Below, in pieces: positions 1 through 41,559 of a stretch of 41,559 bases of DNA. The position numbers and the translations under genes are program-made. Below the pieces are notes generated by a model that saw only the letters and a list, made by a program, of their open reading frames with translations, was not told the DNA's origin and ran no database searches. Origin of the DNA: Anaerolineales bacterium (GTDB lineage: Bacteria; Chloroflexota; Anaerolineae; Anaerolineales; UBA4823). Position 1 is the first letter of the stretch; each line of letters starts with the position of its first letter. Location: NCBI GenBank assembly GCA_035291705.1, contig DATDRM010000139.1, forward strand, positions 1 through 41,559, in the 5' to 3' direction.

Positions 1-350
1 CGCCGGGTGCGGCCGACCAGCTGGCTGATCACCACTGCCACCACCAGAAAGACCAACAACGCCAGCAGGTCTTGGGTTTGATGGACGAAAAATGTGTAGT
101 ATGGAAAAATAAAAAAGTAGTTGAAAGCCAGAAAAGCCACAATAGCAGCCAGTATCCCGGGACCTAATCCCCACAGAAAGGTGCTCATCCCGACCGGCAG
201 TAAATACAGCAAGGCCACGGCGGCTGAGCTGATCGAACTACGCAGCACAAACAGCAACCCCGTCGTAAGTGCAGTCACCAACAGGGAAAATATGTAAGGG
301 AAGACAAGCAGGATGACTCGAGAACGGGATCGATAATTAAAAAACATCAT
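1..350 (-). CDS. Sensor histidine kinase, N-terminal membrane (DUF4118/KdpD-like) part; runs off the window edge
   Basis: The reverse strand starts ATGATG at 350..345. It reads MMFFNYRSRSRVILLVFPYIFSLLVTALTTGLLFVLRSSISSAAVALLYLLPVGMSTFLWGLGPGILAAIVAFLAFNYFFIFPYYTF..DLLALLVFLVVAVVISQL. This LLYLLPV...GPG...FNFFF.PYYTF...LLVFLVVA pattern is typical of the DUF4118 membrane domain of KdpD-type kinases. The ORF is open to position 1 and is missing from the ORF track because it is truncated. Confidence 0.55.
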   Translation of the reverse strand, partial: MMFFNYRSRSRVILLVFPYIFSLLVTALTTGLLFVLRSSISSAAVALLYLLPVGMSTFLWGLGPGILAAIVAFLAFNYFFIFPYYTFFVHQTQDLLALLVFLVVAVVISQLVGRTR

Positions 351-365
351 GGATAATCCAGCCGT

Positions 366-1499
366 TTAAAGAGCCTCTTCAGAAGACTGAAGCAGTGCCT
401 GCCCACAATACTGGCAGAAGAGGGCGTCTGCCGCGTTATTCCTGGCGCAGTTGGGGCAAGTCTGCGTGGAAAGTTGGGCAGGCAACTCGGCGCGTTTGCG
501 CCTGGGCAAGCGCAGCCGGGGCGCTTTCGCCAACCGCTCGAGGGCAAATGCTCTCCCCTGCCTATAAGCCTGGCGGGTAAGTTCACGGATTCGCCTGGGG
601 GAGATATGGCGTCCGGTCAGGTACCATCCAAGTACCGCCTGGCCGACGACAAAAGTTCCGGAGTAGGCCACGCCCACCTTGGGAATGATGCCCACCACTG
701 GGATCAGGCCAACCAGGTAGCGAGCCACCTGCCGCCAGACGAACCCGCTGCCAATCACGCCGCCAAACTCTTTGACGTAATCCTGCCAGCGAGTCGAATA
801 ACCCAAGGCTAGCCCTAACTTATACATCAAGAAGGCCTGGGCTTTGGTGAGCACAACCATATCGGCGATGTTGAAGGGGATATTCAAGACCGGCACCAGC
901 TCGGCCAGGCTGGTGCTCAAGGCGTAGGCGGCGTTGGAAAAGCAAGTGTCGTTGATCAGGCGGTGAGCAACTGCCGTGCGAAACAAGGGGAAAAGCCGCG
1001 CCAGCGGCAGGTGGTGGCCGGGCAACAATTCGAGCACCGCCGGTACAAACTCCTTCAATAAGAATCTGGGGTTGTCCACTGGCCCCACCACCAGGCTGGC
1101 GGCCTCCCAGGCCAACTCTAAATCCGAGGGTGGGGGAGCTGTTTCGCTGGCGTCGTGGTTGTAGAAGACGAGCACTTTCTTCCCAGCGTTGGTCAACTGG
1201 CGTGCCAACGCCTGGTGGCGGGTGAAGTCGCTCCTCGTTACACCCACCAGTATGAGGATCAGCTCCGCTTCCTTGAGGCCTTCTTTTCCATCCAGGCCGA
1301 GGATGTTGACCGGGGTATGGGTGCGCACGTTTGGCCGGGAAGGGTCGCGCCGCATCTGCTCCGCCAGCGCATGGCGGCCGCTGCCTTCCTCGCCGACCAT
1401 GGCAATTCTCAGTTCACGTAGGGCGTCCTCGCGGATCGGCCGCAGGTCGACCTCCCCGACCGTCTTCCAAATATTAGCGAAATCCTTCCAGTCTGCCAT
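366..1499 (-). CDS. GTPase-like/DUF697-like membrane-associated protein with degenerate nucleotide-binding motifs and a C-terminal zinc ribbon
   Basis: This is a 377-aa ORF. The N-domain has P-loop-like IAMVGEEGSGRH (Lys and Ser/Thr replaced) and YNHD in place of NKxD. The middle region is hydrophobic and DUF697-like (VVLTKAQAFLMYKLGLALGY...GLIPVVGIIPKVGVAYSGTFVVGQA). The C-terminus carries CPNC-X11-CQYC. The stop is 16 nt upstream of the kinase start, so they probably form an operon. Confidence 0.5.
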   Translation of the reverse strand: MADWKDFANIWKTVGEVDLRPIREDALRELRIAMVGEEGSGRHALAEQMRRDPSRPNVRTHTPVNILGLDGKEGLKEAELILILVGVTRSDFTRHQALARQLTNAGKKVLVFYNHDASETAPPPSDLELAWEAASLVVGPVDNPRFLLKEFVPAVLELLPGHHLPLARLFPLFRTAVAHRLINDTCFSNAAYALSTSLAELVPVLNIPFNIADMVVLTKAQAFLMYKLGLALGYSTRWQDYVKEFGGVIGSGFVWRQVARYLVGLIPVVGIIPKVGVAYSGTFVVGQAVLGWYLTGRHISPRRIRELTRQAYRQGRAFALERLAKAPRLRLPRRKRAELPAQLSTQTCPNCARNNAADALFCQYCGQALLQSSEEAL

Positions 1500-1600
1500 A
1501 GTTACTATTCTACCGGATTTCCGCCCCGCGACGATAGCTGCTTGGCGGGGTTATTAATTTGAATATATTCATTTTACACCTTTCCCGAAAGGAGGCTCTT

Positions 1601-2119
1601 ATGTTTAACCGCATCATGGGTGTCTTCAAATTAGACACCAACACGTTCGAGGCGATTGAAAGCGACTCAAGCGCCACCGGTCAGGCTGCGATCATTGTCG
1701 CCATCGTCGCCCTCCTGGCAAGCCTGGGCAGCGGGCTATCCGCAGGTCTTTTCGGCGGCGGAAATTTTCTCGTCAGCTTTATTACCACCCTCGTTTGGAC
1801 CTTTGTCGGCTGGTTTCTGTGGTCGGTGGTCTCATATTTTGTGGGCACGACCTTCTTTGGCGGAAAGGCTACCCTCAATGAGATGCTGCGGGTGATCGGC
1901 TTCGCCTATGCCCCACAGTTCCTGTCGATCATCCCGTGCGTTGGCTGGGTTATTGGAGGCATCTGGTCGCTGATCGCCGGGTTCATCGCCATCCGCCAGG
2001 GTCTTGACCTGGACAATGTCAAAGCTGCCTTGACCGTCTTGGTCGGCTTTGTATTCTTTGTCGTTGGCAACATCCTGGTCGGCATCCTGCTCGGTGGAGT
2101 CAGCGCGCTGTTCAGCTAG
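1601..2119 (+). CDS. Yip1-domain family integral membrane protein
   Basis: ATG at 1601 is preceded by AAAGGAGG (1588..1595). The N-terminus MFNRIMGVFKLDTNTFEAIESD is followed by about 5 TM helices, as in bacterial YIP1 family proteins. The longer ORF-track start at 1559 has no RBS. Confidence 0.6.
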   Translation: MFNRIMGVFKLDTNTFEAIESDSSATGQAAIIVAIVALLASLGSGLSAGLFGGGNFLVSFITTLVWTFVGWFLWSVVSYFVGTTFFGGKATLNEMLRVIGFAYAPQFLSIIPCVGWVIGGIWSLIAGFIAIRQGLDLDNVKAALTVLVGFVFFVVGNILVGILLGGVSALFS

Positions 2120-2150
2120 CATCCGCTCTTCGAATATTCATTTCGATATC

Positions 2151-2188
2151 GTGGTGATTTGACGGTGCCTTCGCCGCCAAATCACCAC
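2151..2188 (+). terminator. Hairpin downstream of the Yip1 gene; member of a two-copy hairpin family (see 3511..3547)
   Basis: GTGGTGATTTG (2151..2161) pairs with CAAATCACCAC (2178..2188), and inner CGG/CCG pairs extend the stem. GATATC precedes it. The T-tract after it is weak (CAGTTATTT). Confidence 0.45.
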
Positions 2189-2306
2189 AGTTATTTAAGA
2201 ATGGAGTGTGTTAAAATGACAAGAATCTCTATTTGCCAACGCAAACCAGGCAAAACATGGTCCGCATCAAAAAGGTATCGGAAAGGTAGCTGAAGGGAGT
2301 AATTTC

Positions 2307-2804
2307 TTGAATAATCTCACAAAACCAGATCAGGTAGCTGATGGGTTGGTTGTTACACTCGAATATACGCTGCGTGTAGACGGCGAAATTATGGATACTT
2401 CGCAAGATAGCGAACCGATCCAGTTTATTCAGGGCGAGGAACACATTGTCAGCGGGTTAGAGCGCGAATTGTACGGTATGAGTGTTGGTGCTGAAAAGGA
2501 AGTCCTGGTTTCCCCTGGCGACGGGTACGGCGAGATTGAGTCGGACGCCTGGATGGATGTCCCGCTCGACGAGTTCCCGCCTGAAATCCCAATGGAGATC
2601 GGAACGCAGCTCCGCTTACGTAGCCAGGAAGACGAGACACTCCATGCGCGCATCGCCACTATCGGTAAGGAGACCGTGCGCCTGGACTTTAATCATCCCC
2701 TGGCGGGTAAAGACCTGCACTTTTCGGTTAAAGTGGTCGCCTTAAGGCCAGCCACGGAAGAGGAAAAGGCACACGGGCACGTTCACGGAGACGGCTCGCA
2801 TTAG
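2307..2804 (+). CDS. slyD: FKBP-type peptidyl-prolyl cis-trans isomerase, SlyD-like, with a His-rich tail
   Basis: TTG start follows GAAGGGAG. Motifs are VVTLEYTLRVDGEIMDTS...PIQFIQGEEHIVSGLERELYGMSVGAEKEV.V.P..GYG, an IF-like insert, LDFNHPLAGKDLHFSVKVV, and the C-terminal AHGHVHGDGSH. Confidence 0.75.
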   Translation: MNNLTKPDQVADGLVVTLEYTLRVDGEIMDTSQDSEPIQFIQGEEHIVSGLERELYGMSVGAEKEVLVSPGDGYGEIESDAWMDVPLDEFPPEIPMEIGTQLRLRSQEDETLHARIATIGKETVRLDFNHPLAGKDLHFSVKVVALRPATEEEKAHGHVHGDGSH

Positions 2805-2825
2805 AAGATCACGCCCTGCCTGCAA

Positions 2826-2867
2826 AGAGGTGTCTGCGGAAATCATACCGTAGATACCTCTTTTTTT
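2826..2867 (+). terminator. Rho-independent terminator of slyD-like gene
   Basis: AGAGGTGTCTGCGG (2826..2839) pairs with CCGTAGATACCTCT (2848..2861), giving 14 bp with two G-U pairs. A T7 run follows (2861..2867). Confidence 0.75.
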
Positions 2868-3005
2868 ACATTTTGTTTACAATCGTCAAATCCTTTTCTT
2901 ATATTTTTGATCTAAGATAGGGGTTGAAAGCGGCAAGAAACTGATAGCCTGCTGCATATCAATCACTCAGGATATATAAAGCATTTTCAAAAGGAGGTTG
3001 AACCT

Positions 3006-3494
3006 ATGCTTACCCGTTGGGATCCTTTCCGCGAACTGATCACCATTCGCAATACGATGGACCGCCTGTTCGACAGCGCCCTGGTTGGTTCGCCAACCAC
3101 TTGGCAACCCGCTGCCTGGGACCTGGCCCTGGACGTAGCTGAAAGTGAGGACGAATTCACTGTGAAAGCCTCCATCCCGGGCATTAATCCAGACGACCTG
3201 GAGATCACCTTCACCAACAACACGTTGACTATTAAGGGTGAAACCAAAGAGGAAAAAGAAGTCGAGCAGGCGCACTACCACCTGCGCGAACGCCGTTACG
3301 GGTCCTTCGCGCGCAGCATTACACTGCCAGCCGGGATCGAAGCCGAAAAAATCCAGGCAAATTACGAAGCCGGTGTGCTGAAACTGCGGCTGCCCAAGGC
3401 CGAGGAGGTCAAGCCGAAGAAGATCGCCATCCGGACCACCGCTTCTCCCAAGGTGATCGAAGCCAAGGTCTCTGACGTCCCCAGCAAGAACTAA
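3006..3494 (+). CDS. Hsp20/alpha-crystallin family small heat-shock protein
   Basis: AAAGGAGG lies 7 nt upstream of the ATG. Motifs are WDPFRELITIRNTMDRLFD, then the alpha-crystallin core (DV.E.EDEF.VKA.IPG...DL.I...N.LTIKGE...RERRYGSF.RS..LP..I....I.A.Y..GVL.L.LPK). Confidence 0.9.
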   Translation: MLTRWDPFRELITIRNTMDRLFDSALVGSPTTWQPAAWDLALDVAESEDEFTVKASIPGINPDDLEITFTNNTLTIKGETKEEKEVEQAHYHLRERRYGSFARSITLPAGIEAEKIQANYEAGVLKLRLPKAEEVKPKKIAIRTTASPKVIEAKVSDVPSKN

Positions 3495-3510
3495 AAGGGA
3501 AAAGGATATC

Positions 3511-3547
3511 GTGGTGTTTTGCGACGCCTAGTGTCGCAAAACACCAC
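3511..3547. terminator. Perfect 15-bp-stem hairpin between convergent hsp20 and luxR-type genes (bidirectional terminator or REP-like element)
   Basis: GTGGTGTTTTGCGAC (3511..3525), loop GCCTAGT, then GTCGCAAAACACCAC (3533..3547). GATATC precedes it, as at 2145..2150. Confidence 0.6.
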
Positions 3548-3556
3548 AATTTTAAC

Positions 3557-4252
3557 TCACAGCACGACTAACCCCTGGTGGACGCCAAGGCGGACAGCTT
3601 CGGTGCGGTTGGTAGCCCCCAATTTTGAATAAATCGCAGAGACATGGAACTTAACCGTATGCTCACTGATGCCGAGCAGCGCGGCGATCTGCTTATTGGC
3701 CAACCCCTGCGCAAGCCTTTGCAAGACCTCGAGTTCCCGTTCGGTGAGCGGTTCGATCAGCGGCTCATCCCCAACTTCTCGAGTAGCGGGGAGATTCACC
3801 AGCAGCGGCTCAACCAGGGCTGGAGCGCCGACCAGCAGCCCCTCGGACAACGCGTGTACCGCTGCGGCCAGCTCCTCGGCCGAAGCCTCCAACGACAGGA
3901 TGCCCCAGGCGTGCAGGGCTAGCTCCGGCAAGAGGCGGGCTGCAGCTGGTTCGTTTTCCACCAGGAGCAAGACAGCCATCGGCTCAGCTGTGCTCAATAC
4001 TTTTTTGAGCTCTGGGCCGGCGGCAGCCCCCACCGCCACGACCAATACATCCGTGCCCGGTGGAAGCGTGGATAAATCCGCCAGAGTCGCAGCCTCGCCG
4101 ACCACTTCTACCTCTCCGCCTGCGCCGAGCAAAGCGCGCAGCCCGGCGCGCATCGCCAGGGCAGAGGCGACCACCACGACATGCACCGCCTCCCGCCCGC
4201 CTGCCAGCCATCCTTTTTCAGTTCTCAACCCGCTCGGCTTGGCTGGCATCAC
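3557..4252 (-). CDS. LuxR/NarL-family transcription regulator with a degenerate (pseudo-)receiver domain
   Basis: The C-terminal HTH reads LTERELEVLQRLAQGLANKQIAALLGISEHTVKFHVSAIYSKLGATNRTEAV. The N-domain aligns to a CheY-like fold but has VVVVASAL where DD is expected, VLVVAVG where the acceptor D is expected, and LSLE where K is expected. The start is GTG 4252 or ATG 4249, overlapping the upstream stop. Confidence 0.8.
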   Translation of the reverse strand: MMPAKPSGLRTEKGWLAGGREAVHVVVVASALAMRAGLRALLGAGGEVEVVGEAATLADLSTLPPGTDVLVVAVGAAAGPELKKVLSTAEPMAVLLLVENEPAAARLLPELALHAWGILSLEASAEELAAAVHALSEGLLVGAPALVEPLLVNLPATREVGDEPLIEPLTERELEVLQRLAQGLANKQIAALLGISEHTVKFHVSAIYSKLGATNRTEAVRLGVHQGLVVL

Positions 4253-4902
4253 CTGGCGACCTGCGGAACTTCCTGGCCGAGGGTTTCTGCGACGAAGGCG
4301 TTCACCACATGGCTGGGAATGGCCACCCCCAGGTCACCGCCGACGATCATAGTATTAATACCGATTACGCCGCCAGAGGCGTTCATTAATGGACCACCGG
4401 AATTGCCCGGTGCCAGCCCAACGTCGGTGTGGATCACACTGACTGTGCCCTGCCGCCCGCGCACCGGCACCTCCCCCAGGCCACTGATGATCCTGGCGGC
4501 GACCGCCCCGATCTGACCCCAGGGGTGACCAATCGCCAGGGCTACCTGCCCCACGCGCAGGTCGCGCGAGTCAGCGATCGGCGCCGCCGGTAGCTCGGGG
4601 TCATATTCACCCGCGGTCTCGGCCCGCAAGATCGCCAGATCGATGTGCGGGTCTTTGGCGATCAATCGCGTTGGGTACTCACGGCCACCCACCAGGGAAA
4701 TGCGAGCCTTGCCGCGCGCAACGACATGGTGATTCGTCACGACGATCCCACCAGGCTGCCAGATGACGCCCGCCCCGGCGCCGTCCCGACCATTGTGAAC
4801 GATGACCAGGCTGCGTTGGGCGCGCTGGAAGACGGCTGTAAAAGCCTCGGCAAGGGTGTTGGAAAGATCAACGACATCAAGCAGCACGATATTCAGCTCC
4901 AT
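4249..4902 (-). CDS. Trypsin-like serine protease (S1C/HtrA-like catalytic domain only, no PDZ)
   Basis: The triad context is VTNHHVV, DLAILRA, GNSGGPLMNASGGVIGINT. GGGAAG RBS is present. The 217-aa product has no PDZ and no obvious signal peptide. Confidence 0.8.
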   Translation of the reverse strand: MELNIVLLDVVDLSNTLAEAFTAVFQRAQRSLVIVHNGRDGAGAGVIWQPGGIVVTNHHVVARGKARISLVGGREYPTRLIAKDPHIDLAILRAETAGEYDPELPAAPIADSRDLRVGQVALAIGHPWGQIGAVAARIISGLGEVPVRGRQGTVSVIHTDVGLAPGNSGGPLMNASGGVIGINTMIVGGDLGVAIPSHVVNAFVAETLGQEVPQVAR

Positions 4903-4914
4903 CCAACTTCCCTT

Positions 4915-5829
4915 TTACTTCCGCTCCCCAATTGTAACCATTAATGTGCGGGGTTGACCACCGCGTAAGACTTCCACCGCTGTCGGGCGACCCACCACCT
5001 CTCCGCTCAACCTGCCGAGCAGCTCGTCGGGGTCGTTAACCGGTTGATCGGCGATGCCGGTAAGGATATCCCCGACGATCAGGCCACCCGCTTCGGCTGG
5101 GCTGCCATCCTCCACCCCGACCAACAGCAAGCCGGCCTCTTGGTCCCGGCCGAGTGCCTTCTGTTGGGCAGGCGGGATAGCTACCGGCTGGCTGCGCACG
5201 CCCAGGTAACCGCGGCGGATAGAGCCGTGCTGGGCTAGGGTTTCGGCAACCTGCCATGCCAGGCTGGCCGGGATGGCCAGCGAGGCGCCGCGCGCCAGGC
5301 CGGAAGTGTTCAGGCCGACGATGCGGCCGGCGGTATCGACCAGCGGCCCACCGGAAAAACCTGGATATGGGACAGCGTCGGTACGCAGGTAACGCTCCAA
5401 CAGACCGCCACGTCCGGTGCGCACTGGCCCACCCACGGCACTGATCACGCCCAGGCTGGCTTGGATGCCATCTGGGGATGGGCGGCCAAGTGCCAGGACC
5501 AGCTGCCCGATGCGCGCCTCCTGCGGGGCAGGTTCGGCAACTGCCGCGACCGCTCTGCCCAGGCGTAAGACGGCCAGGTCACTGCCTGGGTCGCGCCCTG
5601 CCAGCTTGGCTACGAGCTCAGTGCCATCCGGCAGCACCACCGGTATGTCGTCGTCGCGCTCGATAACGTGATCGGCGGTGAGGATCAAATCGGGGGCGTA
5701 GGCGATCCCGCTGGCGGGAATGCGCCGGCGGCCGGCCACCAGCACCGTCGCCGCGCCCCCCTTCTCCACTGCAGCAGCCATGCTGTCCGAAAGGGCAGTC
5801 AGAATATTATTACCATTCGATTGAGTCAT
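4915..5829 (-). CDS. HtrA/DegP-family serine protease with a C-terminal PDZ domain
   Basis: The triad context is LTADHVI, SDLAVLRL, GFSGGPLVDTAGRIVGLNT. The PDZ reads GLLLVGVEDGSPAEAGGLIVGDILTGIADQPV. GGAGAAG RBS lies upstream. Confidence 0.85.
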   Translation of the reverse strand: MTQSNGNNILTALSDSMAAAVEKGGAATVLVAGRRRIPASGIAYAPDLILTADHVIERDDDIPVVLPDGTELVAKLAGRDPGSDLAVLRLGRAVAAVAEPAPQEARIGQLVLALGRPSPDGIQASLGVISAVGGPVRTGRGGLLERYLRTDAVPYPGFSGGPLVDTAGRIVGLNTSGLARGASLAIPASLAWQVAETLAQHGSIRRGYLGVRSQPVAIPPAQQKALGRDQEAGLLLVGVEDGSPAEAGGLIVGDILTGIADQPVNDPDELLGRLSGEVVGRPTAVEVLRGGQPRTLMVTIGERK

Positions 5830-6127
5830 GCGAATCTTCTCCTATTGAAATCAATTTATCAGGTACACTCATCATAGTCGAAGATAAAATTTCACGCATC
5901 AGTCAAATGGGCGGGTTGCACCTGGAAATTCGACCAGAGTGCATCTCGGGGTGTAAAATTCATAAAGCCTAGTCGGGACAGCGTCTTGTTGAAAAAATAA
6001 GGGAAGCTATTGCCAATAAGATGGCGGGTAATTCCAGCGCTGGCCAGGCGGTCTGACTGCGAACAGGGTTTTCAAGAATTCCTGGCTGACTGGTTGGCTA
6101 GCCAGAAGTTTCATCTGAATTACTCGA

Positions 6128-7654
6128 TCAAGGAGCACGCTGGTGCTTGAAGTACAGATCATTCCGAATAAATAAATCCAGGTCTCTACGGTTGTAGACC
6201 AGATGGTAATCTTGCTTTAAATAAGGCTGAAGGCCCAGGATTTTCTTGCGAATCAGCACCTGTTCTGGCTGGTAGGCATCGATCGTTTTGTACAGCTCTT
6301 CCTCAGCAATCAAATCGGTCTTAAAGCGCTTCGTGCTAAAAACAACCAGATTAGGCGGCACCAGCAGATCAAATCGGTAAGGGAACATAGGGAGATCCGT
6401 CACTACCCATTCAGTCTCGGGCGCATATTGTTCTACATATTGGTAAACCTCTTCCATTAAAGCGCTGCTATGGATAGGCTCATCCACCAGGTTCTTTCCA
6501 TAACTAAACCGGCGACTCACATCGGGAATCTGATCATAGATCACCAACGCGAAGGAAGCCAGGGCAAGAACCGCAAACAGGTTGCGAAAACGGAGCAGAC
6601 GGCGATCACGGATTGCCTCTATGGCCCAGAGAATCCCTTCGCCGACAGCCACCCCACCCAGCATGGCAGTGGGCACTGTCACCAGAAGCTGGTGGTGGTA
6701 CCAGACTGGGGAGTAGCGCAGCAGGAGAAGATACGCGCTGCCCATCCAAAAAACCAGGTATAAAGTCAACCAGCGTTTGGTAGTGATAGTGGCCAAGACA
6801 CCAAATATCGAAAGCAACAGCATGGGGAGGGAGTCGCGGAGATGATAATTTATGGTGTAAATTTCATTGGTAAAAATTGCCGCCCCTTCCAGGTGAGACT
6901 GATAAAGCTGGGTCAAATTGCCAGGTCCCACCCAGACTAATATTGCGCTGATCGTGATTACCGAGAAGATTCCGGCCCATATCACCGCTGGAAAAACAAG
7001 GTCCCGAAATTTGAGTTTCCCGCGCAACCGGGTCCACTCACCCAGCAACAGTCCTACGAGGATGATTGGAATCAGGAATCCGGTAAATAACTTGATCAAG
7101 ACAGAAGCACTGAAAGCCAGTGCGGAGAGAACCAACCAAATCCATTTGCGGTGTTGGTGCCAGGCAATGACTCCCAACAGAGATAACACAGCGAAAGTCA
7201 ATGACGGTAAACCTACCATTACTGCAACACTCAGCTGCATGTAAAAGGGAAGCAAGATGATCAAGAATGTTCCAACCAGTGCATGCAGATTCCCCCAAAT
7301 CCTGCGTAGAATGTGAAAACCAGCCAACAATAAAACTGCTGAAAACAGGAGGAGCAAATAACGGGCGGTATAGACTTGTGTCCCAAACACCCGCATAGTG
7401 ACCACCAGGATATATGTCAAGAGCGGTGGTTGGTCGCTCCAGATCTGCTCAAATAATCGATATCCCTTCATTACCAGGCTGGCCTTCATCAGGTTGATCC
7501 CTTCATCTTCGTCGAATTGCAATCGATTGCGGAAAGGGAAGTAAAGATAGATGACCGCGATGAAGACAATCGCGATCAGGAATGGTATTATTTGTTGAAG
7601 AAGTCGGGGGAATAATCCAGGGGGTAGCGTGGCTCTTTGGTAGGCGTGATTCAT
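6128..7654 (-). CDS. GT-C fold membrane glycosyltransferase (ArnT/PMT, GT39/GT83-like)
   Basis: This is a 508-aa polytopic protein. Its first loop carries FDEDEGINLMKASL, an acidic DE motif typical of ArnT/PMT-type enzymes. There are more than 10 TM helices and a C-terminal soluble domain. It is visibly more AT-rich than its neighbours. Confidence 0.6.
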   Translation of the reverse strand: MNHAYQRATLPPGLFPRLLQQIIPFLIAIVFIAVIYLYFPFRNRLQFDEDEGINLMKASLVMKGYRLFEQIWSDQPPLLTYILVVTMRVFGTQVYTARYLLLLFSAVLLLAGFHILRRIWGNLHALVGTFLIILLPFYMQLSVAVMVGLPSLTFAVLSLLGVIAWHQHRKWIWLVLSALAFSASVLIKLFTGFLIPIILVGLLLGEWTRLRGKLKFRDLVFPAVIWAGIFSVITISAILVWVGPGNLTQLYQSHLEGAAIFTNEIYTINYHLRDSLPMLLLSIFGVLATITTKRWLTLYLVFWMGSAYLLLLRYSPVWYHHQLLVTVPTAMLGGVAVGEGILWAIEAIRDRRLLRFRNLFAVLALASFALVIYDQIPDVSRRFSYGKNLVDEPIHSSALMEEVYQYVEQYAPETEWVVTDLPMFPYRFDLLVPPNLVVFSTKRFKTDLIAEEELYKTIDAYQPEQVLIRKKILGLQPYLKQDYHLVYNRRDLDLFIRNDLYFKHQRAP

Positions 7655-7929
7655 GAATAAGCAATTATACTTTTGTTTATACCTGTCGACAAATTCTGAG
7701 AGTTTCTGACGTTGTTATCCTCTAAATACCTCCCGATTAGCTTGCTTTTTACGATTTACCAGATCGTCGGATTGTTTACCGGGATGGAACAGCGTGACCA
7801 ACGTCGCGAGAGGAATGGCCATGATATGGAATTGATGGTTTATGAACGCCAGCTTGAACGGGAAGAGGGCTTGGCTAAATACAACGAGCTAGAAATCCTG
7901 CGCCAGGCGGTCGGCTTGCCGGTTGCCCG

Positions 7930-9624
7930 CTAACGAGGTGGGAGCGCCAGCATCTCCTCTGGCACCCAACCAACGACGTCGACGTTTCCGACTTCCAAAA
8001 GGACTTTCCACCAATACGACCCCGTGGCTTTCACGCCGTTTAAGCCATGCGCCGGAACGATTCCAATTGTGAACGCCGGGACGGTGTCCACGACGGCGTA
8101 GTTGGTGCCTGGGCCAAACCGGACTTGAGCCTCGGTTCGCGTTAAGACACCGCTGCTCGTAGAAAATGTATGAGATTGCTCTTTCGGTTCTACGACGACC
8201 ATCAGCATACCGTTGGCCACCAGGCGCTGTAGCATGGTTCCAGATGCATCCCGGCCATATACATAATAATCCGAGGTCAGCGGCAGCCCGTCGCCGGAAA
8301 GCTGCGGGGGTGGGGGGGTACTGACCAAAGGCGGGATCGGCACACCCGGTGCGACCGCCTCGTCCTGCTGGCTTTGCCCGCCTTCCCCTGGATTGGCGAT
8401 GATGGGGAGAAACATCTTGCCTTCGCAGATGGTGATATTGCAGTAGGAATTATTCTTCACTTCGCCGTTCACCACCAAAGTCGAAGAGCCGCCACCGTCT
8501 TGGGCGATACCCCAGGTTGCGCCCAGGACATCTTTGGCGAAGGAAGCCAGCTGGGGGATGGTCATCCCCAGGCTGTACCATGCATCCCGGCCATCGACCA
8601 CGATAAAGTAGATGTAATCATTATTGAAAGCGATCGCCGTGCGCGGGTCGCGCACATTGGCCTGAGGATCGCCGGAAAAATCCTGGATCACGCCGTTTTT
8701 TAGGAAATAGAAGGCGCCCCCGACGCTGGCATAGGTGGAGGACCAATCATAAGCCAGCCCCGAATCACAGTTTTTAATCCTTTGGGCAATGCCAATTTCA
8801 TCCCCTTCAACGATGCCCTTGCTGAGAAATTCCGCCTTGGCGGCCCCGTGCATGGACAAGACGACATGGTCAAAAGGGATGGGCGTCGAGCCCTGGTTAT
8901 CGCGGACCTTCATGATCTTGCCGCGCGTCATATCCGAGGTAAGTGCAATCAGGGAGGGGCGCGACAACTCGACTAGCACTTCGATGGCCCCATCACCGCC
9001 GGTTTGGGTATCGGCGTCATATTGGGGAGTGTAGAGGATGAACTGGTTATCCTGGCGGGGCACATTGATGCCGTGGAACATCTGGGTGGCGATCACACTT
9101 CCGGCGCGAATATAGTTGACAACCTGTTTATCCGCCGGATGCGAGACGCATTCGCCGATGAAGGCCTCCCGATCCAGCTTCCAGGCGAAGCCACTCCCGC
9201 TCTCACCATCCCAAAACTGTTTGGCATACCAGCCGGAATGCACCTGCCCGCTCCACGGCACCCCCGGCGGCTCTTCAGGAGCGCCAAAATAAAAGCCGTT
9301 GATCGCCACGACCACCTGGTTGCGATTCCCCCAGGTCTGGTTCCAATAATTGATCGCCCCATCGTAGCGTCTCGCCATACCGCTGACCGTCTCCGGCCCA
9401 CCCGATAGCCGGCCCTGGGCGATGCTGCTTTCGAGGATCACATTCTGGTTGCTGCGCTGCATGCGCGTAACGAACACGTTGTTCGGATCAGGCAAGTGAA
9501 ATTCTTGATAATCGATGCCATCTGCCACAGGTTCCCATTCATCCGGCGCGCTCTGCGCACGTCCGGCAGGGGAAAACAAAGCCAGGAACAAGAATGCGGC
9601 TATCAACAAACAACTACGTCTCAT
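7930..9624 (-). CDS. Secreted phosphodiester glycosidase (NAGPA/DUF2233-like) with a C-terminal SH3b-like domain
   Basis: The signal peptide is MRRSCLLIAAFLFLALFSPAGRAQS (ATG 9624; the ORF is also open to 9657). Motifs are YFIVVDGRD...GMTIPQLASF....LGA.WGIAQDGGGSSTLVVNGEV. A Pro-rich linker and a bacterial SH3-like tail follow (YWWKVLLEVGNVDVVGWVPEEML). Confidence 0.65.
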   Translation of the reverse strand: MRRSCLLIAAFLFLALFSPAGRAQSAPDEWEPVADGIDYQEFHLPDPNNVFVTRMQRSNQNVILESSIAQGRLSGGPETVSGMARRYDGAINYWNQTWGNRNQVVVAINGFYFGAPEEPPGVPWSGQVHSGWYAKQFWDGESGSGFAWKLDREAFIGECVSHPADKQVVNYIRAGSVIATQMFHGINVPRQDNQFILYTPQYDADTQTGGDGAIEVLVELSRPSLIALTSDMTRGKIMKVRDNQGSTPIPFDHVVLSMHGAAKAEFLSKGIVEGDEIGIAQRIKNCDSGLAYDWSSTYASVGGAFYFLKNGVIQDFSGDPQANVRDPRTAIAFNNDYIYFIVVDGRDAWYSLGMTIPQLASFAKDVLGATWGIAQDGGGSSTLVVNGEVKNNSYCNITICEGKMFLPIIANPGEGGQSQQDEAVAPGVPIPPLVSTPPPPQLSGDGLPLTSDYYVYGRDASGTMLQRLVANGMLMVVVEPKEQSHTFSTSSGVLTRTEAQVRFGPGTNYAVVDTVPAFTIGIVPAHGLNGVKATGSYWWKVLLEVGNVDVVGWVPEEMLALPPR

Positions 9625-9805
9625 GGGGTTTTCTGAGTTTCCTTTGACGACGATCATAACCAGCCTCCTGCCCTTGCCTGTACGAATTCGTCCCCGAATG
9701 GTACCGATATAGAACCATTGTGCTCGAAAATTGGAACGTTGTCAAGAAACCTGGATTTACTGGTCTTCCTGAGGCGTTTGCTCAAGATGATTCATCCCCT
9801 CTATA

Positions 9806-10558
9806 CTACTTACTTGCCACGATAAACACCCGTCCCTCTTTCTCCGGTTCAGCGATGGGCGTCTTCAAGTCTGGCAGCTTGGCAAAATGCACCTTCCGCC
9901 AACCAGCTTCATGCAGGACGTTTTTTACCCTCTCCAGTTCGAAAACAGTATTGAAAGTAGTTTCCTCGAAGCGCTCGTAAAGTTTATCGCCAGTGTGAAT
10001 AAAACCAGAGATTCTTGTCCAGGCTCTATCGCCCTGCCCATCAAAGATCCCACGGGTGATAACCAATGCTTCCTCATTCTCTTCCATCTGGATATTATTC
10101 CAGCGGCTTAAGCCAACCCGCGTGTTCAAGTCAAAAATGAACAGACCCTCACTGAGCGGGAAGACGCATTGAAAGCATCTTCTCAAGGCTTGTTCATTTT
10201 CGAGGTGGTTAAGCGCATCGAAAGTGGAGACTACCAAATCGAAGTGTTCATCCAATTTTAAGTCTGTAGCATCGCCTTCGATGAATTTGGCTTGCCCAGA
10301 TACAATATATGCAAGCGCATTCTCTCTGGCATAGCGCAGCATGTGCTCCGAGAGGTCAATCCCCACCACCCGGTAGCCCTTCTCCAGGAAATACAATGCC
10401 AGCTGACCGGTGCCGCAACATAAATCGAGCACGCGCTTGTTCGCCGCAGCAAAAGGTGAGGCTTCATAGTATTCAAGGATCAGCGGCGCGACTTGCTTGG
10501 CAAAGCCAGCCCATCGCAAGTTATATACCCGCGCAAAACCTGCGCCATACGCTTGCAT
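9806..10558 (-). CDS. Class I SAM-dependent methyltransferase
   Basis: Motif I is VLDLCCGTGQLALYFLEKGYRVVGIDLSEHML. The post-I and II regions read FDLVVSTFDALNHL. Confidence 0.85.
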   Translation of the reverse strand: MQAYGAGFARVYNLRWAGFAKQVAPLILEYYEASPFAAANKRVLDLCCGTGQLALYFLEKGYRVVGIDLSEHMLRYARENALAYIVSGQAKFIEGDATDLKLDEHFDLVVSTFDALNHLENEQALRRCFQCVFPLSEGLFIFDLNTRVGLSRWNNIQMEENEEALVITRGIFDGQGDRAWTRISGFIHTGDKLYERFEETTFNTVFELERVKNVLHEAGWRKVHFAKLPDLKTPIAEPEKEGRVFIVASK

Positions 10559-10614
10559 TGGATGCTCCTTGCTCCATAACAGGTTTTAACTCGTGGAAAA
10601 GGCGCCTTTAGCCC

Positions 10615-11817
10615 TTAATGTTGTAATATGACCCAATCTTCGACCTGGGCGCCGCCTGGCAGATCCTGTACCAACGGCTGCCAATCTCCTACTTCAACCA
10701 GCATCGTCTGGGATGCGTCAAAAGCACTGGCATCCGAGGGCAATTGCGAATAGACCAGGTAGCGGCTGTCGGGACTCCAGACAGGCGACGAGGCCCGCCC
10801 TCCCAGATAATGCTCCTGGCTGCCGTCCACCCGCACGACCCATAAAGAGACCCTTTCGCCAGCGATTTCAGCCTGGTCGGCGTTGGCCAGCCACTGTCCA
10901 TCCGGGCTCCAGGCCAGTTCGGCGAACATTTCGCTGCCGCCTAATATTGTGTAAGGGTGAAGCAAGACCCCTATTCCCTGAACAAGATCGAGCACAGCCA
11001 CGCCGCTCGTCCCATCTTGACCATACACTTTCCAGGCCAGCATTTTTCCGTCAGGGGACCATTCGGGAAATCCGGCTTTTCCCGCCGCTAATCCAAAGGC
11101 GCTGAAATCGATGGGCTCAAGACCCCCATCCAGGCGATACAGCCACGGCTCGCCTCCCCGGTCGAAGGCGATCGTCTGGCCATCCGGCGAGGGCGCGGCC
11201 GGGCTGATCGATCCAATTTCCTCGTCCAGCACCCGGTAGTCTGTCCCATCTGCATTGATCGTGGCGAGATAACCCCCCAAACTTTCGGCCGGCCTGGAGT
11301 TGAAAACGATCACACCGGGGTCGGCTGGCCACCACTGAAAGCTCTCTTCGATCTTGTCGGGCGTGTTGGTCAGGTTGCGACTCTCGCCGGTTGCCAGATC
11401 GGCCAGCCAGATCTCCCCATCGTAACTAATGGAATGCAGGATTTGCTGTTGATCCGGTGACAATGTAGGATACTGCTGCTCGCTTAACAATTGTGGCTGC
11501 CCATCCGCGCCCACCAGCCAGAGTCCATTGCCCGCCCCGATCGTGTAAACCACACCCAGCGGAAATTGGCTCGTTGGCGTCTCAGTTTCTGTCGGGGGTA
11601 GCTGAGTCGGGGCTTGAGAAGTGTCTGTAGGTGGCGGATTTGTGGGAACCGGAGAGGTCTCAGCCGCTGGGAGCGTCGCTGTTGGGGGTAACATTGTCGC
11701 CTGAGGCGTCACCTCAGGCGGAAGAGTCGTCGCTAACTGAGCAGCGGGAGTGCCTGGCGCGCATGCCGCTAAAATTACGGCGAAAAGGATTGAAAGCGGT
11801 ATAGATACTTTCCTCAT
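10615..11817 (-). CDS. Lipoprotein with TolB-like (PD40/WD40-like) beta-propeller and a Pro/Thr-rich linker
   Basis: ATG 11817 follows GGTGGAGAA. The lipobox is LFAVILAAC. A linker of about 70 aa is P/T/Q-rich. WSPDG-type repeats follow (WSPDGKMLAW, WSPDGQWLA, WSPDSRYLVY, PSPDGQTIAF). Confidence 0.75.
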   Translation of the reverse strand: MRKVSIPLSILFAVILAACAPGTPAAQLATTLPPEVTPQATMLPPTATLPAAETSPVPTNPPPTDTSQAPTQLPPTETETPTSQFPLGVVYTIGAGNGLWLVGADGQPQLLSEQQYPTLSPDQQQILHSISYDGEIWLADLATGESRNLTNTPDKIEESFQWWPADPGVIVFNSRPAESLGGYLATINADGTDYRVLDEEIGSISPAAPSPDGQTIAFDRGGEPWLYRLDGGLEPIDFSAFGLAAGKAGFPEWSPDGKMLAWKVYGQDGTSGVAVLDLVQGIGVLLHPYTILGGSEMFAELAWSPDGQWLANADQAEIAGERVSLWVVRVDGSQEHYLGGRASSPVWSPDSRYLVYSQLPSDASAFDASQTMLVEVGDWQPLVQDLPGGAQVEDWVILQH

Positions 11818-11901
11818 TACAGGTTCTCCACCGTCTGAATGTTTCTCGATGACGCCGAATGATATCACATAAAAAATCTTCGAACCACGGAGGGCTATAG
11901 T

Positions 11902-12510
11902 CTACTTTATGAGACTTAATGCAGCCGCAATATCTTCCGCAATCATCCTGCGCTTACTCTTCTCGATCAAGAAGCTGGGGCCCGCCTGCAGGTAGGATGG
12001 GAAGGCCCTCCTGCCTCGAAAATAATATTCCCTGCCTCGGACCTTATATGTGGAACCGGCGGGAATCACTTTCTCTTCACCTGCCCTCTGCGCAATGTGA
12101 TTGATAGCCTTGATGGCGACGTCTCCCATCAGCATGAAGGCCCTCACATTTGGAAACAGGTCAAGTTCTTTCTCCAGGATCAGCGAACATTCTTTGATCG
12201 TGCCCGCCTTTATTCCATAGCCTGTCTTCCCGCATTTCACGGCCGTAGTGAGGTATACCCCCAGATCGACTATCTCCTGTATAGACGAGACATTTACACC
12301 CGCGTCGTTGAAGGCCTGGACGGTGGTTTGCTGAAATGAGGCGTCCCCTCCCGCGTAGTAGTAGTCTCCCGGGTTCGCCGGCGCAGCTTCGGAGATCATT
12401 ACTATGGAGATCGTTTCTGGATTAACATCCAGGGCTGGAATGATATAACCCGCGTGCTTTACATCTGCACACGGAAACTTCTCGCACTCCACAAATTCAC
12501 CCACGCGCAT
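11902..12510 (-). CDS. Uracil-DNA glycosylase superfamily protein (divergent; non-canonical motifs)
   Basis: ATG 12510 follows GAGGAGG. The UDG-fold pattern is VMISEAAP (in place of GE.PG) ... LTTAVKC ... AFMLMGDVA. The FPSY region sits where family 4/5 enzymes have HPS. Confidence 0.45.
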   Translation of the reverse strand: MRVGEFVECEKFPCADVKHAGYIIPALDVNPETISIVMISEAAPANPGDYYYAGGDASFQQTTVQAFNDAGVNVSSIQEIVDLGVYLTTAVKCGKTGYGIKAGTIKECSLILEKELDLFPNVRAFMLMGDVAIKAINHIAQRAGEEKVIPAGSTYKVRGREYYFRGRRAFPSYLQAGPSFLIEKSKRRMIAEDIAAALSLIK

Positions 12511-12523
12511 TTTTGAACCTCCT

Positions 12524-13120
12524 CTACGAACCTTTCGCAATTTGAACGCTGGGTGCAGCGATCAAGAGGGATGGATCGGGCTTCAATCCTTGCTTTGATA
12601 AAGCTGCTTCATATTCTGGGTGAAATTGAAAAGCTCCATCTTTCAGGATCTCTCGATCCCAAGGATTGAGAATTAACGCATCGCTGATCAAGCCAATATA
12701 ATCCGGCACAGATACTCCCCAGGTGTGGGCATACAGAACCGCACTCCTTACTTCCTTAGCGCCTTGAGCTTCAGCCTTATCCTTCACCAATCGGATGGTC
12801 TCACCAGAACCGCAAATTTCATCGACGATCAGCACCCGCTTATCCAAAACTTCTCTCGGTGGTTTGACGTACCATCTCGGCTTCTTGTATTTTACGATGT
12901 CATTGACTCTCCTTGAAAGTCGAATCGGGTAGATTTCAACCTGGAGCATATGTGCCAGGAGAGTCCCCGGGTAATATCCCCCCCGGCCAATGGCTAGAAT
13001 GATCTCGGGGCTGTAGGAAGATACTGCTCTAGCCAATCCCTGACAAATCCCATGGAAATCCTCCCACGAAACTGGATGGATGCCTTGTCTATTTTTGTAG
13101 TTATAAGGATTCTTTGACAC
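12524..13120 (-). CDS. Type I phosphoribosyltransferase domain protein
   Basis: The PRPP-binding loop is RVLIVDEICGSGETIRLV. The N-terminal region reads ILAIGRGGYYPGTLLAHML. The stop is 13 nt before the next gene's start. Confidence 0.75.
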   Translation of the reverse strand: MSKNPYNYKNRQGIHPVSWEDFHGICQGLARAVSSYSPEIILAIGRGGYYPGTLLAHMLQVEIYPIRLSRRVNDIVKYKKPRWYVKPPREVLDKRVLIVDEICGSGETIRLVKDKAEAQGAKEVRSAVLYAHTWGVSVPDYIGLISDALILNPWDREILKDGAFQFHPEYEAALSKQGLKPDPSLLIAAPSVQIAKGS

Positions 13121-13166
13121 TGCACCGCTCTTTCTATAAAGTTACAGTGGTTACTCGCCTACCCAA

Positions 13167-13679
13167 TTAGCCCCCATCAAAGAGTTCGTGATATGCAACC
13201 TCGCCGCGCACGCCCCTGGCCGAACCAGGCAGCAGCTCGAGAAACATAAAATAAGGGTCGAACGATGCGTCCTTATAATGCAATCCGTGGGGCGCTGCCA
13301 GCCGGAATCCGAAGCGCGAGTAATAATCCGGATGGCCAAGCACAAAGCCAATCTGGTGACCCAAGTCGGTACACTGCCTGAGGCCTTCCCGGATGAGCTG
13401 CGAACCGATGCCCAACCTCTGGTGAGCAGGATGCACGGCCACTGGCCCAAGCGCAATGGCTGGTGTCTTTACATCGCCGTTGACTACAATCACTGGTGAG
13501 AAAAGGATGTGGCCGACCACTTCCGTCTCAACGACGGCAACCAGGGACAGTAAAGGGAGACCTGCCATATGTAACCCTTCGACCAGCTGTGCCTCGCTGT
13601 CTGTAGGGAAGGCTGCGGCATTGACTGCGAAAACGCCCTGTCGATCAGCCGGAAGTTCGGCGCGAATTGCTACATCCAT
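13167..13679 (-). CDS. GNAT family N-acetyltransferase
   Basis: The acetyl-CoA motif A is AVHPAHQRLGIGSQLIREGL, followed by YYSRFGF. Confidence 0.85.
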   Translation of the reverse strand: MDVAIRAELPADRQGVFAVNAAAFPTDSEAQLVEGLHMAGLPLLSLVAVVETEVVGHILFSPVIVVNGDVKTPAIALGPVAVHPAHQRLGIGSQLIREGLRQCTDLGHQIGFVLGHPDYYSRFGFRLAAPHGLHYKDASFDPYFMFLELLPGSARGVRGEVAYHELFDGG

Positions 13680-13691
13680 TTACGCACCAAC

Positions 13692-14177
13692 TTAGTCATC
13701 GTGAAGCCCTTCGACCTTCAATTCGAGCCTGAGCGCGGCGAGCGATTGGTTGATGTCGTGGATGAACACGATCAACGCCGCAATCAAACAGGCCATGCAG
13801 ACCACGAACAGCGCGCCGATCAGCCAGGCCGTCTCCAGCTGCCAGAGGGCCGTGAAGAACAGTACGATGATCAGGATCGCCGCAGCCAGGGCGCTCATTG
13901 ACACCAGCGTGATCGCCGCTCGGATCAGGCGCGCCCTCCTCCACAGGATGCGCAGCTGCCCTTCGACAGCAGACCGGGAGGCCTCGCTCGCCATGGTAAG
14001 TTCGGCTGAGAGTATCCTCGCCCGGTCGATGGCCCGGCCAAGGCGATTAGTCATGGAGAGCAACAGCAACCCGACCCCAGAGATCAAGATCACCGGGCCG
14101 ATCGCTGTTTGCAGAATGGGGATCAACTGTGCAACGGACGGTACTTGCATGAAGACTCCAAATTGGCTGATACTCAT
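13692..14177 (-). CDS. DUF2721-like membrane protein
   Basis: The sequence is IPILQTAIGPVILISGVGLLLLSMTNRLGRAIDRARIL, followed by two further TM helices. The start could be M1 or M10. Confidence 0.6.
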   Translation of the reverse strand: MSISQFGVFMQVPSVAQLIPILQTAIGPVILISGVGLLLLSMTNRLGRAIDRARILSAELTMASEASRSAVEGQLRILWRRARLIRAAITLVSMSALAAAILIIVLFFTALWQLETAWLIGALFVVCMACLIAALIVFIHDINQSLAALRLELKVEGLHDD

Positions 14178-14337
14178 TGGCCTTCTTCGAGGATCTACGA
14201 TGATAGTTCACTTTGCGCCTTTGCACAAGATACCCCGAAAGAAGATGAATTGCCGGTTGTGTTATACTCACTTCCCAGACGCAGCTTTTCACCGCATCAG
14301 GTTCAGGTCGAAAAGCAGCCCCTGCTGAGAATAAATC

Positions 14338-16050
14338 ATGCCCTCCCTTTTACCCTCCGATAAGCGAGCTGCGGCTAGAACCTGGCGTTGGTGGGATGTG
14401 TTGGCCTTGATCGTGATCGTCCTGGCGACCTGGCTGCCGCGCGGCCTGGCTTTGGATCAGTTCGCCACACCCGACGAGCCTTTGTGGCTCAACCGTTCCG
14501 CTAACTTCTATTACGCCCTTGGTCAGCGGGATTTCGCCTCCACCTACCAAAGGGAACACCCCGGTGTGACCACCATGTGGGCCGGGACATTGGGATTCTT
14601 GAGCCGTTTCCCAGAATATCGCGGTACTGGCCTCGGACAGATTGAGCCGGCTCAGTTTCACTATCACATGAAGAACCTGGCCAAGGTGCCGCCGATCGAG
14701 TTGCTGGCCGCTGGTCGGACGTTCATGGTATTGGGGCACACGCTGGTGTTGGCGCTGGCCTACCTCTATGCCCGCCGCTTGATCGGCCCGCTCCCCGCCT
14801 TGATCGCCTTTTTGATAATCGCCTTTGACCCCTTCCACCTGGCGCTCACTCGCTTGCTCCACCTGGATGGCATGCTGGGCAACCTGATGCTGCTCTCCTT
14901 GCTGGCCTTCCTGAGTTTTCTCCTGGAGCGAAAGACCATAGATTTGTTGCTCTCCGCCGCCGCGGCGGGGTTCAGTGTGCTGACGAAGTCGCCGGGCGTC
15001 TTTATCGCCCCAGTGATTGGCCTGATGACCCTGCTCGATCTCTGGCAAACCCGCTCCCGTGACAAGGCAGCGCCCCTGGCGAAACAGCTGTGGCACAGCG
15101 CCTGGCCATTAATCGCCTGGGTCGCGATCGGGGTGGGGGTGATGTTTGTCTTTTGGCCTGCCATGTGGGGCGATCCAACCGAGCCGTTGCTAACCGTGTT
15201 CAAGAAAGCCGGAAAATGGGCCGAAAGCGGGCACTACTCGGCGGTCTTCTTCAATGGGCAGATTGCCGAGAGCGGCGATCTGGGGTCGGCCTATTTCTAT
15301 TTTTACCCGCTGACCTATCTGTGGCGCAGTACGCCAGTCGAACTGATCGGGCTGGTAGCCGCCCTCCTCGGTTTTTTCACCTGGCGGAAGCCATTCGATC
15401 AGAGACCGTTGCGCTTCACCTCGATCGCCTTATTCCTCCTGGTGCTGCTTTTCACCATCGGGATGACCATCGGCTCGAAGAAATTTGATCGCTACCTGGT
15501 GCCGATCTACGCGCCCCTGGACTTGCTCGCCGCTCTGGGATGGGTCTCAGCCGCCGTCTGGTTGAAAGAGAAAAACCTCCGTTCAGTTCTAAAATATAGC
15601 CCCTACCTGCTCCTGGTGATCGTCGTCGGAGTGCAGATTGCCGGCTCGCTCCCAACTTTTCCATATTACTTTTCTTACTACAACCCTCTTATGGGCGGCA
15701 GCCAGAAAGCTCCCGAAGTGATGCAGATCGGCTGGGGCGAAGGCTTAGACCAGGCCGCCCGTTATTTAAACCAAAAACCAGACGCGGCAGAGATGGGAGT
15801 AGTGTCCTGGTATAACCTGGGCCCTTTCTCTTACTTCTTCAGCGGCAAAGCCCCATTTATGTCGTATCTTTCAGAAGTCAGCCCGCAAGAATGGGAAAAG
15901 TTCCTCGCCAACAATTACGCCGTCGTCTACGTCCACCAGTGGCAGCGGGGTATTTCCGGGCAGGTTCTTGAGTATCTTTCCCAGCGCACGCCCGAAAAAA
16001 CCATCTGGATCAATGGCATAGAATATGTGCGCATCTATGCGTTGCATTAG
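14338..16050 (+). CDS. GT-C fold glycosyltransferase (GT39 / PMT_2 / ArnT-like)
   Basis: This is a 570-aa polytopic protein. Its first loop carries FATPDEPLWLNRSANFYYAL (DE motif). A C-terminal soluble domain is present. Confidence 0.7.
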   Translation: MPSLLPSDKRAAARTWRWWDVLALIVIVLATWLPRGLALDQFATPDEPLWLNRSANFYYALGQRDFASTYQREHPGVTTMWAGTLGFLSRFPEYRGTGLGQIEPAQFHYHMKNLAKVPPIELLAAGRTFMVLGHTLVLALAYLYARRLIGPLPALIAFLIIAFDPFHLALTRLLHLDGMLGNLMLLSLLAFLSFLLERKTIDLLLSAAAAGFSVLTKSPGVFIAPVIGLMTLLDLWQTRSRDKAAPLAKQLWHSAWPLIAWVAIGVGVMFVFWPAMWGDPTEPLLTVFKKAGKWAESGHYSAVFFNGQIAESGDLGSAYFYFYPLTYLWRSTPVELIGLVAALLGFFTWRKPFDQRPLRFTSIALFLLVLLFTIGMTIGSKKFDRYLVPIYAPLDLLAALGWVSAAVWLKEKNLRSVLKYSPYLLLVIVVGVQIAGSLPTFPYYFSYYNPLMGGSQKAPEVMQIGWGEGLDQAARYLNQKPDAAEMGVVSWYNLGPFSYFFSGKAPFMSYLSEVSPQEWEKFLANNYAVVYVHQWQRGISGQVLEYLSQRTPEKTIWINGIEYVRIYALH

Positions 16051-16069
16051 CTAACCAAACTAGGACTCT

Positions 16070-18079
16070 ATGGAGTCAGCGCGTTTCGAAAAAATCCGCC
16101 TTTCGGCATTAAAATTGATCTCGCACGAATACTTTCCGCTCGGCTTGCTGATCACGCTTTTCCTGATCGTCGGGAGTTTGATCGTGACCGATTATGGCGA
16201 GTCGTGGGACGAACAACTGCGTTACCGCTACGCAACCAATTCGCTCAGCGCTTACCTGGGGGATAGCAAGGGGTTGAGAGGTGAGAAAGGCTCCTTCTAT
16301 GTAATGGCGGCCAAGCTCGGCTCTGAGGCGATCATGCGGGTTCGTAAAGACTGGCTGCCCATCGAATCCTGGCATTTCATGCACTTCCTCTCCCTTCTGT
16401 TGGGGCTATCTTTCTTCTACATCATCTGCCTGCGATTGATGAATAAATGGACGGCTTTCAGCACCACATTGCTTTTTGGCACTCAACCTTTGATCTGGGG
16501 GCATGCATTCATCAACCCTAAAGACATCCCCTTCATGGCGTTCTTCTTGGGCAGTCTCGCCACGGGCCTGGCGATGGTCGATGCCTTAACCGGTCATTCC
16601 CTTGATGAAGGGAACAGGGGATCGGGAGCTAAACCAGGAGCTCTCTCTCTACACTCGATATTGTCGCGCGATTGGCAGGCGCTCAACAGAAAAAGGCGGG
16701 GCTTGTTCGCCTCATGGGTTGGGATTTCCGTGGTGATCCTGCTGGGATTAATCATCGTCCACGCGCCTGTCACGCAGGCAATGACCGGCCTGATCGAGCG
16801 AGCTTATTTTGCAGAACCTTCCAGCGCTCTGGGAAAATTATTCTCCAATTTGGCAGAGAATATGCACGCCGTGCCGCTGGAAAACTATGTCCAGAAAAGC
16901 TTGAAGCTTTATCCGCGCCTGGTGCTGCTTTACGCCCTCCTGACAATGGTGGTAGACCTGGCGATCGCTCTCCGCTTGTTCCCAACAGCCGCCCAGGCGA
17001 TGTGGCGGGAGCATGTAATTCCATTCGTAAAATTGGTGCTGAAGAGCCTCATAAACAAGGGTGTGTTGGGCGCCGGGATCCTTTTGGGGTTGTGCACGTC
17101 AACCCGCGTGATCGGCCCGGCCGCGGGTGCCCTGGTCGCTTATTACTTCCTGATAAAAACCGGCAGAAAGGCGATCCCGACCTTGATCGCTTATTTTACG
17201 ATCGCAGTGGTCGTTTCCTACCTCACCTGGCCCAACCTGTGGGGAGCTCCAGTGGAAAACTATATCGGCAGTATTACACAGGCCTCCGATTTCCCCTGGG
17301 ATGGCAAGGTGATGTTCGCCGGCGTCGATTACCCGGTCAGCGAGCTGCCGCGCGCTTACCTGCCAGTGTTGCTGTCGCTACAATTCACCGAAACCGCCGT
17401 GATTTTATTCCTGGCCGGCCTGGCCGTCGCCATCGCTCGCTTCATCAGGAGGGCCGTCGACCGGGAATTGGTAGCTCTGCTGGCCTTGTGGTTGATTCTC
17501 CCCATCATAGCAGGACTGGTCCTGCAGCCCACCATGTACGACAATTTCCGGCACTTCCTGTTCGTCATCCCCTCAATCTTCCTCTTCGCCGGGCTTGGAA
17601 TCCAGGCTATATTAGACAGGATAAAAAGCACCCCGGCGAGGATCGTGATCCTGGTCCTGCTGCTCCTGCCCAACCTTTATTGGGACGTCCAGCTGCACCC
17701 TTACCAATACGTGTATTACAACAGCCTGACCGGTGGGGTCAGGGGCGCCTTCCGCAACTATGAGATGGATTATTGGGCAACCTCTTACCGGGAAGCAATC
17801 AATTACTTAAACGAGAACGCGCCTGCCAACGCGCAGGTCGTCGTCTGGGGGCCTGAGCATGTCGTCAAAAGCCTGGCCCGCGCTGATCTGCTCATCGAAA
17901 AATTTGATAAAGAGAACTTCCAAGCTAAAAGCGGCTCCAGCTTTGCCATCGTCTCGTCCAGACATGATAAAGATCTGACGCTCTTTCCGGAGGCGAAACA
18001 GTTATATACTGTCGGTAGAGCTGGGGCGATCTTCGCCGTCGTCAAGCAACTTGACCTGGCCCACCCCCAAAATCCATAG
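16070..18079 (+). CDS. GT-C fold glycosyltransferase-like membrane protein
   Basis: This is a 669-aa polytopic protein. Its first loop carries VTDYGESWDEQLRYRYA. It starts 19 nt after the preceding GT gene and has a C-terminal soluble domain. Confidence 0.6.
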   Translation: MESARFEKIRLSALKLISHEYFPLGLLITLFLIVGSLIVTDYGESWDEQLRYRYATNSLSAYLGDSKGLRGEKGSFYVMAAKLGSEAIMRVRKDWLPIESWHFMHFLSLLLGLSFFYIICLRLMNKWTAFSTTLLFGTQPLIWGHAFINPKDIPFMAFFLGSLATGLAMVDALTGHSLDEGNRGSGAKPGALSLHSILSRDWQALNRKRRGLFASWVGISVVILLGLIIVHAPVTQAMTGLIERAYFAEPSSALGKLFSNLAENMHAVPLENYVQKSLKLYPRLVLLYALLTMVVDLAIALRLFPTAAQAMWREHVIPFVKLVLKSLINKGVLGAGILLGLCTSTRVIGPAAGALVAYYFLIKTGRKAIPTLIAYFTIAVVVSYLTWPNLWGAPVENYIGSITQASDFPWDGKVMFAGVDYPVSELPRAYLPVLLSLQFTETAVILFLAGLAVAIARFIRRAVDRELVALLALWLILPIIAGLVLQPTMYDNFRHFLFVIPSIFLFAGLGIQAILDRIKSTPARIVILVLLLLPNLYWDVQLHPYQYVYYNSLTGGVRGAFRNYEMDYWATSYREAINYLNENAPANAQVVVWGPEHVVKSLARADLLIEKFDKENFQAKSGSSFAIVSSRHDKDLTLFPEAKQLYTVGRAGAIFAVVKQLDLAHPQNP

Positions 18080-19999
18080 CAGAATAACTCCGGGTAGCAT
18101 CATCCTGTCCAGTCCCGAATTAACCCACCAGCTGATATCATGCACGCTGTCATATGAGGCCAGGTAGTACATCCCCAGGATTGCCAGGATGTACAATAAG
18201 CCGCAGATCAGGATCGGGGATATCGTCCCCCGCCATCTGCCAGGCCTGACTAGGGCGAGCGCCCAGGCCAGGAGCATCCCAATGCCCAACACACCCCAAA
18301 CCTGGGCGCTGAACAAATCAGTGAACAGGGAACGCAGGATATACACGGCTTCTACCGGATGAAAATCCCCCGCCAGATTGCGCTGGATGGCTTCCATTGC
18401 CAGCCCAGACTTTGCCGCCTGGTCTGAGTAGGCCATGGCCTTGACCAACCACCAGAAAACCCAATAGCCGCACAAAGGTGCAACTAGCAGCGCCGCCTGG
18501 CGCCAAGGCTTGCCCTGAGCCTTGTCCTGAGCAGAGCGAAGGAGCTGGCTAAGGGGCAGCACTCCCGGTCGTTTGAAGTAAGCCAGCCCAAGCAGTAAGA
18601 GCGCCCCCAGCCAGGCCAGCACGAGTCCTTCAGGCCTGGTCCAGGCAGCCGCGGCAAAGAACACCCCGCTCAGAAAGATTCGCCCCTCTGCCTGCCGGGA
18701 GGCAAGGGCTGCTATCACCCCGGGGAATAATATCACCGCCGTGACCAGGTAATAAGCCATCGGCAGGTTAGCAAAGCCAATCGTGGCGTGCCGAAAGAGG
18801 ATCGGCGTGCTGGCCAGCAGCAGGGTGGCTAACCCGGCAATGGGGCGGTTTACCTTGATTTGGACCAGGAACCCATAGACAAGGAACAACAAAGCCAGGT
18901 AATAACCGCTGAAGATGACTTTTGAGGCGGGGAGCGTTTCTTGAAACAAGCTGCGAAAAGCAGCAATGAGCACAGGAACCAGCAGCGGATAGGGCAATGT
19001 GTTGGTGCCCCAGGAGGTAACCGTGGATATATCTCCGGTCAGGGCAATCCCGTAACCCTTCACACCCCAGATTTGGATCTCATCGGCCGTATGGTAACCC
19101 TGGCCAACCGAAAGCAGTACAGCTGCTCCCCCCAGGATCAGGAAGGCGATCTGCCACAGATCGATGCGCCGCCCTGGCGGGACAGGCAAACCTGGCGATG
19201 CATTAGCCGCGCGGCGCAAACCCCTGGATACGCGAGCTGCCCACAGAGAAGCAACGCAGAAAAGGATCGTGATCCCTAAAACAAGCCTGCTATTAATCGT
19301 CATGCCGGCTAACCCCGCCAACCCTATCCCCATCGAAAGCGCAAACAACGCCAGGCCATAGCCCAGGGCAAGCCGGGTGGGGATATCCACATCCGGAACG
19401 AGGCGTCCTGAAAACAAAAAACCACCCACCACCAGCATGGTCAGCCAGGCCGCGGGCCAGGCAGCCGCCTGGAAGACCTCGAACAAGCTCTGGAAGCCTG
19501 GCTGAAAAGATACATATCCAGGGGAAGGCGGGTGATCCGGAAGCAGGAGGCCCCATTCGCTGTCAAACATACGTACATTCCTGGATGGCGTGGAATACCC
19601 ATCTCCTGGGAAGTCGCCGACGACCAGGAAATAGGTGTTCTCGCGGGAGATGGTTTGCAGACAGGCGGCGTCTGTACAGTTGAGCACCTGGCGTGGGGCA
19701 AGGAAGAACTGCATGTAAGGGGTGATGCTCAAGACCTTTAACCCGCCTCCCTCCGGGGGCAGGACGACGCGCGCGTTTGTGGGAATGTTGTCGTTTAAGA
19801 ACTGGACATAGTTGGCGAAGCGCTGGTTCTGGCCAAAGTTGGCGCTGCGCCATAATCCCGTCTGCCCGATGGCCCCCCGCACGCGCAGCATATTTTGCCC
19901 GACGTTCCCTAATAAACGCCACCCCTGGAAAAAGAGGCCGGCGAGCAACACAACGGATAACAGCCAGGTCTTTGCTTTGAACGAAAACATCGCTTTCAT
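18002..19999 (-). CDS. Large polytopic membrane protein, possibly GT-C-like, with an N-terminal extracytoplasmic domain
   Basis: This 665-aa protein has one TM, then about 170 aa of soluble sequence, then more than 12 TM helices. The loop HTADEIQIWGVKGY may be the acidic GT-C motif. Its 3' end overlaps the convergent gene by 78 nt. Confidence 0.45.
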   Translation of the reverse strand: MKAMFSFKAKTWLLSVVLLAGLFFQGWRLLGNVGQNMLRVRGAIGQTGLWRSANFGQNQRFANYVQFLNDNIPTNARVVLPPEGGGLKVLSITPYMQFFLAPRQVLNCTDAACLQTISRENTYFLVVGDFPGDGYSTPSRNVRMFDSEWGLLLPDHPPSPGYVSFQPGFQSLFEVFQAAAWPAAWLTMLVVGGFLFSGRLVPDVDIPTRLALGYGLALFALSMGIGLAGLAGMTINSRLVLGITILFCVASLWAARVSRGLRRAANASPGLPVPPGRRIDLWQIAFLILGGAAVLLSVGQGYHTADEIQIWGVKGYGIALTGDISTVTSWGTNTLPYPLLVPVLIAAFRSLFQETLPASKVIFSGYYLALLFLVYGFLVQIKVNRPIAGLATLLLASTPILFRHATIGFANLPMAYYLVTAVILFPGVIAALASRQAEGRIFLSGVFFAAAAWTRPEGLVLAWLGALLLLGLAYFKRPGVLPLSQLLRSAQDKAQGKPWRQAALLVAPLCGYWVFWWLVKAMAYSDQAAKSGLAMEAIQRNLAGDFHPVEAVYILRSLFTDLFSAQVWGVLGIGMLLAWALALVRPGRWRGTISPILICGLLYILAILGMYYLASYDSVHDISWWVNSGLDRMMLPGVILLWILGVGQVKLLDDGEDRPSSTDSI

Positions 20000-20058
20000 T
20001 GCACCCTGAAAGCGATTCTATCATGTTGGTTGACAGGATTTTCGGTATACTATGCCTG

Positions 20059-20826
20059 ATGCATCCGGTTTGCGCTGTACACTGGTTGGGGCTGGTGCCC
20101 TACGCGGAAGCCTGGCAGCTGCAGGAGCAGCTGGCCGGCGAGATCGCCGCGGGGAAGAAACCGCCGACCCTGTTGTTGCTGGAACACCCCCACACCTTCA
20201 CCTTCGGACGGCGCGGGCGGATCGAAAACCTATTGTGGGACGAAGCAGAACTTGCCCGGCAGGGAGCCAGCGTGCACTGGGTCGATCGCGGCGGTGACGT
20301 GACCTACCACGGGCCCGGGCAGCTGGTCGGCTACCCGCTGTTGCCGCTCGGCTCCGCCAACTTGCGGATTGATATCAAGCAAGACTCTGCCCGTTTACCC
20401 CAGGCCGATTATGTGGGATACGTCCGCAAGCTGGAGACGATGTTGATCGCCGCCCTGGCGCGCCTGGGGGTAGCCAGCGGGCAGGTTCCTGGTCTGACCG
20501 GAGTATGGCTCCAGCCGCACGTCCCTTCAAACTGCCCGAACTGCCCTACCGAGCTCAAGCGTCTTCCAGCCAAGGTCGCCGCTATAGGAGTCAAGGTGGA
20601 CGCGCGCGGGGTTTCCCGGCATGGCTTTGCCTTGAACGTCAACCCAGATATGTCCTACTGGGAGGGGATCATCGGTTGCGGGCTGGCCGACTACCCGGTT
20701 GCCAGCCTGGCCGATTTGCTCCATCCAGTCCCCACCATGGAACAGGTGATCCAGGCGGTGTTGGTCGCCTTTGGGGAGGTGTTCGAATTCGAGATGCTGG
20801 CCGAAATGGATCGCAATTCAGTTTGA
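20059..20826 (+). CDS. lipB: Lipoyl(octanoyl) transferase LipB
   Basis: Motifs are LEHPHTFTFGRRG, VDRGGDVTYHGPGQLVGYPLL, KVAAIGVKVDARGVSRHGFALNV. The start is uncertain (20059, 20023 or 19999). I chose the ATG giving the usual short lead before LGLVPY. Confidence 0.85.
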   Translation: MHPVCAVHWLGLVPYAEAWQLQEQLAGEIAAGKKPPTLLLLEHPHTFTFGRRGRIENLLWDEAELARQGASVHWVDRGGDVTYHGPGQLVGYPLLPLGSANLRIDIKQDSARLPQADYVGYVRKLETMLIAALARLGVASGQVPGLTGVWLQPHVPSNCPNCPTELKRLPAKVAAIGVKVDARGVSRHGFALNVNPDMSYWEGIIGCGLADYPVASLADLLHPVPTMEQVIQAVLVAFGEVFEFEMLAEMDRNSV

Positions 20827-20901
20827 CACATGGTAAAAAAAACAGTACACTTATACCAGCCCAAATTTTCTTCATCTGGGGAACAAATCTAGGAGGATGA
20901 A

Positions 20902-21630
20902 ATGGCTTACCAGTCCTATCAACTTGTCATGAAAACCGGCCCGGCTCCTGGCAAGACGTTTGCCATAGAAAAGAGCGAACTTTTTTTCGGTCGAGACGTC
21001 GCCAACGAGGTCTTTATCAATGACGCGGAAGTCTCTCGCCGGCATGCCCGGCTGACTGTGCAAGCTAGCGGCTACATTCTGGAAGACCTGGGGTCTACCA
21101 ACGGCACTTTTGTCAACGGGCAACGCCTGACCGGGCCGCGCGTCCTGCGCCTCGGCGATATGATCATGCTGGGCGAGAACGTCAGCCTGGTTTTCGAAAT
21201 GGCCTCCTATGATCCAAACGCCACCATGGTCAGCGCCCCCGGCACAGTAGTCGCCCCACAACCCCCGCCAGTTGTAGCGCCGCCGCCCATGCCAGCTTAT
21301 GTGCCGCCAGCCCCGCCGCCCCCCGCGCCAGCTTATGTGCCGCCAACCCCGCCGCCCCCCACGCCAGCTTACGTACCACCGCCCGCCCCACCTCCCCTGG
21401 AGCCTGCATACGCTGGGCGGGTTCCAGCCAGCCCACTAGAGCCGATCATTCCGGAGGAGCAGAGGCCCCGCAGGACATGGTTATGGGTCAGTTGCGGCTG
21501 TTTGGTTGTATTGCTCTGCTTGCTTGTCGCAGGGGGATACGCTTTTGACTCTTTAAATTTATATTGCACGCCAACTTTTAAAAGCATTACAGTCCTGGTA
21601 GGCGGACCCTTTGGCATCACCTGCCCGTAA
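20902..21630 (+). CDS. FHA-domain protein with a proline-rich repeat linker and a C-terminal TM anchor
   Basis: AGGAGG RBS is present. The FHA core reads FFGRDVANEVFINDAEVSRRHARL......YILEDLGSTNGTFVNGQRL. Then come (PAYVPPxPPPP)x3, the TM WLWVSCGCLVVLLCLLVAGGYAF, and a short Cys-containing tail. Confidence 0.85.
   Translation: MAYQSYQLVMKTGPAPGKTFAIEKSELFFGRDVANEVFINDAEVSRRHARLTVQASGYILEDLGSTNGTFVNGQRLTGPRVLRLGDMIMLGENVSLVFEMASYDPNATMVSAPGTVVAPQPPPVVAPPPMPAYVPPAPPPPAPAYVPPTPPPPTPAYVPPPAPPPLEPAYAGRVPASPLEPIIPEEQRPRRTWLWVSCGCLVVLLCLLVAGGYAFDSLNLYCTPTFKSITVLVGGPFGITCP
21292..21399 (+). repeat. 36-bp in-frame tandem repeat (2 near-identical copies plus 1 degenerate) encoding PAYVPPxPPPPx
   Basis: Copies start at 21292, 21328 and 21364. 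Copies 1 and 2 differ at 2 of 36 positions. Confidence 0.9.
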
Positions 21631-21656
21631 GTCCCAAACCAACCTTTATCACATAC

Positions 21657-21691
21657 AATTCGCCTGGTCTACCCAGGCGAATTTCTTTATT
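21657..21691 (+). terminator. Rho-independent terminator after the FHA gene
   Basis: AATTCGCCTGG (21657..21667), loop TCTAC, CCAGGCGAATT (21673..21683), then TCTTTATT. Confidence 0.7.
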
Positions 21692-21720
21692 ATATGCTGG
21701 TAAGTTTCCAGACAGCCCTC

Positions 21721-23229
21721 CTATTGGGTCAACCATTCTAACTCATCAAGGGCGATATTAATCTGGGCCAGCGTCTTCTCTGCTTCAACATAATTGCCAG
21801 CACGCAAATCCCTATCAGCCTCTACCAGCATGGCCTCCAGAGAAATGTTTTCAGGGTCTTCAGGATGGCGCAGGTAATCCGCCACGATCCCCCGCTGGCG
21901 CATTTGCTCTGCCCCTGGCAACCAGGCTGTCAGGAAATATGCGGAAGGGTCCAGCAATTGTTGGTAGCGCCGCACGGTATCATAATAATAGACTGACAGG
22001 CGGATGTCATCGTACATGTCCGGGTTAATCTGCTGGCGGCGGAGTCTTGCCAGAAAGCGCGCTTCCAGCTGGGCCAGCGTCAGGCCAAAGTGGGCTTGCA
22101 GGGCAGTATCGAGCGCTTGCGATTGTTTCCCGCTGGAATGGGGATGAATGTCCCGGTAAAACATATCGAAAGCCTTCCATCCAAAAGCATTCACCATGTA
22201 ATTCACCAGGGCACCCCCTTCCAGGTAGCCGATCTCGTGCTGGGAAGTATAAAACGCGTCGGCGAGTGGCGCCAAAGGCAGGTACCATCCCAGATCCACC
22301 AGGGCTGCGGCTCGCGGTAGCAGCGGTTCTCTCTTGAAGTGGCCCCCCGACAGGTAGACCGCCAGGCCCTCCACCAATAACGCTGGGCGCAGGTCGCCCG
22401 CCAGGCGACTATCCAACAGGTGGATCATCTCGTGGTGCAAGACCTGAGAAAAATCGTTGCCGGCATAGTTTTGATCCAGATAAGATATGTAGATCTCGCT
22501 GGCAGCGAACCCCCCATGCCCCAGGACGCGCGGCAAAACCGTGATTGGGATCGGATCGCTAAATTCAATTCCCATGCTCTCCACAGCGTCGCGCGCCTCT
22601 TCATCAGCGCTCGCCAACAAGGATGGCAGATCAAAGGCTGCTTCAGTACCGGTAATATAGTGCAGCTGGCAACATTCATTCTCCGCGGTTTCCCACTTCG
22701 CCCCGGGTTCAGGGGGAGGCAGATCATCCCTCGGGAAAAGCCTGACCGTTTCAGTCCAGGAGAGACCATCTGGCAGGATCGAGATATTGAGGAGATATTT
22801 GCCAGCAGCTAATCCCCGTGTGTCCCACACCCAGGTCAGGGTGGCTTGCAAGCGTCCGCCAATCCCATAAGGGCCAAAATCAGCCGTTCCCAGGTCGATT
22901 GGAGCGGAGTTGTTCACCTGAACCTGCACTTGTGCCTCATCCATATCCGCTTCATTTGGCGCGATGATTTCTAGGCTTATCAAGTCACCTGTATAAATTG
23001 GGCCATCGGGGTGAAAGTGGACTTTGAACGAGCCCTTTGGTTGCGTTGTAGTCGGCGTTATGTGCGGTGGAGAACTTGTTGGAACTGGCGTTGATAAAGG
23101 CGTCGCACTAGGAATCTCCAGGGTATTCGTGGGAGAAGTCGCCTGGGAAGCTAGAAGAGCCTCAGGAAAGGTCGAAATAGCCTGGCAGGCCAGAAGAAAA
23201 ATAGATATAAATATAAGCAGGCGGCGCAT
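21721..23229 (-). CDS. Secreted zinc metallopeptidase, peptidase_MA-like (HExxH ... EGLA)
   Basis: The signal/anchor is MRRLLIFISIFLLACQA (ATG 23229; open to 23289). A P/T/S-rich linker follows. The active-site context is VLHHEMIHLLDSRLAGDLRPALLVEGLAVYLSGGH, which matches the peptidase_MA_2-type gluzincin pattern. Confidence 0.6.
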   Translation of the reverse strand: MRRLLIFISIFLLACQAISTFPEALLASQATSPTNTLEIPSATPLSTPVPTSSPPHITPTTTQPKGSFKVHFHPDGPIYTGDLISLEIIAPNEADMDEAQVQVQVNNSAPIDLGTADFGPYGIGGRLQATLTWVWDTRGLAAGKYLLNISILPDGLSWTETVRLFPRDDLPPPEPGAKWETAENECCQLHYITGTEAAFDLPSLLASADEEARDAVESMGIEFSDPIPITVLPRVLGHGGFAASEIYISYLDQNYAGNDFSQVLHHEMIHLLDSRLAGDLRPALLVEGLAVYLSGGHFKREPLLPRAAALVDLGWYLPLAPLADAFYTSQHEIGYLEGGALVNYMVNAFGWKAFDMFYRDIHPHSSGKQSQALDTALQAHFGLTLAQLEARFLARLRRQQINPDMYDDIRLSVYYYDTVRRYQQLLDPSAYFLTAWLPGAEQMRQRGIVADYLRHPEDPENISLEAMLVEADRDLRAGNYVEAEKTLAQINIALDELEWLTQ

Positions 23230-23387
23230 GGAAACAATTATAGCAGTCTCTATTGTTGCCATCGCCGGTATAGCCTCCCGCTGATACAATTGGATCGATC
23301 GCCTGGCATCATCAGCTGATGGATTGACTCGTTAATTTGCCTACTCGCCGATTCGCTGAATCTATAGCTCACATTCAGGAGGTCCTT

Positions 23388-24452
23388 ATGTCCCCTATGT
23401 TCGTACCCGGTCCGGTGGATGTCGATCCGGATGTGCTGGCAGCTCAAACCAAGGCAATGCTCCCCCACCGCAGCAAGGAATTTGAGGCGATCTACCGCCA
23501 GACATGGGAAAAAGCGAGGCAATTGTTCGACACCCAATTTAGAGTATTTGTAGTTACCAGCTCAGGGACAGGGTTACAAGAAGCTGTTGTGCGGAATCTC
23601 GCCAAAAAGGACGTATTGAGCTGTGTGAATGGGGCTTTCAGTAAGCGCTGGTTTGAGGTCGCTCTGGCAAATGGAAAACAAGCAGATATCCTCGAGACAG
23701 ACTGGGATCGACCGATCACACCAGAAATGGTTGCCGAAGCGCTCCACAAGAAAAGGTATGAGGTCGTGACGATCGTCCATAACGAAACCTCAACCGGTTT
23801 ACAGAACCCGGTCGAAGAAATCGCTGCGGCTGTCCGCTCAGCCAGTCCAGAGACCTTGATCTGCGTCGACGCTGTATCTTCATTGGGTGGTGTGAAGATA
23901 AAGATGGATGCCTGGGGGTTAGATGTATTGTTCACTTCATCGCAAAAATGCCTGGCGTTGCCACCCGGATTGGCGCTTGCGGCGATTTCTGATAGAGCGC
24001 TGGTCAATGCAGAGCGGGTGCCCGAACGGGGTTGGTACTTTGATTTTCTTCGATTAGAAAAGCATCTCCACAAAGATTCCACCCCAGCTACACCCGCCCT
24101 GTCTTTAATCTATGCCTTGGATTACCAATTGGATCGTATCCTTGAAGAAGGTTTAGAAAACCGTTATACCCGGCACAGGGCAATGGCTAAGCGCGTCCAG
24201 AGTTGGGCGATCGGACGAAGCTTGGAGATATTCGCACCAGCGGGCTTTCGCTCACAAACGGTAACGACGATAAAGAATACCCGCAATATCGATGTCCAGG
24301 TCTTAAACACCCATCTGTTGGAACGGGGCATGCGGATTGCTAATGGATATGGTCCCCTAAAAGGCATTACTTTCCGAATAGCTCATATGGGAGATCTGCA
24401 ATTATCCGATATCGAAGCGCTATTGGTGGCCATCGATGAGGTTCTTAGGTAG
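23388..24452 (+). CDS. Class V PLP-dependent aminotransferase (alanine-glyoxylate / serine-pyruvate aminotransferase family)
   Basis: ATG 23388 follows CAGGAGG. Motifs are MFVPGPVDVDPDVL....MLPHRSKEF, VHNETSTG, and the PLP lysine context FTSSQKCLALPPGLAL. Confidence 0.8.
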   Translation: MSPMFVPGPVDVDPDVLAAQTKAMLPHRSKEFEAIYRQTWEKARQLFDTQFRVFVVTSSGTGLQEAVVRNLAKKDVLSCVNGAFSKRWFEVALANGKQADILETDWDRPITPEMVAEALHKKRYEVVTIVHNETSTGLQNPVEEIAAAVRSASPETLICVDAVSSLGGVKIKMDAWGLDVLFTSSQKCLALPPGLALAAISDRALVNAERVPERGWYFDFLRLEKHLHKDSTPATPALSLIYALDYQLDRILEEGLENRYTRHRAMAKRVQSWAIGRSLEIFAPAGFRSQTVTTIKNTRNIDVQVLNTHLLERGMRIANGYGPLKGITFRIAHMGDLQLSDIEALLVAIDEVLR

Positions 24453-24488
24453 GTCCTGATTTTTTCTACAAGATTTCTTAAATCACCC

Positions 24489-24517
24489 TTGACACAGAAC
24501 AGATGTTCGGTTAATAT
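24489..24517 (+). promoter_or_regulatory. Near-consensus sigma-70-type promoter (TTGACA-17-TAATAT)
   Basis: TTGACA is at 24489..24494, the spacer is 17 nt, and TAATAT is at 24512..24517. It lies about 95 nt upstream of the ATG at 24612. Confidence 0.65.
24497..24508 (+). promoter_or_regulatory. LexA-type SOS box 1 (GAAC-N4-GTTC) within the promoter spacer
   Basis: The site reads aGAACAGATGTTCg. It matches the Gram-positive (Cheo) box CGAAC-N4-GTTCG at 13 of 14 positions. Confidence 0.65.
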
Positions 24518-24520
24518 ATC

Positions 24521-24532
24521 GAACATCTGTTC
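24521..24532 (+). promoter_or_regulatory. LexA-type SOS box 2 (GAAC-N4-GTTC) just downstream of the -10
   Basis: The site reads CGAACATCTGTTCt. It is the exact inverted copy of box 1. The full arms ACACAGAACAGATGTTCG (24492..24509) and CGAACATCTGTTCTGTGT (24520..24537) are 18 of 18 complementary. Confidence 0.65.
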
Positions 24533-24611
24533 TGTGTATTGTGGAAAAGATTAGAGCACTAATATGTTGCCGATCCGACATCGGTGCGATTTAGTTCTAA
24601 GGGAGGCTCAT

Positions 24612-24881
24612 ATGAACGTGGGAATGCTTTGGTTCGATAACGATGTAAAATCAGATCTTTTTTCCAGGATCGAACGTGCCGCGATTTATTACAAAGAAAA
24701 ATATGGAAAAGCACCCAATATCTGCTTTGTCCACCCCAGCATGGCCAATCGGATTAAAGCAGTTGGTGAGGACAATCCATCGATCAAAGCGGGTGAGATC
24801 GAGGTGCGCACAACCCGGTCGGTCCTACCAAATCACATTTGGATTGGAGTGAATGGGATGAACGGCCACGCTAATGCGTGA
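24612..24881 (+). CDS. Hypothetical 89-aa protein, candidate SOS-regulated gene (no family recognised)
   Basis: ATG 24612 follows GGGAGG (24601..24606). The product is MNVGMLWFDNDVKSDLFSRIERAAIYYKEKYGKAPNICFVHPSMANRIKAVGEDNPSIKAGEIEVRTTRSVLPNHIWIGVNGMNGHANA. It has no TM segment and no motif I can name. Its 3' end overlaps the convergent holA stop by 11 nt. Confidence 0.55.
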   Translation: MNVGMLWFDNDVKSDLFSRIERAAIYYKEKYGKAPNICFVHPSMANRIKAVGEDNPSIKAGEIEVRTTRSVLPNHIWIGVNGMNGHANA

Positions 24882-25869
24882 GCTCTGCAGCCAACACATC
24901 CAGTTCGACTTCTAACTCTGCCTTGCCCGATTTCACCGCTTCGTCAACTATCAAAAGCCGGTGGTAGATTAATTCCAAGCTTTCCTTGCTGAATCTGCGC
25001 GCCTGCGGTGATATTTTCTGCGCCACAAATGGGGGGATTTTTATCAATCGCACCATATCTCCTTCATTGCCCCGCTTATCCAAAATTTCTCTCGCCAACA
25101 ACAACAAGCGAAATTGGCGAACGATCATCCCAAAAATCGATCCGGCGTCCTGGTGCCTCAACAGGTTATGCAAAGACTCGCTTGCCTGGCGACCATTTCG
25201 ATTTCCTAAGGCATCTACCAGTTCAAAAATATTTCCCTCTCCAAAGAACGTGGTTAAATTCCTGACATCATCGGCCTCAATCGGCCTTTGAAAATTCACA
25301 TATAACAACATTTTTTGGATTTCCTGATCTGCCAGGCGGACATCCTCGCCCACAATACTGGTTAATAATGCAGCTGCCTGGCTTGTTATCTCGCCTCCCG
25401 CTTCTTTCACCCGCATTTTTATCCAATTGACCATCTCGGGTCCATAAGGGACTTTAAACTCTTTGAGGTAAACCCCTTCCCCTCTTACTCTCGCCCACTT
25501 TTCTAACCAGTGTATCTCCCCTTTTTTTCTCATTTGCTCAGTCGTAAGGGCACCATCCAGGATTAAAACCAGCGCAGTGCTCACGGGAATCCTTTCAAGA
25601 AAATCTTTAAACTTTTGACGGAGCGGATCACTGTTCAGTTGCGCCAATGGATTTTTCAGTATGACCAACCGGCGCGGGGCAAGGAAAGGCATTGCGTTGG
25701 TTGTTGAGGTCATTTCTTCGATATTTAGTGAACGCCCATCCAGACTGGTGGTATTCATCTCAGCTAAAGCGGGATCGCCCAGTTTGGCCTTTAACCCGGC
25801 GACAAACTGGGCGATCGCAAACTCATCTTCGCCATGCAACACATAAACGATTGGCGGCCTGGAGGCCAT
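24871..25869 (-). CDS. holA: DNA polymerase III delta subunit
   Basis: The N-terminus is PIVYVLHGEDEFAIAQFV. The length is about 332 aa, and the C-terminus has the delta-like helical domains. ATG 25869 follows GAGGGAG. A GTG at 25875 would overlap the upstream stop. Confidence 0.75.
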   Translation of the reverse strand: MASRPPIVYVLHGEDEFAIAQFVAGLKAKLGDPALAEMNTTSLDGRSLNIEEMTSTTNAMPFLAPRRLVILKNPLAQLNSDPLRQKFKDFLERIPVSTALVLILDGALTTEQMRKKGEIHWLEKWARVRGEGVYLKEFKVPYGPEMVNWIKMRVKEAGGEITSQAAALLTSIVGEDVRLADQEIQKMLLYVNFQRPIEADDVRNLTTFFGEGNIFELVDALGNRNGRQASESLHNLLRHQDAGSIFGMIVRQFRLLLLAREILDKRGNEGDMVRLIKIPPFVAQKISPQARRFSKESLELIYHRLLIVDEAVKSGKAELEVELDVLAAELTH

Positions 25870-25871
25870 AC

Positions 25872-26411
25872 TCACTCCCTCGTTACAATCCGGTACGCCT
25901 GGAGGCGCCCACGTCGGCTGGCCACAATCTCGACCACGTGCAAGTTTCCCGGCTCCCCTGAAGTCGTCACACGTTCTTGTAGCAAAGACCCGAGGGGCTG
26001 CGCCACGATTAGGGCGACGGTCGCCAAAGTCATCGCCAGGGGCAGGCGCTCTACCTTATCACGGAAGCTTCGTCCTCCGAACATGGCCAACCCGGCTGCC
26101 AATCCGGCCAGAATCCCGGCGGTGACAAAATTAGTGCCGCAGTTAGGGTGGACAGCAAGTTGGCGCTCTCCCTTGCGCAAACGAGCCAGCGCGGCCTCGA
26201 TTGCCTCCTGGAGCTCATCGATAGGCACATCCCCCAGGATCCAGAATCCACCCACGTCGGAATGGCCTGCTAGGCTGCGTTTTGGGTGGTGCTGGGACAG
26301 GAGATGAAGCGTGGCATGCTCCAAGCCGTGGTTACGCCGGATTCTGGCGATCGCCGGTAAATTCAATAAAGATTCATAAGGGGAGGTCATTGCTGGCATG
26401 GAAAGCCTCAC
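25872..26411 (-). CDS. Conserved hypothetical protein with HxxxH and HPNCGTN motifs and a hydrophobic segment
   Basis: This is a 179-aa ORF. Motifs are RRNHGLEHATLHLL and LAVHPNCGTNFVTAGILAGLAAGLAMFG. I think it resembles a DUF family seen in Chloroflexi and cyanobacteria but cannot name it reliably. Its stop abuts the holA start. Confidence 0.5.
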   Translation of the reverse strand: MRLSMPAMTSPYESLLNLPAIARIRRNHGLEHATLHLLSQHHPKRSLAGHSDVGGFWILGDVPIDELQEAIEAALARLRKGERQLAVHPNCGTNFVTAGILAGLAAGLAMFGGRSFRDKVERLPLAMTLATVALIVAQPLGSLLQERVTTSGEPGNLHVVEIVASRRGRLQAYRIVTRE

Positions 26412-26450
26412 AGGATTGAGAACTCTATTATAAAGGCAAATCTAATCTAG

Positions 26451-27167
26451 CTAATTGACCGACGCGGGAGCTGCGCTCTGCGGTTCCATCGCTGGCTGGG
26501 AGGCAGTGGCTCTCAAGAAACCGACATACATGATCACAGCCCCCAGGAACTCACTAAGATAGAGCCAATCCGCCAATCCAGCCCTGATGAACGTGCCTCC
26601 CATAGCTGGCATCATTGCCCCGGCCGCGATCAAGATGTTACCGATCATCCGGTCTGCCAGGACATGCTTGCGCCAAAAAATGTAAGCCGAATAGATTGCT
26701 CCACCAACCAACGCAAGCGTCCCGTAGATATTCAGGATAATGGTCAAGAAAGTGATCGCTCCGCTGCGCACAAGGATCTCCTGGTATTGCGCGGAGGCCG
26801 GCTCGTTTAAGTTATACACCGCTGGCTCAACCGGCGCAACCAGGACCAGGGTTACGGCGATCACCGAGACGAGGACCAGGAGCGCAAAGAGGGTTGTCGC
26901 CACACCACTTTTGCGCACGAGCAGATGCAGCGTACCTTGACCAAGCCAGGCTGCAGTGAGCATAGCGCCTGTCAGGTACCAGATTTTGAGCGCCAGCGGG
27001 TGGAAGGTGAAGAGCATAATCGCCTCGGTCAAAGTGCCCAGACCGTAGAACACCAGGCCGATCCCCCATAAGAGTAAGTGGGTACCTTTCCGGCGGCGAT
27101 AGCGCTCGAACACAGCTACCGCAAAGAAAAAGGTCACAGCAGTGGAAAGGATAGAAATATAGTGCAT
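26451..27167 (-). CDS. Polytopic (about 7 TM) membrane protein of unknown function
   Basis: This is a 238-aa hydrophobic ORF with RBS GGAGG (AACGGAGGTTTCTATG on the reverse strand). Confidence 0.6.
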   Translation of the reverse strand: MHYISILSTAVTFFFAVAVFERYRRRKGTHLLLWGIGLVFYGLGTLTEAIMLFTFHPLALKIWYLTGAMLTAAWLGQGTLHLLVRKSGVATTLFALLVLVSVIAVTLVLVAPVEPAVYNLNEPASAQYQEILVRSGAITFLTIILNIYGTLALVGGAIYSAYIFWRKHVLADRMIGNILIAAGAMMPAMGGTFIRAGLADWLYLSEFLGAVIMYVGFLRATASQPAMEPQSAAPASVN

Positions 27168-27209
27168 AGAAACCTCCGTTCTCAGTAGTCGGCAATCCGT
27201 TGCTTGGGA

Positions 27210-27353
27210 TCAAGTTCCTGGGGTGAGGCCGAACAAGGACGCAAGAATAAGGATCATGGCCGCAACCAGGGCTAACACAAGGAAAATCAGCACCACCGGC
27301 ACCAGGTACTCAGACCATTTCGAGGGGGTGAAGCGTTTGCTGGGACGGCTCAC
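27210..27353 (-). CDS. Small (47-aa) single-TM protein; not in the ORF track
   Basis: GTG at 27353..27351 overlaps the TGA of the upstream MerR-like gene (GTGA). The product is VSRPSKRFTPSKWSEYLVPVVLIFLVLALVAAMILILASLFGLTPGT. This is my hand translation. Confidence 0.35.
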   Translation of the reverse strand: MSRPSKRFTPSKWSEYLVPVVLIFLVLALVAAMILILASLFGLTPGT

Positions 27354-27988
27354 CGGTTGCCTCGCTGGTAGGCATCATACGTCTCTAAGAGGGTGATCTG
27401 GATCTGATCCGTAAAGGCGTTGATCTTCCGAAACATCTCACTCCAGGCGCTCGAGGAGTGGAGCGCTGCCGATTCGTATAAGCTGAGCATCGAGTCAACC
27501 AGCACATTGCGAAAAAAAAGAAAGGCGCGTGACGCCTCAGCTGCGCTTAACCCATACCGCCAGCCTCTGGAAGCGTACTCATAACCCAGAGAACGCGCTT
27601 CAGATTCAGCCGCGTCATCATCGGTAGTCAGATAACCTATCAGGCCTTGGAGCATGGCCCGGCCACTGAGCCGGTATTGAGCGCGAGCCTCCTCATCCAG
27701 CTTTTGATACCATTCTTGCGAAGCGAGTCGCCCTTCACTGATCTGCAACCGGATGCTCTTCAGGGCCTTCTGCACAACCAGGTAGCTCCCACTTGCCCCA
27801 TCCCTCTGGCGGGACTGGATCCAAAGCTCGATCTCGTTGCGCTTATAACGGCGATGTCCCCCCTGGGTGCGATGCGTGGGCAGGTGGCCTTGATCTGACC
27901 AGCTGCGTACCGTACTGGGGTGCACTCCCAGCATCTGGGCTGCTTCGCTCAAATTCAACCACTCGCTGGACATATTACGAAGGCTCAC
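27350..27988 (-). CDS. MerR/excisionase-type HTH protein with an uncharacterised helical C-terminal domain
   Basis: The HTH is WLNLSEAAQMLGVHPSTVRSWSDQGHLPTHRTQGGHRRYKRNEIELW. The C-terminal 140 aa are helical with no recognised motif. The start is GTG 27988 (14-nt overlap with the MFS gene) or ATG 27973. Confidence 0.7.
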   Translation of the reverse strand: MSLRNMSSEWLNLSEAAQMLGVHPSTVRSWSDQGHLPTHRTQGGHRRYKRNEIELWIQSRQRDGASGSYLVVQKALKSIRLQISEGRLASQEWYQKLDEEARAQYRLSGRAMLQGLIGYLTTDDDAAESEARSLGYEYASRGWRYGLSAAEASRAFLFFRNVLVDSMLSLYESAALHSSSAWSEMFRKINAFTDQIQITLLETYDAYQRGNR

Positions 27989-29282
27989 TGGCCAAAGCGG
28001 CGCGTTCGATCAATGCCGATGGCTGCGTACTCTCGCGAAAGGCAGCCACGTCAATCCGGCGCAGCAACAGCAAAGAGACAAACAACAGGGCGGCTTCGAC
28101 TCCAAAAACTACTGCATACGCCAGGACTGGGTTTGTGAGGACTTGCATCAAGATATCGCGCACAGCCCCACCCAACACGGAACCCACCAGTCGGGAAACC
28201 GCGTTGGCCATCCCCCAGGCGCCGATAAAAAGCCCAACCTTGCCGGCTGTGGTCATATCTAACATCAAGGACAGGTTGGCGACCGTGGAAAGACCGGTGC
28301 CGAATCCAAGCAAGACGACGCCGGAGTAAAACACGCTCCGATTAACGACGACTCCACTCAGTGCGATCAATACAAATCCCAGTAACGCCCCCCAGCCTCC
28401 CCAGGTTGCCACAAGGCGTTTGCTAAAACGCCTTTCCAAAGCTCCAGCGACCAGCAGGGCCAGCAGCGTAAAACCGCCCCATATCGAAGTGATGCGCGTC
28501 GTCGCCTGGACCGGCAACGAAAAAGCTTCTCCGCCAAAAGGTTCTAAAAGGATATCTTGCCCTAAGAGGGCTGTCAATAAAATGATCAGGTAAACGAAGA
28601 ACAGGGACGCCTGCCGGTTTTCCAGAATAACAGCCAGGGACTCCCCCCACGAATAGCGTTCTTCACCTTTCGTCTCAGCCAAAGCCGTTCGCTTTTCGAG
28701 TTTTAGCAAACCGATGCTGCCCAGGACCAGCGCAGCCAAACCCACGATCCAGAAAGACCGCACCAGCGCCTGTGGGGTATAGGGATTGACCAGCTGGCTC
28801 AACAGGATAGCTGTGCAAATGATGCTAACAATCATCATAAACCACATGGTGGCGATCGTCTTCCCCCGGCCGCTTTCTCCCGACAGTTCTGAGGCCAGGG
28901 AAAGATAGGAGACCGTTGCAAAGTTAAAACCCATCCCCCAGGCGCCGAAAGCGAACACGCCAAAGGCTAAACCAACCCAGCGGTCATCTGCAATGACAAA
29001 GGCAGCCAGTGGGGAAAGCACTACACCCAGCACGCATAGGGCTAATCCAAACAGAATATAAGGCGTTCGTCGCCAACCCCACAAGGGATGCCGGTCGGCA
29101 AACGAACCAATGATCACCTGGATCGGCGAGAACAGATAGGGCAGAGAGGCCAGGAGCGCTACCAGGGTTGCAGAGAGGGCCAGTTCTTTGATCATCACGC
29201 GGTTAAGCGTGCTGTTGATCGGCACCAGGGTCATCGCCACGGCGACGTGGATCAGGCCCAATTGAATACGCTTGATTAACAT
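27975..29282 (-). CDS. MFS transporter of the BCD / PucC (LhaA) family
   Basis: The N-terminus is IQLGLIHVAVAMTLVPINSTLNRVMIKELALSATLVALLASLPYLFSPIQVIIGSFADRHPLWGWRRTPYILFG. It follows the characteristic PucC pattern (GTLNRVMI.EL......V..L..L.....P....G..SD.......RR.PYI). It has 12 TM helices. Confidence 0.75.
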   Translation of the reverse strand: MLIKRIQLGLIHVAVAMTLVPINSTLNRVMIKELALSATLVALLASLPYLFSPIQVIIGSFADRHPLWGWRRTPYILFGLALCVLGVVLSPLAAFVIADDRWVGLAFGVFAFGAWGMGFNFATVSYLSLASELSGESGRGKTIATMWFMMIVSIICTAILLSQLVNPYTPQALVRSFWIVGLAALVLGSIGLLKLEKRTALAETKGEERYSWGESLAVILENRQASLFFVYLIILLTALLGQDILLEPFGGEAFSLPVQATTRITSIWGGFTLLALLVAGALERRFSKRLVATWGGWGALLGFVLIALSGVVVNRSVFYSGVVLLGFGTGLSTVANLSLMLDMTTAGKVGLFIGAWGMANAVSRLVGSVLGGAVRDILMQVLTNPVLAYAVVFGVEAALLFVSLLLLRRIDVAAFRESTQPSALIERAALASEPS

Positions 29283-29401
29283 CTTATCTCCGGAAAACCG
29301 CTGAATTCTGCGTAAATTTATCAGAATATACCCCCTATCGTCAATATAGGTTTACGTAGATTTTATATTAAGAATGGTGAAGAACAAGCGTTATACCGGA
29401 A

Positions 29402-30829
29402 TTATTCAGACAGCAATGCGTGTTCGAGCGCCTGGCGCAGGGAGCGCGCTTCGACAATTTGGATGTCCTCCGGCCAGGGCTCGCCGCGCCGCAAACGACG
29501 CGGTACTACCGCTGTCTTAAAGCCCAATTTCGCCGCCTCGCGCAGCCGGGCCGGCATCTGTCCTACCATGCGCAGTTCGCCAGACAGGCCGAGTTCGCCG
29601 ATCAAGACGGTATCGGCGCGCACGGAGGCGTCGCGGTTAGAGGAAGCGATGGCGGCCGCGATCGCCAGATCGGCCGCCGGCTCGCTCACCTTAAGCCCGC
29701 CGACCACGTTGACAAACACATCTTGCTCGCCCAACCGCAGCCCAACCCGGCGGGTGAGTACCGCCACGGTCAGCAGCAGGCGGTTGAAGTCGACCCCATT
29801 GGGGGTGCGGCGAGCGATCCCGAACGAAGTTTGGCTGGTCAAACCCTGGATTTCTACCAGGAGCGGGCGGGTGCCCTCCATTGTTACCGCGATAGCCGAT
29901 CCGGGCGCGTTGACCATGCGCTCGGCCAGGAAGGCCTCGGACGGGTTAGAGACTTCGGCCATGCCGCGCTCGCTCATTTCGAACACCCCCACCTCGGAGG
30001 TAGCCCCGAAGCGGTTCTTGACCGAACGCAGTAAGCGATAGGATTGAAACCGGTCGCCCTCCAGGTAAAGCACCGTGTCCACGATGTGTTCGAGCACGCG
30101 CGGCCCGGCGATGGCGCCCTCTTTTGTGACGTGGCCGATTAGAAAAACAGAAACCCCTGAGGATTTGGCCAGTTCGCGCAGGCGAGAGGCACTTTCACGC
30201 ACCTGGGAGACCGAACCAGCTGATGACGACAGCTCGGGCAGGGTCGTGGTCTGGATTGAATCCACGATCAACAGGCGTGGCTGGATGGCAGAAATGTGCT
30301 CGAGGATCACATCCAGGTTAGTCTCGGTGACCAGGAAGAGATCGTCCGGCAGGGCTGCTCCTGCCAGGGCAGCTCCTGCCCCGGCAATCCCTGCTCCGCT
30401 ATCGCCGCGCAGCAGGCGCAAAGCGCGCATCTTGATCTGCCTTTCGGATTCTTCGCCGGAGACGTAGAGCACGCGCTCGTCACGCGCCATTTCCAGGGCG
30501 GTCTGTAACAACAAGGTGCTCTTGCCGATCCCCGGGTCGCCACCGATCAAGACAATTGAACCGGGCACCACACCTCCCCCCAGGACGCGGGCGAACTCTC
30601 CAATGGGCAGCGGCAGGCGCTCTTCGACGTCCTCACCGATCTCGGAGAGGCGGAGGGGCGCAGAGCCCCCTAACAGGCCGCGCCCGGCGCCCTTTGCCCT
30701 GGCTGCAGCCGGAGCGACTACCTCTTCCACCATGCTGTTCCAGGCGCCACATTGCGGGCAACGCCCCATATCGCGCGCCGACCTGCGCCCGCACTGCTGG
30801 CAGACGTATTGCGTGTGAGTCTTTGGCAT
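29402..30829 (-). CDS. radA: DNA repair protein RadA/Sms
   Basis: The zinc finger is YVCQQCG...CPQCGAWNS. Walker A is GGDPGIGKSTLLLQ. KNRFG and the Lon-like C-domain are present. A Gly/Ala-rich insert (GDSGAGIAGAGAALAGAALPDD) follows the QIK.RA.RL helix. Confidence 0.9.
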   Translation of the reverse strand: MPKTHTQYVCQQCGRRSARDMGRCPQCGAWNSMVEEVVAPAAARAKGAGRGLLGGSAPLRLSEIGEDVEERLPLPIGEFARVLGGGVVPGSIVLIGGDPGIGKSTLLLQTALEMARDERVLYVSGEESERQIKMRALRLLRGDSGAGIAGAGAALAGAALPDDLFLVTETNLDVILEHISAIQPRLLIVDSIQTTTLPELSSSAGSVSQVRESASRLRELAKSSGVSVFLIGHVTKEGAIAGPRVLEHIVDTVLYLEGDRFQSYRLLRSVKNRFGATSEVGVFEMSERGMAEVSNPSEAFLAERMVNAPGSAIAVTMEGTRPLLVEIQGLTSQTSFGIARRTPNGVDFNRLLLTVAVLTRRVGLRLGEQDVFVNVVGGLKVSEPAADLAIAAAIASSNRDASVRADTVLIGELGLSGELRMVGQMPARLREAAKLGFKTAVVPRRLRRGEPWPEDIQIVEARSLRQALEHALLSE

Positions 30830-30875
30830 ATAGGTATTATAATACCTTCATTAAAATGGATTTCTCTATCTCTTA

Positions 30876-30911
30876 ACAAAAAAGAGAACGCGAAGCACAT
30901 CATCGCGTTCT
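30876..30911 (-). terminator. Rho-independent terminator of clpC
   Basis: The reverse strand reads GAGAACGCGA-loop-TCGCGTTCTC followed by TTTTTTG. The stem occupies 30883..30892 and 30902..30911. Confidence 0.75.
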
Positions 30912-30936
30912 CCTTTGAATTAATACCCTTATCTGC

Positions 30937-33414
30937 CTAGTTCGCCGCTAACGCCTCCGGCTCGAGCGCCTTCTCTTCGCTGCGGTGCAGCTTGATCTCC
31001 CCATCTACCACATCTACAACCACAGTATCACCGTCCTCAAACTCCCCCGAGAGCAGGGCGTCTGAGAGGGCGTCTTCGACCTTCTGCTGGATAACACGCT
31101 TCAGGGGGCGAGCGCCCATTTCAGGGTCGTAGCCTAGATCCGCCAGTGTGTCCAGTGCAAGCGGGGTGGCATTGAGCACAATCGCATGCTCCTCCAGCCG
31201 TTCGCTGACCTTACGCAGCTCCAGTTGCACGATCTGCTTGATATTGTCCTTGTTCAAGGAACGGAACACGATCACCGCGTCGACCCGGTTGATAAATTCC
31301 GGGCGGAAGACGCGCTTGAGGGCGTCGAGCAACTTTTTACGCATCTCCTGATATGACAGGCGCTCTTCAACCTCTTCATCGCGTTTGAGGTCAAAGCCGA
31401 GCGAGGTCTGGCGTTTGATCATCTCGGCGCCGATATTGGAGGTCATCACGATCAGTGCATTGCGAAAATCGACCTTGCGCCCGCGGGCATCGGAGAGGTG
31501 GCCCTCTTCCATGATCTGGAGCAGCATGTTGTGCGCCTCTGGGTGGGCCTTTTCGATCTCGTCGAAGACCACGATGGAGTACGGCCGGCGGCGTAAGGCT
31601 TCGGTGAGCTGCCCTGCCTCCTCATAGCCAACATAACCGGGCGGTGCGCCCACCAGCCGGCTGACATTGTGCCGTTCCATGAATTCTGACATGTCCAGCT
31701 GGATAAGGGCTTCTTCGCTGCCGAACAGGAACTTGGCCAGGGCCTTGGTGAGTTCAGTCTTGCCAACTCCAGTCGGGCCAAGGAAAATAAAGGATCCAAT
31801 CGGCCGGCGCGGGTCCTTTAAACCCGCGCGTGCTCGCCGTACCGCCTTCGAGATGGCCTCGATCGCCTCTTCCTGGCCGATGATGTGCTCTTTCATCTCC
31901 TCCTCCATCTGGAGCAGGCGCTGTGACTCTTCCTGAGCGATCTGCATCACCGGCACTCCGGTCCACATGGAGACAACTTCAGCGATATCCTCGGCGGTCA
32001 CCACGGGGCTGGAGCTGCGGTCCCAGCCCGTACGCAGTCGCTCCAGCTGCCGTTCCAACCCTTCCTGGCGCTCCAGGATCTCCTGAGCGTCTTCATAACG
32101 CCCGTCTTCCAGGGCCAGGTTGTGGTTTTGGCGGATCTCGCGCAACTGGTCCACCAGGTCTTTGGCTGTTTTGGCCGCCGGACTTTTGTACATGCGTACG
32201 CGGGAAGAGGATTCATCGATCAAATCGATCGCCTTATCTGGCAGGAAGCGTTCGGTGACGTAGCGGGCCGAGAGGCGCACCGCTGCATCAAGGGCGTCAT
32301 CCGAAATTGTCAGGCGATGGTGCTCTTCATAGGCTGAGCGAATGCCGCGCAGGATCTCGATTGTCTCGTCGATATTGGGTTCATCGACCATAACTGGCTG
32401 GAAGCGGCGCTCCAGGGCGGCATCGCTCTCAATATGCTTGCGATATTCGTCCAGGGTGGTGGCGCCAATCACCTGCAGTTCACCACGCGAGAGAGCCGGC
32501 TTCAGGATATTGGCGGCGTCTACCGACGATCCCGCTGCGCCAGCGCCTACCAGCATGTGCACCTCATCAATGAAAAGGATGGCGCCGGCGGATTTAAGCT
32601 CGTCGATCACTCGCTTGAGCCGTTCCTCAAACTGCCCGCGATACATTGTACCGGCGACCAGGGAACCGACATCCAATTGCAAGACGCTTTTATCGAGTAG
32701 GGGAGCAGGGACATCACCTTCAATGATGCGCTGGGCCAGGCCTTCGACGATGGCTGTTTTGCCAACGCCCGGCTCCCCGATTAAGGCTGGATTATTCTTC
32801 GTACGGCGTGCCAGGATCTGAATGACCCGCTCGATCTCCATTTTCCGGCCGATAACCGGGTCAAGTTTGCCTTCCTCGGCGAGCGCAGTCAAGTCAACGG
32901 CTAGCTGGTCGACCATCGGAGTCTTGGGGCGCTGTTTTTCAGTATTGGCAGGTTTCCGCTCAACCCCACTGCGGCGAGAGGAACTGCTTTCCTGAAGGAC
33001 ACGCCGCGTCTGGCGGCGGATCTGATCGGGGGTCACACCCATTTTACGCAGCACATCCGTTGCAACGCCTTGGTTATAGCGCACCAACCCGAGCAGGATG
33101 TGCTCGGTGCCAATGTAGTGATGGCCCATCCGCCGCGCTTCATCCACTGCAAATTCGAGTACCTGCTGGGTGCCCGGCGAGAGATCTAGCTTGCCCCCTC
33201 GAAAACCACCGGTTCCAGCCAGGCGCTCGATGATCTCCTGAACACGGTCAGATTCTAATCCTAGCTCTCGCAACACCCGTCCGGCAACCCCGCCTTCCTC
33301 CCGAATTAAACCCAGGAGAAGGTGCTCTGTTCCAATGTAATTTTGGCGCATGCGCTCGGCTTCTTGATGAGCCAGGCTGAGCACCCTTCTCGCCCGTTGC
33401 GTAAAACGCTCCAT
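30937..33414 (-). CDS. clpC: ATP-dependent Clp protease ATP-binding subunit ClpC (class III stress AAA+ chaperone)
   Basis: It starts [36 protein letters not shown] (Clp_N repeats). It has two AAA+ modules (GEPGVGKTA and GPTGVGKTE) and a UVR-like middle region. The ORF is open to 33444, but homologs start at MERFT. Confidence 0.9.
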
Positions 33415-33660
33415 GCTAGACAAAGCATACCTCCTAAGCTTCACGTTCCCATTAGCAGTTAACCTGCCCCGATCAGGCTGTCAATACTTTCAGCCGGTCG
33501 CCTACATAATAAAATTGCCCGCATCTGCCACGGGCCATGAGAGCAAATGAATATGAGACTGTTAATCTAATTGGATTCTACCAGAGTTTGACTAACCTGC
33601 GTGGATTTCTGCCTCGGAAGTAATGCAAGTTAATAAAACTCTAAGGTACATCTTTGGTTA

Positions 33661-33694
33661 AATAAACAAGCGCACCAGCAGCTGGTGCGCCTGT
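33661..33694 (-). terminator. Rho-independent terminator of rpsA
   Basis: The reverse strand reads GGCGCACCAG-CTG-CTGGTGCGC followed by TTGTTTATT. Confidence 0.7.
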
Positions 33695-33707
33695 TCGATC
33701 AAAGGAA

Positions 33708-35201
33708 TTAATTATCGCTTTCAGAGCCAGATGGCGCTTCACCCATCTCTTCCGTATCAGCGCTTACCACTTCTTCCATCTCAGCCGGCGCTTCGACCAT
33801 CTCTTCCATCTCTACGCTTTCCACCGCCTCAGGTTCAGGCGGCACCTCACCCATCTCTGCGCTCGCCACCACTTCAGGCTCCAGAGGCGCTTCGCTCATC
33901 TCTTCTGCCTGTGCGTCTACCTCCACCTGGGCCATTTCGGTCAAAGTGGGTGCGGCTTCTTCGCCGTGAGCTTCTTCGACCACCTCGGCCAGGGTGGTCT
34001 TCCAATCCAGGTCGGCGTATGCGGGTGAGTCAACTTTCCGCAGGCTTAGTCCGATGCGATGCCGCTCCGGTTCGATTTTGATCACTCGCAAGGTGAGTAC
34101 ATCCCCTTCGTGGACGACCTCTTTGGGATGTGCCACGCGCTGCTCGCTGAGTTCCGAGATATGGATCAGGCCCTCCATCTCTTCACCCAAACGGGCAAAA
34201 GCGCCAAACTTGGTCAGGTGGGTGATCGTCCCCTCCACCAGCTGCCCCTCGCGGATATGCTCCGTCTTTTTGACCCAGGGGTCCTCCTGGAGTTGGCGAA
34301 TGGACAGGCCAATGCGCTTGCGCTCGCGATCGATTCCGATGACCTTTACCTTGACTTCCTGTCCAACGCGCAACACCTCCTTGGGATGTTCAATCCGCTC
34401 CCAGGAGATTTCCGAGAGGTGCACCAGGCCATCTGCTCCATCAATATTGACGAAGGCGCCAAATTCGGCCAGGCTGGTAACCCGGCCAAGACGAATATCG
34501 CCCTCGGCCAACTCATCCAGTAAGCGCTCCTTGAGCGTCTCGCGCGTCTCCTGCAGTGCAGCCCGCTCCGAGAGGATCAAGCGCCGTCGTTCGCGATCCA
34601 CTTCGATCACCACCACCGTGATTGGGTCATTGACCATCGCCCCCCAGCGTTGTTCGGGGGTGCTTCCGCTAGCGTCCAAGCGCCGAAGCACGCTGACTTG
34701 TGAGGCCGGTACAAAGCCACGCAACTGGCCCATGGGTACGATCAGGCCGCCTTTATTGAAACCAATGATCTTACCTTCGTAGGACTTTCCCGAAGCCAGC
34801 AAGGATTCGGCGAGTTGCCAGTCTTGCTCTTCGAGGGCGCGCACATAAGACAGCTGCACAACGCCATTGGGATCCTCTGGATTCACCACGTAGACCGGGA
34901 TCTCCTGGCCAACGGCAAACGCCGCCCGCGCGGCCGAGTCGACTTGATCCAACTCGCGTGCTGGAATGATGCCCTCTGATTTTGTACCGATGCTGACCAA
35001 AACTTCGTTTTCGCCGATGCTGGCGATCACCCCCGTGCGAATCTCGCCTTGCTGTGGGAAGTCCAAACCCAGGCCTTGTTCCTCGAGTAAAGTCTCCATC
35101 GAGGCCTGTTTTTCGGTCGCTGGTTCTTGGTTTTGTTCTTCTAACGGTTGCCCGCTCTCAGCGAAAGCCTCCTGCCCAGTGGGGGCATTATTCTGGTCCA
35201 T
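33708..35201 (-). CDS. rpsA: 30S ribosomal protein S1 (four S1 domains) with an acidic C-terminal extension
   Basis: It has repeated S1 OB-fold motifs (G.V....G..V..G....G.IP.SE). The 497-aa protein has N- and C-terminal Glu-rich extensions. Confidence 0.85.
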   Translation of the reverse strand: MDQNNAPTGQEAFAESGQPLEEQNQEPATEKQASMETLLEEQGLGLDFPQQGEIRTGVIASIGENEVLVSIGTKSEGIIPARELDQVDSAARAAFAVGQEIPVYVVNPEDPNGVVQLSYVRALEEQDWQLAESLLASGKSYEGKIIGFNKGGLIVPMGQLRGFVPASQVSVLRRLDASGSTPEQRWGAMVNDPITVVVIEVDRERRRLILSERAALQETRETLKERLLDELAEGDIRLGRVTSLAEFGAFVNIDGADGLVHLSEISWERIEHPKEVLRVGQEVKVKVIGIDRERKRIGLSIRQLQEDPWVKKTEHIREGQLVEGTITHLTKFGAFARLGEEMEGLIHISELSEQRVAHPKEVVHEGDVLTLRVIKIEPERHRIGLSLRKVDSPAYADLDWKTTLAEVVEEAHGEEAAPTLTEMAQVEVDAQAEEMSEAPLEPEVVASAEMGEVPPEPEAVESVEMEEMVEAPAEMEEVVSADTEEMGEAPSGSESDN

Positions 35202-35318
35202 ATATTTGAGTACTCCGGGTTGATTAATCTAGAATTACATTATAAAGGGTAAAAGATAACTTGGCAACCTTTGTGATAAGATTGGGCTCGGTTATAATGA
35301 GGCCGAAGAGGTCGACAG

Positions 35319-36413
35319 ATGCCACCCATCTATCCATTTACAGCCATCGTGGGCCAGGAGAGAATGAGGCGCGCCCTGGTCATGAACGCGGTTTCCCCGC
35401 GCATCGGCGGAGTGTTGATCCGCGGCGAGCGTGGGACCGCCAAATCAACCGCGGCGCGCGCCCTGGCGGCCTTGTTGCCCCACGTGCCAGTGGTTAAAGA
35501 CTGCCGTTTTGGTTGCGACCCCGACCGCCCCACCACCTGGTGCACAGAGTGCCGGGAGCGTTCCACCGGCGGCGATCCGCTGCCGGTAGAATTGAAGCCC
35601 ACGCCTTTCATTAACCTGCCCGTTTCGGCGACCGAAGACCGCGTCGTCGGGACACTCGACATCGAAAAGGCCATCCAGAAAGGCGAACGCCGCTTCGAAC
35701 CGGGCGTGCTCGCTGCCGCAAACCGCGGTATGCTCTACATCGACGAGGTCAACCTGCTGGACGATCACGTGGTGGATTTGTTGCTGGACTCGGCGGCGAT
35801 GGGCATGAACATCGTTGAACGCGAGGGCATCTCTTTCTCGCACCCTGCCCGCTTTATCCTGGTGGGCACGATGAACCCGGAGGAAGGCGACCTGCGCCCC
35901 CAGCTGCTCGACCGCTTCGCTTTGTCCGTCGAAATCCACGGCATTCGCGACGCCCGCGAGCGGGTCCTGATCATGGAACGCAACCTGGCCTTCGAGGCCG
36001 ATCCAGACGGCTTCCGCCACCAATGGCTGCCGCGCGAAGTAGACCTCTCACGCCAGATCGAACAGGCCCAGAAAATCCTCGAGGGAGTCACCTACACCCA
36101 GCGTGACCTGTTAGGGATTGCTGCTCTGACGGCCTCTCTGAACGTCGATGGCCATCGCTCCGACTTGGTGATCTTGAAAACCGCCCGCGCCCACGCAGCC
36201 TTCGAGGGGCGTACAGCCATCAGCGATCGGGATGTCGCCTTGGCGGCCGAGCTCGCCCTCCCCCACCGCATAAAACGCGGCCCATTCCAGCTGTCCGAAA
36301 TCACTATGGAAGACCTGCAAGAGCGCATCGATCAACTGCAGGGTGGGTCTTCGGCCGGCGAACCTGAGCCTGTGCCCGAAGAGCTCGAAACCATCGAAAA
36401 AAAAAAGGCGTAA
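35319..36413 (+). CDS. chlI: ChlI/BchI-type AAA+ chelatase subunit (Mg- or Co-chelatase medium subunit); zero-frame product
   Basis: Motifs are PFTAIVGQERMRRAL, Walker A GERGTAKST, MLYIDEVNLLDDHVVDLLLDSAAMGMNIVEREGISFSHPARFILVGTMNPEEGDLRPQLLDRF. A Cys4 insert (CRFGC-X9-CTEC) is present. The acidic tail EPEPVPEELETIEKKKA ends at TAA 36411..36413. Confidence 0.85.
   Translation: MPPIYPFTAIVGQERMRRALVMNAVSPRIGGVLIRGERGTAKSTAARALAALLPHVPVVKDCRFGCDPDRPTTWCTECRERSTGGDPLPVELKPTPFINLPVSATEDRVVGTLDIEKAIQKGERRFEPGVLAAANRGMLYIDEVNLLDDHVVDLLLDSAAMGMNIVEREGISFSHPARFILVGTMNPEEGDLRPQLLDRFALSVEIHGIRDARERVLIMERNLAFEADPDGFRHQWLPREVDLSRQIEQAQKILEGVTYTQRDLLGIAALTASLNVDGHRSDLVILKTARAHAAFEGRTAISDRDVALAAELALPHRIKRGPFQLSEITMEDLQERIDQLQGGSSAGEPEPVPEELETIEKKKA
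36401..36407 (+). promoter_or_regulatory. Candidate -1 ribosomal frameshift heptamer A_AAA_AAG inside an A10 run
   Basis: The zero frame reads GAA AAA AAA AAG GCG TAA. The As span 36397..36406. The -1 frame is open from 36368 to 37357. Confidence 0.5.
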
Positions 36414-37357
36414 GCCAGGAGATTCAGGAAGAGGGCTCTGACCAGGGTCCATTGAAGCCGACCCGGCAGAGCGTTTTCGATTCAGGCAATGCCACCTGGT
36501 GGGAGGGGGGTGAGAAGATCAAGATCGGCCAATCCTTTGCGCCGCGCAAACTTGACACCCCCCTGGATCATTTAACCCGCAAGAAAACCGGCCGGCGCTC
36601 GCGCACTCACACCGAGCGCAAGCGCGGGCGCTATATCCAATCCCGGCCAGCCAAGGGCGAGGCCGACGATCTAGCCTTCGATGCCACCCTGCGCGCTGCG
36701 GCTCCCTACCAGCACCAGCGCCGCGAGCAGCGCAAGCGAGTGGCTTTCGCTATTCAGCCCAGCGACTTCCAGCGCAAGGTGCGCGTCAAGCGCACCGCTA
36801 ACCTGGTGCTTTTCGTCGTGGACGCTTCCTGGTCGATGGCCGTAGCCGAGAGGATGGTCGCCACGAAGGGCGCTATCCTTTCCCTGCTCACCGATGCCTA
36901 CCAGCGCCGCGATCGCGTCGGGCTGATCGTCTTCCAAAAGGACCGCGCCACCATGGTGCTGCCCCCCACCAATTCGATCCAGCTGGCCCGCCGTGCCTTG
37001 GCCGATATCCCCGTCGGTGGGAAAACACCGCTTTCCGCCGGCCTGTACCTGGCGCACCAGATCATCTTTCGCGAGCGGACGCTCCATCCAGACGTGATGC
37101 CGTTGCTTATCCTGCTCACCGATGGAGCCGGCAACGTCTCCATGAGCGGCCTGCCCCCCCAGGCGGAGGCTCACCGCATCGCTGACCGGCTCACCGATGA
37201 CAGGATTCGCTGTGTGGTCATCAATATGGAACATGCAGCCTTCGACCAGGGGCTGGCCCAGGCCCTGGCCGAGCACCTGGCTGCCCCCTGCTACACCCTA
37301 AGCGAGCTGAAGGCCGAAAACCTGTACCGCGCCGTGCGCGAAGAGATGGGGGGATGA
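36407..37357 (+). CDS. chlD: VWA/MIDAS domain equivalent to the C-terminal half of ChlD/BchD; probably made as a -1 frameshift fusion to 35319..36407
   Basis: The MIDAS motif is VVDASWSM, followed by RDRVGLIVFQKDRATMVLPPTNS...IPVGGKTPLSAGL...LLILLTDGAGN. The only in-frame start before the domain is TTG 36452, which has no SD. The frame is continuous back into the A10 run. Confidence 0.6.
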   Translation, partial: GVSQEIQEEGSDQGPLKPTRQSVFDSGNATWWEGGEKIKIGQSFAPRKLDTPLDHLTRKKTGRRSRTHTERKRGRYIQSRPAKGEADDLAFDATLRAAAPYQHQRREQRKRVAFAIQPSDFQRKVRVKRTANLVLFVVDASWSMAVAERMVATKGAILSLLTDAYQRRDRVGLIVFQKDRATMVLPPTNSIQLARRALADIPVGGKTPLSAGLYLAHQIIFRERTLHPDVMPLLILLTDGAGNVSMSGLPPQAEAHRIADRLTDDRIRCVVINMEHAAFDQGLAQALAEHLAAPCYTLSELKAENLYRAVREEMGG

Positions 37358-37425
37358 AGCGTGATGCGTGATGCGTGATACGTAACGCGAGGCGTAAATT
37401 GAAAAAATGTCTAGATATTGCAGAA

Positions 37426-38937
37426 ATGAGTAAACAACTCTCATTTTTTTCAATATCCTCAATTCAATTGCTCATTCTACTCTTTACAACTGTTCTCGCT
37501 GCTTGCACCGAGGTTGGCGCCAGCCAGCCCCAGTCCACCACCACGCCGACCATCGCTCCACAGTCGTCTGCTCCTGTTAAAGCAACAGCCAGCCCATCCT
37601 CCCAGGCGATGCCCTCCCAGACTCCGCTCCAACCCGAGTTGCCCTTCAGCCAATACTCTCTGTCTGCCGTCCTGGACTATGATCTGCATTCCCTGACCGT
37701 GGAAGAGGGAATCCATTATGTGAACCACGCCAGCGCGCCGCTGCCCGACCTGCTCCTGCTGGTCGAACCTAATCGCTATCTCGGCGGGTTTACCCTGAAG
37801 GAGATTGCCTGGGAGGACGGCTCACCGGTCTCCGGCTATGCCCTGTCTGGCCCTGAACTGCGCCTGCCATTGGAACAACCTTTGCAGCCTGGAGCCAGCC
37901 TCGGCTTATCTTTATCCTATGAAATCAACCTTCCGCAACAGCTAGCGCCCTTCGGCTACACCGAGCGCCAGGCCAACCTGGGGAACTGGTATCCCTACGC
38001 CCCGCCTTTCACCCCCGGCGGGGGTTGGTTGGTGCGCGCCGACGCCGATTATGGAGAACATTTAGCATATGACATGGCCGACTTCCAGGTCGAGATCCGG
38101 CTGGCGCGTCCCTCCGCCGCCACCGGCGAGCCGCTGACGGTAGCAGCCAGTGCGCTGCCGCAAATCGACGGGGACACTTACCGTTACCGGCTGGCAGCGG
38201 CGCGCAACTTCGCCTGGTCGGTCAGCCACCTTTACCAGGTGCAGTCGGCGACCGTAGAAGGCATCACGGTGACCGCTTACTCCTTCCCTTTCCATCCATC
38301 GGCCGACGAACCGGCTCTGCTTGGGACAGCCAAAGCCCTGTCTGCCTTCAACGAACTGTTCAGCCCCTACCCGCACGACAGCCTGAGCGTGGTCGAGGGC
38401 GACTTCCTGGACGGCATGGAATACGATGGCCTGATCTTCTTGAGCCATGCCTTCTATGACTTCTATCCCGGCGATCAGAAGAGCAACCTGGCCCTCATCG
38501 CCGCCCACGAGGTCGCCCACCAGTGGTGGTATGGCCTGGTCGGCAATGACCAGGCCGACGAGCCCTGGCTAGACGAGGCGCTGAGCACCTACAGCGAGCT
38601 GTTATTCTATGAGAAGGTCTACCCCGACCTGGCAGACTGGTGGTGGCAGAACCGCATCTACTTCCATAAGCCGGAAGGGTGGGTGGACAGTTCGATCTAC
38701 GCCTACGGCCTTAATGACTTCTATCCCTATCGCAACGCCGTCTACTTGCGCGGAGCGCTGTTCCTGGGGGAATTGCGCCAGGTGATGGGGGACGAAGCCT
38801 TTTTTGATTTCCTGCACGACTACTTGGGTCAATTCACCTACCGCCAGGCCACCGGCGACGATTTTTTCGCCCTGCTGGCAGAGCATACCTCCGCCGACCT
38901 GAGCAACCTGATCGACGCTTACTTCGCCAACCGCTGA
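37426..38937 (+). CDS. M1-family (gluzincin) metallopeptidase lipoprotein, paralog 1
   Basis: The lipobox is LFTTVLAAC. An S/T/P-rich linker follows. The zinc site is AAHEVAHQWWYGLVGNDQADEPWLDEALSTY (HExxH-X18-E). Confidence 0.8.
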   Translation: MSKQLSFFSISSIQLLILLFTTVLAACTEVGASQPQSTTTPTIAPQSSAPVKATASPSSQAMPSQTPLQPELPFSQYSLSAVLDYDLHSLTVEEGIHYVNHASAPLPDLLLLVEPNRYLGGFTLKEIAWEDGSPVSGYALSGPELRLPLEQPLQPGASLGLSLSYEINLPQQLAPFGYTERQANLGNWYPYAPPFTPGGGWLVRADADYGEHLAYDMADFQVEIRLARPSAATGEPLTVAASALPQIDGDTYRYRLAAARNFAWSVSHLYQVQSATVEGITVTAYSFPFHPSADEPALLGTAKALSAFNELFSPYPHDSLSVVEGDFLDGMEYDGLIFLSHAFYDFYPGDQKSNLALIAAHEVAHQWWYGLVGNDQADEPWLDEALSTYSELLFYEKVYPDLADWWWQNRIYFHKPEGWVDSSIYAYGLNDFYPYRNAVYLRGALFLGELRQVMGDEAFFDFLHDYLGQFTYRQATGDDFFALLAEHTSADLSNLIDAYFANR

Positions 38938-38965
38938 GCGGGGATCAGAGTAGTGTGGTATACGC

Positions 38966-40606
38966 ATGAACACGGAAATCAGGGATAATAGAAAAGGCTT
39001 CTCTAAAATCAGTGTAATTCCGCGCAAATCCGTGAACCATACTTCCCATTATTTGCTCCCCGCGCGGCTGTTGCTGATTCTGGCCATACTTGTCATCTTT
39101 TTTACAGCCTGCACGAGCCAGGTCCCCGCGCCGGCGACATCCATCTCACCCGGCCTAACTCAAACCACTCCACCGCCCGAAGCAAGGGCTATCACGGAAA
39201 CAGCGCTTCCCCCCACCCAGACTCAATCTCCGACTGCCTCCCCCATCGCCGGCGATCCGCTGGCCACTCCCCCGCCAGAAGAAGAAAAGAACCCTAACAC
39301 CCAATATATCCTCACCGTCGAAATGGATTACGCCCGCCACCACTTGACGGTCGCAGAGCAAATCGTTTATACCAATCGTTCGGCCGAGCGAAGCTCGACC
39401 GAGCCAATTCCCGATCTGCTGCTGATCGTCGAGCCGACACGCTACCCGGCCGTGTTCCATCTGAAGAGCCTGTCCTGGCAGGACGGGCGGCCCGTCGAAG
39501 ACTACCAGCAGGATCTCGGGCAGTTGCACATCCCCCTGCCGCAGCCCCTGCCTCTCGGTGAGGCAGTGACCCTATCGATATCTTACGAACTGGACCTGCC
39601 CTCCCCCGACCCGACTTTTTATGGGCGGCCGGTGCCCTTCGGCTACTCCCCTCGCCAGGCCAACCTGGTCGACTGGTACCCTTTCCTGCCCCCCTATCTC
39701 CCCGGGCAGGGCTGGCAGGCGCACCAGGCCGGCCCCTTCGGCGAACATCTCGTGTACGAATCTGCTGATTTCCAGGTGAACATCCGCCTCGAAGATTCCA
39801 ACCAGGATCTGCTCATTGCCGCCAGCGCACCCGCCGCGCGCGATGGGGACTGGTATCGCTACCGGCACGCCTCGGCCCGCAACTTCGCCTGGTCGGTCAG
39901 CGACCAGTACGTGGTGTCCACGGCCCAAGTTGGCCCGCTGACGGTCCTGGGCTACGCCTTCCCGGTAAACGCCGCGGCCGGCGAGACCGCCCTGCAGGCG
40001 ACCGCCGATGCCCTGGTTCTCTTCAACGACCTGTACGGCCCGTATCCTCATGAGACTTTAACGCTCGTCGAAGCCGACTTCCTGGACGGCATGGAGTACG
40101 ACGGCCTGTACTTCCTGAGCAAGGGCTTCTACAACCTGTACTCCGGCACACCGGCGGATTATCTTACTGCCATCGCCGCCCACGAGACCGCCCACCAGTG
40201 GTGGTACGGCCTGGTGGGCAACGACCAGGCCCTCGAACCCTGGCTGGACGAAGCCCTGTGCACCTATAGCGAGCGCATCTTCTACGAAAACCTGCACCCC
40301 GAGGCGCTCGATTGGTGGTGGACCTATCGCATAAACTACTTTAAGCCGGAAGGCTGGGTGGATGGCAGCATCTACAACCCGCAGGGATACCGCGCTTACC
40401 ACCACGCCGTCTATCTCAACGGGGCCGTGTTCCTGGAGGACCTGCGCCAGGCGATCGGCGATCAGGCTTTCTTCGCTTTTCTTTCGGGCTATGCTGAGCA
40501 GTACACTCACCGGGTGGCGACGGGCGATGATTTCTTTGCCATGCTGGGGAACCACAGCATGACCGATTTAACGCTTCTGCTCGACGAGTATTTTCAGAAC
40601 CATTGA
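38966..40606 (+). CDS. M1-family (gluzincin) metallopeptidase lipoprotein, paralog 2
   Basis: The lipobox is VIFFTAC. A P/T-rich linker follows. The zinc site is AAHETAHQWWYGLVGNDQALEPWLDEALCTY. It is collinear with paralog 1 over the whole catalytic region. Confidence 0.8.
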   Translation: MNTEIRDNRKGFSKISVIPRKSVNHTSHYLLPARLLLILAILVIFFTACTSQVPAPATSISPGLTQTTPPPEARAITETALPPTQTQSPTASPIAGDPLATPPPEEEKNPNTQYILTVEMDYARHHLTVAEQIVYTNRSAERSSTEPIPDLLLIVEPTRYPAVFHLKSLSWQDGRPVEDYQQDLGQLHIPLPQPLPLGEAVTLSISYELDLPSPDPTFYGRPVPFGYSPRQANLVDWYPFLPPYLPGQGWQAHQAGPFGEHLVYESADFQVNIRLEDSNQDLLIAASAPAARDGDWYRYRHASARNFAWSVSDQYVVSTAQVGPLTVLGYAFPVNAAAGETALQATADALVLFNDLYGPYPHETLTLVEADFLDGMEYDGLYFLSKGFYNLYSGTPADYLTAIAAHETAHQWWYGLVGNDQALEPWLDEALCTYSERIFYENLHPEALDWWWTYRINYFKPEGWVDGSIYNPQGYRAYHHAVYLNGAVFLEDLRQAIGDQAFFAFLSGYAEQYTHRVATGDDFFAMLGNHSMTDLTLLLDEYFQNH

Positions 40607-41140
40607 GCCAACGTACCGGGTCTGGTGCATTATCATTATTTAACCCAAGTTGCTACCCTGAAGGAAACCGCCACCTATTGTCATGCTGAGCGGAGCGAAG
40701 CATCCCTGGAACGTTCGTTTTAGTAGAATCTACAGGGATTATTCGCCCCCCAACTCGCTCCTTCATCTAGCCTTACCTAAGGACAAGGCTATAGGATGCT
40801 CAGAATTACACATAGCAACGTGAGTTATTTATTAGAATTAATATAAGTGATTCTTTCGTCGTAGTAGTAGAGGCTGGGGATATGTGGAGAAAAAGGGGTT
40901 TGGGTGATCTTGTCCGTAAATGTGGGGCAATGGGTGAGGACAAAGGCAAATGCGGGGGACACAGGGGGCGATTTTATCCCCAGCCGGAAGGGGATAAGTT
41001 GTGGGCGATATGTGCAGTTTTGGCTGCCCTAAAGAGCGTTTCGCCATCTGGGTCTGCGTGAGAAAACCCCGCCAGATATGGGGGTGGGGTTTGCGGCGAT
41101 AATTCGAACAAACGGACGAAGAATCCCCAATTCGAGGCAT

Positions 41141-41149
41141 TTATCCACA
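41141..41149 (+). promoter_or_regulatory. Perfect DnaA box TTATCCACA
   Basis: This is an exact 9-mer in non-coding DNA. Confidence 0.6.
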
Positions 41150-41161
41150 GTTTTCCGCGAG

Positions 41162-41170
41162 TTATCCACA
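41162..41170 (+). promoter_or_regulatory. Perfect DnaA box TTATCCACA (same orientation, 21 bp from the first)
   Basis: This is an exact 9-mer in non-coding DNA. Confidence 0.6.
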
Positions 41171-41245
41171 CAAAACACGCCCAGGGATTCGCCATGCTGC
41201 GCACCCACACCCCCATATATGGCAACAAAAACCGGAAATTGGTAC

Positions 41246-41273
41246 TTGACAAAGCGCAAAATTAGACTATAAT
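41246..41273 (+). promoter_or_regulatory. Consensus-type promoter TTGACA-16-TATAAT
   Basis: TTGACA is at 41246..41251 and TATAAT at 41268..41273. It lies about 100 nt upstream of the ATG at 41372. Confidence 0.6.
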
Positions 41274-41299
41274 CTATGTTAGATATATATCTAACATAG
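41274..41299 (+). promoter_or_regulatory. Perfect 26-bp palindromic operator immediately after the -10
   Basis: The sequence is CTATGTTAGATAT|ATATCTAACATAG. Extra half-site-like copies are TATCTAAC (41305..41312) and TGTCTAAT (41321..41328). Confidence 0.6.
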
Positions 41300-41371
41300 T
41301 CGTGTATCTAACGCAGCTATATGTCTAATTGTACAGATCCGGTTGAGGTGTGTGTCTGTTGGGAGGACGCC

Positions 41372-41559
41372 ATGAACGAGATCTACTACAACTACATCCG
41401 CCACAAGAACGAGCATATTCTCCAGTCTGTCCGGGTTGAGAAGGAGCTCCAGGCGCAACGAGCGAATAGAACTGGCCTGCGGGAGCGCCTGCTGCTCTCC
41501 CTGAGCGATGCCTTGCTCGCTCTGAGCCTGCGCATCCGGCCGGAGGAGATCCGCCCCTC
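41372..41559 (+). CDS. Hypothetical protein, 5' part only (runs off the window)
   Basis: GGGAGGA RBS (41361..41367) precedes ATG 41372. The product is MNEIYYNYIRHKNEHILQSVRVEKELQAQRANRTGLRERLLLSLSDALLALSLRIRPEEIRP..., open to the window end. I recognise no family. Confidence 0.5.
   Translation, partial: MNEIYYNYIRHKNEHILQSVRVEKELQAQRANRTGLRERLLLSLSDALLALSLRIRPEEIRP

Follow-up and report, generated by a model that had tools for sequence, protein, structure and literature searches.

We report here that the 89-aa ORF lying between an aminotransferase gene and holA in a 41,559-nt stretch of Anaerolineales DNA (the whole stretch analyzed, hereafter the window) is strongly supported, from its sequence context, as a new DNA-damage-response gene and a candidate member of the LexA regulon, the locus itself likely being a LexA-repressed (SOS) transcription unit. 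The preliminary description of this DNA had proposed a candidate SOS gene under a LexA-box promoter, and this proposal gains support at the sequence level from the features of the promoter, from the conservation of the box at orthologues, from the motif shared with lexA and dinB, and from the linkage of the gene to lexA clusters in relatives; on these grounds we infer both that LexA binds the promoter and that DNA damage induces the gene in the window organism. The regulation appears to be classical LexA repression through a Gram-positive-type box, the new part being the uncharacterized family to which the product belongs. SOS regulons have been mapped in few phyla, and in the literature searched we found no description of the SOS regulon of Anaerolineae/Chloroflexota beyond the Dehalococcoides operator, nor any description of the small-protein family. 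The locus would add to the DNA-damage response a very widespread unannotated family, outside Pfam and with ties both to lexA and to an FtsK-like ATPase, and would offer a testable entry into the DNA-damage handling of filamentous Chloroflexota, bacteria that occur abundantly in sludge, sediments, and soils.

The features of the locus, in window coordinates, are the following:
24489-24494, plus strand: -35 hexamer TTGACA (promoter scan)
24512-24517, plus strand: -10 hexamer TAATAT (promoter scan)
24497-24508, no strand assigned: putative LexA box 1, GAACAGATGTTC, in the -35/-10 spacer; weight-matrix score 22.8
24521-24532, no strand assigned: putative LexA box 2, GAACATCTGTTC, overlapping the expected transcription start; weight-matrix score 22.2
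24492-24537, no strand assigned: perfect inverted repeat with 18-nt arms, centered on the -10 hexamer, the two boxes being mirror images
24538-24598, plus strand: 5' leader, with a 7-bp hairpin at 24568-24586
24599-24606, plus strand: ribosome-binding site AAGGGAGG, 5 nt before the ATG, read from the sequence
24612-24881, plus strand: CDS of the 89-aa protein, ATG start, stop codon included; member of a large unannotated family
24871-25875, minus strand: holA (DNA polymerase III delta subunit; PF06144 and PF21694), given as context, outside the SOS unit

The observed sequence of the region is CCTTGACACAGAACAGATGTTCGGTTAATATATCGAACATCTGTTCTGTGT. Between 24000 and 25400, TTGACA-17-TAATAT was the sole promoter-like match of the promoter scan; it is sigma-70-like, with 17 nt between the -35 and -10 hexamers and 10/12 consensus positions matched. 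The arms of the repeat, 24492-24509 (ACACAGAACAGATGTTCG) and 24520-24537 (CGAACATCTGTTCTGTGT), were found by the repeat finder to be 100% complementary and 10 nt apart. The preliminary description had read from the sequence this same promoter, a perfect 18-bp inverted repeat with a 10-bp spacer, one GAAC-N4-GTTC per arm, and the placement of one box in the promoter spacer and of the other at about +1; the scans and the coordinates bear out every element of this architecture. Box 2 begins 4 nt past the -10 hexamer and covers the expected +1, and the operator overlaps core promoter elements. From the predicted start to the ATG, the leader measures ~85 to 90 nt; it had no match in Rfam, and the Rfam and tRNA scans of the whole window found none. 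We propose that the region acts as a strong sigma-70-type promoter carrying two putative LexA operators of the GAAC-N4-GTTC type. LexA dimers bound to both boxes would block RNA polymerase, because one box lies between the -35 and -10 hexamers and the other over the transcription start. Upon DNA damage, RecA-stimulated self-cleavage of LexA would free the promoter, and the leader with its strong ribosome-binding site would then allow rapid synthesis of the 89-aa protein.

GAAC-N4-GTTC occurs exactly twice in the window, at these two boxes and nowhere else in the 41.5 kb, for a chance expectation of 0.49 over the entire window; at least two matches anywhere were obtained in 10/100 shuffles, and the presence of two boxes in one window, taken alone, is only modestly improbable. 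The case is strong because the boxes are conserved in relatives, not from the window count alone. With a position weight matrix derived from the relatives, the training sites of which have a median score of 26.7, the window boxes score 22.8 and 22.2, against 7.7 for the best of the remaining window sites. This site, at 9708-9727 and preceding a NAGPA-domain gene, scores too low for an operator and was set aside.

Conservation was assessed in 80 genome loci from different species, nearly all labeled Anaerolineae or Chloroflexota and amounting to 459 kb. These loci contain 85 exact GAAC-N4-GTTC boxes where 6.8 are expected from base composition, and an exact box is present in 68/80; among the 12 loci devoid of an exact match, 8 carry a box with a single mismatch at the same site, and a contig end truncates 3 others. 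A box lies in the promoter of the small gene, or of the two-gene operon that it forms with a degenerate FtsK-like ATPase gene, in ~75 of the 77 informative loci, and the boxes are placed almost solely in the promoter of the small gene or of the upstream FtsK-like gene. The box is found at most 250 nt upstream of the small gene in 25 loci, and in ~50 loci the small gene is immediately preceded by a gene of ~272 aa, with the box or boxes ~900 nt upstream, in the promoter of the ~272-aa gene. An extra box at position 5447 of two loci (L050/L066) lies inside a gene and was taken as a chance occurrence. The layout is stereotyped, being either TTGACAnAGAACnnnnGTTCTgnTATAAT or TATAAT directly followed by AGAACnnnnGTTCT. 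TTGACA stands directly before the box in most relatives, and the position of box 1 is kept among them, as TTGACAnAGAACnnnnGTTCTnnTATAAT; in the Anaerolinea thermophila locus (L074), an operon of the FtsK-like and small genes lies behind TATAATTAGAACACATGTTCT. The weight matrix yields TAGAAC-ATAT-GTTCTA as the operator consensus of the clade, and TAGAAC-N4-GTTCTA inside a promoter could serve as a clean operator model for regulon prediction in Chloroflexota.

Since tblastn detected no lexA or recA, whether in the window or among the 80 genome loci, metagenome contigs were scanned for the exact promoter-plus-box pattern TTGACANAGAACNNNNGTTCTNNTATANT, and the operator of the window genome's LexA is, for the same reason, deduced from relatives and from these contigs. 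The scan gave more than 120 matches, of which 80 loci were analyzed. The commonest first gene after the pattern was lexA (17/80 metagenome loci), its products being 28 to 42% identical to B. subtilis LexA over most of their length. The other first genes encoded the small-protein family of the window (7/80), a PF01035 alkyltransferase-like protein (5/80), a Cys-rich protein (4/80), an FtsK-like ATPase, a GyrI-like protein, a DUF6504 protein and a TetR-like protein (2/80 each), and DinB (1/80), the remaining loci having an unclassified first ORF or none. LexA identity was based on BLAST comparison with the LexA proteins of B. subtilis and E. coli, on Pfam, and on TIGR00498; in the LexA-profile search, all carry PF01726 and PF00717 among the 120 matches listed, and the two LexA copies of one contig (L221) are both above the TIGR00498 cutoff. 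The taxonomy of the lexA-bearing contigs was drawn from synteny (holA, DUF6391, and the small-protein family), not from names. A LexA regulon is expected to comprise an autoregulated lexA, dinB, and a GyrI-like gene (sbmC type); the pattern before lexA, dinB, GyrI-like, and alkyltransferase-like genes is the signature of an autoregulated LexA regulon. A pilot scan of viral contigs with a shorter pattern returned 88 matches, approximately the chance number by a rough estimate, and was left out of the analysis.

The box has the same GAAC-N4-GTTC core, a palindrome with a 4-nt center, as the Cheo box of B. subtilis LexA/DinR, Mycobacterium, and Dehalococcoides, the LexA of the latter reportedly binding this motif. 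As in the Cheo-box systems, the operators overlap promoters and lexA appears autoregulated by the same box. The Cheo box is flanked as CGAAC...GTTCG, whereas the flanks are A/T here (TAGAAC...GTTCTA); moreover, the box is here wedged between TTGACA and TATAAT or placed directly after TATAAT, and a mirrored second box with a co-varying center is frequent. One could still argue that the palindrome is the operator of a repressor other than LexA that recognizes GAAC-N4-GTTC, the gene then standing outside the DNA-damage response, given that many local repressors typically use long perfect palindromes, that the LexA operator of the clade is predicted from sequence, and that the lexA gene of the window genome lies outside the loci examined. 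We hold this to be very improbable, as the same pattern precedes lexA in 17/80 metagenome loci as well as dinB, GyrI-like, and alkyltransferase-like genes, the small gene is found inside the lexA operon in three relatives (L221, L246, and L294), and the motif is identical to the one established for LexA of Gram-positive bacteria (PMC3323433).

The lexA clusters, resolved by tblastn and ORF maps, link the small gene physically to lexA. L294 has the gene order lexA - FtsK-like (347 aa) - 91 aa - 133 aa - small protein, in which the small protein is 42% identical to that of the window, the 133-aa protein has a hydrophobic N-terminal stretch and is likely a membrane protein, and the FtsK-like protein carries PF01580 and PF17854 with an intact Walker A motif (GTTGSGKT). 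The order is the same in L246. L221 has lexA, then the boxes, followed by lexA2 - Cys-rich - FtsK-like - membrane protein - small protein, and this cluster is convergent with holA - DUF6391, the same downstream synteny (small gene convergent with holA, then DUF6391) being found in the window, L005, L008, and L272; L303 and L289 have lexA - lexA - Cys-rich - FtsK-like. In the more distant relatives (L221, L246, and L294), the lexA cluster ends with the small gene. The 272-aa partner encoded next to the small gene in Anaerolineales matches the L294 motor with an E value of 7e-11, its Walker A motif being changed to GENVYEKT and its Walker B motif kept, and PF01580 is detected in some of its homologues only; by its sequence, this partner would be a divergent, degenerate FtsK motor. 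The link between the small protein and the FtsK-like protein is one of gene neighborhood alone.

The FtsK-like neighbor of the small gene is lost in 25/80 loci and in the window. The window promoter matches the promoters of the L014 and L021 operons almost base for base, down to the N4 pair AGAT/ATCT, so that a deletion of the FtsK-like gene in the window lineage is probable. The simplest history would be a stepwise reduction. An ancestral cluster, made of lexA, possibly a second lexA, and the genes for a Cys-rich protein, an FtsK-like ATPase, a small membrane protein, and the small protein, convergent with holA, would have shrunk in many Anaerolineales to the degenerate FtsK-like ATPase and the small protein under their own two-box promoter. 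In the window lineage, the ATPase gene would also have been lost, thereby joining the promoter to the small gene. The small gene is the part of the cluster that is always kept.

Regarding the ORF itself, public gene callers place its start at 24612, as here, and an in-frame ATG at 24564 would give an alternative product of 105 aa. All the homologue N termini read MN(V/I)GMLWFDND, and since they agree with the public gene calls, the start at 24612 is preferred to that at 24564. A word-indexed search returned 507 homologues, which, among the 120 matches listed, are 53 to 99% identical, mostly 82 to 105 aa in length, all annotated as "hypothetical" and, where a label is given, assigned to Anaerolineae/Anaerolineales or Chloroflexota. 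A profile search of 1.84 billion cluster representatives (clusters at 50% identity) retrieved 1,884 family clusters with an E value of <=1e-3, including 799 with an E value of <=1e-10; the members are nearly all stand-alone proteins of 70 to 130 aa, and no informative domain fusion hinting at function occurs among the 1,884 clusters. Across the wider family, M1, G4, M5, L6, W7, D9, A23, Y27, K30, P35, C38, P42, P73, W77, and G79 are near-invariant. The homologues, the clusters, and these residues attest to the conservation and coding signature of an ORF that the preliminary description had credited with a good ribosome-binding site, and AAGGGAGG indeed lies five nt upstream of the ATG.

These data also bear on the idea that the ORF arose by chance and that the promoter drives a non-coding or antisense RNA directed against holA. 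A single gene lies between the promoter and holA, with which it is convergent; the overlap of the two genes, already pointed out in the preliminary description, amounts to 11 nt at their 3' ends, and a transcript must enter the antisense strand of holA, with only a weak terminator-like hairpin following at 24995-25008. The preliminary description had raised the possibility of antisense effects on holA upon induction; the convergent arrangement is conserved in relatives. The overlap is however not universal, the small gene and holA being free of it in L221, and the hundreds of homologues, the pattern of amino-acid conservation, and the conserved start and ribosome-binding site speak against a chance ORF, a reading that the homologue and conservation data have effectively refuted already and to which we give virtually no credit.

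The 89-aa protein matches nothing in Pfam (E <= 0.1), NCBIfam, PHROGs, or PADLOC, and a sequence search of the PDB with the family profile returned noise only (E values of at least 0.2). The AlphaFold2 model predicts a compact alpha/beta domain (mean pLDDT of 78) with elements E3-8, H16-31, E37-40, H42-45, E58-60, E63-67, and E75-80, in the order beta-alpha-beta-beta-beta-beta, loop 46-57 being of low confidence. Foldseek found nothing significant with this model, the best E values being 0.14 in the PDB and 0.008 in BFVD (viral); the best hits were all to pieces of HK97-type capsid proteins, their query TM-scores not exceeding 0.65, and were rejected as showing a generic helix-plus-sheet resemblance, not homology. 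The product had been described as soluble and as matching no known family, and both statements hold, the second through the Pfam, NCBIfam, PHROGs, PADLOC, PDB, and Foldseek searches and the first inasmuch as the 89-aa sequence contains no hydrophobic or membrane segment and the model is that of a predicted soluble alpha/beta domain. A metal-binding enzyme built on Cys38, His41, His75, Asp9, and Asp11 was considered and rejected, His41 and His75 being invariant in close relatives and variable across the wider family. The family has no strictly conserved catalytic residues, and the positions that hardly vary are for the most part hydrophobic or structural, a pattern that speaks against an enzyme.

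What the protein does can be approached from its conservation and its neighbors. As a tentative reading, it may be a soluble, damage-induced binding or adaptor factor that ancestrally worked with an FtsK-type translocase to handle or segregate chromosomes when cells divide after damage. Such a role is favored because the protein combines a hydrophobic core and few conserved surface residues with solubility and the lack of a fixed catalytic set, and the FtsK-type translocase and small membrane protein encoded nearby point therefore to chromosome handling at division after damage. Evidently, the 89-aa protein would be able to act with no ATPase gene at its side. A second and weaker lead, toward the replisome, comes from the convergent pairing with holA, which is conserved. 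A wider and even more speculative proposal is that the small protein and the short FtsK-like ATPase form the core of an unrecognized Chloroflexota damage module housed in the lexA operon and acting at the septum. Encoded with the second LexA, the Cys-rich protein, and the small membrane protein, this module would, upon SOS induction, act on the chromosomes at the septum of these filamentous bacteria, for instance to clear or segregate damaged DNA or to delay division. The small protein could be its indispensable effector, because it is kept where the ATPase has degenerated or been lost. Alternatively, and as the holA pairing suggests, the small protein might target the clamp loader or the replisome instead.

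A neighboring view, raised in the preliminary description and regarded by us as unlikely, would make the product an SOS cell-division inhibitor or toxin-like checkpoint in the manner of SulA, YneA, SidA, or ChiZ. A small SOS-controlled gene beside or inside the lexA locus is indeed what yneA and chiZ are, and the ancestral neighbors, an FtsK-like ATPase and a small membrane protein, point to the division septum. Nevertheless, the protein has no SulA (PF03846), LysM, or other Pfam domain (E <= 0.1) and no hydrophobic segment, its predicted fold is a compact soluble alpha/beta domain, and its family is very broad and well conserved whereas the known division inhibitors are lineage-restricted. 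As for a toxin, no antitoxin-like partner gene is present in the window, and the search for a toxin-antitoxin module found no toxin domain, no PADLOC match, and no adjacent small partner gene. The closest parallels of this kind, B. subtilis yneA-yneB-ynzC and M. tuberculosis chiZ, likewise have a small gene, a GAAC-N4-GTTC operator, and linkage to lexA. YneA and ChiZ are membrane-anchored LysM proteins whose genes are divergent from lexA; in contrast, the 89-aa protein is LysM-less and predicted to be soluble, its gene in relatives lies downstream of lexA in the same orientation, and neither Pfam nor Foldseek found similarity in sequence or fold.

For the binding or adaptor factor that we favor, the systems to compare are those built around FtsK. 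An SOS-inducible FtsK translocase under LexA is known for the E. coli ftsK dinH promoter (review, PMC4080785), and in relatives of the window an FtsK alpha and motor protein similarly follows lexA. Compared with E. coli FtsK, the Chloroflexota protein is short (~350 aa), has neither the membrane domain nor the gamma domain, and is encoded alongside small proteins that lack annotation; in Anaerolineales it has a degenerate Walker A motif, and the FtsK-like gene is absent from the window. The smeA-sffA pair of a filamentous bacterium (cited in PMC9380542) likewise combines a short FtsK-like ATPase and a small membrane protein. The FtsK-like gene of L294 and its 133-aa companion can be likened to this pair by gene layout alone, and the 89-aa protein has no counterpart there. 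We know of no LexA control of smeA-sffA. DinI, the small RecA modulator, shares with the 89-aa protein a size of ~80 to 90 aa, solubility, an alpha/beta composition, and, on the present prediction, LexA control; however, no match to the DinI family was obtained in Pfam (E <= 0.1) or in NCBIfam, the predicted order of secondary-structure elements differs from the DinI topology, and no link of the 89-aa protein to RecA was found.

Beside the identity of the product, the double operator has a peculiarity of its own, its perfect 18-nt palindrome going beyond two boxes set side by side. Among 60 distinct two-box promoters, lexA promoters included, in which the boxes are spaced by 19 to 34 nt, the N4 centers of boxes 1 and 2 are exact reverse complements in 29, with 12 different N4 pairs. 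Such arm-complementary co-variation is unneeded for two independent protein sites, and it could be taken to mean that the inverted repeat is mainly a nucleic-acid structure, either the terminator of the upstream aminotransferase gene or a cruciform, the LexA boxes being secondary. As single-stranded DNA, the repeat forms a perfect and stable stem (-20.1 kcal/mol, z = -8.1 versus shuffles), and it starts 40 nt after the aminotransferase stop codon at 24452. We nevertheless find a structural role quite improbable: the stem is devoid of a following T-run and the terminator scan made no call, the majority of orthologous promoters carry just one box and lack a long palindrome, and the boxes persist while the upstream genes vary among loci. 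Moreover, two strain variants that are 99.6 to 99.7% identical to the window over 5 kb (L298 and L299) have an A>G change at 24525, in the N4 center of box 2, which breaks the perfect stem with no compensating change and keeps GAAC and GTTC. The co-variation is also explicable by paired LexA dimers or by template switching.

With the repeat considered as a pair of putative LexA operators, mirror symmetry is not obligatory, because the change in L298 and L299 is uncompensated. The co-varying mirrored double operators nevertheless represent a small puzzle, either of repressor-DNA architecture or of the way palindromes evolve, for which a pair of LexA dimers bound symmetrically around the -10 hexamer, DNA structure, and homogenization of near-palindromes by template switching are all possible causes.

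Of the 60 two-box SOS promoters, in which each box is the putative LexA operator GAAC-N4-GTTC, 29 carry N4 centres in boxes 1 and 2 that are exact reverse complements of each other. These mirrored centres fall into twelve different pairs (e.g., AGAT/ATCT, GCAT/ATGC, and ACCT/AGGT), and co-variation therefore maintains a perfect palindrome of 12 to 17 nt centred on the -10 element.

Mirrored two-box promoters
Window: 24492-24537
Relatives' loci: L003, L014, L016, L019, L021, L051, L057, L069, L178, L209, L221, L225, L289, and others

Candidate causes of the mirroring are a symmetric LexA tetramer, DNA structure, and homogenisation by template switching. Several metagenomes hold near-identical contigs of the window organism (99.5 to 99.8% over 5 kb), and in two of them, the strain variants L298 and L299, the promoter and leader differ from the window at three single bases (24525, 24548, and 24560). 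One of these differences, A>G at 24525, falls within the central N4 of box 2, breaking the perfect palindrome while leaving GAAC and GTTC intact. Further downstream, in the small gene's 5' leader, a 7-bp hairpin, TGCCGATCCGACATCGGTG, spans 24568-24586 and is followed by CGATTTAGTT; the hairpin was flagged as terminator-like by the terminator scan and had no Rfam match.

The small protein family also forms the end of a conserved lexA cluster, in the order lexA, a Cys-rich protein, an FtsK-like ATPase, two small proteins of 91 and 133 aa, and the small protein family itself, often with a second lexA paralogue.

Loci with the conserved lexA cluster
L221, 3360-7147
L294, 3001-5962
L246, 7021-10058
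L303, 6229-9656
L289, 2127-4853

In this cluster, the Cys-rich protein (~130 to 150 aa) has no Pfam match, the ATPase (~350 aa) consists of the FtsK alpha and motor domains without the membrane and gamma domains, and the 133-aa protein is likely a membrane protein. In about 50 of the 80 Anaerolineales loci, as in these two, the gene directly preceding the small gene encodes an FtsK-like motor, here of 272 aa.

Examples of the 272-aa FtsK-like gene
L008, 2160-2978
L005, 2155-2976

This 272-aa protein keeps Walker B, but its Walker A has decayed from GTTGSGKT to GENVYEKT, and it may therefore be a pseudo-ATPase.

In metagenomes, the promoter-plus-box pattern precedes further genes, which jointly sketch a candidate SOS regulon for these bacteria.

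Products of genes that follow this pattern
PF01035 alkyltransferase-like proteins: L172, L176, L184, L206, L220
GyrI-like proteins: L194, L203
DUF6504 proteins: L169, L199
DinB (dinB): L234
TetR-like regulators: L186, L187
Unannotated 178-aa protein: L173, L216

Within the window, two genes lie 5 to 9 kb downstream of the small gene.

29402-30829, minus strand, radA/sms
30937-33444, minus strand, clpC

No GAAC-N4-GTTC box was found at either gene in the window, and radA thus apparently lies outside the LexA-box regulon of the small gene in this organism. After the two boxes, the highest-scoring operator-like sequence of the window is TATAGAACCATTGTGCTCGA (9708-9727; weight-matrix score, 7.7). 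It is intergenic, upstream of a 575-aa NAGPA-domain gene (7930-9657, minus strand), and is probably too weak to function.

Elsewhere in the window are two large convergent ORFs that share 78 nt at their 3' ends.

16070-18079, plus strand, 669-aa ORF
18002-19999, minus strand, 665-aa ORF

Neither has a Pfam match, and public contigs carry identical gene calls for both. At 27350-29282, a MerR-family regulator gene adjoins a gene for a PucC-type MFS transporter. The PucC family is best known from bacteriochlorophyll-related gene clusters, and its presence in an Anaerolineae-like genome is a surprise.

Follow-up and report, generated by a model that had tools for sequence, protein, structure and literature searches.

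The window, by which we mean the whole 41,559-nucleotide stretch of Anaerolineales DNA that was analyzed, carries on its forward strand a chlD-like gene (35319..37357) whose two halves lie in different reading frames. The first half is a zero-frame open reading frame of 364 amino acids (ORF1; 35319..36413, forward strand; 40.2 kDa), the default product of standard decoding. It encodes a ChlI-like AAA+ ATPase with a Walker A motif at 35424..35450, a Walker B motif at 35733..35759, and an Arg-finger (LLDRF) at 35904..35918, and it is matched by the Pfam families Mg_chelatase, AAA_5, and AAA_lid_2. Its 3' end reads ATC GAA AAA AAA AAG GCG TAA, in which a run of ten adenines (36397..36406) stands 4 nt ahead of the zero-frame stop codon TAA (36411..36413) that terminates the short product. 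The run contributes to the heptamer A_AAA_AAG (36401..36407), which shares the phase of the zero frame and at which tandem -1 slippage of tRNAs could occur. The conserved core of the signal is the A10 tract itself, which lies in the "frameshift box," the 46 nt (36368..36413) over which the two frames overlap, from just past a -1-frame TGA (36365..36367) to the zero-frame TAA.

From 36368, the -1 frame is open on the same strand as far as a TGA at 37355..37357. Its continuation beyond the run (36407..37357) encodes a linker, a WW motif (36491..36511), an AAPxQ motif (36695..36712), and a VWA domain (Pfam VWA_2/VWA) with the MIDAS DxSxS motif, here DASWS (36821..36835), and the motif TDGAGN (within 37112..37135). 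A single -1 slip would join the two frames through the junction ...ELETIEKKKGVSQEIQEEGSDQGPLKPT... and give a protein of 679 amino acids (75.4 kDa) composed of the AAA+ module, an acidic linker, the AAPxQ region, and VWA/MIDAS. The end of ORF1, the A10 run, the heptamer, the stop codon, and the limits of the -1 frame, all given in a preliminary description of this DNA, agree with both the sequence and the list of open reading frames. Gene callers annotate the second half as a 301-amino-acid ORF beginning at a TTG at 36452.

The same description held that a fusion of about 679 amino acids would have the AAA+, linker, and VWA architecture of ChlD, and this is borne out by collinear, full-length matches to two NCBIfam models. 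Residues 5-661 of the fused product align with positions 1-640 of the 641 in TIGR02442, "putative cobaltochelatase," at 773.4 bits, an end-to-end alignment that marginally misses the curated cut-off of 779.45. TIGR02031 (BchD-ChlD) is matched over positions 1-606 of 608 at 441.2 bits, under its cut-off of 499.55, and TIGR02030 (BchI-ChlI) at 419.1 bits, under its cut-off of 466.95. The fused product shares with canonical BchI/ChlI plus BchD/ChlD, and with in-frame TIGR02442 proteins, the order of AAA+, acidic linker, and VWA/MIDAS and the full-length model matches, but it differs from them in that all three scores fall under the cut-offs, in a Cys4 insert, and in a Walker A motif reading GERGTAKS. 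In canonical Mg-chelatase, the small subunit is encoded by a separate gene, whereas in the window it is not separate and no ChlH or CobN lies nearby.

The recoding system in the window is already published as "frameshifted chlD," or fs-chlD (Antonov, NAR 2013, PMC3711429; Atkins, NAR 2016, PMC5009743; Kuznetsov, Milenkin & Antonov 2022, PMC9227772); the present analysis adds evidence on the mechanism of slippage. Genes of this kind are listed in PMC9227772 for Anaerolinea thermophila UNI-1, Ornatilinea, Longilinea, Levilinea, and Brevefilum, and the Anaerolineaceae are named there. A further report named in the preliminary description (Antonov, Mol Biol Evol 2020;37:2268, doi 10.1093/molbev/msaa081) does exist and is cited as reference 16 in PMC9227772 and reference 23 in PMC10732093. 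As in the published system, the locus pairs a ChlI-like AAA+ ORF with a VWA/MIDAS ORF downstream, the two being jointly collinear with full-length ChlD and overlapping at a conserved poly-A or A_AAA_AAR element with a zero-frame stop soon after; the -1 arrangement predominates, the short product corresponds to the N terminus of the long one, and the pair is annotated as two adjacent genes. Nothing essential sets the window clade apart from that system, although the stimulatory structures usual in published cases were not found conserved here.

Conservation of the adenine tract

Among 150 distinct related Anaerolineales loci, comprising the results of two unbiased scans together with the window, every one has a run of 8 to 14 adenines at the homologous position; the minimum is 8, the mode is 9 to 10, and A9 or A10 accounts for 142 of the 150. 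The two halves are in the -1 configuration at 132 of these loci (88%), in the +1 configuration at 15, and in frame at 3, counts that overstate the number of independent observations because the relatives are not phylogenetically independent. On these comparisons the -1 arrangement is the majority state in Anaerolineales. When orthologs were compared for the pair of features proposed earlier, the heptamer and a nearby zero-frame stop, the stop proved general, lying within 8 nt of the run at 122 of the 132 -1-configured loci and within 25 nt at all 132, but an in-phase A_AAA_AAG was present at only 89, the remaining 43 having A_AAA_AAA or A_AAA_AAC only. The orthologous site in an A. thermophila MAG (L048), for instance, reads GTA AAA AAA AAG TAA. 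Downstream of the site, essentially every relative keeps the frame open over some 950 nt, the MIDAS and Walker motifs are conserved, and protein homologues of 636 to 736 amino acids are collinear with 92 to 100% of the fused product.

The tract is also present where the frames are arranged differently. A +1-configured clade recurs at three genome-representative loci (L004, L006, and L007) and on five contigs (L106-L109 and L116), from four metagenome datasets, and an A11 relative of this clade (L111) is -1-configured. The site of the +1 clade reads AAA_AGA and might also serve the ribosome for a +1 shift. Seven in-frame lineages keep the tract as A9 to A11.

Such a run is unlikely to arise by chance. 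No homopolymer in the window is longer than A10, which occurs once against 0.12 expected from shuffles, and 627 kb of sequence around the orthologous site, taken from 81 loci, contain only two A9 runs and none of A10 or longer. Its rarity in the background, the 50% use of AAA for lysine elsewhere in these genes, and the saturation of synonymous sites indicate that the run is selected at the nucleotide level.

The preliminary description offered a second reading, in which a homopolymer error in sequencing or assembly has split an ordinary in-frame chlD whose true run is A11. In-frame homologues do exist, and one same-species pair of loci is separated solely by A10 versus A11. For the window, however, this explanation is rejected as extremely unlikely. 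The exact 364-amino-acid ORF1 recurs on 9 other contigs from samples in ENA, JGI, and NCBI, at least 10 other contigs of the window species have both this ORF1 and A10, and all same-species contigs that reach the site have A10 (L089-L093, L095, L097, and L098-L100). Among 5.8 billion clusters searched, none of the in-frame proteins exceeded 85% identity with the window product, and the -1 state, with a stop directly past the run, is that of 88% of the 150 related loci.

A different possibility is that the variation resides in the DNA alone, with replication slippage toggling the full-length protein on and off and no recoding taking place. Close relatives do differ in run length, A10 against A11 at 99.8% nucleotide identity and A9 against A10 at 93%, and the family contains all three configurations. 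Yet run length is steady within lineages across samples, being always A10 in the window species, A10 in four of four contigs of the P0001 lineage, and A9 in four of four contigs of the P0004 lineage, and the VWA part of -1-configured lineages is under purifying selection (see below) and so is expressed from that configuration. We therefore consider phase variation by itself very improbable. In the same-species pair at 99.8% identity, A10 versus A11 is the sole difference, and some of the run-length differences between assemblies may accordingly not be fixed but reflect noise in assembly or polymorphism in the DNA.

Expression of the VWA half

If the two halves were separate genes, the VWA protein would start alone at TTG 36452 or by termination-reinitiation past the TAA, and the 301-amino-acid ORF from this TTG is indeed what gene callers propose. 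The codon is the first possible start in the -1 frame, but it has no SD. The preliminary description regarded it as the only start, with neither ATG nor GTG ahead of the VWA domain; the -1 frame before the domain does lack an ATG, whereas in-frame GTGs at 36740 and 36779 precede the Pfam VWA match, both without an SD and both so placed that starting there removes conserved residues. In 40 of 70 relatives, the VWA frame has no ATG, GTG, or TTG between the upstream stop and the conserved WW motif, and an SD-preceded ATG or GTG occurs in only 4 of the 70. The stretch from the run to TTG 36452 is moreover coding-like and alignable to in-frame homologues, and the full-length model matches cross the junction. 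Independent initiation of the VWA part was rejected because conserved start codons are absent, and a two-gene arrangement seems to us very improbable.

The dN/dS ratio of the VWA part, 0.10 to 0.14, is similar to that of the AAA+ part, both halves standing at about 0.1, values that are approximate or upper bounds only because dS exceeds 1 (saturation) between genomes and is undefined for the two closest species. These ratios point to strong purifying selection on both halves. Selection on the VWA part across saturated divergence in -1 lineages means that it must be expressed from that configuration, and the start-less part is in all likelihood translated. A decaying pseudogene, left when a frameshift mutation inactivated chlD, would fit the interruption of the gene, but with about 950 nt of downstream frame open in essentially all relatives, dN/dS near 0.1, and the Walker and MIDAS motifs kept, this explanation is refuted.

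Proposed mechanism of slippage

What the sequences show is this layout, conserved among relatives, with purifying selection acting on each half; on that basis we regard it as highly probable that a single chlD-like gene yields two proteins by programmed slippage on the A10 run in the linker. The earlier proposal that one gene supplies a ChlI-type and a ChlD-type subunit through a one-base slip is supported by the comparative evidence and agrees with the literature. Standard reading of GAA AAA AAA AAG GCG up to the TAA would produce the 364-amino-acid ChlI-like AAA+ ATPase, while some expression events would in effect re-read one base, either when RNA polymerase stutters on the tract to make an A11 transcript or when the ribosome slips -1 on A_AAA_AAG. 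After the slip, decoding would follow the -1 frame across the acidic linker and on into VWA/MIDAS and produce the 679-amino-acid ChlD-like protein. The two products would have the N-terminal AAA+ module in common, and by analogy with ChlI and ChlD they presumably assemble in one complex, in a ratio governed by how often the slip occurs. From sequence comparisons we infer both the making of two products and the identity of the machine that slips. Both routes would yield the identical junction ...IEKKKGVSQE..., so that mass spectrometry of the junction peptide would not discriminate between them, an A11 transcript and a -1 slip each giving ...EKKKGVSQ....

Stimulatory RNA structure, which the preliminary description suggested looking for, offers one means of comparing the two routes. 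The 60 nt past the run were folded in 70 relatives and set against shuffles and control windows, and no excess of stability was found after the run (mean z of -0.37, versus -0.14 in control windows). In the window, the fold has a z of -1.6 and its sole hairpin, which is not conserved, begins 28 nt downstream; a consensus fold of 14 close relatives reaches -3.0 kcal/mol with no conserved or covarying helix. No SD-like (GGAGG-like) element was seen upstream of the site in the window, and an Rfam scan of the whole window returned no match at gathering thresholds. A downstream stimulatory structure is usual in fs-chlD genes but not obligatory (PMC9227772).

A purely ribosomal, dnaX-type -1 frameshift on A_AAA_AAG, nested within the broader explanation of programmed slippage, would account for the in-phase heptamer in the window and in 89 of 132 -1-configured relatives, and the literature calls the chlD signal ribosomal frameshifting and places A_AAA_AAR under purifying selection. 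The "dnaX-type" label applied earlier is not borne out beyond the in-phase heptamer. E. coli dnaX, source of tau and gamma, likewise has A_AAA_AAG and two products with a common N-terminal AAA+ module in one complex. There, however, unshifted reading yields the long product and frameshifting the short one, opposite to the window gene, and the site relies on an SD-like element upstream and a hairpin close downstream (PMC3711429), neither of which is conserved in the window clade. No conserved hairpin lies 5 to 9 nt downstream, what relatives conserve is 8 to 9 or more adenines in a row rather than the heptamer, and +1-configured and in-frame relatives retain the tract. In addition, reporter efficiency in E. 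coli, the published experimental precedent for slippage in such genes, increased with run length, Mg-chelatase poly-A cassettes giving 10% frameshifted product with A7, 40% with A9, and 63% with A11 (PMC3711429). A purely ribosomal explanation is less likely than not.

Within programmed slippage, we lean toward RNA polymerase as the main contributor, because no hairpin is conserved, the run is never shorter than 8 adenines, and +1 and in-frame lineages retain the tract. The run is always at least 8 long although a heptamer would serve the ribosome, and A_AAA_AAG is missing at 43 of the 132 sites. Mixed direction of frameshifting within a family, which PMC3711429 takes to indicate transcriptional realignment, is what the 132 -1, 15 +1, and 3 in-frame loci display. 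The conserved homopolymer of at least 8 to 9 A/T likewise recalls dnaX of Thermus thermophilus, with its A9 transcriptional slippage, and the two-ORF dnaX genes with A10 (PMC3711429), where 9 to 10 adenines are the sole conserved signal, stimulators are not needed, and configuration varies between orthologues. Those genes belong to another family, and it is for Thermus that transcript heterogeneity has been demonstrated; our preference for polymerase over a dnaX-type ribosomal shift is an inference. The mechanisms cannot be told apart by how the run is phased against the zero frame, since every run of at least 9 adenines includes an in-phase heptamer.

For annotation, the called 364- and 301-amino-acid ORFs should be joined as one recoded gene, and neither assembly error nor pseudogene is a fitting label for the locus. 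It would add another clean case of a single gene that delivers two subunits in a fixed ratio, and a tract of at least eight adenines in three genomic configurations without stimulators may help to tell slippage in transcription from slippage in translation. Polymerase slippage on A9 or A10 would allow the same tract to work in the -1, +1, and in-frame configurations; if it occurs, in-frame chlD-like genes of normal appearance that carry the tract would be invisible to frameshift finders.

Function and gene neighborhood

A role in cobalt chelation, which the preliminary description associated with genes of this kind, is not supported for the window gene, because neither CobN nor ChlH is encoded in the window and PMC9227772 reports several Chloroflexi with fs-chlD, among them the stage-1 example Brevefilum, that lack the large subunit and both pathways. 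The cobalt-chelatase role proposed for genomes with cobN cannot be carried over to the window gene. The absence of a large subunit from the window, noted earlier, was upheld when 28 flanking ORFs were searched with Pfam and none matched CobN or ChlH; no ORF in the window exceeds 835 amino acids. What a ChlI/ChlD-like pair does in organisms without ChlH or CobN is a question already flagged in the literature, and a pair that works without the large chelatase subunit would not be a chelatase. We tentatively suggest, as a composite reading with somewhat less than an even chance of being right in full, that Anaerolineales genes slip mainly by RNA polymerase, that in-frame genes with the tract are hidden two-product genes, and that the I/D-like pair is not a chelatase.

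When the ORFs surrounding the gene in 80 relatives were clustered to look for large-subunit or tetrapyrrole genes and most of the recurrent neighbors judged by eye, no obvious CobN and no conserved functional partner emerged. Close relatives have genes for S1, ClpC, and an M1 peptidase, and further neighbors, by visual judgment, resemble a dipeptidase, a diguanylate cyclase, NadD, and an aminotransferase.

Architecture of the chlD-like gene

ORF1, a ChlI-like frame of 364 aa with Mg_chelatase, AAA_5, and AAA_lid_2 matches (Pfam), occupies 35319..36413 of the forward strand and ends ATC GAA AAA AAA AAG GCG TAA. Sequence and ORF list agree with the preliminary description that this end contains a run of exactly ten A's (36397..36406), that the heptamer A_AAA_AAG (36401..36407) lies in phase with the zero frame, and that the -1 frame of the same strand is open from 36368, after a TGA at 36365..36367, to the TGA at 37355..37357. 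The MIDAS-containing VWA domain assigned to that frame is likewise borne out by VWA_2/VWA matches (Pfam) and the motif DASWS (36821..36835). The account of its start codons holds in part: there is no ATG, and the first possible start is a TTG at 36452 lacking a Shine-Dalgarno (SD) sequence, but GTG, said to be missing, does occur in frame at 36740 and 36779, in both cases lacking an SD and lying past conserved residues.

Termination is predicted to yield a 40.2-kDa protein and a -1 slip a fused product of 679 aa and 75.4 kDa. This conceptual protein aligns end to end with TIGR02442 (putative cobaltochelatase; 773.4 bits, below the cut-off of 779.45) and likewise with TIGR02031 (BchD-ChlD). A10 is the longest homopolymer of the window, seen once versus 0.12 times expected from shuffling. 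As proposed earlier, the window holds no large ChlH/CobN subunit: no ORF exceeds 835 aa, and the 28 flanking ORFs scanned gave no Pfam match to one.

ORF1 keeps an intact Walker B motif and Arg finger, and its Walker A (35424..35450, forward strand) reads GERGTAKST, Ala replacing the P-loop consensus Gly that precedes Lys. Ala occupies this position in 113 of 121 family members and the canonical Gly in 7. The AAA+ module also carries a Cys4 insert, C-x3-C-x9-C-x2-C (CRFGCDPDRPTTWCTEC, 35502..35552, forward strand), a pattern shared by the commonest homologue variants, which may form a zinc ribbon.

Conservation of the tract

The reading of A10 as a miscalled A11 in an ordinary in-frame chlD is rejected for this window. 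Nine further contigs, drawn from ENA, JGI, and NCBI samples, encode the exact ORF1 protein, with the VWA ORF called separately in each, and A10 is found in every contig of this species that reaches the site, including three from the JGI scan. No in-frame protein above 85% identity emerged when the conceptual fused sequence served as query.

Using alignment A1, built from the VWA part, we fetched 80 loci from GTDB species representatives and 80 from JGI metagenome contigs, nearly all labeled Anaerolineales, Anaerolineae, or Chloroflexota, and assigned frames by tblastn with the N- and C-terminal parts from the window. After removal of duplicates, 150 distinct loci remained, the window included, with the VWA part in the -1 frame in 132 (88%), +1 in 15 (10%), and in frame in 3. 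In the ortholog comparison suggested earlier, an A run of 8 to 14 stands at the junction in 150/150 loci (A9 or A10 in 142), and the zero-frame stop of the -1 class follows the run by at most 8 nt in 122/132 loci and by at most 25 nt in 132/132. Lys codons away from the site are 50% AAA, and 627 kb of flanking sequence contains two A9 runs and none of A10 or longer. Ahead of a conserved WW motif, the VWA frame has no ATG, GTG, or TTG in 40 of 70 relatives. The VWA part shows dN/dS of 0.10-0.14 and the AAA+ part 0.07-0.11, synonymous sites being saturated between these genomes. Run conservation, codon and background counts, saturated dS, and low dN/dS together argue that nucleotide-level selection maintains the tract and that the start-less VWA part is expressed.

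In a ranking biased toward full-length matches, the top 120 protein homologues of the fused product are in frame, most of them 665-700 aa long. KKK (sometimes KKN, KKT, KKR, or KKS) is almost invariant at the position of the window's A10, within an otherwise hypervariable acidic linker. At the DNA level, seven in-frame lineages carry A9-A11 at the site, and both alternative frames stop 4-52 nt downstream where checked. Run length can be all that separates very close relatives: an in-frame locus (L184, A11) and -1 assemblies of the same species (L102/L104, A10) share 99.8% nucleotide identity over 2598 nt with one gap, which could reflect true polymorphism in the length of the tract or noise in its assembly. 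Run length is otherwise stable across samples within lineages.

Source of the probable slip

The comparative anatomy of the 150 loci backs the earlier proposal that one gene specifies both ChlI-type and ChlD-type subunits: programmed slippage on the A tract very probably yields the two proteins. Which machine slips we infer less firmly. The predicted protein (...EKKKGVSQ...) is the same whether the transcript carries A11 or the ribosome slips -1, and therefore only transcript sequence distinguishes the two.

A ribosomal -1 shift would fit the in-phase A_AAA_AAG of the window, present also in 89/132 -1 relatives, but the remaining 43 offer only A_AAA_AAA or A_AAA_AAC. The dnaX-type signal proposed earlier stands as to its heptamer but lacks conserved downstream structure, and the stimulatory hairpin suggested with it was not recovered as a conserved element on folding the window and its relatives (mean z -0.37 versus -0.14 in controls; consensus fold -3.0 kcal/mol; window hairpin beginning 28 nt downstream, z = -1.6). 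The run, moreover, is never shorter than 8, and the tract is common to three genomic configurations; mixed direction is the criterion of Antonov et al. 2013 for calling transcriptional realignment (PMC3711429). Reporter frameshifting also rises with run length, from 10% at A7 to 40% at A9 and 63% at A11 (PMC3711429). Because of the missing 3' structure, the sites lacking A_AAA_AAG, minimum run, mixed configurations, and length-dependent efficiency, RNA polymerase is, if two-product recoding holds, somewhat favored as the main source of the slip.

The +1 clade (genome representatives L004, L006, and L007 and five contigs, L106-L109 and L116, from four metagenome datasets) carries GAT-A10-GACCTAA, read GAT AAA AAA AAA AGA CCT..., in which AAA_AGA could also accommodate a ribosomal +1 shift. 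In an A11 relative of this clade (L111), TAA follows at once and the arrangement is the usual -1 one.

Relation to the published system

The preliminary description correctly interpreted a real and conserved feature, and the gene belongs to an already published system known in this bacterial family too. The 'magnesium chelatase' cluster comprises 23 genes that are frameshifted by -1 and carry poly-A sites, slippage having been verified in E. coli (PMC3711429), and A_AAA_AAR is reviewed as being under strong purifying selection (Atkins et al. 2016, PMC5009743). The Antonov 2020 paper cited earlier does exist. Frameshifted chlD (fs-chlD) is reported in the Chloroflexi Brevefilum fermentans, Anaerolinea thermophila UNI-1, Ornatilinea, Longilinea, and Levilinea (Kuznetsov, Milenkin & Antonov 2022, PMC9227772), and an A. 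thermophila MAG among our loci (L048) has the orthologous site. The four Anaerolineaceae species also encode a separate chlI, and neither the large subunit nor the B12 and chlorophyll pathways are present in Brevefilum and other 'stage 1' species (PMC9227772). What remains of interest is the case for transcriptional slippage, the retention of the tract in in-frame genes, and function without a large subunit.

Genomic neighborhood

The chlD-like gene lies between the S1 and ClpC genes, which are transcribed divergently from it, and two paralogues resembling M1 peptidases, an order common to close relatives but not conserved among more distant ones. About 6 kb away, a PUCC-family MFS protein (PF03209, 297.6 bits; 27975..29279, reverse strand) matched no NCBIfam model; the family is linked to bacteriochlorophyll delivery and light-harvesting complex assembly, and the host looks like a non-phototrophic member of the Anaerolineales. 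The translated ribosomal protein S1 homologue (33708..35201, reverse strand) bears a long C-terminal extension, highly acidic and composed of E/M/A/P-rich repeats. Directly after the chlD-like stop, the heptamer GCGTGAT is repeated three times in tandem, the last copy imperfect (37358..37380, forward strand), and overlaps the listed GTG start of the next ORF, whose true start is thus probably further downstream. The tandem Peptidase_M1-like paralogues (37375..38937 and 38966..40606, forward strand), arranged alike in close relatives, carry the HExxH motif, and both N-termini resemble signal or lipoprotein sequences.
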